A DNA stretch of 64,000 nt, taken from positions 148,567,772 to 148,631,771 of the forward strand of contig NC_052153.1 of the NCBI RefSeq assembly GCF_902713615.1, read 5' to 3'. This document shows positions 1 to 64,000 of the stretch, piece after piece. Each line of letters begins with the position of its first letter. The stretch's first letter is position 1. The stretch is from Scyliorhinus canicula (Eukaryota). The translations under genes and the position numbers were made by a program. Under the pieces are notes generated by a model that saw only the letters and a program-made list of their open reading frames with translations, made no database searches and was not told where the DNA came from.

Positions 1-39
1 CTGTGGGAGGAAACCGGAGCACCCGGAGAGGCACCATAC

Positions 40-1340
40 TTGCGCAGCCTTACCGGGCACATCTGTCCCACATGGGGCTGTTTCCCCCCTTGTTCCCCTA
101 ACTTCGGCTCCCCTACCATGATCGGTAACCCCACCTCTGGGTGTGCTACACATGACGGAGATGCCAACAACCGAGGGTGCTCTCCTGACCCTCCTTGGAC
201 CTGTCCTTCCCTGGACACTCCGAACCCCACCTGCTGACCCTGACACATTACCAACGCCTCAGGTGGCGGTCTAACCCCCTTTGCCACTGGGTTATCATCT
301 GCTGTCTGAAGCCCTCCATCTCCTGGGGACCCTCCCGACCCGATGAGGTAGATTCGTCCCGTTGCCGGGGACAGAGCCTCTTCCAGCTTTTTGATCCTCA
401 GCTGACAAGGTCTGTGGTCGCTACCACCCAGCTTACTACATGCTACTCTGTAAGCTGCTTTGTGTCTTTAAACTTCCCCTCCAGCTCCTTGTATCTTTTG
501 GTACCCTGCAAGTGGAGTTCCTGGAAATTCCTCTCCCTCTCCTTTGCCTGTTATCTGGCTTTGGAGATATTCCTGAGTGTTTCTGTTCGACTCAGTTACC
601 TGCCGAATAAACTGCCTGGCTTCAGATAACCCCTCCCAGAGCCTCTCTTCATTCCTAGCCCTAGCTTCTGCATCCCCTTCAGATTCCCTAAGCTGGCTCT
701 CCAGTTTATTAATTTTCCTCTCCATTTTTGCCACCTGCTGTGATTTAAAAAAAAATAAATTTAGAGTACCCAATTATTTTTTCCAATTAAGGGGCAATTT
801 AGCATGGCCAATCCACCTATCCTGCACATCTTTTGGGTTGTGGGGGTGAAACCCACGCAGACACGGGGAGAATGTGCAAACTCCTCACGGACAGTGACCC
901 AGAGCCGGGATTCGAACCCGGGTCCTCAGCGCCGTAGGCAGCAATGCTAACCACTGTGCCACCGTGCTGCCCGCCACCTGCTGTGATAAGCACACTAACC
1001 AGACTGCCTTTTCTTCCTTTCTTATCACAGTTTTTGTTTTATGTCCACTCAGCTGCAGCTTCCGCTGGCTGTTCAGCTCCAGTGTGCGCTACTACCCACT
1101 GTTTCGTGAGGTTAATTTTCTTGAATAGGAAATCCTCTCTTCCATTTTATTCCTTTCTCTCACCCCCTCTGATAAGTCACAAACTCCAGTCCACCGTAGT
1201 CCTGTGGTGGTCGCCATTGTAACAGATGTTGAAACTACAACCCAGAAGTGTCGCACTGGGACAGCTTCACAAGAGAGGGAAAAAGTCTCACTGTCTATAC
1301 CTAACCAGTTAGGTTGTCCTTATGCCACACCAGTTACCAG
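40..1340 (-). mobile_element. LTR-retroelement relic (LTR end, PBS, coiled-coil gag-like region), interrupted by a SINE
   Basis: Minus strand GTTACA-A-TGGCGACCACCACAGGAC (about 1199-1223) looks like an LTR end plus a tRNA-type PBS; downstream frame KAVWLVCLSQQVAKMERKINKLESQLRE rejoins once the SINE is removed. Confidence 0.5.
745..972 (-). mobile_element. tRNA-derived V-SINE-like element (short, A/T-tailed subfamily)
   Basis: A/B-box tRNA head (tggcacagtgg...gggttcgaatccc); 15-bp TSD gccacctgctgtgat at 730-744 and 973-987. Confidence 0.9.
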
Positions 1341-1587
1341 CTGTGGTAGAAATAATAGAGATGGCAACTCATCAGCTAATTCATTTTTAAATGAAGCCTC
1401 AACCTGAAAAGCTGAATCTTGCAGCTTCAGTGGAGTTGAAATTTATGAAAATTCCACTTCTTGTTTAAATTTGATAAGCATTGATCTACATGTTAGTGTA
1501 ATCACAAAGACTAGTTTCTGCCAGTACGAATGTTGCTGAGAAAAGGTGCTTAGTGTATGCCCACCTTAGTAGTTTCAAATTGCTTTC

Positions 1588-1896
1588 ATAGAATCACTAC
1601 AGTGCAGGAGGCCATTCGGCCCATCAAATCTGCAACCCACTGAAAGCGGACCCTACCCATGCCACTACTCTATCCCTGCAACACCATACATCTTTGGATA
1701 CTAAGGGGCAATTTAGCATGGCCAATCCGCCTAACCTGCATATCTTTGGATTATGGGAGGAAACTGGAGCATCTGGAGGAAACGCACGCAGACACAGGGA
1801 TAACGTGCAAACTCCACACAGTCACCCAAGGCTGGAATTGAATCTGCGTCTCTGGCGCTGAGGCAGCAGTCCAAACCACTGTGCCATCGTGCTGCC
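1588..1896 (-). mobile_element. tRNA-derived SINE with CR1-type tail (HE1-like)
   Basis: Same head and core as the other SINEs; tail gatgggccgaatggcctcctgcactgtagtgattctatg. Confidence 0.8.
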
Positions 1897-2047
1897 TAAT
1901 TTGGTGAATGCTGACACAGAAGCAAAGTGATCTGAAGAACATATAGGATGTTATGAAAGTTTCAATACAGCTTTTATAGAGAACGTGACTTAACTAATGT
2001 AGTTGTTTAAAAAAAAATTTCATATTCTCTCAACGTGTACTCAGTTG

Positions 2048-2220
2048 AAATGAAATGAAAATCGCTTATTGTCATGAGTAGGCTTCAATGAAGTTACTGT
2101 GAAAAGCCCCTAGTCGCCACATTCCGGCGCCTGTCCGGGGAGGCTGGTACAGGAATCGAACCATGCTGCTGGCCTGCTTTAAAAGCCAGCAATTTAGCCA
2201 AGTGAGCTAAACCAGCCCCT
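2048..2220 (-). mobile_element. Short tRNA-derived SINE with (TTTCA)n tail
   Basis: ggggctggtttagctca head; tail ...gtggcgactaggggcttttcacagtaacttc...(tttca)n; agttg on both flanks. Related fragments at about 40008-40105, 40775-40930 and 53935-53995. Confidence 0.75.
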
Positions 2221-4044
2221 AGTTGTTTATCAAACCTGAAAGTGTTTTTTCTCGTCTCTCAAGGAGCTGGAATTTGAGAACTCAGTTTTAAAATACGGGG
2301 TTCCTTTCCCCGATTAAAATATCAATTCTTCAGCTGGGTATCTGTTGGAGGGAAGAAAAACCTCAAAATCTGTTCTCGGCCGCGTGGTGTTGGTAAAACT
2401 TTGTTTAATTCGGAAAAACTGTGCGCACACAGGAGAGATAGATTCTGTGACTATCCTATTGCTCGCAAAAGTCAGCTCTGCCTGTCCTCAGAATTACATG
2501 CATATATATTTAAAGTTCTTTGGAGTCAAAAGCAGGTATTGACGTCACTGAATCATTCAGAGCAATACAAAGTGATCAGTATGCATATTTTCTGGTCCCC
2601 ATAATGGGAAAATGATTAAAGAATACAATGTTGCCTTACAATCTCATGGGTTTGTGCTTAACATATTTATCTTCTGGAAGAGGTACGAATATGTTGGACA
2701 ATGGATCCCTTAGACCTACTGGATCTCCTGTGTTTCCCTTTTCATATTCAGATGCTCTGTGTGAGATGATTAAATAATTTCCAATGTGGGTGACTTTGAC
2801 CCCTTGCTTGCAGGTTTTCCCTTGGTATATGTTTAACCCCATGCCTGCTGGTTTGCCCTTGCCCTGTGCCATTACAATACTTTAGACATCTTTATTATAC
2901 CAATCCTGACATATATAACAATTTCTTCCGCTAACAGTATCTAATGGGAAATGAAGTGCCACTGACTTGTAAAAGACTCCAAATGACGAAAATGAGAAAA
3001 CACAAAATCAATAATTTTGTTAAAATGAAAAATAAATTCAATTATTTGCAAAAATTCATTAACAAAAAAGGTCTGATATCATTCACATGTTTTGCTGAAA
3101 AAAGTGCTGTAGACTTACAGAATTAGATTTTCTCCCCTGTTTTAAAAAAAATTTGGAGTACCCAATTATTTTTTTCCAATTAAAGGGCAATTTAGCTCAT
3201 TCTGATAGGTAAAAAGATCATTGATTTAGCCATTTTGATGTAAATACTAAAGCCCATGTCAGCATTCATTTTTTAAATGAATTCCATCATAAGACTGCAA
3301 ACACAACCTCAGATTACAAAAGCCTATAGCTTGCAATAATAAAAGCATGGATTTGAAACATTTGCAGCCTAACTAGAAGCAAATAAAACAATTCAATGAA
3401 GGTCAAAATGTGCACCATATGTTAACATGAATCTCCCATTGTTCAAAACGTGAATAGTATAGCAGTCAGCAAAAAGCAGATCTGATAAAAATTCACATTC
3501 CAACCCACAAAAAACATCCAAAATGCAACATAGTCACATCTTTGTTGCACATTGATGATTGACAACTACCCATCCATCAAATGCATTTGAGACTCATCCA
3601 AGCCAATCAACACATTACAAGGGTAGGAATAGATGAAGATAGATTGATAACATTTTTCTTAAAGATAGAGGTCCAGGCAGCAGTTTTCATTCCGGGATCA
3701 CTCTACATCATTTATCTACCTACTCGCTATCCTTATTTCATATTTCTATTCTAACTCTTAGTCCACGCAAGCTGTTTGTTTTGAGCAAGAAACCATTACT
3801 ATATTTTGAAGTTCAATTTGTTTGTAAGCCACTAAGTTAATTATATATCTCTTAAAGCCTTCTGCAGGGGCTTTCTTGAGAACATTTGATTTGTAACCAC
3901 AAGAAGATTTCAAACTCTCAATTATATTCAATAGACACTATAAAGATTTCATTTCACACCCGAGACGTGTAGCTTAAATTTCTACTGAGTAAAAGTGTAT
4001 TCGAGACTACACTTAACCGCACAGTAGATTTCAACAGAGTAGCT

Positions 4045-4230
4045 AATAATTTTTTTCCAATTAAAGGGCAAGTTAGCGTGGCCAATCCATCTACCCTGCA
4101 CATTTTGGGTCGTGGGAGTGAAACCCACGCAGAAATGGAGAAAATGTGCAAACTCCACACAGACAGTGACCCGGGGTCGGAATCGAACCCGGGTCTTCAG
4201 CGCTGTAACCACTGCGCCACCATGCCGCCC
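4045..4230 (-). mobile_element. tRNA-derived SINE
   Basis: Same head and core as 745-972. Confidence 0.8.
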
Positions 4231-4449
4231 AAAGAATGAGATCCATCACATCCACAAAACTGATCTGAAAGATTACCTGCTGACCATTGGTAAATTTATA
4301 TAAAACTGTGCTTCACAGCATCAGAGGCCTGGCTTCAGCCATTTCAATTCACTCCACGTGATATATAGAAATGGCTGAAGGCATTGGATACTGCAAACGT
4401 TTTTGCCCTGACAACATTCCGGCAATAATACTGAAGACATCTGCTCCAG

Positions 4450-5790
4450 AACTAGCCATGCCCCTAGCCCAAGCTGTTCCAATACAACGATAACAGTGAC
4501 ATTTATTGAGCAATGTGCTCAATATACTGCTCAGGTATATTCTGTTCACAAAAAGCAGGTCAAATCCAAACCAGCCAACTGCAGCCTCTCTGACTACTCT
4601 CAATTATCAGTAAAATGATGGAAGATATCGTCAACAGTGCTATTATGCTTTAAGCAGAATTTACTCAGCCATAACCTCTTCACTGATGTTCCTTTTGGGT
4701 TTTGCCAGAGCCATTCAGCTCTGGATCTCAGCTTTGGTCTAAAAGTGGACAAAAAGAAAGATGATGCAATGTAACTTCCCTTGACATCAAGGTAGCATTT
4801 GATTGTGTGGCATAAAGGAGCCCTAGCAAAACTGGAGTGAATGGAAATTGGGTGGACTCTCCATTGGTTGGAGTCATATCTAGGAAGTCAATCATCTCAG
4901 TTCAAGGAGATTGCTGTTCCAAAGGGTAGTGTTCTAGGCTCAACCATCTTTAGATGCGTCATCAATGACGTTCCCTCTATCCAAAGGGAATTAGGATTAG
5001 AATTATGGATATTCGCGGATGATTTCACAATGTTCAGCATCATTCGCAACTCCTCCGGTAATAAAGCATGTCCACATGCAGCAAGACCTGGACAACATTC
5101 TGGTTTGGGCAGACAAGTGGGAAGTAACATTCTTGCCACACGAGTGCTGGGCAATGACCATCTCCAAAAAGAGTGAGTCTAACCATCTCCCCATGACATC
5201 CAATGGCATTACCACTGCTAATCACCAACAATCAACATCCTGGGGATTATCATTGACAAGAAACTGAACTGGAGCAGGTCAGAGCCTGGGCATTCTGCAG
5301 ACAGTAACTCACCTACTGATTCGCAAAGTCCACTATCTGGAATACTCTTCACTTACCTGGATGAGTGCAGCACCAATATTACAGAAGCTTGACAGTATCC
5401 AGAACAAATCAGCCTGCTTGATTGGCACCTCATCCACCTCTGATGCACAGTAGCAGCAGTGAGTACCGACGGTTCTACATGATGCACTGCAGCAATGAGC
5501 AAGGTTCCTAAGTTGACCACTTAGGTCAACTGCAGTAGATGCATGGGAGCACAACTATCTATATGTTCCCCAATCACTATTCTGACTTGGAAATATCTTG
5601 CCATTTATTCACTGCTGCGGGGTCATAATGCTGGAACTCCCTTTGTAACAACAATGTGAGTGTTCCCTCCAACACATGGTCTATAGGGGTTCAAAAAGGC
5701 AGCCCACAATCACCTTCTCAAGAGCAATTAGGAATAGGCATTAAATTTTAGTCTCGCCAGCGAAGCTCACATTCTAGTGAAGGAATTATA
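4450..5790 (+). mobile_element. Degraded CR1/L2-group LINE (RT and 3' end)
   Basis: VPKGSVLG and IFADD remnants, MQQDLDNILVWADKW; same family as 11050-11690, 35245-35525 (-) and 53085-53570. Confidence 0.75.
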
Positions 5791-6320
5791 AACTATTGAG
5801 TAGCCCCATCCATTAAGGGAGGGTGACTTTTTTCCCCTCTCATCAGAAAATATCTTTAGAAATCATTTATTTCAAAATGCATAATATTGCACAAGATTGC
5901 AATATAATTTTATTATTCAAATATAAAAATTAATTTCAGCCTTTTCACTTTCAAATTGTTTTTTAATTGTGCAGGAGAGGTTGAATAAACATAACTGGAA
6001 ACACCTTTTGGAGTTGACTGCGGTTGGTTTCTGGATCACAGGTCTTCTTTACTCACGAAGTGACAGACTGCCAATCACGTACAAATTTTTTGCCTTTCAT
6101 TTACTTATCCAGAAGAGGCAATGTGGCAATGTATTTATTTGGGGCACAAGTACTACACAATCTCTGGTGGCAAGAGAATCAATCTCAAATATTTTTCTTT
6201 TCAAATTGGACTTCCAGTCTGATCTATACAGGCAGCAAAAGGACTGGAAAAAAGATCCAAATTAATTTCCAAATAGACCAAATCCACCCGCACCAATGTA
6301 TGCAAAACATGTTCCAGTAA

Positions 6321-6544
6321 GGGCAGCATTGTGGTGCAGTGGTTAGCACTGCTGCCTCACGGCACCGAGGTGCCAAGTTCGATCCCGGCTCTGGGTCACT
6401 ATCCGTGTGGAGTTTGCACATTCTCCTCGTGTTTGCGTGGGTTTCGCCCCCACAACCCAAAGATGTGCAGGCTAGGTGGATTGGCTATGCAAAATTGCCC
6501 CTTAAATGGAAAATTGAATTGGGTACTCTAAATGTATTTTTTTA
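6321..6544 (+). mobile_element. tRNA-derived V-SINE-like element with L1-type TSD
   Basis: 16-bp TSD aaaacatgttccagta at 6304-6319 and 6545-6560. Confidence 0.9.
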
Positions 6545-6739
6545 AAAACATGTTCCAGTAGAATTTCTTCTGGTCATACCTATTTTTAAAAAAAAAACAC
6601 GTGAATAGAACGCTATGAAAAGAATTCTTGAAATATCTTGAAAAGGCTTAGAAAACTAACATTAGGTGACCTACAGGTAAAGCTTTCAAAGCACATAGTT
6701 ACTCATAATTAATGTGTTTCAAAAAGTTATAATGGGTTA

Positions 6740-9344
6740 AATCATGATTTATTATTGCACCTGCAGCAAATAAGCAATTTTGATGTGAATTGACTTTTGA
6801 TGCTTAATGAAAGCTCTTAGAATGTTGTAACATTTTAAGTGAAATGTTAAACATATTTGTTTAATCTCATTTGATGGCTCTAGCAAATCTTAGTAATCAC
6901 AAACCATATCTGTAGCTATATTTTATAATGTACAGAAGTTTGAAACATGATAATAGGCCTATTCTAGAACATAAAATGAATACACAGAGAACTAATAATG
7001 CAATGGAATTTAAAATTAAATCTGATCCCTAAAGATTTTACAGCGATTCTCACCCAGCTTAATCTGCCTGCTGCTACAGGGAGTCAGGTCTTCAGGATTT
7101 CCCTCTGACCTGCTTATTCTTATCCATTTGAATACTATAAAAGTTGGCAACAATTAAATTAGATCACCTTAATTTTCTAGTGATTTATTTTCCATCATAA
7201 ATATACATGGGTACACATAAATAAAAATATGCAGGAAACAAATGATTCATCATTTTACAAAATAAAGATAGACATGTTTTAAAACTGAACATTCAAGGGC
7301 ACTCTAATTTGATTTTGTTTATACAGAAATAAAATTACCTGTGCACCCATTGTGCGGAGCATATTTTATTACTTTAACCTTTCAAGCAGACAGCATTGAA
7401 CAGGTTTGAATGGCAAGTGCAGACATATCTTTCCCCGTGCATTGGCAGTAAAAAGCAAAACATTATATTTGGAAAGACAAGAATTAGTGATTCTACAGAC
7501 AGTTAACTGAATACAAAACCTACAAGAAGAAATTAGGCAAATATACATTTTAACACTTTTCAGAGACTCAAAGGACGAATATAGATCCACAGGTCCTATG
7601 GTAGGGAAAGTGCACATTTCTAACCGAGCTAAATACCAGTTAGACTTAAGGATATAGAGACTGTGCCTAACAGCTCATGTATTGCCTGCTTTTGTTTTCC
7701 AAAATTAGCTGTTCAAAACCTCAAAAATGTGAAGCTGATTTAACATCCCATAAATGTTCTCAAATTGATTATATTCTATTTGAAACTATACTTTTTACCA
7801 CCATTTTATAAAACTAATAAAAAAGTACGAAAGATAAGTATGCTTGAAATAAGTTTTCAATTGATTCAAGCACTTGTGAAAATTTAAGCCGCAGTCATAA
7901 AGTCGCGTATTACTGCATATTCAGATAGTGAAAATTTTGTAAACAAGGGTATGAAAAATTTCCATTTGTTATAAAAAAAGTTAGTCAATATACATAAAAT
8001 TTATTAACATAATTAATTATTTCTGCAGGTTCATATCCTCACATAGGAATATCAGATGCATGAAATATGCAAAAGCACATGTTGTTATGGCTCACTAGAT
8101 GGACCATCAGGTGGGATATCTATTTTAAAGTAATACTGGCAAGGAGACTACTTTTTTTTTTATATCTAAACTGTTACTAGAGATGTCCACATTATTTTGT
8201 GTTATTTTACCGAGTTGAAGAAGGCTACAACTCAGTAATTGACACCATTTTTCAGATGACAGTTGAAAGATTGCCCTCATGTACTGCTTTATTCGCTCCA
8301 TAAAAATGGTGCCAGCTATAGCATAACTTGGGTATTTCACACACATGAAGAGCATTGCCTAAAGGGGCTTTTTAAACTCCAACATTTCCAACCACCACAG
8401 GATATTGTGTAAAAAGAAAAAATGTGTTTCTGCAGTGTTCCTCACTTTTCTTCCAGATTTAATTGAGCAGCTCTGAATCATCTTTCAATCACTAAATCCC
8501 TTGGGAAATAGCTCAAAAATTCTGACCATTTCACATGACTGTGCACAAATATCAGTTTACAAAATAAACTACCGTGCAAGTCTTTAGGGGCGAGGAAAAA
8601 ATAGAGACTAGTTTGCCTTCTTTCTTATTCACCCATCTTTAGACACAAGCATCTAGGAAACATTAAGGATCATAGAATCCCGTGCAAAATGACTCAAATC
8701 CCATTTGTGGCAGAATTGTTTCCAGCTCATCATATGCTACCTCCCTCAGTTACAACAGAGGACATTTTGAATTAAATATAATCTTTTTTTTTTAAAGATA
8801 GGCTAACTGCTGCTGCACAAATTTATCTTCCAACTTATTACTCAGCATTAGTTCCAACATTGAACTGGAACTTGGTTGTACTAAGTGGACTGATGAAAGT
8901 GCATTTAAATGATGCCAATATGTTCCTGTGGACTTGGAATAATTGCATTACTTTACTTTTTGTACTTGAAATGCAATCCAGCCATTTGCTGGTTCTGGTT
9001 GTACATGTAACATCCACTACGGGACATCAAATTCTGGAGCTCCACCAACTTTGAGCAAGCAGATTTCATGTCAAGATTCTGAGTGAGGATACAAATGGGT
9101 TTGGAACAGGAACTCAACCATTTTGTCGAATAAACCACACCTCACAAGATAGACTGTCCTGTAACCATGTGTGCTTGTTAGCACAGCACCTGTGAGAAAA
9201 GGTTAACTCACGATATTGATCATTGTATTCTTTAGTGAAGTTACTGAAACAGATTCTGGAAAGCTTCAATTTTTTTCGGGACATCTTTCCAGCAATGAAG
9301 GAAAATTCTGTGAAAAAAGGGATTCATAACATTTTTACTTCCCT
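6740..9344 (-). other. ZFYVE16: Probable ZFYVE16 3' UTR (end uncertain)
   Basis: AT-rich stretch downstream of the stop with no recognisable repeats; candidate minus-strand AATAAA near 8000, 7365, 7185 and 6750. Confidence 0.45.
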
Positions 9345-9512
9345 TCATCCTGAGACAAGGCTTTCCAAAATGAAGAAGAATAATTCCATCTCTAGAGGAC
9401 CACTGCTAGCATAAGAACTCCCACTGTGGATTACTGGGATTAATGCACTATCCAGGTCATTCATGTAGTGTTGTGGAAGTAGTTGGCCCCTTGATCCTGC
9501 TTGATATTCAAC
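9345..9512 (-). CDS. ZFYVE16: ZFYVE16 last coding exon
   Basis: [55 protein letters not shown]; LLPQHY and LIPVIH match the endofin C-terminus; acag| acceptor; 168 nt including TGA. Confidence 0.95.
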
Positions 9513-11049
9513 CTGTAAGACACAGATAAATACAAGAACATCAAATGTGCTAAAATCTGGAGAAACCCCAAGTATTATTTTTAAATTTGCATCATTGATG
9601 TATCTAGCTATTTGTAGGCTATTCACTTAGGCCACTGCCTCAGCAAATGCTTCAGAAACTCAAAACAAACTAGTTAAATCTCGAACAACCAAGAAAATTA
9701 GTTTAATAAAATATCTAAGTGGTTGGAACTGCCATCCTACTTCGGCTCAACCGAAACTGCCGCCTGTATCCTAAATTGCAGTAAGTCTTGTTCACCCATC
9801 ACTGTGTTCACTAAACGACATTGGCTCCCAACCCAGCAACACCTCCAATTTAAAACTCTCATGTTTGTGTTCAAATTCCTCCCATGGCTGCACTCCTCCC
9901 TATCCCTGTAATCTTCTTTAGCCGTACACCACAAAGGAATTGCTGCACTCCTCCAATTCTCGTTTCTTGTACATCCCCACTTTCTAACACACTGCTATTA
10001 GTGGCTATATACTCATTTCTCTCCGAACCGCTCTATCATACTTCAAGACGATCCTTAAAACCTAGCATTTTCACCAAGCCTTTTGTCATCTATTCCAATG
10101 TCTCTTTATGTGGCTTGGTGTCAAACCTTTTTTGATAACACTCCTGTGAAGTGCCTTGGGTGGCCTAGCATGTTAAGGGCATTATATAAATGCAAGTTGC
10201 TGTCATTGTTAAAGATGTTGAACTGTGGCAGATGAAATTGAATACAAAGTATAAAGTACAAAATGTAGAAACTAAAATAATTTAAGCAGTCCATGAATGG
10301 TATTGAAGAAACTAAGAATGAAGTTGGGACAGATCCAATGGAACATGGGGAAGTTTGCTTCAACAATATAGTGCTGCCTTCATACCAAACTTAAAGGTAT
10401 CATTCAATCCCTAAGGAAAAATAAAGAAATATCAGATTGAGTTCCCCTAGTGTTTAACAATATAGTTGAAAGAAAACCTGAAGAAACAAGGCTTTTTCCA
10501 TTATTCAGGATGTAATTTTGACCTTAGCGCTTATATGGAAGAATAATCCAAACATTAAAAGGATTAATTCTCTGAAGACAGAGTCATGGGCAATTTTCCA
10601 CATCACCAAGTAAATGCCAGCTTAGCCAGGGAGATTTCAGGAAAACCAGCTTTGGCACTGCATCTGGGATGTTATCAGGGCCATGTTACATGTACTCTGG
10701 CTTTCCCCAATGCCACCCAAAATGAATGGAATTGGTTACAGACTGTCATCTGTGATGATGGGAAACCAGAAGACTATGAGAACGATCAACCATTGCTACC
10801 TCAAAATAAACACAGCAGCACACCAAAGGTTATGACAAGTGTCAGTAATTCTTCACCATGATCAAGATGTGGAATTGAGTGAAATAAATGTGGTGGAGGA
10901 CAAATCCCCGAAATCACTTGAGTAATCAATGTTTGGGCAGGTGGGGGCAGCAGGCTGTAGATTGGTACTGGGTGAATGAGTTAAGAAATCAAATGAATTT
11001 CTTCTTTTGCATTTACCTTGCAAGTACTCATATATCCCATCACAGGAAA

Positions 11050-11690
11050 CTATTGAACTGGACTAGCCATATTAATCAGTGGCTACCAGGGCAGGTCAAA
11101 GGCCAGGAATCCTATGGCGAGTAACTCACCTCCTAACACCCCAAAGCCTGTCCACCATCTACACAGCACAAGTCAGAAATGTAATGGAATACTCTCCACT
11201 TGCCTGGATGAGTGCAGATCAAACAACACTCAAGGATGCTCAACACCATCCAGGACAAAGCAGCCCGCTTGATTGCTCCCCCTTCCACAAACATTCAAAC
11301 CCTCCACCACCAAAGAACAGTGGCAGCCGTGTGTACCATCTACAAGATGCACTCCAGTAACTCACCAAGGTTCCTTAGACAGCACCTTCCAAACCCATGG
11401 CCATTATCATCTAGAAGGGCAAGAGCAGTACATACCTGGGGACCCCACCACCTGGAGGTTCCCCTCCAAGTCACTCACCACCCTGACTTGGAAATATATC
11501 GCTATTCCTTCACTGTTGCAACATCCTAGAAGTCCCTCCCTAACAGCATAGTGAGTGTACCTACATCTCAAGGACTGCAGCGGTTGAAGAAGGCAACTCA
11601 CCACCACGTTTTCAAGGGCAACTAGGGATGGGCAATAAATACTGGCCTAACCAGCGACGGCCACAACCCATAAATGAAGTTAAAAAAAAC
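11050..11690 (+). mobile_element. CR1/L2-group LINE 3' fragment
   Basis: IYTAQVRNVMEYSPLAWMS and TIQDKAARLI remnants; 3' end ggcaataaatactggcct. Confidence 0.75.
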
Positions 11691-12768
11691 CTTTATCTCA
11701 GGGCCCTGAAAATCAACTAAACCTGTCAAAGAGGCTGTGCACTATTCCTTTCACGTAATCAATTCATTAGTACTAAAAGCTAATCCATGACTTTTTTCCA
11801 AAATGGATAAAAGGAAAAACAGGAATAGGACTCTGCCATTTAGCCCATTAAACCTGCTCATCCATTCATTCAGACCATAACTGATCTATTACCTAACTCC
11901 ACATATCCATCTTTGCCCATATCCCTCAATACCACTCTCTAACAAAAATCAATCAATCTCAGTTTTAACATTAGCAACTAATCCAGTGCTCCCATTTGTG
12001 AAAGAGTTCCACAAGTCTACCACCCTTTGAAAGGTTCCCCAACTTCAATCTAACTTTCAGCCGATGCTCCAGAGTCTTAGACTCCCCAACCAGTAGAAAT
12101 AGTTTCTCCCAAGTTGCTCTTAATACCTTAAAAACTTTGATCAAAGCACCCCTTGGAATTCCAGGAATACACCATATTTACTTCTCGTAGTTTACCCCTT
12201 GCAATCCAGGTCAATATTCCCTGTAAACTGTACGACTGCGCAGAACCAGGAAGTCCTCATGTAGGTTGATGCATTTTGGTCCCTTGACATTCCTGTGCTT
12301 GCACAACCACACATGTTGGCCCAAGTATGATTGTAGTAAATCTAAACTGTACACATTGCAAGGTCAAAAATGATCCGTGGACAATTTTCATAAGCTGATA
12401 CTCTTCCTAATTTTGTTCTTTTGTGTTCCAGTTTTTGACCCAAAGCCTACTTGACCAAATGTGGCACAGCTCTAATGGCACTGTAGGAGTACTAAAAGTA
12501 CACGGGGAAGCACATTGTATTGAAGACCAAAAAAAAGGTGAGGGAGGGAATGAGGGAAGAGACATGAATCAAATATGCTGAAGTATTCTAACAGTATGTA
12601 CTGCAGCAACACAAAACATATTCAAACTCAATATCATACTTTTGTGATAAAGATATTTTTTACATAATTAAGATTGAAAGTCAGGTGACAAGTTGTGCCA
12701 TTAATGTGCATGCAGAAAATGGAAGGATTTGTTAAAAAATACAGTTATATGTTTTTTGTCATCTTTAC

Positions 12769-12945
12769 CTTGTCAGTTTCTAAAGAGACCCTGAGGCTCA
12801 GCTTATTTATTCCAATTTCTTTCAAGACCTTTAGGTGAGGGCACAATGCAGCACAGCATGCATTGGCAATCTGCTCAGTCAGTTCACTCTGTACAGCTGG
12901 AACAGTAGGACTAAGAGGATCATGATTTCTTTGCAAATAGAATAC
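12769..12945 (-). CDS. ZFYVE16: ZFYVE16 penultimate coding exon
   Basis: VFYLQRNHD...EQIANACCAALCPHLKVLKEIGINKLSLRVSLETDK; ctag| acceptor, |gtaaag donor; 177 nt. Confidence 0.95.
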
Positions 12946-13064
12946 CTAGAATAATAATCAATGCATTTTCAAGTTAATGATCAGGGTTATTATTTGTCTC
13001 AAAACACTGTATATTTTCCAAAAGTGACACCTCCAGTTTCATAAAATATACTAGAATACCATTA

Positions 13065-13312
13065 AATCCTACAGTGCAGAAGGCGGCCATTCAGCCCATT
13101 GAACCTGCACCAACCGTCTGAAAGAGCACCCTACCTAGGCCACTGCCCCACCCTATCCCATAACCCCACCTAACCTGCACATCTTTTAACAGTGGGAGAA
13201 AACCAGGGCACCTGGAGGAAACCTAAGCAGACACGAGGAGAAGTCACCCAAGGCCAGAATTGAACATGGTCCCTGGCATTGTGAGGCTGCACTGCTAAGC
13301 ACCGTGCCACCA
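13065..13312 (-). mobile_element. tRNA-derived SINE with CR1-type tail
   Basis: Head and tail similar to 1588-1896. Confidence 0.7.
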
Positions 13313-13339
13313 CAGCAGTTATAGCAGCAAAGTGATCAA

Positions 13340-14560
13340 GAAGATTTTGGGAAGGCGACAAAGATGATTGATATGGGGAGGGTGGTGGATGTTGTTCACA
13401 TGGACTTCAGTAAAGCCTTTAACAAGGTGCCTCATGGCAGACTTACACAAAAGATAGTGACACGGGATCAGAGGTGAGGTGGCCAGATGGATACAGAGCT
13501 GGCTCAGTCACAGAAGACAATGGGTAGCAGTAGAAGGGTGTTTTTCTGAATGGAAGTTTGTGACTATTGGTGTTCCACATGGATCTGTGCTGGGGCCTCT
13601 GTTGTTTATAGTATACATAAACGATTTGGAGGAAAATGTAGCTGGTCTGATTAGTAAGTTCGCGGATGACACTAAAGTTGGTGGAGTGGCAGATGGTTTT
13701 GAGGATTGTCAGAGGATATAGCAAGACATAGATGGGTTGGAAACATGGGCAGAGAAATGGCAAATGGAGTTTAATCCAGACAAATGTGAGGTTATGAATT
13801 TTGGTAGGTCTAACAGAGGGGAAATATATCGTAAATGGCAAAACTCTTCGGAATATAGAAAGTCAGAGATCTGGGCGTACAGGTCCACAGATCTTTGAAA
13901 GTGGCAACACAAGTGGACAAGGTAGTCAAGAAAGCATATGGAATATTTGCCTTCATTGGACAGGGCATCGAATATAAAAACTGGCAAGTCATGCTACAGT
14001 TGTATAAAACCTTGGTACGGCTGCATTTGGAATATTGCCCACAATTCTGGTCGCCACACTACCAGAAGGATGTGGAGGTTTTGGAGAGGGTGCAGAGGAG
14101 GTTTACCAGGATGTTGCCTGGTATGGGGGTGTTAGCTACACGGCGAGGCTGAATAGACTTGGACTGTTTTCATTAGAACAACAGAGGTTGAGGGGTGACC
14201 TGATAGAGGTCGACAAAATTATGAGGGGCATGGATAGAGTAGATGGACAGGCACTCTTTCCAAGGGTGGAGGGGTCAGTCACGAGGGGGCAGGTTTGAAG
14301 TCTGTGGGGCAGGTTTAGATATGTGCGAGGCAGTTTATTTTACACAGAGGATGGTGAATGCGTGGAACGCGTTGCCAGGGGAGCTTGTGGAAGCAGATAT
14401 ATTAACGGTGGTCAAAAGGCATCTCGACAAATACATGGATAGGATGGGTATAGAGGAATACAGCACAAGGAAGTGCTGAGGGTTTTGGCCAAGGGTGGTA
14501 TCATGACCGGCACAGGCCTGGAGGGCCTACGGCCCTGTTCCTGTGCTATATTGTTCTTTG
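13340..14560 (+). mobile_element. 5'-truncated CR1 LINE, frameshifted
   Basis: DFSKAF, VPHGSVLGPLLF, ISKFADDTK, LERVQRRFTRM; CR1 tail ...cctgttcctgtgctatattgttctttg. Confidence 0.9.
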
Positions 14561-14899
14561 AATTTTAACTATAAGGGTAGGTTGGAGAAGATGGGGCATT
14601 CTCTTCAGAGCAAAGGAAATTGAGGGGACATTTGACAAAGGTGTACAAGGTATGACCGGTTGACATAAGGTAGATAAATGTACAAGGACTACAGGATACA
14701 GATGCGAGATTTTGACAAGAAATAGCAGGAAGAACATTTCATGCAGTAATTAGTATTGACTTAGAACGCACTGCCTAAGAGGGTGGTGGAAATGGAGACA
14801 ATTAATTATTTCAAAATGAAATTAGATGGACACTTGAGGGTATTAAGCCTGCAGGGCAACAAGAATAGAGCAGCGGAAATAGAATTAGAATAGAACCCG

Positions 14900-15048
14900 A
14901 GGGCGGCATGGTGGTGCAGTGGTTAGCACTGCTGCCTCACTGAGCTGAAGAGCTGGGTTTGATACCGACCCCGGGTCACTGTCCGTGTGGAGTTTGCATA
15001 TTCTCCCTGTGTTTGCATGGGTCTCACCCCCACAACCCAAAGATGTGC
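14900..15048 (+). mobile_element. tRNA-derived SINE (partial)
   Basis: gggcggcatggtggtgcagtggttagc head and core; a further copy lies at about 15855-16045. Confidence 0.75.
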
Positions 15049-16219
15049 TACTTTGTACTAAATTAAGCTGCAGGTCAGAGTGCTGTCAGAAAGGTCACAA
15101 CACAGAAACAGATGTAGTAACAGCACTTAGAACTGACATGTTACACTAGCCGTTTGCCAAAAACCTGATATAAGCAGGGTTGGCGGAAGGAGTGTAGTTG
15201 CAAACTGATGGGTAACAATAAAACATGTCGTTTTGCAATATATTTTTACATATTTTGTAACATATTATTGCTGAATAATCAAAGTTGTTTTATTTGTGCT
15301 TCATACATTAAATATTTGATGCCAGAACAGAGAACTTCATAGCTTGTTAAATCTTGACGGTTTTGCTATTCAGGAAAGAAATGGATCAATTACAATTGAT
15401 GTTTATTCATTAGTTATTCAAAGTGAAGTTATATCACTAAATCATTGCTCACTTTGTATGCTTACAACGAGCATGCAGGTATAGTGAAATGTTTGTAATA
15501 AATTCTGTATAGTTCAATTCAACGCTTATTTTCTGAAGATTTGTGAAGTAGAATGGACTTGATAACACCCATCAAGTAAATCACAAAATTCCACATGTAA
15601 AATTTTTAGGTTACTATCTGGAATACTAATTATTAAAATCTAACGTTATTACTAATGTGACTTGGTAATATAAAGTACAAAAACCTAGAAGTAGGATACA
15701 GCATAGAAAATAGAAGTAGGGTACAGTACAGAAAAGTCAAGACAAAGGAATTCTGAGAGTTTATCAAATATTGTTGCTTAGTGTAGCAAAGAACTGTGAC
15801 TTTGAAGGCAGTCAAAACCTACTCAGGTAAAAATGGAATATAGATGTCTCTCTCTACAGCACTGTGGTTAGCACTGCAGCCTCACAGCACTGAGGACCCA
15901 GGTTCGATCCCGCCTCCGGGTCACTGTCCGTGTGGAGTTTGCACATTCTCCCTGTGACTGCATGGGCCTCACCCCTACAGCCCAAATATGTGCAGGGTAG
16001 GTGGATTGGCCATACTAAATTGCCCCTTAATTGGAAAAGAAAAATAAATATGTTTACATCTCTCTGGATAATTAATTAAGAACATGCTAGACAATTGAAA
16101 CAAATCCTGTTGTGCAATTTGACATATCTTCTGAGGAAGACAATTGTTTTCAATACAAATGAGGTTTCATGTGTATTTTTCTATTTAACTAGTGTTGTGG
16201 TTAAGATTCAGTGGCAGCA

Positions 16220-19200
16220 CTTCCGGTGGCGGCTATGAGGGAGTAAGTCGCGCATTTGGTGGCGCTCGCTCCAGTCTGACTTCAAGACCTTTTTCCCGAC
16301 TTTTTTGAACTTTTGAGCGCTGGAGTTAAAACCAATAGCACTCTAGATCTGAATCTATACAGAGTTGTGTGGACTTAAGGAGCAGAAGGGAGCGAAAACA
16401 GGTGAAGAAGGGGCTGAACAAAGGTGGTGTGGAAGCTCAAGTGGAAGGAAAGATGGTCGATGAACGGACCACGGAAAGGAAGGTCCAGGCAGCACTGGAC
16501 AACATGCTGCAGGTCATGAAAGAGAGCTTCGCAGCACTGAAGCGGGATAATTTGGAACCGCTCCAGAAAGCGGTGGAGCGATCGGACCAGAGGCTGGATG
16601 CTCAGGATAAGAAGGTCCAGGCACTGGAGAAGAAAGTGGAAGAGCAGGCGGATTTCCAAACGGTAGCGGACGTGGAAATTAGTAAGCTGGAGGACCTGGA
16701 AAACAGGTCTCGCCGGCAGAATCTGAGAATCATTGGGCTCCCGGAGGGGGCCGAGGGAGTGGATGCCACAGCATATGTGGCAGACATGCTGCAGAAGCTG
16801 GTGGGGGATGATTTCTTCCCGCGTCCGTTGGAGCTGGACAGGGCACACAGAGTGCAGGCGAGGCAGCAGCGGGGGGGGGGGGGGGAGATGGTGGTCAGGT
16901 TCCATAGGTTCGTGGACAAGGAGCGGGTTCTACAGTGGGCCAAGAGCACAAAGAGCTGCTCATGGAACAACAGTGTCCTGCGCATCTACCAGGATCTGAG
17001 CTAGGAGGTGGCCAGAAGGAGGGCAGCCTATAGACAAATTAAAGAGATCCTGTTTAGAAAGGTCAAGTTCGGGCTACTTTTCCCGGTGCGGCTTTGGGTC
17101 ACATACTGGGAACAGCAACATTATTTTGACGACCCGGAGGAAGCGATGGACTTTGCTAAGGGGCATGGACTGGTGCCGAACTGAGGACCCATGGACTCAA
17201 GTTAGAGTGTACTAAGGGATGTTTGCATTTGTTCGCAGATTGCCCTGCGTGTTAGCGATGTCGTTCGGCATGCTCTTTTACTTAAAATTGTGGTGTTCTT
17301 GTGTTTGTGTCGGCGATCACTATTTTGGACATTGGGTCGACCTGCTGGTCTGCAAAGAAAGTTACCAGCGCCCATAATGGAGGTTAGAGGTGGGATTGTT
17401 GGCAGAGGAGAGGGTGTGTGAGAGAGTGGGGAAATGCATGCAGGACAACCTGCAGGTCAACAATACAGGGGAAGTCTCAGCAGTGGTGCTCTGGGAGGCG
17501 CTGAAGGCGGTGGTGAGAGGGGAACTGATCTCAATCCGAGCCCATAGGGACAGAACGGATAGGGCAGAGATGGACAGACAGGTGCAGGAGATAACACGGA
17601 CGGATAGGGAATATGCGGAGTCCCCGAGGGCAGAGTTACTTGGGGAACGACAGAGACTGCAGGCGAAGCTGGGGGCGCTATCCACTGGGAAGGCCGTAGA
17701 GCAGCTCAGAAAGGCCAAGGGCGCAGTGTATGAGTATGGGGAGAAAGCCAGCAGAATGCTTGCACAGCAACTTAGGAAGCGGGAAGCGGCCAGGGAAATA
17801 GGGACGGTAGTGGACGGGGCAGGTGGGAGACCCGGCACGATTGAACAGGGTATTCAGGGACTTTTACAGTAAGCTGTATACCTCGGAACCCCCCACGGGG
17901 CCGTAGGGGATGAGGCGCTTCTTAGATGGGCTGACCTTCCCAAAGGTGGGCAGGGGGATGGTAGAGGGGCTGGGGGCCCCGATTAGAGCTGAAGAAGTAA
18001 TGGGGGGGCCTGAAGGCCATGCAGTCGGTTAAAGCCCCGGGGCCGGACGGGTATCCAGTGGTGTTCTACAAAACGTTTGCGGGTATACTGGGGCCAGTGC
18101 TGGTTAGGGTATTTAATGAGGCGAGGGACAATGGGGTGCTACCCCCGACGATGTCGCAAGCCACCATCTCGCTGATATTAAAACGGGATAAGGATCCGGA
18201 AGTTTGTGGGTCCTATAGGCCAATCTCCCTGATTAATGTGGATGCTAAACTGCTGGCCAAGATCCTGGCGTCTAGAATCGAAGACTACGTACCGGACGTG
18301 ATTGCGGAGGACCAAACGGGGTTTGTTAAGGGCAGGCAGCTGGTAGCCAATCTAAGAAGGCTACTCAATGTGATTATGATGCCCCCGGAGGGCAGAGAGG
18401 TGGAGGTAGTGGTGGCAATGGAAAGGCTTTTGACCGGGTGGAGTGGGACTATTTATGGGAAGTGCTGGGACGGTTTGGGTTTGGAGAAGGCTTTGTGGAC
18501 TGTGTTAAACTGCTATATCAGGCCCTGGAGGCTAGTGTAAGGATGAACAGGACAACATCTGAATATTTTAGACTACACCGCAGGACAAGACAGGGATGCC
18601 CCCTCTCTCCATTGCTGTTTGCGTTGGCCATAGAACCGCTGGCAATTGCTCTGAGAGCAGCAAGGGGATGGAAGGGAATGGTCAGGGGGGATAGAACACA
18701 AGGTCTCGCTTTACGCGGATGACCTGCTTTTGTACGTGTCAGATCCAGCGTCAGGGATAGACGGGATTATGGAAATCCTGGGGGAATTTGGCCGGTTTTC
18801 GGGCTACAAGTTGAACATGACAAAAAGCGAGATGTTTGTGGGTCAGGAGAATAGGCTGAGGGAGCTACCATTTAGGCTGGTTGGGGAAAGTTTTAGATAT
18901 CTAGGCATACAAGTGGCGCGCGACTGGGGTAAGATGCATAAGTTGCACTTGTCTAGGCTGGTGGAGCAAATGAGGAGCGAGTTTCGGAGGTGGGATTCGC
19001 TCCCACTGTCACGAGCAGGGAGAGTACAGACGATGAAGATGACGATCCTCCCGAGATTCCTGTTTATTTTTCAGTGTCTCCCTATTTTCATTCCGCGGTC
19101 CTTCTTTAAAAGAATCAATAAAATCATCCTGGGATTTGTTTGGGCGGGGAAGTCCCCGCGGGTAAAGAGGGGGATGCTGGAACGGAACCGTAGCGGAGGG

Positions 19201-20554
19201 GGCTGGCGTTGCTGAACCTCAGCAACTACTACTGGGCGGCTAACATAGCCATGATCGGGAAATGGATGGTAGGTATGGGGTCGGTTTGGGAGCGGGTGGA
19301 GGCTGCTTCGTGCAGGGGCACCAGCTTGGCAGCCCTGGTCACGGCACCCCTGCCACTCCCGTCGGCCAGGTACTCCACCAGCCCTATAGTGGTGGCGGCT
19401 TTGCGGATTTGGGGCCAATGGAGGAAGCATGCGGGGGAAGTGGGAGCGTCGGTCTGGTCCCCAATATGTGACAACCACCGATTTGTCCCGGGGAAGACGG
19501 ATGGCGGGTTTCAAGCATGGCGGAGGGCAGTGGTGGGAAGGATGGGCGACTTGTTCCTGGAAGGGAGCTTCGCGAACATGAGGGCGCTGGAGGAGAAGTT
19601 CGGGCTGGCGAGGGGGAATGACTTTTGGTACTTGCAGGTGCGAGATTTCGTACGTAGACAGGTCCCGTCCTTTCCACGCCTTCCACCAAGAGGGATCCAG
19701 GACAGGGTATTTTCCAGGGGTGAGGTAAGAGAGGGGAGAGTCTCGGATATTTATAAGGAGCTTATGGGAGCGGAGGACACAGGGACCGAGGAACTGAAAC
19801 TCAAGTGGGAGGAGGAGCTTGGTGGGGAGTTGGAGGGAGGTGCATGGGCAGACACTCTGAGGAGTGTAAATACAACTGCAACATGTGCCAGGCTCGGTCT
19901 GATTCAGTTCAAGGTGGTTCACCGGGCCCACATGACGGTGGCCCGGATGAGCAAATTCTTTGGGCTGGAGGACAATTGTTCTTGATGTGGGGGAGGACCA
20001 GTGAACCATGTCCACATGTTCTGGGCGTGTCCAAAACACAGGGGATACTGGCAGGGATTTGTGGACGTCATATCCCAGGTACTGAAAACAAGGGCGGCGA
20101 TGAGTCCAGAGGTGGCGATTTTTGGGGTGTCGGAAGACCCGGGAGTCCAGGAGGGGATAGAGGCCCACATTGTGGCCTTTGCTTCCCTGATAGCCCAGAG
20201 ACGAATACTGTTGGCCTGGAGGGACTCAAAGCCCCCAAAGACCGAAGTATGGCTGTCGGACATGGCAAGCTTTTTCGGATTGGAAAAAAATCAATTTCGC
20301 TGTACGAGGATCACTATCGGGATTCGCCCGGAGGTGGCAACCATTCATCGACTTCTTCGCGGGGAAATAATCATCAGCCCGGGGGTTGGGGGGGGGTGTA
20401 GAATAGAGCAGGGGGGGAAGAATAGGTGGGTCTATTTGAGAGAGTGGTACTGTTATTTGCACTATGTTTTTTGTAATTGGTATCTGCACACTAATGTATA
20501 TTGTTACTGTTTACAATGCCAAAAATACCTCAATAAAATTGTCTGTTTAAAAAA
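16220..20554 (+). mobile_element. L1-clade LINE with both ends, endonuclease region deleted, frameshifted
   Basis: ORF1 LENRSRRQNLRIIGLPEG; ORF2 remnants KAPGPDGYP, RPISLINVDAK, QGCPLSPLLF, LYADD and a CCHC-type HMFWAC; AATAAA plus A-tail; 17-bp TSD aagattcagtggcagca (16203-16219, 20555-20571) at a TT/AAGA site. Confidence 0.93.
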
Positions 20555-21856
20555 AAGATTCAGTGGCAGCATTCTCCCCATGTCTGCGTGGGTTTCACTC
20601 TCATAACCCAAAGATTAATTGGTTAGGTGGATTGGCCATGCTAAATTGCCCCTTAAATTGGAAAAAAATAATGGGGTACTTTAAATGAAAAACAGTGTCT
20701 CTGTCTACAAGATAGAACACAAAGCCTCGAGATATAGTAAGTCCTCACTTTAAATCATCCCTTTAAAGTTATTTTGTGCTGATATTGTTTATTATTTAGG
20801 TTTTTTCGATTTGATTTGTCATTTTCGGCTTTACGCATATGCACCCTGCCCTACTCTCCACACGGTGCATTCTGAGTCAGCCGCCGTCATGTTCTGATCG
20901 CAGAATGGCTGTTGCATTCACCACAGGACCAGGCTAGCCTCTTGAGCGGGAAGATAGCAAGGCCGGAGAACCAGACGCAGGAGTGCAGGGCAAGGTTAGA
21001 AAGCAACTGGCTGCCAAGGTGAAAGTAATCCAGGTGGGGCAGTCCATAAATGTCAGGAAAGGGTCCAGGCTCTGGTGAGAGAGAGACAGACAGAGTTGGA
21101 AAGGAGAGAGTGAGAGAGAAGAATGGAAAGGGAAATAGAGACAGACAGCCAGTGGGAAAGGAGAGTGTATATGTGTGTGTGTGTGTGTGAGAGAAAGAAA
21201 AGTAAGAAAAAAGTTGAGCTGAGTTTCTGAAGTGCTGTTTGGGCAATTTTGAGTTACCTAATTTTAAGGTATATAGTATTGCTGTTATAGTTAGTGATCT
21301 ATTCCAGCTAGGAATTCGCATTCCGTTTCACATTCTTCCACGTTTGTGTGGTCTCACCCCCAGAAACCATCTTGTGCAGGGTAGGTGGATTGACCATGCT
21401 AAGTTGCTCCTTATTCGGGAAAAAAAGAATTGGTCACTCTAACAGAAATTCACATTCCTGCATATGTAGTGTAGCATTTTAATTTTTTTCAAGCAAGTAA
21501 TGTCCAAAAGAACCCAACTCTGGTTCCCAATAGAAATCCAAGAGTGACTTAAAGTGGTGATTTTCAGGAACGTAATCACAACTTGCTATGCAATGGTAAA
21601 TATAAAGGGCACTGCATACATTTGTAAGATTAGCAACCGCCACACAAATTATTCTTGGTTGGCTGAGAAACGCATGATCACAATGTTGGTGAAGATGATT
21701 TTGTGACCCAGCTACATCACCACTTTTCTCAGAGAAAAGGCAAATGTCACCTTCATTTGCTAAATGTATTGATGGTGGAAAGGATTAGAAATCTCACATA
21801 CACGTTGCTCAATTGTGCAATCTGAGGTTGTAATATAGCTCTAAATAACCACTGAC

Positions 21857-21962
21857 CTCTGTACACTTTACAACAATGCCAGCCATTTCAAACACATTTT
21901 CCTGCAGGATGTTGATGCTGGGAATGTCTTCCATGGACCGCCCATCAACAGGACTTATAACA
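21857..21962 (-). CDS. ZFYVE16: ZFYVE16 coding exon
   Basis: (G)VISPVDGRSMEDIPSINILQENVFEMAGIVVKCTE; ccag| acceptor, |gtcagt donor; 106 nt, phase 2 to 0. Confidence 0.92.
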
Positions 21963-22036
21963 CTGGAAGTAGAATTTTAACAAAGTTAATTTTGTATAAT
22001 AATCATGAAAATAATTATGTACTCCAAGATTCATAG

Positions 22037-22467
22037 TGTAACGGTGAATAGATTTAGTAAAAGGGGGCTCTAACACCCCAGCTAGTCAAATGCTTATACC
22101 TCAAGGTCCTATTATCAACAGAACTTGTCAGCTAAATTTGCTTGTTAGAAAAACAGAGTTCCCAGCTAGAAGATTACAAACAAGCTTTTTGGTGAAGGTT
22201 TAATAATAAACCTAAGCAGGCAAGATCGGAATTCTAAAACAATGTTCTGTGTACTGACTAATTGGATAAGCAGTGTATCTGTGACTTGGGAGCTGAGGGC
22301 TGTGTTACAATGTTCTTCCTATGAGAGCTGTGTAAGAGCTGAATCAGAGGAGAGTGCTCCTTGAGAGGTTTCTCTGGGGTAGTTTCCTTCATGCTGGAAT
22401 CATGAATAAACTATTGTAACCTGTTTCCAAGTCTTCTGTGGTTAGTTGGAAGAAGTCTACCACAACA
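22037..22467 (+). mobile_element. Solo LTR (Gypsy-type)
   Basis: TGTAAC...CAACA termini, 4-bp TSD atag on both sides, AATAAA at about 22405. Confidence 0.8.
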
Positions 22468-23012
22468 ATAGCACACAAGGATAACTTTAAAAATCAACAA
22501 ATCACTTCTCTACGCAGTCTTCAATCGGGCATTGTTATCACTAAATTTTAAAAAGCTAATTGTAGTGTAACTGCACCATCAGTGGAATCGGACTGGAGGT
22601 CACTGTTGTGGCGCACACTTAACTTCAACAGTCTAACGTCTTGTATGCCTTGGTGATAGTTACACAGTATCATTTGTAAATTTCTCAGTATGCCATAGAA
22701 CGGTGCAAAGTGGACAAAAAAACAAAAGCAGCTTTGCAGCTCCATCTGGTCCTTTCCCTCTTTTTCAGTCCCCCTTGCAGGTATCCATCCAATCGAAAAC
22801 CAAAATCTTATTGCAATTCTCTCGAAGTCTGGATTTGATTTTGGTTGAACCTCTCAATTTGCCCCAAGAAATTCACAGATTGCAAAATGCTTCATGAATG
22901 CCTACCGTCAAAAGTTGTTTTGACATTCTACAGACAGACTATTTTGCAAATGAGTGACACCACAAAAAGGTTAACACTGTTCAAAAGGTTACTATAACAC
23001 TAAAAATTATAC

Positions 23013-23175
23013 CCTTTGTTTCCAGGTTCGTCACCATCCACCCACTGAATATTTACAAATTCTCTTCTGTCATCTGGATCCAACTTTCCACAAATAATTT
23101 GAAAGTCTCTCTTTTCCCTTAGAGCTCGTCTTAAACCCTCCATTGTCTCTGGGGTAATCTGTACCATAAGTCCAT
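23013..23175 (-). CDS. ZFYVE16: ZFYVE16 coding exon
   Basis: (D)[53 protein letters not shown](G); acag| acceptor, |gtataa donor; 163 nt, phase 1 to 2. Confidence 0.95.
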
Positions 23176-23680
23176 CTGTAATCAGAATCAATCTCATTAA
23201 AGGAATGAGAAAAAATAATTTTGGTCAATAGATCAGGAAACAGAAAACAGACTCAGATTTAATTGAAAGCTACAGAATAATTTTAAAACAAATTTGATGC
23301 AGTGTTGAACTTCGCTGGGGTAATTAATAGCCAAATACATAAACAATCGGAATTATTTTGATTTGTTGGAAAACCAAAAATGGCATCACAATAAGCAGAT
23401 GCTTCTTTTAAGATTGCTTGCTGTTAGCAGTATTTGGTTCCATAGAAGAAATCAGAGCTTAATTTGAAAACTTTGCATTGTACCTCATTATGATCAATAG
23501 TTTGTCTAACAAACCTTGAGGTGATGGGCAAGAGAAAAAAGTGTCACCCACAAACAAATTGGAACTTATTGATCGTTGATTTCTCACTAAGTGATAGTCT
23601 TTATCATAGACCTTGGATTTTACTTTCTTCACCATTTTGTTTAACAGAAATTGCACATGCTGTAGGTATTTGTACATCAA

Positions 23681-24336
23681 GCGCGGGATTCTCCGACCCC
23701 CCCGCCGGGTGGGAGAATTGTCGGTGGTCGGCGTGAATCCTGACCCCGTCGTCCTTCCAATTCTCCCGCCCCCCCAAAAACCGGCGTGGCGTGGGTCGCG
23801 CTGACCGCCTCGGAGAATAGCGGGGTCCGGCGCGACTCAATGGGTCCCGGGGCTGTCCGGATCCTCCGGTCCGCGATGGGCCGAAGTCTCGCCCGTTCTA
23901 TGCCGGTCCCGCTGGCGTAAATTGGAGTTGGTCCGTTACCGGTGGGACCTGGCGGCGTGGGCGGGCTCCGGGGTTCTTGGGTTGTCACATGGAGATCTGG
24001 CCCCGGGACGTGCCCCCACAGTGGCCTGGCCCACGGTTGGGGCTGACCGATTCAGGGGTGGGCCTGTGCCATGGGGGCACTCTATTCCTTCCGCACCAGA
24101 GGCCGTGGTCATCCGTTATTCCCGGTGCAGAAGTGACCCCATGTGCTCATGCACAGGGATGATGCCAGCACGTGCTGGCGCTCCCGCGCATGTGCCGACC
24201 CGCCGGCTGGCAGAGGCCCTTCGGCACCAGTTGGCCAGGCCCCTATACCGCCGGCCAGCGGGTCGCCAACCATTCTGGGGCGGGCTCCGTTCCGCCGGGA
24301 CCCCCCCGTCCCACCGGGTACGGGAGAATCCTGCCC
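23681..24336. mobile_element. GC-rich non-autonomous MITE, PIF/Harbinger-like
   Basis: TIRs gcgcgggattctcc / ggagaatcctgccc; 3-bp flanks caa/cat; internal GATTCTCC/GGAGAAT repeats. Confidence 0.75.
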
Positions 24337-25489
24337 CATATTTGTACGAGGTGGCTTTACAGACATACATAAAACATAGACTGCCAACCTCTGATGATCA
24401 CAACGAGTATGTCAATGGGAAAATACAATATACGTATATAACGCAATCATATTTCTAAGCTTATTACATATTGAACTAACATACATATTTAACTAAGAGA
24501 GTGGTCGAAATCTGGAGCTCAATGTCTGAAAGGGTGGTAGAGGCAGGAACCCTCAACTTTTAAGTAGCATGTAGATCAGCATAGGAAGATGTTTGATGGT
24601 TGGCATGGACGTGGTGGGCCGACAGGCCTCTTTCCCTGCTGTAAAACTATTACTCGACCCAGCTAAAACTAAGTTTCTTGAAAGTAATGGCGATTCCTCT
24701 ACCAGAGGCCAATTGCCCACCAATCAACACTCTCTTTTCATACAGTATAAATTGCTTTCCCCTTATATTGGTATTCTTTGGGGTGTCCTGATGAGTGCAA
24801 GATGAAAAGCTTTGGCATGTCTCTTTTTTTCAGCAATACTCAAGTACCCTACTACCTAATGACTATTTATTGAAAATTCTTTGATTTATAGATTCTTCCA
24901 ATAAATCTTTTGTATAATGTGAACCTATTTAGTCTATTTTAATGAAAAAATGCAAAGTTCGTCTTGTGCCCATATTTAAAATTTGTAGCAATTTGTTGGA
25001 GTGGGAAGAGAGAGAGAGAAAGAGCATGAGTATGCTGGTGTACAACTCAACTGCCAGTATCTTATAAAACAATGCGCTGGCATGTGGAAAAAGTCCATAG
25101 TATCGACCAAATTGCAAATACAAGTAACACAAATAGTTTAACTGCATGCAAATTAGTGAGCTGATTTTGTTAAATGCAGTGTTTCAATACAGTATTCCAT
25201 TGTCTCATTTTTATTCAACTAATGAACTTTGCAAATATTTACGTAAAAGTCTAAAATCACAGTATAAATTACCATCAGCAAAGAGAACCAGAAAACATGT
25301 ATGCAAATCAGTGGAAGGATAAAATTGGAAACAGAAAGCATAAAGAATCAGATACTTGAGGTACAGAAGGTGGTCATGTACCTCATCATAGCAGCTGGCA
25401 TTTGCTGGAATGGCACAACTCTATCCTTTTATAGCATCTTTTTTTGAAAAGGTTAAGTGTAAAGTGTTAATAGAAAACATACTAATGAA

Positions 25490-27650
25490 TGATGTAGACT
25501 ACGATATAGAGGTCATGAGCTAGAGACACTGGACAGCAGGCAGGCAACTCTTCAAGATGTGCCGACTCAAGAATCAAAATAATCTACATCTCATTCACTT
25601 ACACATGGCTACAATTCCACTTTGCAAGGTCTGGCATGTTCCTCAAGCATGGTAGCAGTGCTAGTGGCACCAATCTAAGCAACCATTGGTGCTAAATATC
25701 CAACCAACATCTCAAGTGTGCCTCAGCAACACCCTCGCCGAAGAAGGGTAACGATGGTGGGAATGTACAATCATTCACTGCCCCTATTTTGCAACCAGAG
25801 CACTAACAGAAACTTATGAAGGCATGCCACTATTGAGAACGAGGCACTGGCAGTTGCATCGGCTATTGGATGGCTCTTGAATTATCTGATTGGCTCTTCC
25901 CCGTAGAAGCTGACCACAAGCACCTCATTACCCTCCTGACTTGCATAGAGATTGTTAAAATGCCATTAGACATTCACAATTTTGTCCTCGCTTGATGCGG
26001 TACCAATACACAGCCACCCATGTTCCAGGGAAATCACAAACCACAGCTGTTGCTCCCTCCAAAGCTATGGTAGACCAAGCAGCCACCTTGGATTTCACAT
26101 TTGTCTCATCAACTGCAATGACCCATCTCCAACACAAAGCTCCAGGATGTCCAATGCACCCAAAAGGAGGAGGCCGAATGCACTCCCATCCAAGTGTGTT
26201 CTAAATATAGCCCATGCAGACTGCCTCATCCGTAACACCACGAGAAACACAGCCAGTTGACCATAGTAGTTGACTTCTTGATTTCGGACCACTATTAGAT
26301 CATTCCACAGTTCACACGAAAAGACATTCTCCACTGACTTATTGCAGGCCACCTAAGCATTAATATGTGCATAGCAAAGCTCTGCAACCTGTGTGGTGGT
26401 CGAACATCAGGCAGTTTGAGATTTTCTGCCACATCTGTTGCATTAAATAGTCCGACACACAATGAACTTACATTTTCACAATGGCCCTGGCAGTTGGGCT
26501 TGGCCTCTATGATTCCCACGGCAAGACATACCTCAAGGCTATAGATCACTACTCTAGATGGCTAGAAGTAGTGAAACTCCATGTAGCCACAGTAGAGTCT
26601 GGGATCAGGGTGTTCCTGACCATTTTATATATGCATGGCTTCTGGATGAAATCACTTCTGATAACGGCCCCCAATTTTCAAATGATCAATTCCAGAAGCT
26701 TACTGCTTACAATAGGATCACTTGCATCCCTTTTAATCCTCAAACCAACAAGGAGGCTGAGCAAGCAATCAGGATCAAAAAAGATCTGGGCCAGGATTCT
26801 CCCCTACCCGGCTGGGCGGGGGGTCCCGGCATGTCGGAGTGGCGTGAACCACCCTGGCGTCGGGCCTCCCCAAAGGTGCGGAATTCTCTCCGCACTTTTA
26901 GGGGCCAAGCCCTCACATCGAGGGGCTAGGCCCACGCCGGAGTGGTTCCCACTCCGCCGGCTGGCATGAACGGCCTTTGGCGCCACGCCAGCCGGGGCCT
27001 AAAGGACTTCGCCAGCCAGCGTAAGTCCGCACATGCGCCGGAGCGTCAGCGGCTGCTGACGTCACACCGGCGCATGCGCAGGGGTGGGGGTCTCTTCCGC
27101 CTCCGCCATGGTGAAGACCATGGCGAAGGCGGAAGAAAAAGAGTGCCCCCATGGCACAGGCCCGCCCGCCAATCGGTGGGCCCCGATCGTGGCCCAGGCC
27201 ACCGTGGGGGCACCCTACGGGGTCAGATCGCCCGCGCCGTCAATCCCGCCGGTGAAGTAGGTGGTTTAGTCCACGCTGGCGGGAAAGGTCGGTCAGCGGC
27301 GGGACTTCGGCCCATCGCGGGCCGAAGAATCGCCGTAGGGGGCCTGCCGACCAGCGCAGGGGGCCCGCTGACCGGCGGGGCGCGATTCCCGCCCCTGCCG
27401 AATCTCAGGGGGCGGAGAATTCGGGACACGGCAGGGGCGGGATTGACACCGGCCCCAGGCGATTCTCCGACTCCCCGGGGGTTCGGAAAATCCCACACCT
27501 GATGTCCCAGAATCCAGACTGGCATTCGCCATATTGCATTATTGAACCATGTTTTTAGCTAATGGATTCTCTTCCACTGTATTGCTCATGGGCCGACATC
27601 TAAAAATGCGTACGCCTCTATTCTTCCGAATCTTTAACCTAATGTCGAAC
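25490..27650 (+). mobile_element. Gypsy pol relic (RNase H and integrase), split by a MITE
   Basis: ATIENEALAV, ADHKHL, HVPGK, GHLSINMC, DHYSRWLEV, TSDNGPQFS, PQTNKEAEQAI; LLMGRHLK resumes after the MITE. Confidence 0.8.
26789..27498. mobile_element. GC-rich MITE, same family as 23681-24336, inverted
   Basis: TIRs ggccaggattctcc / ggaaaatcccacac; perfect 3-bp TSD CTG (26786-26788, 27499-27501). Confidence 0.8.
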
Positions 27651-27963
27651 CGGCTGACTGTACGAGGATGAGAGGGTGGGAGTCAAGCCACCATGATAAA
27701 CAATAAGTCCCAACATAGGCCCAAAGCCCCACTACTCTTTGCATACATGGAGTAGGCCATTCAGCCCTTCTGGCCTGCTCTTTTAAATCTAGGTCAGAGA
27801 GTTTGGATCCATCATTGTAAGTCAAAGGTTTCAAGCTCATCAGAATGGGCACCTGTGCTCATATTTTGTCCAGATACTGTCTGGTACTGTGGAAGTGGAT
27901 TACATTTATTGTCTTGTTTTAACCTTGCTGTCTGTACGTAATATTAAGGTTCTGAAATATATC

Positions 27964-28544
27964 TGTGACCATCAAGTAAAAAGGATGTTAAAGGGTTGAG
28001 GGAATGGAATGAGAGCAGATTTCTGTATCTGTTAGTGCAGAGACAGCAAAGATGAGTGTGTAAAACCTTGTCAACTGAGACAATGGGCATTGGAATGTGA
28101 AAGAGCTGACTCAGGAGCACGAGAGGGAAGGAGATAAGGAAGTTGGACCTGATGGACGGATAGGATAAGAAAACCGTTAGCAGCAGCAGTATTAGCTAAT
28201 GATTATGTCATAGTCACCACCCTACCTTAGGATAATAATTCCATATAAGTACATGTTCTGGATCCTTGCCAAATCATTGGTGTATCTAGGAATTTAAGGG
28301 GACCACCTCTAAGCTGTGATTGTATAAAGGGACAGTCCGTACTCTGGGACTTTGGCACTTCTCGAAGGTGGTTCCCCGACTACTTAGAGATTTGTCCCAG
28401 CCGTGAATAAACGAATATTCGTTACCAACGTGTTCGAGTGTTTTATTTCTGGACTGACAGACGGCTATGTGAAAGCGCAATTCACAGTACCTTCTGACCT
28501 TCCAGAATCCAGCCCCAGAATGCTGACTCCATGGGGCAGTCACA
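27964..28544 (+). mobile_element. Probable solo LTR
   Basis: TGTGAC...GTCACA termini, TATAAA-like box near 28324, AATAAA near 28406; no clear TSD. Confidence 0.5.
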
Positions 28545-28740
28545 ACAACACAGCCTAGAAAACAGGTAAAGACTCCACAGAGACATAACCCTTAACCAGG
28601 AGCAGGGTGGGGCATAGGGAAAAGGTGGTGCCAGAACAAAAGTGACGTAAATAGCCCAAAAGTAAATTTGGTGTAAATAGTTTGACTGTTAACAGTTATT
28701 AAAAAGTATATATTTTGGATTGTGGAGGGGGCAGTTAATG

Positions 28741-30242
28741 CAGTGTTTTTCAAACCTTTTTTTCCTGAGACCCACTTTTACCAACCGGCGGAACTTTGGG
28801 ACCCATGCCGGTTGACGTTCGCGAGACATGCCGGGTTATGTTCGCGACCTACCCCGGCCGACCTTCACAACACACCATTATTGCTTACTTTTACTGCGGC
28901 AGGTGAGCCTTCTTGGTCCTCACGATCTGTCTTGCTTCATCATTCAATATTACATTTTTGCTAAGAATTTTAACTGATGATTTAAGTTCTTGCTGAATGC
29001 TTTGAAAAAAATCAAGAAGTTTGTCCTCGAACTATCCATGCATAGTCTTCAATTGCCTTTGAAGATTTGAGCGTTTTAAACTTCATTTGTCAGTACTTCA
29101 CTGCATATAACATACGGGCTTTACATTCTGCTTTGCATTGGCACAATTAAAGCCATACCTCAAGAAATCATCTTTATACTGCTTTGTTCCCGATTTCAGT
29201 TTCTTCTTAATTGTTTGATCACCAGAGGCCCTGGACCTCGGGATACAGCTCACACCAGCATTGGTTTGTCCTTGCATGGGCTCTCCTGAGAAACTCTTTC
29301 CAGCAGATTTAGTTGTGAGTTCCTGGTCTGTTTGTATCTCTGGCCCTCTTTATCTCATTACAAAATGACACATCTTCAGTTCTTCACACAGCCCTGTTGC
29401 TTTCTTGCTGGCAGCTACAAAAAGGAGGAATCTCACCTCTATGATTTTTCACCCAAAGCATTGACGTGCTGCACACATGACCTTCTCTCTGCTGCTGCCT
29501 CTGGCTGAAAGACTCATTCTTCATAGTTAAAGGACCTTTGCGGCTGGCATTCTTTTTTTTTAAACTTTGAAACTATTTCGAACACCTAAATTTTACAAAT
29601 TTATGACTTTTTAAACTGGTAAAAATTAAAACAACTTCAGTTGAACATGTGCATCTTTACTTTTATACACAAACTTGTTTTAAATATATTCCCATATATC
29701 CCAGGGAAATGAAGTGACTTGTCAAACACACACAATGTCACACTATCTCTTACTGGTTTCACTGCATTGCACTATCCAAACATCCAAGTCACCTTTGGCT
29801 CCATTCTCACCAAAAGCTCGGACTTCCTGTTTTCCAGAGAGTGTCGACACAAAGTGATGACTGTAGGTTTCTTCCAGTGTTCCCATGTCAGCCCCCTACA
29901 CTGGCCTTGTTTAATCAGTATTCCCACAAACCTGGCCTGGCTTCCTCTCACTGTATCCAACCCAGTCACAGGGCGAGCAATAGATCAGAGCCACCACTCT
30001 TAGTATCGTGTTTACGTGGACGCCCGTCAGCCAGCCCAAGTCCGTCCATGTCTCCCCCCCACCCACCACTCTGCGCGCAGTGACCAGCACACAGTCCAGC
30101 CTCACGCCGCCCACTCCCTCAAACACACAACCAATTGGGGACTGCCTGCGGACGGCATTCTTAAAAGCCACGATCGGGAACGCCACAACCGATCACTCCA
30201 CGACCCACCTGCGGGACGCGACCCTGAGTTTGAAAAACCCCG
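28741..30242 (-). mobile_element. hAT/Charlie-type DNA transposon (non-autonomous, BED-finger remnant) containing a retrocopy
   Basis: TIRs CAGTGTTTTTCAAAC / GTTTGAAAAACCCCG; 8-bp TSD agttaatg / agttaata; gcgaccc-type subterminal repeats; minus-strand remnant KQYKDDFLRYGF...KPVC...LQRQLKTMH...DKLLDFF at about 29000-29190. Confidence 0.88.
29555..30146 (-). pseudogene. Processed SDF2/SDF2L1-like (MIR domain) retrocopy
   Basis: Minus-strand frames give VTGLDTV, GILIKQGQ..LT, HGNTGRNL and SHHFVSTLSGKQEVRAFGENGAKGDLDVWIVQC (29862-29764), versus recalled SDF2 LTHVNTGRNLHSHHFTSPLSGNQEVSAFGEEGEGDYLDDWTVLC; short poly(A); 16-bp TSD, 14/16 identical. Confidence 0.82.
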
Positions 30243-30279
30243 AGTTAATAGAGTACAAATGCTAACGACGGATGTAGAC

Positions 30280-31130
30280 AATGTTGCAACTGTGCCATCA
30301 GAAGGCAGATGCTGGAGATTCTCTACAGCAGATAAGCAACTCAAGAGGAGATGTGCCTGTTCAATTACCGACCTTGTACATATTATACATACCAGAGCCT
30401 GCCCACAGTTTCTCTTTGCATGATTCTAAACCTGGAAATTTGCTCAAATATGATAGCAATGATGGTGGCATACTAAACAACGATTGGTACCATACAACGA
30501 GCACCCACAGTCCACAACGGCAACAGGCAGACGGACATCTCAACTTGCCAGGGCTTCTCAACAACAGCCTTACTCAAGAAGGATAGCGATAACGGCACTG
30601 CATAACACGGCTCCTACTCCATTTTCAAGCCTGAAGACCCGCTGAAAGACGTGGCACAATAACATTTTGAAGTACCGAGCAGCCTCGTGTCTCTTTACTA
30701 AACACAGCAACTCCGAGTCAGTTCATTTGTTCAATGTGTTGGGCCAACCATTAACCATATCATTAGCACCCAGAGACTCAACAAAACTTCTGCAGACTTC
30801 GACTCCGCACTGAAAGGCTTCATGGAAGCCCGCTAGGCATTACTAAGATTGTTTACTGTTCAGGGCTATAACTACAGCTCTCACAAATCAAAGGTAGTAG
30901 TTGACTTATTTCTTACTACTTGTGCTCTGCAGCTTGTCCTCACCAATGGGAGCTCACAACAAACGATTACCTCAGTCAGGCTGTCCCAACCTTGCAAGTT
31001 CAGCCCACCACCCCACGACACACTGAGGCATCAACAAGGCCCATTCATCTTGCAGGGCCAAATGTGATAGCCCCACCTACACCAACGCCCACCAAACTGG
31101 TGGGGCAAAGCGCTACAGATAATTTATAGA
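30280..31130 (+). mobile_element. Highly degraded Gypsy-like relic
   Basis: gag-like WHNNILKYRAASCLFTK near 30655; otherwise weak. Confidence 0.3.
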
Positions 31131-31212
31131 GCAATTTAAAATGTAATTGGACATAAAGAATTAAACGTACAAAGGCTACGAATCTGAACTACAGACACTA
31201 GCTTTGTATTTA

Positions 31213-31320
<108 letters not shown>

Positions 31321-31403
31321 TTAGAAAACATAAATTACTGCACATTGAGCTTTGCAGTGTTCCCCAATTTCCACCAAAACTGCAAAGCAAAAATGCAAAT
31401 TAC

Positions 31404-31554
31404 CTTCCCTGGACTTCCCAGCAATAGTGTTTGCCTGCGTTTGGTAATTTTTATCATCATTCTGTATGCAGACCAGGTGCGAGTCAGCATCCAAACTAAA
31501 ACATGTCCCCATGGTAATCACATGTTCATTAGAAGAGGTTACTACCTTCATGAT
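31404..31554 (-). CDS. ZFYVE16: ZFYVE16 coding exon
   Basis: [50 protein letters not shown]; tcag| acceptor, |gtaatt donor; 151 nt. Confidence 0.95.
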
Positions 31555-31830
31555 CTGAGAAATAGGAACAGATAATCTTTGAATGACAAACATTCGTGGT
31601 AGGTATCATCATCACCAGTCTTAACACAATACAGAATGGATGTGAAGATACCCAATTGCACAAGGGCTTATAGAAAAAAGAAATCCAAGAAAATAAAGCA
31701 TGCACAGCAAACAAACAGAATGAAGTTATGAAACAATTGCTCGCCATGTCAATATGAAGAGTTTAAGTGGGGTATTCACGTGTGTTACGTGGTTAAAACC
31801 GTGCACATTAAACATTAAATTTGTATTTCT

Positions 31831-32435
31831 TGTCATGGGAGTGTCCCTTTAAGAAATGTTTTTGTCTTATCACATGGCTTCAGTGATGTCAGTGTGTGTG
31901 TGGAGCTGGGCTGTGGCCCTGGGAGTTAATTTTACATTCGCTTTTTGAGTTTGAACTGGCTTTGTTCTGCACAGGTTGAAAGAAGGTTTTTTCCCCCTAT
32001 CTGCATTTTAAAAGTGGTTTCCAGACTGCTTGATAACTTGAAAAGAAAATAAATTCAAACCTGCTGTTTTGGAAAGGAAACAGGAGCATCCATACCAGGT
32101 CTTCAGTGCTGTGTGCTGGGCCACACCTTTGAAAAGGATTTTCTCGTTTATGGGCTCTTGTTATTAAATTGGAACAGCTAAAGGGGGACTTTATTAAGCG
32201 TTATACATAGAGTACGGTAATTGTGTGGGATATTTATGTCAGTAGTTGATAAAAATGCTTACTGTGTGTTCATAAAAATGTTAACTAAATTCGTAGAATA
32301 AACTTTGTTTTTGAGTAAAAGTGCTTAAGGCCTCTGTTGAATAACCCCTGAAAGGCAGGCCCTTGTGCGCATCATAACCAAAATCAATAAACAAAATTAT
32401 ATACTTTGGAGTTTTCTAAACCCTGGCCCATAACA
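31831..32435 (+). mobile_element. Solo LTR
   Basis: TGTCATGGG...CCCATAACA inverted termini; AATAAA near 32297 and 32386; flanks ttct/ttat. Confidence 0.7.
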
Positions 32436-34019
32436 TTATTAGGAACTTTGAACATAAGAGGAAGAATGAAACAAACACCAAAGCTTTGTGGGTAGTCCGG
32501 GAGAGGTGACTGAATGCTTTATTGGAAAGATGCAAATATAGAAAAGTTTTGATAGCGTTGTCCGCAGGATTGATTCTAGGAGGCACTGAGGCTGACAGGC
32601 TAAATGAGTTTTATTACCGACGTATGTTCAGTACAGGCTGCTTCTTTACTCTTCAGTTACCCACACTTGCAATCTGTGATGACCTGCATATATCATTATA
32701 CAGTGCTCATGTAGTTTCGCAGAAATCAATATAAATATATAATTTAGATAATCACGTACATGCTTAGGTAGGGAATAGAAGGGAAGCAGTAATAGTTGAG
32801 TGTATAGCCAACACGTCTGAAGTTGAAGTTTTTGACACCAGATGGAGTAGAGGAAGAGGGAATGCACAGGAGGCCAGAGTTGGCAGACTATATAGGACAC
32901 TAAACTAGAGGAGGTTGGACAAAGACTTGCAGTTTGGTTGGTTAATAGGGAACTGGTATTGGTCAGCAAGGGAGTTAGAATAGGACCTTGTACAGGACAA
33001 ATTCAGACGGTAGAATTTGAAGAATTGTTATTTGTGGAAGAAAAGTTGGGTGCTAGCAAGGAGAACGTTGAAGATCTTTAACTGAAAACTGGATCAACAT
33101 TATTGATTGAGCTAGGGGCACAGATGGCTCGGGACAGGGTAGTGATGACTCCAGCAGAATGTAGTTTTGCAATGGAGAAAAGCAACCTTTTACTCTTCCG
33201 GGTGATCTTACAGTAGGAGAACTTAGCTGTGTATTGTTTGATCTAAATCTGGTGGTGGATGGCTTTGGATGTGTCATTCATCTGGTGTCTGTGGCTAGTG
33301 CCTTGTCAAATAATTAGCCAGAGGAGAGAGAGTTTGGAGTTCAGAAACTGTATAAGCAGCTGCTGGGGTGAAAGAGGAAACAGAAGCACAGGGTAATAGT
33401 TCATTTTCCAAAGGACATAGATGGAGGATAATGGGAATAAAAACATACAAAGTGAGGAATGAATGGTAATGAGAGACATAGCTAGGAATATTCTCGGAGT
33501 TCAAGCATATTGAGCGGCAGTACAGTCTGATGATTGAGAGCCTATGCAATCAGCTTGGTATATTTATTATAGATCAGTGCCTACTTGGTGATCAGATAAG
33601 GAAGTTTGAAAGTTGGTGTGGTAGATGTCATCTGTAATGTTGTCAGCCTAGCTGGTAGTTGTATCTATGTATTATGATTTTAAAATAGTTATACAGAAAC
33701 AGAGAAGTACATCTGAAAAAGATGCCTTTCAGTTCATAGCATCCTGAATAGGTTTCAAACTTAGAACAGAAACTGTATTTTCTAAGTTCAAATTTTTTTT
33801 TAAATTCTGACAACAGAAAACAATTAGATGACTTTTGGTGACGGTGATGTTCTGAGAGGACGCACATCAGGTGACTCTACTCTGAACCGAGACAAAATAA
33901 GGCACTTTCAGTTGAATTTTGCCCAAATATGAAGGGAAAAGAATCCTTGCACAACTAAAGGAGGGTAACCGAGGAAAGATGCCAGTAAATGGGAGCTCAA
34001 GGGGCCGAAGAGATGGCAG

Positions 34020-34167
34020 AAGTGGCGGAAAGTTCCATGACCAGCAGGCAGACAAGATAGCAGGCTCATGAGGCAAAGGGGCCCCGACCACCCAGGAGAG
34101 AGGGCAGCCAATAACCCAACCAAGACGGAAAACCCAACATTGACATATATCAACTGATCATTGGGGG

Positions 34168-34204
<37 letters not shown>

Positions 34205-35235
34205 CTACTTCAGGACTTTCTGATGGACGGCTAAAACCCTAGAACGGGGAAAAAGACAGGCATGGCTAGGGAGCTGGGAACATACATGGAGCATATAGGG
34301 GCGGTGGACCCATGGCGGTTTCTATATCAGCATGGAATGGGTGAGGTTGGAGTCCTCCTCCTGCAAGGGAACGACCCTCTGAGCCCTCGCCACCACAGCG
34401 CTCCCCCTCGATGAAATACACATCCTGCCAATGGTAGTAGCAACAATAAAGACATGGAACCAAATGAGGCAGCATTTCAGTCTAACTGAAATGTCCCCCA
34501 TGGTCTCTACCTAGGGAAATCACATATTCCTTCCAGCCATGCTCAACGCCACTTTTGAAAAATGGAGACAGGACAGGGAAACGTTAGCAGTCAGGGAATT
34601 TTACTATAGGGGACAGACTAGGGACCTTGGGCGAACTGATGGAAGACCTGGAACTACTGACAGGACAAGAACTCAGACACCTACAAATCAAACACTTTCT
34701 CCGCAAGGAGATAGCAAGGTACCCCAGAGCCCCAAGAGACACATTACTAGAGAAACTAATAAATACGGACAGTAAAGTGGGGGGCAATGCTAAGCTTCAA
34801 GCAGTTTAAAGTAGTGCATAGAGCACACCTAACCAGAACCTGAATGAACAAGTTATTCCCAGGATAAAATGCGAACAGTGCCAGGGAGCCCCGGCCAACC
34901 ACACTCATGTTCAGGGCTTGCCCCTGACTTGTCGTGTTCTGGTAAGCTTTCTTCGAGGCTATGTCAAAGGTCGTTGGGGTGAGGGTGGAGCCGTGCACGA
35001 GAGTGGCAGTCTTTGGGGTATCGTACCAGCCAGGAGTGCATATGAGGAAGAGGGCCAATGCCCTGGCTTCCGCTTCCTTAATCGCACACAGAGAATCCTG
35101 CATGGCTGGTAATCAGCAGCACCAACCGTAGCTGCAGACTGGCTGGCAGACCTGTCGGAATTTCTCCACCTGGAGAAGATTGAGAGCACCATCCGAGGTG
35201 TGGGGGCTATTCATCAACCTGTTCCAAAACTTGTT
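34020..35235 (+). mobile_element. Degraded L1-clade ORF2 3' relic with a long poly-G tract
   Basis: QFKVVHRAHL and C..C...H remnants homologous to 19905-20030; G-run at about 34162-34204. Confidence 0.75.
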
Positions 35236-35844
35236 TGAGACTAACATGGTGATGTTCCCATGTATCTGCTGTCCTTATCCTTCTAGATGGTAGTGGTTGT
35301 GGGTTTGGTACGTGCTGCCTAAGGAGCTTTGGTGAGTTCCTGCCGTGCATCTTGTAGATGGTACACATTGCTACGACTGTGCGTGAGTGGTGGAGGGTGT
35401 GAATATTTGTGGAAGGGGTGCCAATTAAGTGGCCTGCTTTGTCTTGGATGGTGTCGAGTTTCTTGAGTGTTGTTGGAGCTGCACTCATCCAGGCAAGTGG
35501 GGAGTACTCCATCCCACTCCGGACTTCTGCCTTGGAGCAATTGTTTAACAAGCAACCTTTGAGAGCAGTACTCAACACAACCTTTTGGGCATATATTGTG
35601 CAGCGTTGCGCTGAATGGAACAACTTTCAATCGCAAAAATAAAACTGTGTTATAAGGTTTCAGAAAACTGAGTAATCAATCATTATTTTGCATTTTTATT
35701 ATTTATGATCTTGCCAAGAAAGATTTGATCTTATTGTCTTACTCATGATGTCCAACACATTGTAATGGATACAAAGAAAATAAGCTTTTCTTCCTACAGG
35801 TATTTACCACTCAGATATGGTTCAGTTTCATTCTTATTACTAAC

Positions 35845-35949
35845 CTCATTGTATCTTCTCTTCGGTATTTTAATAGAGCTTTTCCCCATCTCCACAAGTA
35901 GTACTAATCCCTCAATTGTGGGTAGAGTGTACTGATAATTTCGAAGATC
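35845..35949 (-). CDS. ZFYVE16: ZFYVE16 coding exon
   Basis: DLRNYQYTLPTIEGLVLLVEMGKSSIKIPKRRYNE; gcag| acceptor, |gttagt donor; 105 nt. DLRNY and EMGKS are endofin-type rather than SARA-type. Confidence 0.95.
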
Positions 35950-36929
35950 CTGCAAAGAAGAATGTGAAAAATGTGAACATAAATAGCAAACCAGATTTGA
36001 CCATAAGTACTTAATAAAATCAGCACAAACTTTCTGGTAACCAAATTGCTTCATCAGTAGTGTAGTTACGGATCTGAACTCGTGGTACAAATGTTGCACG
36101 TTTTTAACAATTTGTGCAATTGAAATTGATTTGGCCAGGACCAGGAAAATATCTATAAGTGCTCACTAACCCAAACGGTTCACTGAATATTTTCCAAGGA
36201 AGGAAGCCTGCCACCTCTATTCAGGTTGACACGTGACTCCGGTCCCACATTACGTGATAGCCTCAAAGCCCTCGGAAGTTAGCAAGTTGCAAAATTGTTC
36301 GGAAAATAATAAATTGGTAGAACCATTCAACAACAAATGGATAAGATCTGGTGACCTTGGTAAATCCTCCGAAATAACAAAGTGCCTCAGACTAATCAAG
36401 CAACATTCCAACAGTCATATTCTTAGAATCATATCTACCAACCAACATGATTAGATTCACCCTGGGAATATCTCAACACAGCAGCCCATAAGGGATGAGA
36501 GGATGGCAGTAAGTAGTTGGGTGGGAGTTGCCCTGAAATTTCTGAACATTGATCTGAAGCAATGAGTTCAGAGTCAAACCCAAAAAACCTAATCGAAACT
36601 CATGATTTTGAAAACCTGTATAAATCTCTCCTCTTTACCAGGTTTAATAACTTTATAACCGAAGCATCTCAGAACTTTTCAGCATCTTAGTAAGTCTCTT
36701 CACTTGTAACTGAACCAATATCTATCTGTCCATTGTTGCACCACATGCCCTCCTGAAATTGTTTACAAACTCAAAATAATCATACTCTTAAAAGTGTTAT
36801 GCTATCTGCAAATATTGGTAGTGTCCTCATAACCATGTCTAAAGAAACACATAAAACCATGTCTCATCTCTGGAAGGGATACACTATTACAGTAAAATCC
36901 CAATGAACCAAATAATAACAACCTTTATC

Positions 36930-37228
36930 TTTATTAGTGTCCTAAGTAGGCTTACATTAACACTGCAATGAAGTTACAGTGAAAATCCCCTAGTCGCCAC
37001 TCCGCCCACCTGTTCGGGTACACAATGGGAGAATTCAGAATGACTAATTCATCTAACAAGCACGTCTTTCGGGACTTGTGGGAGGAAACTGGAGCACCCG
37101 GAGGAAACCCACGCAGACACAGGGAGAGTGTGCAAACTCCACACAGACGGTAAGCCAAGCCGGGAATCAAACCTGGGACCCTGGCACTGTGCAGCAACAG
37201 TGCTAACCATTATGCTACTGTGCCACCC
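36930..37228 (-). mobile_element. Chimeric SINE: V-type head with the tail of the 2048-2220 family
   Basis: gtttcctccgggtgctcc core joined to a gtggcgactaggggattttcactgtaacttc tail. Confidence 0.75.
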
Positions 37229-37858
37229 ACAATCCCAGGGGATCAACCCACAAACATGTTAAGCAGAACTTAGTGGTAGCCGAGGAAGTCCTATTTCCAT
37301 CTGAATACATATCTACGCAACCTGAAATGCCAACAAGTGCAGTCTATATTAAAGAAAGCAGATTCATATGCCAAATGAAAACACATTAAAGTAGCAAATG
37401 TGTAAATGTCCTCATTCAATTTGTTCACACTTTACAATGGCCTTCCCTTGTAAAAGCCTGGAGTTAATGAAAAATGTCAGGAGTTAGCCCAGGTTGTTTT
37501 TTGTTTTTAGTTAGGGCATCATAATCAGCACATGCTTGGAGGGTCGAAGGGCCTTTTCCTCTGCTGTACTTTCCTTTGTTCTTTGCGTTATGGCTTCAGA
37601 CACGCGTGATACAATTCATCATATAATCAATGCAGTAGACACATTTCAGTATTTTTGTGGTACAATGCAAAATCCTGCAGGATCCATCCTGGAGTGCATC
37701 CATCTATCCATTGGCGCTGAGTGAACACAATTTTGCATTCCGGGCTTGCAAATATTAGAAGCAGGAATGAGCAAATTATTTTTAGAATGTTCATCTACAA
37801 GAGATGGGGAGGGCTACGGAGGAAATACAGAAAATATAATATAAATCAGAACACTTAC

Positions 37859-37941
37859 TGCTAGCAAATTCATGATGGTATGACCCGTTTCTCCAAAAAG
37901 TGCTTTACGGAATCGAACGCTTAATAATGGACAAGGATAAA
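37859..37941 (-). CDS. ZFYVE16: ZFYVE16 coding exon
   Basis: (V)[27 protein letters not shown]; gcag| acceptor, |gtaagt donor; 83 nt, phase 1 to 0. Confidence 0.93.
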
Positions 37942-38549
37942 CTGCAGACAAAAGGATGCATCAATTAACAATTTTGTTGGCGAGAACATGAGACTAATTG
38001 AAAATAATTTTTGATATGGCTGTTATCGTGCCATTGTATACAGCTATATTAAATTTGAAGAATAATTTTGGATGCTTCGCATGATCCTGCAGGCAACCTA
38101 AATAAAACCAAAAAATCCTGGAAAAACTCAGGTCTGGCAGCATCTGTGGAGAAAGAAACAGAGTTAACATTTGAGTCCGTATGACTTCAGAGCTCTTCAT
38201 CAAATAACAAAAATTCCAAGATGGTGACGGAGTGAGGCGACTTCTTGCAAGCTGTGCCCAGCATACGCTCTAATTCCCTATGTACGGTATGCATTGTCTC
38301 TATAGTATGCAAGAAACAATATTTTTCACTGTATACCAATACATGTGACAATAATAAATCAAATCAAAATCAGTAGCTTGATCAGTATTGATACAACACA
38401 TTTATATCACAGTGAGCGACACAAGATAGAACATATGACTTTGTAATAAAAAGTAACTTTGCTTAGGGCCAGCACGGTGGCGCAGTGATAAGCATTTCTG
38501 CCTCACGGCGCCGAGGTCCCAGGTTCAATCCCAGCCCCGGGTCACTGTC

Positions 38550-41500
38550 TTGGAACAAAGAACAATACAGCGCAGGAACAGGTCCTTCAGCCCTCCAAGC
38601 CTGCGCCGTTCACGTATCCCATCTACACCAACAGCCTGTATCCTTCTATACCCCGTCTGTTCATGTGCCTATCCAGATAAGTCTTAAAAGTCACAAACAT
38701 ATCTGCCTCAACCACCTCACTTGGCAGTGCATTCCAGGTCACCACCACCCTCTGTGTAAATAACTTCCCCTGCACATCTCCACTGAACCTTCCCCCCCCC
38801 CCCCCCCCCCTTCCTTACCTTGAACCTGTGCCCCCTTGTAATTGTCATTTCCGCCCTGAGGAAAAGCCTCCAACTGTTCACCCTATCTATACCCCTAATC
38901 ATTTTATAGACTTCTATCAGGTCGCTCCTCAGCCTCAGTCTCTCTAGGGAGAACAATCCCAGTTTATTCAATCTCTCCTCATAACTAATACTCTCCATAC
39001 CAGGCAACATCCTGGTAAACCTTTTCTGTACTCTCTCCAAAGCCTCCACGTCCTTCTGGTAGTGCAGTGGCCAGAATTGGACACAGTATTCCAAATGTGG
39101 CCTAACCAAAGTTCCATATAATTGTAACATCATTTTCGAGCTTTTATACTCAATACCCTGTCCTATGAAGGCAAGCATGGCATATGCTTTCTTCACCACC
39201 ATTTCCACCTGTGCTGCCACTTTTAAGGATCTGTGGACCTGCATGCCCAGATCTCTCCGTGTCTCCATGCTCCTGATGGTTCTGTCATTTATTTTATAGC
39301 ACCCACCTGAATTGGATCGACCAAAATACATCACCTCGCATTTGTCCTGGTTAAATTCCATCAGCCATTTCTCTGCCCAATTTTGCAGCCTATCTATATC
39401 CTGTTGAATTCTCTGACAATCTTCATCACTATCTGCAACTCCATCAATCTTAGTATCATCCGCAAACTTGCTAATCAGATCCGCTACGTTTTCTTCCAAG
39501 TAATTTATTTTTATTACAAACAGCAGAGGTCCTAGCACTTATCCCTGCGAAACACTACTAGTTACAGACCTCCATTCAGAAAAACACCCTCTGCTAACAC
39601 TGCTACCCTCTGCCTTCTATGGCCAAGTCAGTTCTGGATCCATCCAGCTAGTTTAGCCCTGACCACATGTGATCTAATCTTTTGCACCAGCCTGCCATGA
39701 GGGACCTTATCAAATGCTTTACTAAAGTCCATGTAGACAACATCCACAGCCCTTCCCTCGTCAATCATTTTTGGCACCTCCTCAAAAAATTCAATAAAAT
39801 TAGTGACACATTAACTCCCTCTTACAAAACCATGCTGTCTGTCACTAATAAGACCATTCACTTCCAAATGTGCATAGATCCTCTCTGAGAAATGTTTCCA
39901 ACAATTTCACTGTCACTAACGTCAAGCTCGTTGGCCTATAATTACCCAGATTATCCTTGCAACCCTTCCTAAATAACGGTACATCACTGGCTGTCCTCCA
40001 ATCCCCGTACCAGCCTTCCCGGACAGGCGCCGGAATGTGGCGACTAGGGGCTTTTCACAGTAACTTCATTGAAGCCTACTCGTGACAATAAGCGATTTTC
40101 ATTTTTCCTCTGGGATCTCACCTGTGGCCAATGAGGACACAAAGATTTCTGTCAGAGGCCCAGCGATTTTATCTCTCGTCTCCCTTAGTAATCTGGGATA
40201 GATGCCATCTGGCCCTGGGGATTTTTCTACCTTAATGCTTTTTAACACACCTAACACTTTCTCCCTCGCAATAACAACCTGTTCTAAAGTGTTTACACAT
40301 CCCTCTGAGACACCACTAATCAACCTGTGCCTCTCCTTTGTGAATACCAATGCAAAATACTCATTAAGGACCTCACCTACTTGCTCTGGTTATATACATA
40401 ACTTTCCTACTTTGTTCCTGAGTTGGCTAACTTTTTCTCTAGCTACCCTCTTGTTTCTAATATACGTATAAAATGCCTTGGGACTTTCTTTAATCCTGTC
40501 TGCCAAGGACATTTTGTGACTCCTTTTAGCCCTCCTAACTCCCTGCTTGTGCTCTTTTCTACTTTCCTTGTATTCCTCAAGTGCTTTATCTGTTTTCAGT
40601 TGCCTGTACCTCACATATGCATCTTTTTTCTTTTTGACAATATTCTCAATTTCCCTGGTCAGCCATGATTCCTGAATCCTGCCTTTCCCGTCCTTCCTCT
40701 TCCTTTTTACTGGCACATGCCTGTCTTGCACTCCCAACTGCTCCTTAAAAGACTCCCACATGCCAAATAATATAATAATAATCTTTTATTATTCCAAGTA
40801 GGAAGTTACTGTGAAAAGCCCCTAGTCACCACATTCCGGCATCTGTTCAGGTAAGCAAGAATGGGAATTGAACCCGCGCTGCTGGCCTTGTTCTCCATTA
40901 CAAACCAGCTGTCTAGCCCACTGAGCTGGATTTATCCTCAAATAACCTCTCCCAAACAACAGCCTCAAAATCCTGCCTAATCTGGTTGTAGTTAGACTTC
41001 CCCCAATTTAGCACCTTAACCCATAACACTGGTCCTTTTCCAATAGTATCCGAAAGCTTACAGAATTGTGGTCACTGTTCGCCACATGTTCTCCCACTAC
41101 AATGTTGTTGACCTGGCCGGGCTTGTTCCCTCGTACTAGGTCCAATATAGCCCCCTCTCTAGTCGGTCAGACTATCCACATATTGTTCCAAAAAAACCTT
41201 CTTGGACACACTTAACAAATTCCTCACCATCCAGACTCCTAGCCCCAAGGGATTTCCAGTCAATAAGGAAAATTAAAAATTCTCACTACAACAACCCTAT
41301 TATTTCTACATCTATCCAGAATTTGCTGACATATCTGTTCCTCAACTTACCCGTGGGCTGTTGGGAGGCCTGTAGTACACCTCCATCGTAGTGACTGTCC
41401 CTTTCCTGTTTCTGAGCTCTACTCACAGTGCCTCATTACTTGATTTTTCCATGGTGTCCTCTCTCTGTACAGCTGTAATATGTTCCCTAACCGGCATTGC

Positions 41501-41630
41501 AACTCACCCACCTCTTTTATCTTCCTTCCTGTCTCGCCTAAAACACCTGTATCCTGGAAAATTTAGCTGCCAGTCCTGTCCCTTTTTAACCAAATCTCTG
41601 TTACAGCAACAGCATCCAAGTTCCGTGTGA
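38550..41630 (-). mobile_element. CR1 LINE ORF2 relic (EN-RT), fragmented by nested SINEs
   Basis: LGPLLFVI, ISKFADDTK, LERVQKRFTRM, KSPGPDGIYPRLL, PKAFYTYI; 3' tail abuts a SINE head at about 38466-38550. Confidence 0.9.
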
Positions 41631-41739
41631 TTAGGTAATGCCTGAGAATGTGGTGCAGACAGATTAATCTGTGGCTTTCAAAGGGAAATTGGATAATTAC
41701 GGGAAGAGAAAATATTTGCAAGGCTGGCGGGTGAAAGCA

Positions 41740-42045
41740 GAACTAGGGGGCATAGCCTCAAAATAAGGGGAAGTAGATTTAGGACTGAGTTTAGGAGGAA
41801 CATCTTCACCCAAAGGGTTGTGAAACTATGGAATTCCTTGCCCAGTGAAGCAGTAGAGGTCCCTTCATTAAATGTTTTTAAGATAAAGATAGATAGTTTT
41901 TTGAAGAATAAAGGGATTAACGGTTATGGTGTTCAGGTCGGAAAGTGGAGCTGAGTCCACAAAAGATCAGCCATGATCTCATTGAATGGCGGAGCAGGCT
42001 CGAGGGGCCAGATGGCCTACTCCTGCTCCTAGTTCTTATGTTCTA
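41740..42045 (+). mobile_element. CR1 3' end fragment
   Basis: aggggccagatggcctactcctgctcctagttcttatgttct tail. Confidence 0.8.
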
Positions 42046-43829
42046 GGGGTAAATTCAGCGGATAGCACCAGCTGAGCTGAGCTGCCCTGGTAGGAGGTTG
42101 GGCAGAATGTCCTGCTCTAATGCTGTAACCCTTCTATGATTCTACGTGTTTGTCACTTTTCATCTTGGCTATTCCAATACTTGGCTGTTCTTTTGCAAAC
42201 CTCCCCATCACCATCCTCTTTAAACTTCAGCTCTTCCAAATATCCGTTCACTGTATCTTATCAGGCACCAAGTCCTAATTGCCCATCACCTCTAGCCTCC
42301 AAGTACACTTACGCTGGCTCAGATTCCTCAATGCTTCATGTTGAAGTCTCTTACTGGCCTAACTTCTCCTGAGCTCCGATTTCTTCTGCCGCTCTAAAAT
42401 GTCCCCGAAATCCTCCAACTCTCTGATTACTGACTTCTCTCCATCTCACTATCCTGTTCTACCAATGTTCGCTGAGTCTTCAGTTGCCTCATAGTTACAT
42501 TTTGGATTTCCTTCTATAAATCCTTCCACCTATCACTTTTCCTTTAAACCTGCCTTATCACCTGCTCTAATATCTCTTTATGAGGTTCGGTATCAGATTT
42601 TGTTTGATGACATTCCTGTGACATGTTCTGGAATATTTTACTAACTTCTCCTTATTTTTCTTTTTGAGTTATTTGCCCAAGGCCCATGGCAATTATTCAG
42701 AAGCCACAGAAAAATGCTGTGAATTTTTCTGATGGGTAGAATGAGGGGGCAGGCCCTGTGTCTAACTAAGTCCTTACTCCCCACCTTGCCCCCCAAAATG
42801 TTTCCTGTAACCTCACCAATAATCTCCTTAAGAATGCTGCTTCTGTGCTCACAACTCACTGTGTGGAGTTTGCACATTCTCCCCGTGGTTGCGTGGGTTT
42901 CGCCCCCACAATCCAAAAATGTGCAGGTTAGGTGGATTAGCCATGCTAAATTGCCCCTTAATTGGAAAAAATGAATTGGGTACTTTAAATTTTTTCTTTA
43001 AAGTAACTAGCTTAAAGTGGGAAAATGGCCTCCTTCTGCACGGAGGTGATTCTATAAATCTATCAATCATGGCATATGGGTTCTGAATGATATACTGTGG
43101 AAGTTATTTTTTTCCATAGAAACAGATTAAAAACTGCAACTCCAGTGATATATCGGACTCTCACACACACCATGTAGTAAAAAATCATCCAATGTAGCAG
43201 ACATTGCACTTGTAGCAATCAAGTTTCAGGGATATTTTCTACCCAGACTGAAGTGGAGTTCAGCATCAGGTTCAAGTAATTACAATTATTTTAGTGCGCA
43301 TTTAATTTCTGCATTCATTTTATACAGCTACACATTCAGCTGACAAAATGGCACATGAAAGCACTGAAAGATAAAAACTAAATGACGTGAACCATTTTAA
43401 TTCATTGTTTTTCTGTGGGTCTGTCATAACTGATTCAGCAAATCAGATGGTTAAGCTCTTCAATTGACCAATGATAAAAGTATCATACAAGGAACATAAC
43501 ATTTCACAGGATTTATGTCACAGAGGAGGTTAAACTTTTTTCTTGTGGTGAGAAACATCAGAAAATAAAGTCTGGAAAAGACGACAATAATTCTGGTTCG
43601 GCTGAAAAACTAATATACCCCTAAACACACATGCCTAACTCTATGCCTCCTGGGGCAGCTCATTCTGCACAACCCACCTCCTTCATATAGTTACATTTAA
43701 GTGTCTACACCGAGGCAGACTTGATTGGCAGAATAATCTACTTCTGCTCCGATGTCTTATGGTCATTCTAGAGTTTGCGGCAATTACAAATATATTAATA
43801 GGTTCAGTTTACTTATTCCCTTTGAATAT

Positions 43830-44800
43830 TCTCTTCTCCAAAAAATATTTATCTTCAACCTCCTGAGGCTACCGATGGCTTCAACAGCCATTTTTGCATT
43901 TCTGTCAGGGCCAAAATTTCTTTGGACACCTACACTTTATAAATCAATCCTGGGTTCTGTTTGTATGCATGCCCATTCCCAATATCTGTACTGTATTCCT
44001 TCAGCTACACAGCTCAGAATTTGGTTAGCATTCATTGCTGACTTCATATTGCTGATTAATATCTATTCAAGCTATTCACCAATAAATCCAAAATCGTTGC
44101 CCCTTTTCTTTTTGCATTTCTATTCTTCTGCAGCTCAGAGACATTTTAGTTATATTTGTACAAATTTCCCTTCCCCAGTTTTATGGTCTTTTATTTTCAA
44201 CCTATCCAGATCCTTTTATCTGTTACTTCATACAAGATGCAAGCTCTTGCTGTTTGAACCCCCGTTCCGAATTTAACAGTCTGTAAAAATTTGGTCAACT
44301 TTTTTTGTCCCCTGCTGCCAGATTTATGCAATCCATAGCACCCTGGCACAGATATTTCTGATAGTTCAAAAGAGAACAACTGCCTTGTCAATGCAGTTAT
44401 ATTCAATCATGCTTTGCTTTCTCTGGTTAAGCTAATATCAATCCACCACAGAAGATTTCATCCTATTTCTGCCTTGTTGACTGATAAAAGCCTTGTTGAA
44501 ATCTCAATACTTGACAAACATGGAATTTGTATCCCAAAAGATCCATTATTTCCTTCAGTAAACCTGTTTGGCAAGACGTCATTCCCAGAAGTCCATAATG
44601 ACTCCTGCTTACTATGTAATACTTAATTATCCCCCTTTCCAAGATGTCCTCCGATACTACACCCACTAATGATCTCACTTGTCTGGATATCCCTGGATTA
44701 TCCAATGCCCCAAAATGTTCTATTATTGGCTTTGTAATCTCTGGGCACTATTCCTTTTTTAATTGATTTTCCAACTGTTATAGGAAAACGGGTGTCCGAT
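43830..44800 (-). mobile_element. Old CR1 RT relic
   Basis: DNPG..R.V.SL...SHYG...SCQT...FQQGF resembles CR1 DNPGNYRPVSL...SQHGF...SCLT...DFQKAF. Confidence 0.55.
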
Positions 44801-45108
44801 TTTCCCAGCCATTTCTTTATGTAACTTTCTATGAAGTCCATTCACAACTACAGTTTAATTCTCTTCATTACATCAATCATGTCTCAATTTGGTGTTTTCT
44901 CATTCCAACAATATAAAATACAATACCAGATCTGTTTCACCCGAGTTATATGTATAAGCTGAGATGGATACAACACTTGAATATGTAGTCATTCGATGGA
45001 AACAAAGGGACAATGCATTGCAGTCATTAACCATCATATCACATTCCAGGCATGTACATAAACATCATAATTACTTCACAAGTTATTTCCAAACAGGTAA
45101 AAACTCAC

Positions 45109-45333
45109 CATTATATTCTGCGCCCAACCTTAGCATGAGCCGAATCGGAAACACCTTTGCCCAAGGTACTTCTAGTTTCTGAATGAGGATCCCAAATAAA
45201 AATGGGCTACTTGGAAGTAGTACATCTGCCAATGACTGGGCAGTGGGTACGATGAAGAGGAATCCACCATGATCTTTACTGCCCAGAAAATTTTCAGTGA
45301 AAGTTATATTTCCTAAATTTCCAACGGTTTTTC
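45109..45333 (-). CDS. ZFYVE16: ZFYVE16 coding exon
   Basis: (G)[26 protein letters not shown]...[28 protein letters not shown]; acag| acceptor, |gtgagt donor; 225 nt. Confidence 0.95.
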
Positions 45334-45815
45334 CTGTTTGACCAAAAATGAGCAAGCTTTGGTTTAAAGGGCTCAAAATAAGCAATATTTACAACTTATA
45401 CTTCTACTGCACCTGCTTTTTATAATAATTTATATAGCAAATGCAAAGTCCCGAAGCCAAGCAGTTTCTTCCGATCCTGTTCTGTGGCGTCTGCTGAGTC
45501 TAGTGGATTGGATACTTTTCTATCATGTGGTGCATAGTCTGCTCTCTCCCATAGGCACATCCAGCAGAGGGCAGCAGAGCAGAGCTACTGATCAGCTGTT
45601 CTGGGGAAATTTGCATACGTGCAGTGCGGTCAGCCTAATTAGAAGGTGTGCCTGCGAAGGAGACCCAAGGAGTTTGAGTGAAGGCAAGCATCCAGCAGAG
45701 GGCAGCAGAGCAGAGCTAATGATCAGCTGTTCTGGGGAAATTTGCATACGTGCAGTGCGGTCAGCCTAATTTGAAGGTGGTTTGTGGAGGGGCTGTTGTC
45801 ATGTGACAGTTTGAG

Positions 45816-46695
45816 GTGAGGGACACCATCGATGTCCCTGCTGATTTCATCTGTGGGAAGTGCACCCAACTCCAGCTCCTCAGAAACTGTGTTAGGGACC
45901 TGGAGCTTGAGCTGGATGAACTTCGGATCATTCAGGAGGCAGAGGGGGTCATAGATAGGAGCTTCAGGGAAGTAGTTACACCAAAGACTGATGGGTAACT
46001 GTAAGAGGGACTGGGAAGAAGCAGTCAGTGCAGGGACCCCCTGCGGTCGTTTCCCTGAGTAACAAGTATACCGTTTTGGATACTTGTTTGGGGGGGGGGG
46101 GGACTTACCAGGGGTAAGCCATGGGGTACGGGCCTCTGGCACGGAGTCTGTCCCTGTTGCTCAGAAGGGAAGGGGGGAAAGGAGTAGAACATTAGTAATT
46201 GGGGACTCAATAGTCAGGGGCACAGATAGGAGATATTGTGGGAGCGAGAGAGACTCACGTTTGGTATGTTGCCTCCCAGGTGCAAGGGTACGTGATGTCT
46301 CGGATCGTGTTTTCCGGGTCCTTAAGGGGGAGGGGGAGCAGCCCCAAGTCGTAGTCCACATTGGCACTAACGACATAGGTAGGAAAGGGGACAAGGATGT
46401 CAGGCAGGCCTTTAGGGAGCTAGGATGGAAGCTCAGAGCGAGAACAAACAGAGTTGTTATCTCTGGGTTGTTGCCCGTGCCACGTGATAGTGAGATGAGG
46501 AATAGGGAGAGAGAGCAATTAAACACGTGGCTACAGGGATGGTGCAGGCAGAAGGGATTCAGATTTCTGGATAACTGGGGCTCTTTCTGGGGAAGGTGGG
46601 ACCTCTATAGACAGGATGGTCTACATCTGAACCTGAGGGGCACCAATATCTTGGAGGGGAGATTTGTTAGTGCTCTTTGGGGGGGTTTAAACTAA
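45816..46695 (+). pseudogene. CR1 ORF1 (Zn-finger/coiled coil plus SGNH esterase), frameshifted
   Basis: FICGKC, LELELDEL; esterase blocks IGDSIVRG, HIGTND, DGLHLN; frame breaks near 45990 and the G-run at about 46090. Confidence 0.88.
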
Positions 46696-49574
46696 TTCAG
46701 CAGGGGCATGGGAACCTGGATTGTAGTTTTGGGGTACGGGAGATTGAGAGTATAGAGGTCAGGAGCACAGATTTGACTTCGCAGGAGGGTGCCAGTGTTC
46801 AGGTAGGTGGTTTGAAGTGTGTCTACTTCAATGCCAGGAGTATACAAAATAAGGTAGGGGAACTGGCAGCATGGGTTGGTACCTGGGACTTCGATGTTGT
46901 GGCCATTTCAGAGACATGGATAGAGCAGGGACAGGAATGGTTGTTGCAGGTTCCGGGGTTTAGGTGTTTTAGTAAGCTCAGAGAAGGGGGCAAAAGAGGG
47001 GGAGGTGTGGCGCTGCTAGTCAAGGACAGTATTACGGTGGCGGAAAGGATGCTAGATGGGGACTCTTCTTCCGAGGTAGTATGGGCTGAGGTTAGAAACA
47101 GGAAAGGAGAGGTCACCCTGTTGGGAGTTTTCTATAGGCCACCTAATAGTTCTAGGGATGTAGAGGAAAGGATGGCGAAGATGATTCTGGAAAAGAGCGC
47201 AAGTAACAGGATAGTTGTTATGGGAGACTTTAACTTTCCAAATATTGACTGGAAAAGATATAGTTCGAGTACATTAGATGAATCGTTCTTTGTACAATGT
47301 GTGCAGGAGGGTTTCCTGACACAATATGTTGACAGGCCAACAAGAGGCGAGGCCACATTGGATTTGGTTTTGGGTAATGAACCAGGCCAGGTGTTAGATC
47401 TGGAGGTAGGTGAGCACTTTGGAAACAGTGACCACAATTCGGTGACCTTTACGTTAGTGATGGAAAGGGATAAGTATACCCCGCAGGGAAAGAGTTATAG
47501 CTGGGGGAAGGGCAATTATGATGCCATTAGACATGACTTAGGATGTGTAGGTTGGAGAAGTAGGCTGCAAGGGTTGGGCACACTGGATATGTGGAGCTTG
47601 TTCAAGGAACAGCTATTGCATGTTCTTGATAAGTACGTACCAGTCAGGCAGGGAGGAAGGGGTCGAGCGAGGGAACCGTGGTTTACCAAAGAAGTGGAAT
47701 CTCTTGTTAAGAGGAAGAAGGAGGCCTATGTGAAGATGAGGCGTGAAGTTTCAGTTGGGGCGCTTGATAGTTACAAGGAAGCGAGGAAGGATCTAAAGAG
47801 AGAGCTAAGACGAGCAAGGAGGGGACATGAGAAGTCTTTGGCAGGTAGGATCAAGGAAAACCCAAAAGCTTTCTATAGGTATGTCAGGAATAAAAGAATG
47901 ACTAGGGTAAGAGTAGGGCCAGTCAAGGACAGTGGTGGGAAGTTGTGTGTGGAGGCTGAGGAGATAAGCGAGATACTAAATGAATACTTTTTGTCAGTAT
48001 TCACTCAGGAAAAAGATAATATTGTGGAGGAGAATGCGGAGACCCAGGCTATTAGAATAGATGGCATCGAGGTGCGTAGGGAAGAAGTGTTGGCAATTCT
48101 GGACAAGGTGAAAATAGATAAGTCCCCGGGGCCTGATGGGATTTATCCTAGGATTCTCTGGGAAGCCAGGGAAGAGATTGCTGAGCCTTTGGCGTTGATT
48201 TTTATGTCATCATTGGCTACAGGAATAGTGCCAGAGGACTGGAGGATAGCAAATGTGGTCCCTTTCTTCAAGAAGGGGAGTAGAGATAACCCCGGTAACT
48301 ATAGGCCGGTGAGCCTCACGTCTGTTGTGGGTAAATTCTTGGAGAGGATTATAAGAGATACGATTTATAATCATCTAGATAGGAATAATATGATTAGGGA
48401 TAGTCAGCATGGTTTTGTGAAGGGTAGGTCATGCCTCACAAACCTTATCGAGTTCTTTGAGAAGGTGACTGAACAGGTAGACGAGGGTAGAGCAGTTGAT
48501 GTGGTGCATATGGATTTCAGTAAAGCATTTGATAAGGTTCCCCACGGTCGTATATTGCAGAAAATACAGAGGCTGGGGATTGAGGGTGATTTAGAGATGT
48601 GGATCAGAAATTGGCTAGTTGAAAGAAGACAGAGGGTGGTGGTTGATGGCAAATGTTCAGAATGGAGTTCAGTTACGAGTGGCATACCACAAAGATCTGT
48701 TCTGGGGCCGTTGCTGTTTGTCATTTTTATAAATGACCTAGAGGGCACAGAAGGTTGGGTGAGTAAATTTGCAGACGACACTAAAGTCGGTGGAGTTGTA
48801 GACAGTGTGGAAGGATGTTGCAGGTTACAGAGGGACATAGATAAGCTGCAGAGCTGGGCTGAGAGGTGGCAAATGGAGTTTAATGTAGAGAAGTGTGAGG
48901 TGATTCACTTTGGAAAGAATAACAGGAATGCGGAATATTTGGCTAATGGTAAAATTCTTAGCAGTGTGGATGAGCAGAGGGATCTCGGTGTTCATGTACA
49001 TAGATCCCTGAAAGTTGCCACCCAGGTTGATAGGGTTGTGAAGAAGGCCTATGGTGTGTTGGCCTTTATTGGTAGCGGGATTGAGTTCCGGAGCCATGAG
49101 GTCATGTTGCAGCTGTACAAAACTCTGGTACGGCCGCATTTGGAGTATTGCGTACAGTTCTGGTCGCCTCATTATAGGAAGGACGTGGAAGCTTTGGAAC
49201 GGGTGCAGAGGAGATTTACCAGGATGTTGCCTGGTATGGAGGGAAAATCTTATGAGGAAAGGCTGATGGACTTGAGGTTGTTTTCGTTAGAGAGAAGGTT
49301 AAGAGGTGACTTAATAGAGGCATGCAAAATGATCAGAGGGTTAGATAGGGTGGACAGTGAGAGCCTTCTCCCGCGGATGGAGGTGGCTAGCACGAGGGGA
49401 CATAGCCTTAAATTGAGGGGTATTAGATATAGGACAGACGTCAGAGGTAGGTTTTTTACGCAAAGAGTGGTGAGGCCGTGGAATGCCCTACCTGCAACAG
49501 TAGTGAACTCGCCAACATTGAGGGCATTTAAAAGTTTATTGGATAAGCATATGGATGATAATGGCATAGTGTAG
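46677..49574 (+). CDS. CR1 ORF2: APE endonuclease plus reverse transcriptase (open, with substitutions in conserved motifs)
   Basis: FNARS, SETW, YRPP, GDFN, SDH; KSPGPDG, NYRPVSLTS, DFSKAFD, PQRSVLGP (PQGS in the neighbouring copy), FADD. Confidence 0.92.
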   Translation: MGGFKLIQQGHGNLDCSFGVREIESIEVRSTDLTSQEGASVQVGGLKCVYFNARSIQNKVGELAAWVGTWDFDVVAISETWIEQGQEWLLQVPGFRCFSKLREGGKRGGGVALLVKDSITVAERMLDGDSSSEVVWAEVRNRKGEVTLLGVFYRPPNSSRDVEERMAKMILEKSASNRIVVMGDFNFPNIDWKRYSSSTLDESFFVQCVQEGFLTQYVDRPTRGEATLDLVLGNEPGQVLDLEVGEHFGNSDHNSVTFTLVMERDKYTPQGKSYSWGKGNYDAIRHDLGCVGWRSRLQGLGTLDMWSLFKEQLLHVLDKYVPVRQGGRGRAREPWFTKEVESLVKRKKEAYVKMRREVSVGALDSYKEARKDLKRELRRARRGHEKSLAGRIKENPKAFYRYVRNKRMTRVRVGPVKDSGGKLCVEAEEISEILNEYFLSVFTQEKDNIVEENAETQAIRIDGIEVRREEVLAILDKVKIDKSPGPDGIYPRILWEAREEIAEPLALIFMSSLATGIVPEDWRIANVVPFFKKGSRDNPGNYRPVSLTSVVGKFLERIIRDTIYNHLDRNNMIRDSQHGFVKGRSCLTNLIEFFEKVTEQVDEGRAVDVVHMDFSKAFDKVPHGRILQKIQRLGIEGDLEMWIRNWLVERRQRVVVDGKCSEWSSVTSGIPQRSVLGPLLFVIFINDLEGTEGWVSKFADDTKVGGVVDSVEGCCRLQRDIDKLQSWAERWQMEFNVEKCEVIHFGKNNRNAEYLANGKILSSVDEQRDLGVHVHRSLKVATQVDRVVKKAYGVLAFIGSGIEFRSHEVMLQLYKTLVRPHLEYCVQFWSPHYRKDVEALERVQRRFTRMLPGMEGKSYEERLMDLRLFSLERRLRGDLIEACKMIRGLDRVDSESLLPRMEVASTRGHSLKLRGIRYRTDVRGRFFTQRVVRPWNALPATVVNSPTLRAFKSLLDKHMDDNGIV

Positions 49575-49831
49575 GTGAGATGGCCTTTAGTTTTTGACTT
49601 CCCATGTCGGTGCAACATCGTGGGCCGAAGGGCCTGTACTGCGCTGTATCGTTCTATGTTCTATGTTCATAGAGAGTTGACACTAATGCTCCATCCATGG
49701 AGGTTGGCCAAGCAGAACTAAAGGATGGACCACTCTTGGAAGATTAAAAACAGGCAGCTGTTGAGTTGCGTTTGAGATCAGGCACTTGTTTGTCATGTTC
49801 AATGATGCCCATTCATTTGTCCAGGTGGAAT

Positions 49832-51185
49832 TAGAACATAGAACATAGAACGATACAGCGCAGTACAGGCCCTTCGGCCCTCGATGTTGCACCGACATGG
49901 AAAAAAACTAAAGGCCATCTAACCTACACTATGCCCTTATCATCCATATGCTTATCCAATAAATTTTTTAATGCCCTCAATGTTGGCGTGTTCACTACTG
50001 TTGCAGGTAGGGCATTCCACGGCCTCATCACTCTTTGCGTAAAAAACCCACCTCAGACCTCTGTCCTATATCTATTACCCCTCAATTTAAGGCTATGTCC
50101 CCTCATGCTAGCCACCTCCATCCGCGGGAGAAGGCTCTCGCTGTCCACCCTATCTAACCCTCTGATCATTTTGTATGCCTCTATTAAGTCACCTCTTAAC
50201 CTTCTTCTCTCTAACGAAAACAACCTCAAGTCCATCAGCCTTTCCACATAAGATTTTCCCTCCATACCAGGCAACATCCTGGTAAATCTCCTCTGCACCC
50301 GTTCCAAAGCTTCCAAGTCCTTCCTATAATGAGGCGACCAGAACTGTACGCAATACTCCAAACGCGGCCGTACTAGAGTTTTGTACAACTGCAACATGAC
50401 CTCATGGCTCCGGAACTCAATCCCTCTACCAATAAAGGCCAACACACCATAGGCCTTCTTCACAACCCTATCAACCTGGGTGGCAACTTTCAGGGATCTA
50501 TGTACATGGACACCGAGAACCCTTTGCTCATCCACACTACCAAGAATTTTACCATTAGCCAAATATTCCGCATTTCTGTTATTCTTTCCAAAGTGAATCA
50601 CCTCACACTTCTCCACATTAAACTCCATTTGCCACCTCTCAGCCCAGCTCTGCAGCTTATCTATGTCCCTCTGTAACCTGCAACATCCTTCCGCACTGTC
50701 TACAACTCCACCGACTTTAGTGTTGTCTGCAAATTTACTCACCCATCCTTCTGCGCCCTCCTCTAGGTCATTTATAAAAATGACAAACAGCAACGGCCCC
50801 AGAACAGATCCTTGTGGTACGCCACTCGTAACTGAACTCCATTCTGAACATTTCCCATCAACTACCACTCTCTGTCTTCTTGCAACTAGCCAATTTCTGA
50901 TCCACATCTCTAAATCACCCTCAATCCCCAGCCTCCGTATTTTCTGCAATAGCCGACCGTGGGGAACCTTATCAAACGCTTTACTGAAATCCATATACAC
51001 CACATCAACTGCTCTACCCTCGTCTACCTGTTCAGTCACCTTCACAAAGAACTCGATAAGGTTTGTGAGGCATGACCTACCCTTCACAAAACCATGCTGA
51101 CTGTCCCTAATCATATTATTCCTATCTAGATGATTATAAATCGTATCTTTTATAATCCTCTCCAAGACTTTACCCACCACAGACG
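49832..51185 (-). mobile_element. 5'-truncated CR1 copy of the same subfamily, inverted
   Basis: Near-identical to about 48319-49668; own (TTCTATG)n tail at 49832-49850. Confidence 0.95.
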
Positions 51186-51533
51186 CTGGAGAAAATTTGC
51201 GTTGAATTCCTGCGTGGGAGGGTTTTTTCCACATCGACCTTCTTGATGGGAGTCGTACCTTGGGTTGGGGTGAGTAGATCAGCATGGAGTGGCAGGTGGG
51301 GTCATTGCTACGTTTTGCAATCATTTTGTGGGTTATTGCAACTCGGCAGCAATGTGGAGTAATGATGTTTGTCAGGACAGGAAGCCAAGGGAATGGTGTT
51401 GAGCGTAATAATACGCATAGTTACACAGTTAGGTTGAGTGTGGTGTGGGTGTGCGCAAACAAGGGAATATGCAATGGAATAAAATACCCCAGGGCAATTC
51501 ACCGTGAATATTATTAAGAAAAATATTACACTG

Positions 51534-51585
51534 AGTCACATGAGATGTTAATTGGGTCAGTCACATGAGATGTTAATTGGGTCAG
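51534..51585. repeat. Perfect 25-bp tandem duplication
   Basis: agtcacatgagatgttaattgggtc twice. Confidence 0.9.
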
Positions 51586-52735
51586 ATAATCAACTGTTTG
51601 GCCAAAAAAGGGAGGTTTTAAGGAGTGTCTTACAGGACAACACCTAGGTGAAGAGGCAAGCAAGTGTGGGAGGCAATTCTGGAAGATAGGTACCAGACAA
51701 CTGAAAAGCAGTCACCAATGGTGCGGCAATTAAAATTTGGGATGCTCAAGAAGCCAGAATTAATAAGCACAGGTATGAGATTTCTGGGGCTGGAGAAAAT
51801 TACAGACATAGCCAGGGGGGTCAATCTGCAGGGAAAATTTTATACTCATTTTTAATTTCTGTTGAAGCACCTGTTCTACATCAATTAGCAATTTGGCAAT
51901 GCACATGATAAATGTAAAAAAAATCAAAACCAGGCATGTGTGGGCTGTTCCTGGCCAGTGTATACAGAGTTGGGATTACCAACATTAAAAACATCCAGAC
52001 CACGCATCGTTTTCCCAGCTAGCGCATGCGCGGGAGGCCAGAGGTTTCGGGACTTGGAGATGCCAACCACAGAGATGACGGCAGAGGTAAGATTTAAATT
52101 AATTTTTAATCATTTCAAATCTTATTTTGTGGCTAACCAGTGTGCACAATTAGTTCATGAGGAAGCTTCACAAGCAGACATCCTTGGGATCAAAGAATGG
52201 GAAACACAGGAAGTCAATACCAAGTTCCTTGTGACAAACCCTATCTGTCAAATGGCAGGTTTTGAACGGTCATGCTAATAGCAGTTCAGATCAGGCAAGG
52301 CCCCTGTGCAGCCAACCTCCACTGAAAGTATTAGTACAAACTCTTTATGCACTTGTGGAAAGACAAATAATACCATGCATTACTGAGGACTGTCCCGTCT
52401 ACAGACTAAGTTGCAGACTAATTGCAAGCTCAGCAAATGAGATTATAGCTTGGATTTGGGGATTTGCATTAATTAGTAAATATTAATTCCTCAACCTCCT
52501 CTGTGCCAAGGAAAACAACCTTATCCTACCCAATCTTTCCTCAGAGCCATAATTACCATTTCTGAACATCCACATACGCCTCCTCTGCATCCTTTCCTAT
52601 TCAATCATGTCTTTCCTGCAATGCAGTGACTAGAACTGTATGTAGGATTCATGTTGTGATCCAACCAGTGTCACAAAGTTCCAACATGAACTATCCAATT
52701 TATAATTTACAATTTAGAATTTATAATCCAATTTC

Positions 52736-53037
52736 GGGCAGCACGGTAGCACACATGCATAGCACTGTGGCTTCACAGCGCCAGGGTCCCAGGTTGCGGA
52801 GTCTGTATGTTCTCCTCGTGTCCGCTTGGGTTTCCTCCGGGTGCTCCGGTTTCCTCCCACAGTGCAAAGACGTGCAGGTTAGTTGGACTGGTCATGCAAA
52901 ATTGCCCTTAGTGTCCAAAAAGGTTAGGAGGGGTTATTGGGTTACGGGGATAGGGTGGAAGGGAGGGCTTAATGTGGATCGGTTCAGACTCGATGGGCCG
53001 AATGGCCTCCTTCTGCACTGTATGTTCTATGTTCTAT
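52736..53037 (+). mobile_element. HE1-like SINE with CR1 tail
   Basis: Ends gatgggccgaatggcctccttctgcactgtatgttctatgttctat, resembling the CR1 3' end at 49620-49668. Confidence 0.85.
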
Positions 53038-54433
53038 AATCTATCCATTGGCTAAAGGAAAACATGCCAAATGCCTTCTTAACCACCTTGCCTGGATAAG
53101 TGCTGCTCCAACAACACTCAAGAAGCTCACATCATCCAGGGCAGCAGTCCACTTGATTGCTGCCCGTTCCGCAAACATTCAATCCCTCCACGACTGACAA
53201 ACCGTGACAGCCGTGTGTCTCATCTTGAAGATGCATTGCAGGAACGTGCCACGGTTCCATTGGCAGCACCTTCCAAACCCTCGACCACTATCATCCACAA
53301 GGACAAGAGCAGCAGATACGTTGGAACTCCACCACTTGGAGGTTCCCCTCCAAGTCACTCACCATCCCGATTTATAAATATATCGCTGTTCCTTCATTGG
53401 CGCTGGGTGAAGATCCTGGAACTCCCTCCCTAACAGCACAGTGGGTGCACCCATACCTGAGGGGCTGCAGTGGTTGAAGAAGGCAACTCATCACCTTCTG
53501 AAAGGTAACTAGAAATGGGTAATAAATGCTGGCCTAACCATTGTCCCCCATATCCCATAAGTTAATAAAAAGAAAATACTTGCCCTGCTACCTTTAAGGA
53601 TCTGAGACATTTACTCCAAGATCCCTCTGTTCCTGCACATATCAGTCTTGTTAAAATTCTCAAAATGCATTATCTCACATTTCTCTGGAATTAATTCCAT
53701 TTTCTACTTTTCTGCCCAATTGACCAGACGATCTATATCTTTGTGCAGTCTAAAGATATGAGAACCGCAGAACCAATTTGAGTACCATCTGCATACTGCT
53801 TTGCCATGCCCCCTACATTTAAGTCCAAAATCATTAATATAAAGTCCTTATTGTTGGACGAGAGGGTGGAGAAGACAGCAAAAGACGGCTTAGAGTGGAG
53901 AAGTTGTTGAGAGTTATCTTTGCATTGAAAAAAAAATGAAAATCGCTTATTGTCACGAGTAGGCTTCAATTAAGTTACTGTGAAAAACCCCTTTGCAGGA
54001 TGAATCTGGAGTAGTGAGCAATTTTAGCATGGATAGCTAAACTAATTATCTACCATTTCCTTTCAACTCTGCATCCTTTGGATTTTGAAAGCAAATGAGG
54101 GCTAAATCGAGAGAGCAGGATGAGCGAGAGAACAAAATATGCGAAAACACATTTCTTCAAAAGATTTTAACTTGCCACTTTAAAACTGGGAATACAGAAG
54201 TTAATTTATTTAAAATCGAACATTCATATTCCCTGAATTCAATTATTTTCACATTAACGACTCCACACTCTCGTTTGTTACAGAAGCTCCATAATAAGCA
54301 CATTTTTCAAATTAAGTTAGCTAGAAATATCACTCAAAATCCAATGAGCAGGTAAAAAAGGTATCTCTACATTATAGTTTGATGCAGGCATTTATGCTCT
54401 GATTATTTCTATAACGGTGCATTGTAGTCATAC

Positions 54434-54589
54434 CTTTAGTTGCATCCTGGTAAAGTGTAATAAAAAAATTAAAGATGTCTTTGGGAATTGTATGTTCATC
54501 AGGCAAACACAATAAGAGAATGACAACTTCTTCCTGGCCCACACCATGTAATCCATTGGATGTAAAGCACCAGCATTTATTTGCAGCAT
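54434..54589 (-). CDS. ZFYVE16: ZFYVE16 coding exon
   Basis: (Y)[51 protein letters not shown](G); ctag| acceptor, |gtatga donor; 156 nt, phase 1 to 1. Confidence 0.93.
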
Positions 54590-55201
54590 CTAGGAATCGG
54601 AGATAAGAAAGAAAATGCTATATGTGTGAGAAAATGGAGTTCATGAATCAAGTTGGAATACCTTTCTGATAAATTAAATATATTGTAAATTTAGAGACAT
54701 AGAAAAATAATTCATATTGAAGATAGATGTCAGAAAGAAGCACTGGGTGAAAACTGAGACAAGGTAAGCTAATGTCGGTGTAGCAGGAAATGGCCTAAGG
54801 TATTGCTGCATGTCACATTGTGAATCAATGATCCGACATTAAAATAGATTTTCAATTATTAAAAGTGTGTTGATGACAGCAAGATGGAGGGGCTGCAAAG
54901 AATCAAACGCAAAATAATTAGGTGCCAAGGAATCTAAATTTGTTTCTTTTAAAAGATGTTGGGGTATGGGCTATGCTGGCATTATAGTATTTTTGCCTCA
55001 AGTGACCCAAGAAGGGCTAAATTTAATTGCTTTCACCTTTCCAATGTTTAACTGGAGGAAATTACAGCTGATCAAAGAACGCATGTCAGATTCGATCATG
55101 TGGGACCCCAGAGGTAACAGTGCAGAGAGAGAGAAGGCACTGCTGCAGACTTTCTAGTTACAATCAGTGAGGTAGGAAAGAGTGGAGGCAAGCAACAGTA
55201 A

Positions 55202-56020
55202 CCCCCCTCCCTCCTCTTCTCTCTCTCCCCCCTCTTCTCTCTCCCCCCCCTCCCTCCTCTCTCTCTTCCCCCTCCCTCCTCTTCTCTCTCTCTCCCCTCC
55301 CTCCTCTTCTCTCTCTTCCCCCTCCCTCTTCTCTCTCTTCCCCTCCCTCCTCTCTCTCTTCCACCTCCCTCCTCTTCTCTCTCTCCCCTCCCTCCTCTTC
55401 TCTCTCTCTCCCCTCCCTCCTCTTCTCTCTCTCCCCCCTCCCTCCTCTTCTCTCTCTCCCCCCTCCCTCCTCTTCTCTCTCCCCCCCCCTCCCTCCTCTT
55501 CTCTCTCTCCCCCCTCCCTCCTCTTCTCTCCCCCTCCCTCCTCTTCTCTCCCCCTCCCTCCTCTTCTCTCCCCCTCCCTCCTCTTCTCTCCCCCTCCCTC
55601 CTCTTCTCTCTCTCCCCCCTCACTCCTCTTCTCTCTCTCCCCCCTCCCTCCTCTCTCTCTCTCTCCCCCCTCCCTCCTCTTCTCTCTCTCCCCCCTTCCT
55701 CCTCTTCTCTCTCCCCCCTCCCTCCTCTTCTCTCTCTTCCCCCCTCCCTCCTCTTCTCTCTCTCCCCCCTCCCTCCTCTTCTCTCTCTCCCCCCTCCCTC
55801 CTCTTCTCTCTCCCCCCTCCCTCCTCTTCTCTCTCTCCCCCCTCCCTCCTCTTCTCTCTCCCCCCTCCCTCCTCTTCTCTCTCTACCCCTCCCTCCTCTT
55901 CTCTCTCTCCCCCCTCCCTCCTCTTCTCTCTCTCCCCCCCTCCTCTCTCTCTTCCCCCCCCCTCCTCTTCCTCTCTCTCTCCCCCCCCCCTCCTCCTCCT
56001 CTCTCTCTTCCCCCCCCCCC
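55202..56020. repeat. About 820-bp homopyrimidine/homopurine minisatellite
   Basis: Almost only C/T on the + strand; roughly 20-27-bp unit ctccctcctcttctctctctcccc with length variants. Confidence 0.95.
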
Positions 56021-56953
56021 ATCCATTGCCTACTTCAGATCCCTCCGTCAGCAGAATAACCCCCCCCCCCCTCCCACCCCTAGCAACATCCCCAGGTAAC
56101 CCCACCCCTGCCATCCATTGGCTGTATTCTTCCCCCCCCCCCACCTGACTCCCTTGACTAGCCAATCTGCTAGCCCGGTGACTCGTCACTCTGGCGCCCA
56201 CCTGTCTCATTCCCATTGTTTCCCCGTCCTCATCCCCACCCCCCAGCGCACCCTCCCCCTCTCCAACCTGCTGGAGCAAACTCACTGGCACTGGAAGGCA
56301 TAAACACCAATAAAACAAAAGCCCCTAGCCCAATCTTTAACCCCCCTCGCTGACCGGCCACCCCTTAGTTGCAATACTGGCTCCAGTGCCCTCAGCGAGC
56401 CCCACAAAAAGTACCCATCACAACAGAAAGACCCAGAAAAGAAACCATAAAGTGAAAGCGACAAAAAACTAAAAAAAAGACAGTACGAGGGGGCGGGGGA
56501 GGGAGAACACCCCCCCAGGCAACAATGGTCCACACAAAAAAAACAACAACCAAAAACAAAAGGAAGAGTCCCAAATGTCCCACATGGCACCTTTAAAACA
56601 GTAAACAGTTGACCAGCAGTTTAGGCATATTCGGCGTCCCTTCAAACGGTAGTTCTCGGGCCCTAGTTTGCGTCCGTGGGACCTCTTTTCAGGACCAGCC
56701 CCTAATCCCTCGCAAAGTCCATCGCTTCTTCGGGCTCGGAGAAGTAGTGGTGTTGACCCTGATGTGTAACCCAAAGACGGGCCGGGAACAGCAGACCAAA
56801 CTTCACATGCTTCTTGAACAATACCTCCTTGACTTGTTTAAAGGCTGGTACATGCGAAGAACACTGTTATTCCACGTGCTGCTCCTGGCACTCTTCGGCC
56901 ACCGCAGCACCCGGTCCTTGTCCACGAACCTGTGGAACCTAATCACCATCGGA

Positions 56954-56989
<36 letters not shown>

Positions 56990-57463
56990 CCCCCCAGACG
57001 CACCTGCCTCGCCTGCACTCTGTATGCCCCCTCCAGCTCCGGCGGTCGCGGAAAGGCTTCAGCCCCCATCAGCTGCATCAACAGGTCCGCCACAAACGCT
57101 GTGGCATCAGCTCCCTCAGCCCCCTCCGGGAGGCCGATGATCCTCAGATATTTCCTGCGGGCTCTATTTTCCAACTCCTCCACTCTGTCCAGCAGTCTTC
57201 TTTGCCTCTCCTTCAGCCCGTCAACTTATAACGCCGCAATCGTCTGCGCATCCGCCTGCTCCTCCACCGCCTCTCCCAGCTCCTTAACTTTTACATCCTG
57301 GGCATCCAGCCTCTGATTTAGCTGATCCACTGCCCTCTGAAGTGGGTCCAAGTTATCCCGCTTCAGCGACTCAAAACTACTTTTTATAACCTGTAGCATG
57401 TTTTCCAGCGCTTGCTGGATTGCTGAATGTGCGGCTCACTCGGTCATTGCCGCTACCGGAAGT
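56021..57463 (-). mobile_element. L1-clade 5' fragment (5' UTR, ORF1, inter-ORF region), same family as 16220-20554
   Basis: 5' cttccggtagcggcaatg; LENRARRKYLRIIGLPEGAEG, RFHRFVDK, WNNSVLR. Confidence 0.88.
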
Positions 57464-57899
57464 CCCCCCCAGATAAAATTGTTTAACTGATAGCTGGTTG
57501 TGCTGCACATAACCGTACATTTGTACCCTTAGGCCCAATGGCAAACAAGTGATGCGAGACAGCAAAACCGTTGCAGGGCCGAGAGCATCACAGAGGGATG
57601 TGTGTGTGAAATAACAGATTGATGATACATTATGGTAAATGGAGAGATAAAGGTTACACAGGTGGTAATTTGACTGTGCAGTTATTAGCTGGGCACAGAG
57701 GAAGTGGAACTGGAGGGTTTAAGGGGTTTGGTCAGATTTACGGGAAGTGGCCAGAAATGATCTTGTCAGTAATCATCTGTTGCCACAGGAGATGGCAAGA
57801 TGAGAGTGTCTATGATACTATGGTTAAGAAAGATCATATGGAAGAGTAAATTTAGAGAGTATTGAGAGACAGTCAATTCAGGTGAACGATTTATTCAGC

Positions 57900-58520
57900 T
57901 GGAGGATTAACACCAACCCAGATTTATTAGGTCTAATGTCCCATTTCCTATGGGGAAGGTGGTGAACTTTGTGATATTGGCTAGCCACTACCAAAGCACT
58001 TTGGTAAAGGCAGGTAATTCTGCCTAGAATTTAGAGAGTAAGCGACTGGGTGCTGCTACCAGAGAGCAAAGTTTCAGTCAAAACTTTGGTTGTCAATGCA
58101 CAGCCACGATAAAGTAATGCATGACCTGCCCGTATGTAAATAGACATTCTGCAGGGAAGTTGAGGAAATGGTGGGTATGGTGATTCAATGTCAAAGCTCA
58201 GGATGGTTGTGGTGGACACTGTGATCATAACATGAAAGGGAGTAGGAAGTATAATACCAGCTCGTAAAGTGAACAATATCTCACTGTTCATGAGGAGAGT
58301 TGCAGGAGCCTCAATAGACCCTTCAGAGAATGCCAAGGGAAGCAGAGGGTACATTCAGACTTTTTCAAGAGGGATTCTGTGCTAATAGCCAGGGAGTAGG
58401 AATGCCAGTGATGGACACATCTGTGAGTTTACTAACTGGACAAGTTGTGCTATTATGCACACTGGAGTTCATTAAACATTTGGACCAAAATGGATTCCTA
58501 CAGCACTGGCCATATTACTG
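57900..58520 (-). mobile_element. Possible Penelope-like RT relic
   Basis: TTILSFDIESPY resembles the PLE RT motif SxDxESLYT; little other support. Confidence 0.35.
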
Positions 58521-59327
58521 TATTCCTTAAAAGAACTAATCACCTAATGAAGGATGTGGTTTAATGGCGTAGGTATACAATTCTTTATTGATGTCTGTGA
58601 TTACGGAGATCAGTTGAGAACAAATGTATGAAACTACAGAATCAACTAATGGATTCTAGCCAGCTGATTTACACTGTTGATTAACTACAGCAGGATTGTT
58701 CCGAGAGACACTATTCGGAATGAAGTAAACTAATCTCATTAGCTCAACTGCAGAATCTTTTGTTTTCAAATTGGGAATTTGTCTCATTTAGACTGGAACA
58801 TTGCATGTTAACTTCAAATTTAGCTTACAATATTAATGAGACGTGGCTTTGCCAAACATATTCCACTTGTTCGGAAATGTCTTAGCTCACTAATGTCATG
58901 TCAGGTGTGCCAGTGGTCATATACACCTGGGATTGAGAGAGTTAAAAAAAACTTTTGAAAACTTTGATTACACCTGCCAAGAAGCATGCAAGTTATATTT
59001 GGTCCAGCCTTGCAAAACTACTGGTGTCCCCCAGGTAGATATAAACAGATCATATAGTGCCTTTCAAATAATGTTTTACAGAGTGTCTTTTGGTAATAAG
59101 GGTATCAAGCTTAAGTTTTAAAAAGGGTTGTAACATTTATTCAAACTATCTCACATGGAGTTGTCATAGACTGAGGCAAGGAATGGGCAAAACACGTGCG
59201 AAGAGAGAAATTAAAGATTGTATGAGCAACAGAAGACCTGAGGGAGAGGGGAAAAAGTTGGAAGCAATAGCTCCTGATTCAAATGACTACTTAGCATACA
59301 TCTTTATGAAATGGAGAGTGTACTTAC

Positions 59328-59447
59328 AGTTCACAAGTTTCACATTTACAAGGAGATTGGCATTTAACACAAAGGTCAATGGACTCGGCCCATCATCCTT
59401 CAGCAACAACATGGCCTGATCCTGAGATGGGTGTTCCTCCAATGTTA
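59328..59447 (-). CDS. ZFYVE16: ZFYVE16 coding exon
   Basis: (V)TLEEHPSQDQAMLLLKDDGPSPLTFVLNANLLVNVKLVN(Y), similar to endofin VEEHPS...VTFVLNANLLVNVK; |gtaagt donor; acceptor position slightly uncertain (see findings). Confidence 0.88.
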
Positions 59448-59614
59448 CTGGACCACCGCATTAAGGAGAAAGTTAATGAAACAAAATATAAGTGAATGAA
59501 GAGGACACTTTGTTCATTCGATCATATCATTCTAGAAAATTAACTCTAATGTCTCCCCACTTACAGCTTTAACATTTAAGGAGTAGGGGAGGTGTCAGAG
59601 GTAGGTTCTTTACA

Positions 59615-59941
59615 CAGAGAACATAGAACATACAGTGCAGAAAGAGGCCATTTGGCACATCGAGTTAGCACCATGCCACTTAAGTCCTCACTTCCACTCT
59701 ATCCCCATAACCCAATACCCCTCCTAACCTTTTTGGTCACTAAGGGTAAATTATCATGGCCAATCCACCTAACCTGCACGTCTTTGGACTGTGGAGGGAA
59801 ACTGGAGCACCCGGAGGAAACCCACGCAGACACGGAGAGAACGTGCAGACTCCACACAGACAGTGACCCAACAGGGAATCGAACCTGGGATCCTGGCGCT
59901 GTGAAGCCACCGTTCTCATCACTTGTGCTACCGTGCTGCCC
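59615..59941 (-). mobile_element. HE1-like SINE inserted in a CR1 3' fragment (about 59560-60138)
   Basis: SINE head, core and tail; the CR1 ...tttacacagag|agtgtggatgcgtggaatgc sequence resumes after it. Confidence 0.8.
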
Positions 59942-60479
59942 ACGAGAGTGTGGATGCGTGGAATGCATTGCCAGCAGAGGTGGTGGAGTCAGAGTCAATA
60001 GGGACATTCAAGCAACTCTTGGACAGGCACATGAACAGCAGTAAATTGAAGGGATGCAGGTTTGGTTGATCTTAGATTAGGATAAATGGTTAGCACAACA
60101 TCATGGGCCTGTGCTGTGCTGTACTGTTCTATGTTCTATTTACAAAAAAAAATATTTTAACATATCAATCAAAGAATAAAACCAACAATGAAGCAATAGT
60201 CAAAAATACACAGGTATTTCAGTCTAGATTGTGCTTCAAGTTCCAAGTTGACCTAAAAATCTTCCAACCCAGGCATGTGTGAGCTATCAACTGAGCCAAG
60301 CAGACATACAAGTATAGCTTTACCACATACAACCAGGATCCACCAGTTTAGCTCAACATCTACAATATTACTTCATTAACAAGTCAAATTACAACTACAA
60401 TTGAGATTTAAAAAGTTACAACTCGCAGTCTGACAGTTTGAAATGCTTCAGCACCAGCTCATAATTTGTGTAGCAACCT

Positions 60480-61920
60480 TGGACATGGCATCTTGTCAAA
60501 TGCCTTCTGAAAATCCAAGTATCGTACATTCACACGTTCCCTTTGTCCATGTTGCTTGTTACCTCTTCAAAAGAAGTCCAATAAATTAGTCAAACATGAT
60601 TTTCCTTTCACAAAACCATGTTGACTCTGCCTGATTGCATTGAGATTTTCTAAGTAACCAGCCATAACCTCCTTAATAACAAATTACAGCATTTCCCTGA
60701 TGACAGATGTTACACTAACTGGCGTGTAGTTTCCTTCCTTCTGTCTCCCTTCTTTCTTGAATAGAGAAATTATATTTAATTTCTTCCTTTTATTTATTAG
60801 GGTAGCACAGTAGCCTCACAGCACCAGGGTCCCGGGTTAGATTCCCAGCTTGGGTCTCTGTCTGTCCGGCACATTCTCCCAGTGTCTGCATGGGGTTCCT
60901 CCGGGTGCTCCGTTTTCCTCCCAGAGTCCAAAGGTGTGCAGGTTAGGTGGATTGGTCATGCTAAATTGCCCTTAAGAGGTCAAAAAGGTTGGGTGGGGTG
61001 ACAGGGATTGGGTGGAGGTGTGGACTTGGTGCTCTTTCCAACGGCCGTGCAGACTCGATGGGCCGAATGGCCTCCTTCTGCACTGTAAATTCTATGATTT
61101 TAAAATTTAGAGAACCCAATTTTTTTTCAATAAAGGGGCAACTTAGCGTGGCCAATCCACCTGTCCTGCACATCTATGGGTTTTGTGGGGGTGAGACCCA
61201 CGCAGACACGGGGAGAATGTGCAAACTCCACATGGACAGTGACCCGAGGCCGGGATTGAACCCGGGCCCTCGGTGCCATGAGACAGCAGTGCTAACCACT
61301 GCGCCACCCTGCCGCCTATATTTATTTTATTTTTTCCCCCAATGTGATGGAATCTTTCCAGAATGTAGGGACTTTTGAAAAATCAAAACTAATGCATCTA
61401 ATATCTCAGCAGTCACTTCTTTTAAGATACTAGGATGAAGCCAGTTGAGGCCTTGTCAGCTTTTCGTTCCAATAATTTTCTTAGTACCCTTTCCATTAGG
61501 TCTTTAATTGTTTTAAGTTCTGCCTCACTGTTCCTGCTTGACAATTATTTATTGGATGTTAGTTGCATCCATTATAGTGACGACAGATTCAAAATATCTG
61601 TTCAATTTATCTGCCATTTCCTTATTTCCCATTATTAATTTCCCTGACCCACTCCCTGGAAAGCCAGTGCTAGTTACTCTTTGAATACCTGCAGAAACTC
61701 TTCGAATCTGTTTTTATACTTCCAGCAAGCTTTCTCCCAGACTTTAAATTTCTTCCTCATTGTTATTTTAATCATTATTTGCTTTTTTAACATCCTGTCC
61801 AATCTTCTGATCTGCCACTAATCTTGGTGGAATCAGATGCTTTTTCTTTCAATTTAATGCTATCTTCAATTTCCCAAGTTAGCCACGGGTTGTGTGTCCT
61901 TCTGGTCTTTCTTTCTCATT
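60480..61920 (-). mobile_element. Old CR1 relic interrupted by a tail-to-tail SINE pair (about 60798-61095 +, 61100-61315 -)
   Basis: SQHGFVKG-like and DFQKAFDK-like remnants on minus; two opposed SINEs. Confidence 0.7.
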
Positions 61921-62403
61921 AATATTTCCAGGAAAGTCTTTATTATTCAGATTTCAGTAGTATCCAAAGGTTGAAGCCCAGATCACATCCAAATTGTCTG
62001 TTACATTATTTATTCAGATAATTCCTCAAATCAGGCAGACTCATTTAAACTTGATATTTGCAACAAATTTAAGGCTCAAATCATTTTTCATTCTAAAGTT
62101 ATTCATGGCAAAGAAAGATTTGATCAAAGACCAATCAATAAGTTTAACTGGCCAACTATTTCATCAGTTTGTCTGACCTTGCTGTACATATGACAAAAAC
62201 TATCACCTACAAATCGATGATTGATCCTTCAAAGCAATTCATTTTAGATAAAATACATTTGCACCTTTAAGAACCATAGGCAAGTTTTCTTTTCAGTTCT
62301 ACTTATTTTATAGAAGTGACAGCATTTCAAATACAACTTTCTTTTACATTTAAAAATGTACAAAAAACTTTATTAAAAATGTTGGCATATCAATATCAAA
62401 TAC

Positions 62404-62638
62404 CTTCTTGTTCTCCAATTGCTAGAATAATGGGAGGTAGACCATGCTCATCATCTGGAATAAGGCTGATGATTTTTGCGACAGACTTGCCAACATTAGC
62501 CAGTGCTGTATAGTCTGCTCGACAAGTAATGTCAGACTTGACATCTTGAAGACTTGTTAAAACTGTCTTTGTTATAGCTGAATCAGTCCTTAAAGCATCA
62601 ACAGAATGGATTTTATCCCCTGCGTTAAAAGACGAAGG
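62404..62638 (-). CDS. ZFYVE16: ZFYVE16 coding exon
   Basis: PSSFNAG...DYTALANVGKSVAKIISLIPDDEHGLPPIILAIGEQE(G), similar to endofin [22 protein letters not shown]; ctctttctcccaatttgcag| acceptor, |gtattt donor; 235 nt, phase 0 to 1. Confidence 0.85.
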
Positions 62639-62862
62639 CTGCAAATTGGGAGAAAGAGCACCTCTAAAGCTTAAAGTAATTGAAGATTTTGGTAAACATT
62701 TTAAAATTCTTCTAAAAATTCTTCTGTATAAATACTTGTTTGTTTATCTCAACAAAATGGTACAAAAGACATACAACAGGCCACTTTTTTCAGTTAAGAA
62801 GTTTCTACCATAACATCTGGATTTGCTGTTTTAAAAGGAATTAATTTGGCAATTATCAATAC

Positions 62863-63026
62863 CATTTTTGGTTCTTGTGTGGCAGGACTCATTCGGCACA
62901 CTTCATCTGGTACTCTTTTGCCTACTCCAACTGTTGAACTTCCTATCACTGCTGTGTCTGCCACTTCTCCATTTGGCAGAATGCCATCTGCAAACCATAC
63001 CCTTCTGTGCTCTCTGGAACAGATGC
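62863..63026 (-). CDS. ZFYVE16: ZFYVE16 coding exon (first in window), contains PP1-binding RVxF motif
   Basis: Translates (G)[28 protein letters not shown]...QEPKM, matching the recalled endofin [25 protein letters not shown]; acag| acceptor, ATG|gtattg donor; 164 nt, phase 1 to 0. Confidence 0.9.
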
Positions 63027-63367
63027 CTGTGGAGAAAAGAATACCCGATAAAATTTATACATATTCTCATTGAAAGCTTCAAACATATTAAGACTACTGC
63101 ATCAACTCTATTTTCTTTAGATCACAACTTGAACTAATGCAAATTTTCATAGAAGAAATGTCATGTTTTCTTAGCATTAAAGAATAGAGATTCCGAAGAT
63201 AGCATAAAGGTTCATAAAAATGCTTCATCCTGAATGCCAAACTCAGGAAATCTCAGATTTGCCGATACAAATTAGTCTAACAACAGCCAATGGATCAAAT
63301 ACATGTAAACAATTTATGTACATATAGATATTTCACTAGCATAAGTTATTATGGCTTGTGTACATAG

Positions 63368-63680
63368 TACATAGAACATACAATGCAGAAGGAGGCCATT
63401 AAGCCCATCGTGTCTGCACCGACCCACTTAAGCCCTCACTTCCACCCTATCCCCGTTACCCAATAACTCACCTAACCTTTTTGGTCACTAAGGACAATTT
63501 TATCATGTCCAATCCACTTAACCTGCACGTCTTTGGACTGTGGGAGGAAACCGGAGCACCCGGAGGAAACCCACGCAGACACGGGGAGAACGTGCAGACT
63601 CTGCACAGTGACTCAGCGAAGAATCGAACCTGGGACCCTGGCACTGTGAAGCCACAATGCTATCCACTTGTGCTACCGTT
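63368..63680 (-). mobile_element. HE1-like SINE with CR1 tail
   Basis: Same head, core and tail as 59615-59941. Confidence 0.85.
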
Positions 63681-64000
63681 GTGTTTGAGTATTGGTCAGA
63701 CAACACTTGAAGTACTGTGCAGAATTTTGGTCGCCATTTTATTTTTAAATTGGCAGAGAGAAATTGCTTTTTCATGTGCAGGATAACTTAAAGATTTCCC
63801 AAATGGTCTTTTGGGTGAAAGCCAATGTAGCATGTAAAATTAAATTACTGCAGATGCGGCAATCTGAAACAAAGTTAGTAGCAGTGTAACTAATATGTGC
63901 AACTAAGTGCCACAGCAGACTGGAAACCAAATCATCTCTTCTGTGTTAGCTGACCTCAGCTAGGGCAGCAGTTGGGATTATAAGGTTGTTTTCAGTGTCT

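What the first reader, a model, noticed from the sequence alone, without database searches (positions are those of the whole stretch)
28741..30242. hAT/Charlie transposon carrying a nested SDF2-like host-gene retrocopy
Seen: a 1.5-kb element with hAT TIRs (CAGTGTTTTTCAAAC / GTTTGAAAAACCCCG), an 8-bp TSD (agttaatg/agttaata) and a BED-finger transposase remnant. Inside it is a roughly 590-bp insert whose minus strand encodes MIR-domain segments closely matching SDF2/SDF2L1 (HGNTGRNL-SHHFVSTLSGKQEVRAFGENG..DLDVW). The ORF track misses this because of small frameshifts. Established: SDF2/SDF2L1 are ER chaperone cofactors, and TIR elements can amplify captured gene fragments (Pack-type elements). 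Inference: if the retrocopy entered an active element, the composite may have been spread by cut-and-paste transposition, a retro-then-DNA-transposon route of gene-fragment amplification.
Basis: partly seen in the sequence, partly recalled or inferred. Interest (0 to 1): 0.78.

Follow-up and report, generated by a model that had tools for sequence, protein, structure and literature searches.

The report
Shark hAT transposon carrying SDF2L1 retrocopy
A dead, intron-free copy of the shark gene SDF2L1 landed inside a cut-and-paste (hAT) transposon, and this same copy now occurs tens to hundreds of times in catshark genomes, so the transposon probably spread it, which is rare in vertebrates.

Summary
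A 1,502-bp element (28741-30242) has imperfect terminal inverted repeats and a 7/8 matching 8-bp target duplication. More than 100 contigs from other copies end at the same two termini.

Inside it lies a 592-bp insert (29555-30146, minus strand) with a short poly-A tail. The insert has its own 16-bp duplication (14/16) at a TCTT/AAAA nick site.

The cargo is SDF2L1, not SDF2. It matches catshark SDF2L1 at 53 of 67 residues with 5 frameshifts. Exon 2 joins exon 3 exactly where whale-shark intron 2 lies, followed by 3'UTR and poly-A. About 243 bp are deleted internally, removing the C-terminal third of the coding sequence.

New here: the cargo is multi-copy. In single-animal DNA runs of two species, 42-80 distinct contigs cover it. 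Six contigs at single-copy depth share both the splice junction and the internal deletion, so all descend from one retrocopy.

The scan noted a second SDF2L1-in-hAT locus on other DNA of this genome (s1-198244). I conclude that the composite was probably spread by hAT transposition (about 0.68). I could not see contigs from other copies bridging the hAT/cargo junctions.

The "BED-finger transposase remnant" was not confirmed by any tool.

The parts
28733..28740 (.). Left copy of the 8-bp hAT target-site duplication (AGTTAATG)
   Evidence: (D16): 7/8 match with 30243-30250, directly abutting both termini.
28741..28755 (+). Left terminal inverted repeat (CAGTGTTTTTCAAAC; starts CAGTG, which fits YARNG)
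   Evidence: I1. In one search table 7, 105 (X2) and 134 (X10) contigs of other copies diverge into unrelated flanks at 28741.
28741..30242 (-). Non-autonomous hAT-type element, 1,502 bp, no intact transposase ORF. The minus strand is the sense of both the presumed transposase remnant and the cargo.
   Evidence: The part 28745-29450 belongs to a family at hundreds to thousands of times single-copy depth in three runs.
28894..29349 (-). Presumed N-terminal transposase remnant, broken by stops. Identity unverified.
   Evidence: Stop-free pieces are listed. No hit in Pfam, word search, Atlas or PDB. The resemblance to Charlie-type transposase N-termini is from memory only.
29539..29554 (.). Left copy of the 16-bp target-site duplication of the nested retrocopy
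   Evidence: (D8): TGCGGCTGGCATTCTT against TGCGGACGGCATTCTT, 14/16.
29555..30146 (-). Nested processed SDF2L1 retrocopy (592 bp), a pseudogene
29555..29561 (-). Poly-A tail remnant (T7 on the plus strand; 9 if the TT shared with the duplication is counted)
29564..29756 (-). Part derived from the SDF2L1 3'UTR
   Evidence: 29695-29564 matches whale-shark locus L004 8039-8171 (74%, E 1e-16). 29728-29706 matches L004 7942-7964. 29756-29740 matches L004 7928-7944. All lie downstream of the stop codon at L004 7886-7888.
29752..29826 (-). Part derived from exon 3 (aa about 123-147). It ends at an internal deletion of about 243 bp that removes aa about 148-214 and the stop codon.
   Evidence: 29828-29752 matches L004 7608-7684 (83%, E 3e-18). 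One search shows the microhomology at the deletion joint.
29827..29971 (-). Part derived from exon 2, joined to exon 3 with no intron. Carries a 27-bp deletion at 29954/29955, probably private to this copy.
   Evidence: L004 6860-7041 matches 29971-29827. The 568-bp whale-shark intron 2 is absent between 29827 and 29826.
29972..30146 (-). 5' part of the retrocopy, probably derived from exon 1 and strongly decayed
   Evidence: colinear but weak alignment (score 43 against 33.8 +/- 5.8 for shuffles). Not significant on its own.
30147..30162 (.). Right copy of the 16-bp duplication of the retrocopy, followed by AAAA (nick site TCTT/AAAA)
   Evidence: D8.
30228..30242 (-). Right terminal inverted repeat (GTTTGAAAAACCCCG on the plus strand)
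   Evidence: I1. In one search table 7, 132 contigs (X10) diverge at 30240, and their consensus reads TG as the last two bases.
30243..30250 (.). Right copy of the 8-bp hAT target-site duplication (AGTTAATA)

Best explanation
A two-step 'retro, then DNA' history.

Step 1 (shown): in an ancestor of catsharks, an SDF2L1 messenger RNA was reverse-transcribed by a poly-A-dependent (L1-type) LINE machinery. It was inserted at a TCTT/AAAA site in the subterminal region of a hAT-type transposon, on the transposase-sense strand. This produced a 16-bp duplication. The copy lacks intron 2. It also lacks about 243 bp of exon 3, removed at a microhomology either during reverse transcription or soon after.

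Step 2 (inferred, about 0.68): the element still had working ends. A hAT transposase supplied by autonomous relatives cut and pasted the composite, with net copy gain as in other hAT families. This produced roughly 35-280 copies in organism A and 70-500 in organism C (rough figures).

The copy in this window is one old member. It sits at a single-copy site with its own 8-bp duplication, and at least its right hAT end is also present at the orthologous site of the second species. Since insertion it has probably collected deletions of its own (27 bp and about 64 bp). It has five frameshifts in all, at least one of them (the 2-bp one at 29864/5) inherited from the family ancestor. It encodes nothing functional.
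For: Nested retrocopy:
- 14/16 direct repeat flanking a poly-A-ended insert.
- Exon 2 is joined to exon 3 exactly at the whale-shark intron 2 position, followed by colinear 3'UTR up to the poly-A.
- 53/67 identity to catshark SDF2L1, score 202 against 43.5 +/- 6.4.
- Shark SDF2L1 proteins score 196-202; SDF2 paralogues score 137-152.
- The catshark parent gene spans 9.4 kb, so it has introns.

Multi-copy cargo:
- Flanks lie at depth about 4-6. The cargo (29585-30004) lies at 140-537 (X1), 403-1539 (X2) and 403-2901 (X10).
- At 29747, 42, 56 and 80 different contigs read T where the window reads C.

One common ancestor (table 8):
- Records 4, 5, 15, 19, 20 and 21, from three runs and two species, each have depth 3.8-5.7 and are 12-17% unlike the window.
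- Each spans both the splice junction (29826/7) and the deletion joint (about 29752).
- Only 8-25% of the depth at 29861 carries the parental 'TG', so most copies share the window's frameshift.

Link to the hAT element:
- Contig counts on the hAT side of the left junction (29472: 8/18/35) match those on the cargo side (29590-29595: 6-11/23-28/22-23).
- No 'empty-site' joint (29554 to 30163) appears among the listed joints, although joints carried by a single contig are listed.
- Contig counts peak mid-cargo rather than at the poly-A end, which is unlike 5'-truncated LINE-made copies.
- Both SDF2L1 copies noted in the 1,348 scanned windows lie between hAT ends. Two in about 86 Mb extrapolates to roughly 100 per genome, assuming a genome of about 4 Gb (size from memory, not measured here). 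That is in the range given by depth.
Against: - No contig from another copy was seen to bridge either hAT/cargo junction. Table 8 shows only 32 of more than 20,000 pieces, and the joints and loose-ends tables are truncated.
- The tool warns that summed contig depth is not a copy number.
- Depth dips at 29501-29584 and at 30005-30088 (only 7-17 times single copy). Many cargo copies may therefore lack the parts next to the junctions, or those parts are too diverged to lay at 80%.
- The second locus (s1-198244) is an unchecked note whose sequence I could not read.
- The window's own 8-bp duplication (AGTTAATG) does not fit the nTnnnnAn / nTCTAGAn preference.
- No transposase homology could be shown for the element.
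Confidence: 0.68

Rival explanations
1. The nested insertion is a one-off at this locus and the composite never moved. The many SDF2L1-derived copies elsewhere were made independently by LINE-mediated retroposition of one aberrant transcript, for example from an expressed, already deleted master retrocopy.
For: The insert has every mark of LINE-mediated retroposition. No bridging contig of another copy was seen. Depth in the hAT stretch next to the insert (29472: 50/149/270) is lower than in the cargo.
Against: Contig counts peak mid-cargo and fall towards the poly-A end, the opposite of 5' truncation (table 3). Most copies share a frameshift and the 243-bp deletion, so the functional gene is not the source. 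The only other SDF2L1 copy noted in this genome also lies between hAT ends. No empty-site joint is listed (table 5).
Confidence: 0.2
2. The composite was multiplied as DNA but not by transposase, for example by segmental duplications or as a passenger inside a larger repeat.
For: Flanks of other copies show a partly conserved palindromic context (TTGTATCC-TCTAGA-GGATACAA, agreement about 0.4, table 7). This could mean that many copies sit inside another repeat.
Against: This copy sits at a single-copy site with its own 8-bp duplication. Flank consensus agreement is only 0.39-0.42, so most flanks differ. The central TCTAGA fits a hAT target preference rather than a shared larger unit. I recall that preference from the MER1/Charlie literature; only the general nTnnnnAn pattern was checked, in PMC10368747.
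Confidence: 0.09
3. It is not a real feature: chance inverted repeats around a chance similarity to SDF2.
For: The 15-nt inverted repeat alone is within chance expectation. Pfam finds nothing on the pieces.
Against: Both duplications are far beyond chance. The alignment to SDF2L1 lies about 25 sd above shuffles. blastn against the whale-shark gene gives E-values of 1e-16 to 6e-21 in colinear blocks. More than 100 contigs confirm the family termini.
Confidence: 0.01

Closest known systems
Pack-TIR / Pack-hAT elements of animals (Tan et al. 2021, PMC8277862), e.g. Pack-hAT-N8_XT of Xenopus tropicalis
   Same: A non-autonomous hAT element with a host-gene fragment between its ends, apparently multiplied with that cargo.
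   Different: In that survey only 4 of 370 animal Pack-TIRs were multicopy; the one worked example, Pack-hAT-N8_XT, sits on three chromosomes. Here the cargo is in tens to hundreds of copies. The cargo here is spliced, has a poly-A tail and its own 16-bp duplication, so it entered by retroposition, not by gap filling or fork switching. That survey's pipeline discarded intronless cargo, so cases like this one were excluded by design.
Ordinary processed pseudogene nested in a transposon
   Same: Intron loss, poly-A tail, 16-bp duplication at a TCTT/AAAA site, and decay by frameshifts.
   Different: An ordinary nested pseudogene is single-copy. This one shares its splice junction and an internal deletion with dozens of paralogous copies.
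Plant Pack-TYPE elements (Pack-MULE, Pack-CACTA, Pack-hAT; PMC8903248)
   Same: TIR elements that shuffle and amplify coding fragments.
   Different: I know plant capture as a DNA-level process (from memory; the paper's text was not read here). The host, the superfamily context and the route of entry all differ.
Other gene-carrying hAT families noted by this scan in the same genome (HNRNPU, ZNF, CFTR exon 1; s1-216878, s1-219842, s1-278439, s1-246648)
   Same: Same genome, same superfamily, cargo between hAT ends, multi-copy. The HNRNPU cargo is also spliced.
   Different: A different cargo gene. Here the retro-insertion scar (poly-A and 16-bp duplication) is still visible inside the element, which shows how the cargo got in. 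Those notes are unchecked by me.

Membership tests
hAT superfamily DNA transposon | 8-bp target-site duplication | tested here: met
   AGTTAATG / AGTTAATA, 7/8, directly abutting both termini.
hAT superfamily DNA transposon | Short terminal inverted repeats beginning 5'-YARNG | tested here: met
   The left end reads CAGTG. The right end of this copy is mutated (CGGGG), but the consensus of other copies ends ..TG (table 7). The repeats match 13/15. The YARNG rule is from memory.
hAT superfamily DNA transposon | Target preference nTnnnnAn (PMC10368747) | tested here: inconclusive
   This copy's duplication, AGTTAATG, does not fit (G at position 2, T at position 7). The flank consensus of more than 100 other copies reads C-TCTAGA-C/G, which does fit (table 7).
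hAT superfamily DNA transposon | Homology to a hAT transposase (BED finger, RNase-H-like core, hAT dimerisation domain) | tested here: inconclusive
   The pieces at 29101-29349 and 28894-29031 gave nothing in Pfam, word search, Atlas or PDB. The pieces are short and broken. A read-through with X has no reference and was not sent.
hAT superfamily DNA transposon | Multi-copy family with the same termini at different sites | tested here: met
   105-134 contigs diverge at 28741 and 132 at 30240, with low flank agreement (0.39-0.42). Internal depth is hundreds to thousands of times the flank depth.
LINE-mediated processed retrocopy | Introns of the parent gene are absent | tested here: met
   Exon 2 joins exon 3 at 29827/29826, where the whale-shark gene has a 568-bp intron. 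The intron 1 position is probably also crossed, but that alignment is weak.
LINE-mediated processed retrocopy | 3' poly-A tail after the 3'UTR | tested here: met
   3'UTR homology runs to 29564 and is followed by 7-9 A.
LINE-mediated processed retrocopy | Target-site duplication of about 7-20 bp at a TTTT/AA-like nick site | tested here: met
   16 bp, 14/16 match. The nick site is TCTT/AAAA on the priming strand. The consensus site is from memory.
Pack-type TIR element (cargo-carrying, amplified) | Host-gene fragment between the ends of an element without a working transposase | tested here: met
Pack-type TIR element (cargo-carrying, amplified) | Several copies with the same cargo and the same element/cargo junctions, each with its own duplication | tested here: inconclusive
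   The cargo is multi-copy and monophyletic. Junction-bridging contigs of other copies were not seen. The second locus is known only from a note.
Pack-type TIR element (cargo-carrying, amplified) | Cargo acquired at DNA level (gap repair or template switching), usually with introns | tested here: not met
   The cargo is spliced, poly-A tailed and flanked by its own 16-bp duplication. It works like a Pack element, but the cargo got in by another route.
Functional SDF2L1 paralogue | Open reading frame with MIR domains and a C-terminal HDEL | tested here: not met
   Five frameshifts, loss of aa about 148-217 including HDEL, and no Pfam MIR hit on the pieces.

The most novel reading that the evidence does not exclude
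In catsharks, a processed mRNA copy that landed in an active hAT element was then amplified by cut-and-paste transposition to roughly 50-500 copies, far beyond the few multicopy Pack-TIRs reported for vertebrates. Together with the HNRNPU and other cargo families noted in this genome, this would make 'retro-then-DNA' a recurrent way for shark genomes to scatter spliced exon blocks. Published Pack-TIR surveys excluded this class by design.
Probability: 0.6. Interest if true: 0.62.

Novelty: new variant of a known kind. Interest (0 to 1): 0.5.

Why it matters
Amplification of gene fragments by DNA transposons is common in plants but looks rare and low-copy in animals. The main animal survey found 4 multicopy cases among 370 and discarded intronless cargo (PMC8277862).

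This locus keeps the scar of how the cargo entered: a poly-A tail and a 16-bp duplication inside the element. The cargo is also multi-copy in two species. If the junctions prove to be shared, it documents a clean two-step mechanism in which LINE machinery loads a spliced exon block into a DNA transposon and transposase then spreads it. That would suggest that surveys filtering out intronless cargo under-count such families.

The copy itself is a dead pseudogene with no sign of function, so the interest is mechanistic and genomic, not physiological.

Tried and rejected
1. Pfam on nine stop-free pieces found no MIR, BED or hAT domain. The pieces are too short and decayed.
2. The word search on the 50-aa cargo piece and on the 83-aa presumed transposase piece found no candidates. 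The length limit excludes full-length relatives.
3. The Atlas and PDB gave nothing usable for the 83-aa piece.
4. PDB with the cargo piece gave only weak hits to distant SDF2-like proteins: 1t9f at E 0.015 and 3mal at E 0.79.
5. A Logan transcript of an unnamed species (L001-L003) aligned over only 130 bp, which at first suggested a tiny fragment. This was overturned once catshark SDF2L1 protein and the whale-shark gene were used.
6. 'SETSKR' looked like in-frame 'SGTSWER'. I rejected that: those bases come from the 3'UTR beyond the deletion joint.
7. I considered an alternative intron as the cause of the 243-bp gap. I rejected it: there is no GT..AG, and there is microhomology at the joint instead.
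8. The catshark parent-gene DNA could not be fetched because the file is too large.
9. The window holds no other copy of the element.
10. Rfam and tRNA scans of the surroundings were blank.
11. Findings look-ups by sequence were blank.
12. A read-through of the broken transposase with X at the stops was not sent, because it has no reference.

Full report
**1. What is there**

The window is vertebrate DNA. Earlier notes of this scan call the genome the small-spotted catshark. My own evidence agrees at the level of shark: the best protein matches are shark SDF2L1 proteins.

At 28741-30242 lies a 1,502-bp element. Its ends are CAGTGTTTTTCAAAC and the reverse complement CGGGGTTTTTCAAAC, a 13/15 match. 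They are flanked directly by AGTTAATG and AGTTAATA.

The inverted repeat by itself is not beyond chance: 3.5 matches with up to 3 mismatches are expected in the window. The 7/8 duplication at exactly these bases is beyond chance. The ends are also confirmed independently. When contigs of four public DNA runs were laid on the stretch, 105-134 contigs of other copies left the alignment at 28741 and 132 at 30240, running into flanks that mostly differ (agreement 0.39-0.42, table 7).

The bases next to those ends read C-TCTAGA-C/G. This fits the hAT target pattern nTnnnnAn (PMC10368747). The flanks of this copy lie at single-copy depth, about 4 to 6 in the three larger runs. The body 28745-29450 lies at hundreds to thousands of times that depth.

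**2. The nested insert**

A 16-nt direct repeat, TGCGGCTGGCATTCTT at 29539-29554 and TGCGGACGGCATTCTT at 30147-30162 (14/16), brackets 592 bp (D8).

On the minus strand the insert ends in 7-9 A. The priming strand reads TCTT/AAAA at the nick. From established knowledge, this is the usual signature of target-primed reverse transcription by an L1-type endonuclease.

**3. What the cargo is**

Family scans of the stop-free pieces were blank and the word search was blank. I therefore ran the exhaustive protein search with the 50-aa piece. It gave 22 hits, most of them SDF2/SDF2L1-type proteins by sequence and by the six source names I looked up. The best had E 3e-9.

A follow-up search returned catshark SDF2L1 (XP_038667991.1, P0034). 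A frameshift-aware alignment of this protein to the minus strand gives:
- aa 79-150 aligned to 29959-29752;
- 53/67 identical, with five frameshifts;
- score 202 against 43.5 +/- 6.4 for shuffled protein.

Six shark SDF2L1 proteins score 196-202. SDF2 paralogues score 137-152. The parent is therefore SDF2L1, not SDF2.

**4. It is a processed copy**

The catshark parent gene spans 9.4 kb, but its DNA could not be fetched. The whale-shark gene (L004) has three coding exons: aa 1-57, 58-122 and 123-214.

The insert aligns to L004 in colinear blocks:
- exon 2 (L004 6860-7041) to 29971-29827;
- exon 3 (L004 7610-7684) to 29826-29752, with the 568-bp intron missing to the base;
- 3'UTR (L004 7928-8171) to 29756-29564, followed by the poly-A tail.

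Between the second and third blocks about 243 bp are missing: aa about 148-214, the stop codon and the start of the UTR. The joint shows microhomology and has no GT..AG, so this is a deletion or a template jump, not a splice.

The 5' 175 bp (29972-30146) align only weakly to exon 1 (score 43 against 33.8 +/- 5.8). I take them as probably exon 1, decayed.

Relative to the parent, this copy also has a 27-bp deletion at 29954/5 and about 64 bp missing near 29700. These are probably private to this copy, because the alignments of family contigs break at about those places (table 8).

**5. The new point: the cargo is multi-copy and monophyletic**

In single-animal DNA runs, the cargo (29585-30004) lies at 140-537 (X1), 403-1539 (X2) and 403-2901 (X10). 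Flank depth is 4-6. The tool warns that summed contig depth is not a copy number, so I lean on contig counts instead. At 29747, 42, 56 and 80 different contigs read T where this copy reads C. Similar counts hold at 29759, 29820 and 29635-29661.

Six listed contigs come from three runs and two species (records 4, 5, 15, 19, 20, 21). Each is at about single-copy depth and is 12-17% unlike the window. Each spans both the exon 2/3 junction and the 243-bp deletion joint.

Only 8-25% of the depth at 29861 carries the parental 'TG'. The rest share the window's frameshift.

These copies therefore do not come from repeated retroposition of the working gene. They descend from one retrocopy that was multiplied after it had mutated.

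**6. How it was multiplied**

The retrocopy sits between hAT ends that belong to a proven mobile family, so transposition of the composite is the simplest route. Five points support it.
- Contig counts just left of the junction (29472: 8/18/35) match those just right of it (29590-95: 6-11/23-28/22-23).
- No empty-site joint (29554 to 30163) is among the listed joints, although joints carried by one contig are listed (table 5).
- Counts peak mid-cargo, not at the poly-A end as 5'-truncated LINE products would.
- Pairwise divergence of cargo contigs (10-17%) is close to, and slightly below, that of the hAT body (16-19%).
- The scan's only other SDF2 note in 1,348 windows of this genome is again a retrocopy 'between the TIRs of a hAT/Charlie element', read by its follow-up as SDF2L1 (s1-198244).

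On the last point, two loci in about 86 Mb extrapolate to about 100 per genome, assuming a genome of roughly 4 Gb (size from memory). That lies in the range suggested by depth. The earlier follow-up said its case was ordinary 'unless the transposon moved with this cargo, which could not be tested'. The present data speak to exactly that.

What is missing is direct sight of other copies' junctions. The single read-laying run is spent, its tables are truncated, and the large shark assemblies cannot be read with these tools. I put 0.68 on composite transposition, 0.20 on independent retroposition from a mutated master, and 0.09 on other DNA-level duplication.

**7. Age**

A 797-nt contig of organism C lies on 30208-30742 at 93% identity and begins inside the right hAT end. 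The insertion at this site is therefore older than the split of the two species (record 16).

Two contigs of organism C join 30151 to 30202 at about single-copy depth. They may be the ortholog with a 50-bp deletion. If so, the cargo's 5' end was already there. I leave this open.

**8. What was not confirmed**

The 'BED-finger transposase remnant' has no tool support. The hAT assignment rests on the ends, the 8-bp duplication and the family's target pattern.

**9. Comparison with what is known**

Tan et al. 2021 (PMC8277862) found 370 Pack-TIRs in 100 animal genomes. Only four were multicopy; their worked example, a hAT in Xenopus, spread to three chromosomes. They discarded intronless cargo as retroduplicates.

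This element works like a Pack-hAT, but the cargo entered by retroposition, and the scar of that entry is preserved. Its copy number seems one to two orders of magnitude higher than the published vertebrate cases. I file it as a new variant of a known kind.

Noticed in passing
window 28241-28492 (left boundary not determined): The stretch just left of the element is a very high-copy repeat in organisms A and B (about 900-2,100 times flank depth). It has zero depth in organism C, although C holds the neighbouring single-copy DNA. This looks like a lineage-specific, probably young, repeat family. There is no tRNA or Rfam hit.
   Followed up: partly
flanks of other family copies, seen at window 28741 and 30240 (table 7): Consensus flanks of other copies form a palindrome around the target: TTGTATCC-TCTAGA-GGATACAA, with agreement of about 0.4. 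Either the target preference extends beyond the 8 bp, or many copies sit inside another repeat.
   Followed up: no
window 28745-29450 versus 29450-29554 and 30147-30242: The hAT body left of about 29450 is 5-50 times more abundant than the part next to the cargo, and the left end has about 4-7 times the depth of the right end. This suggests a much larger family of shorter deletion derivatives that share only the left two thirds.
   Followed up: no
window 28800-28870 and 30165-30235: Both subterminal regions keep many CpGs and short repeated motifs (for example TTCGCGA twice, and CCGG-containing units). They may be transposase-binding subterminal repeats.
   Followed up: no
window 46677-46725: Another first-reader note on this window proposes a programmed -1 frameshift joining CR1 ORF1 to ORF2 (s1-207431). 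I did not look at it.
   Followed up: no
runs X9 (organism B) versus the window: Contigs of organism B match the window with 0 differences over 139 and 165 bases. B is therefore the same species as the source, or a very close relative under another label.
   Followed up: no
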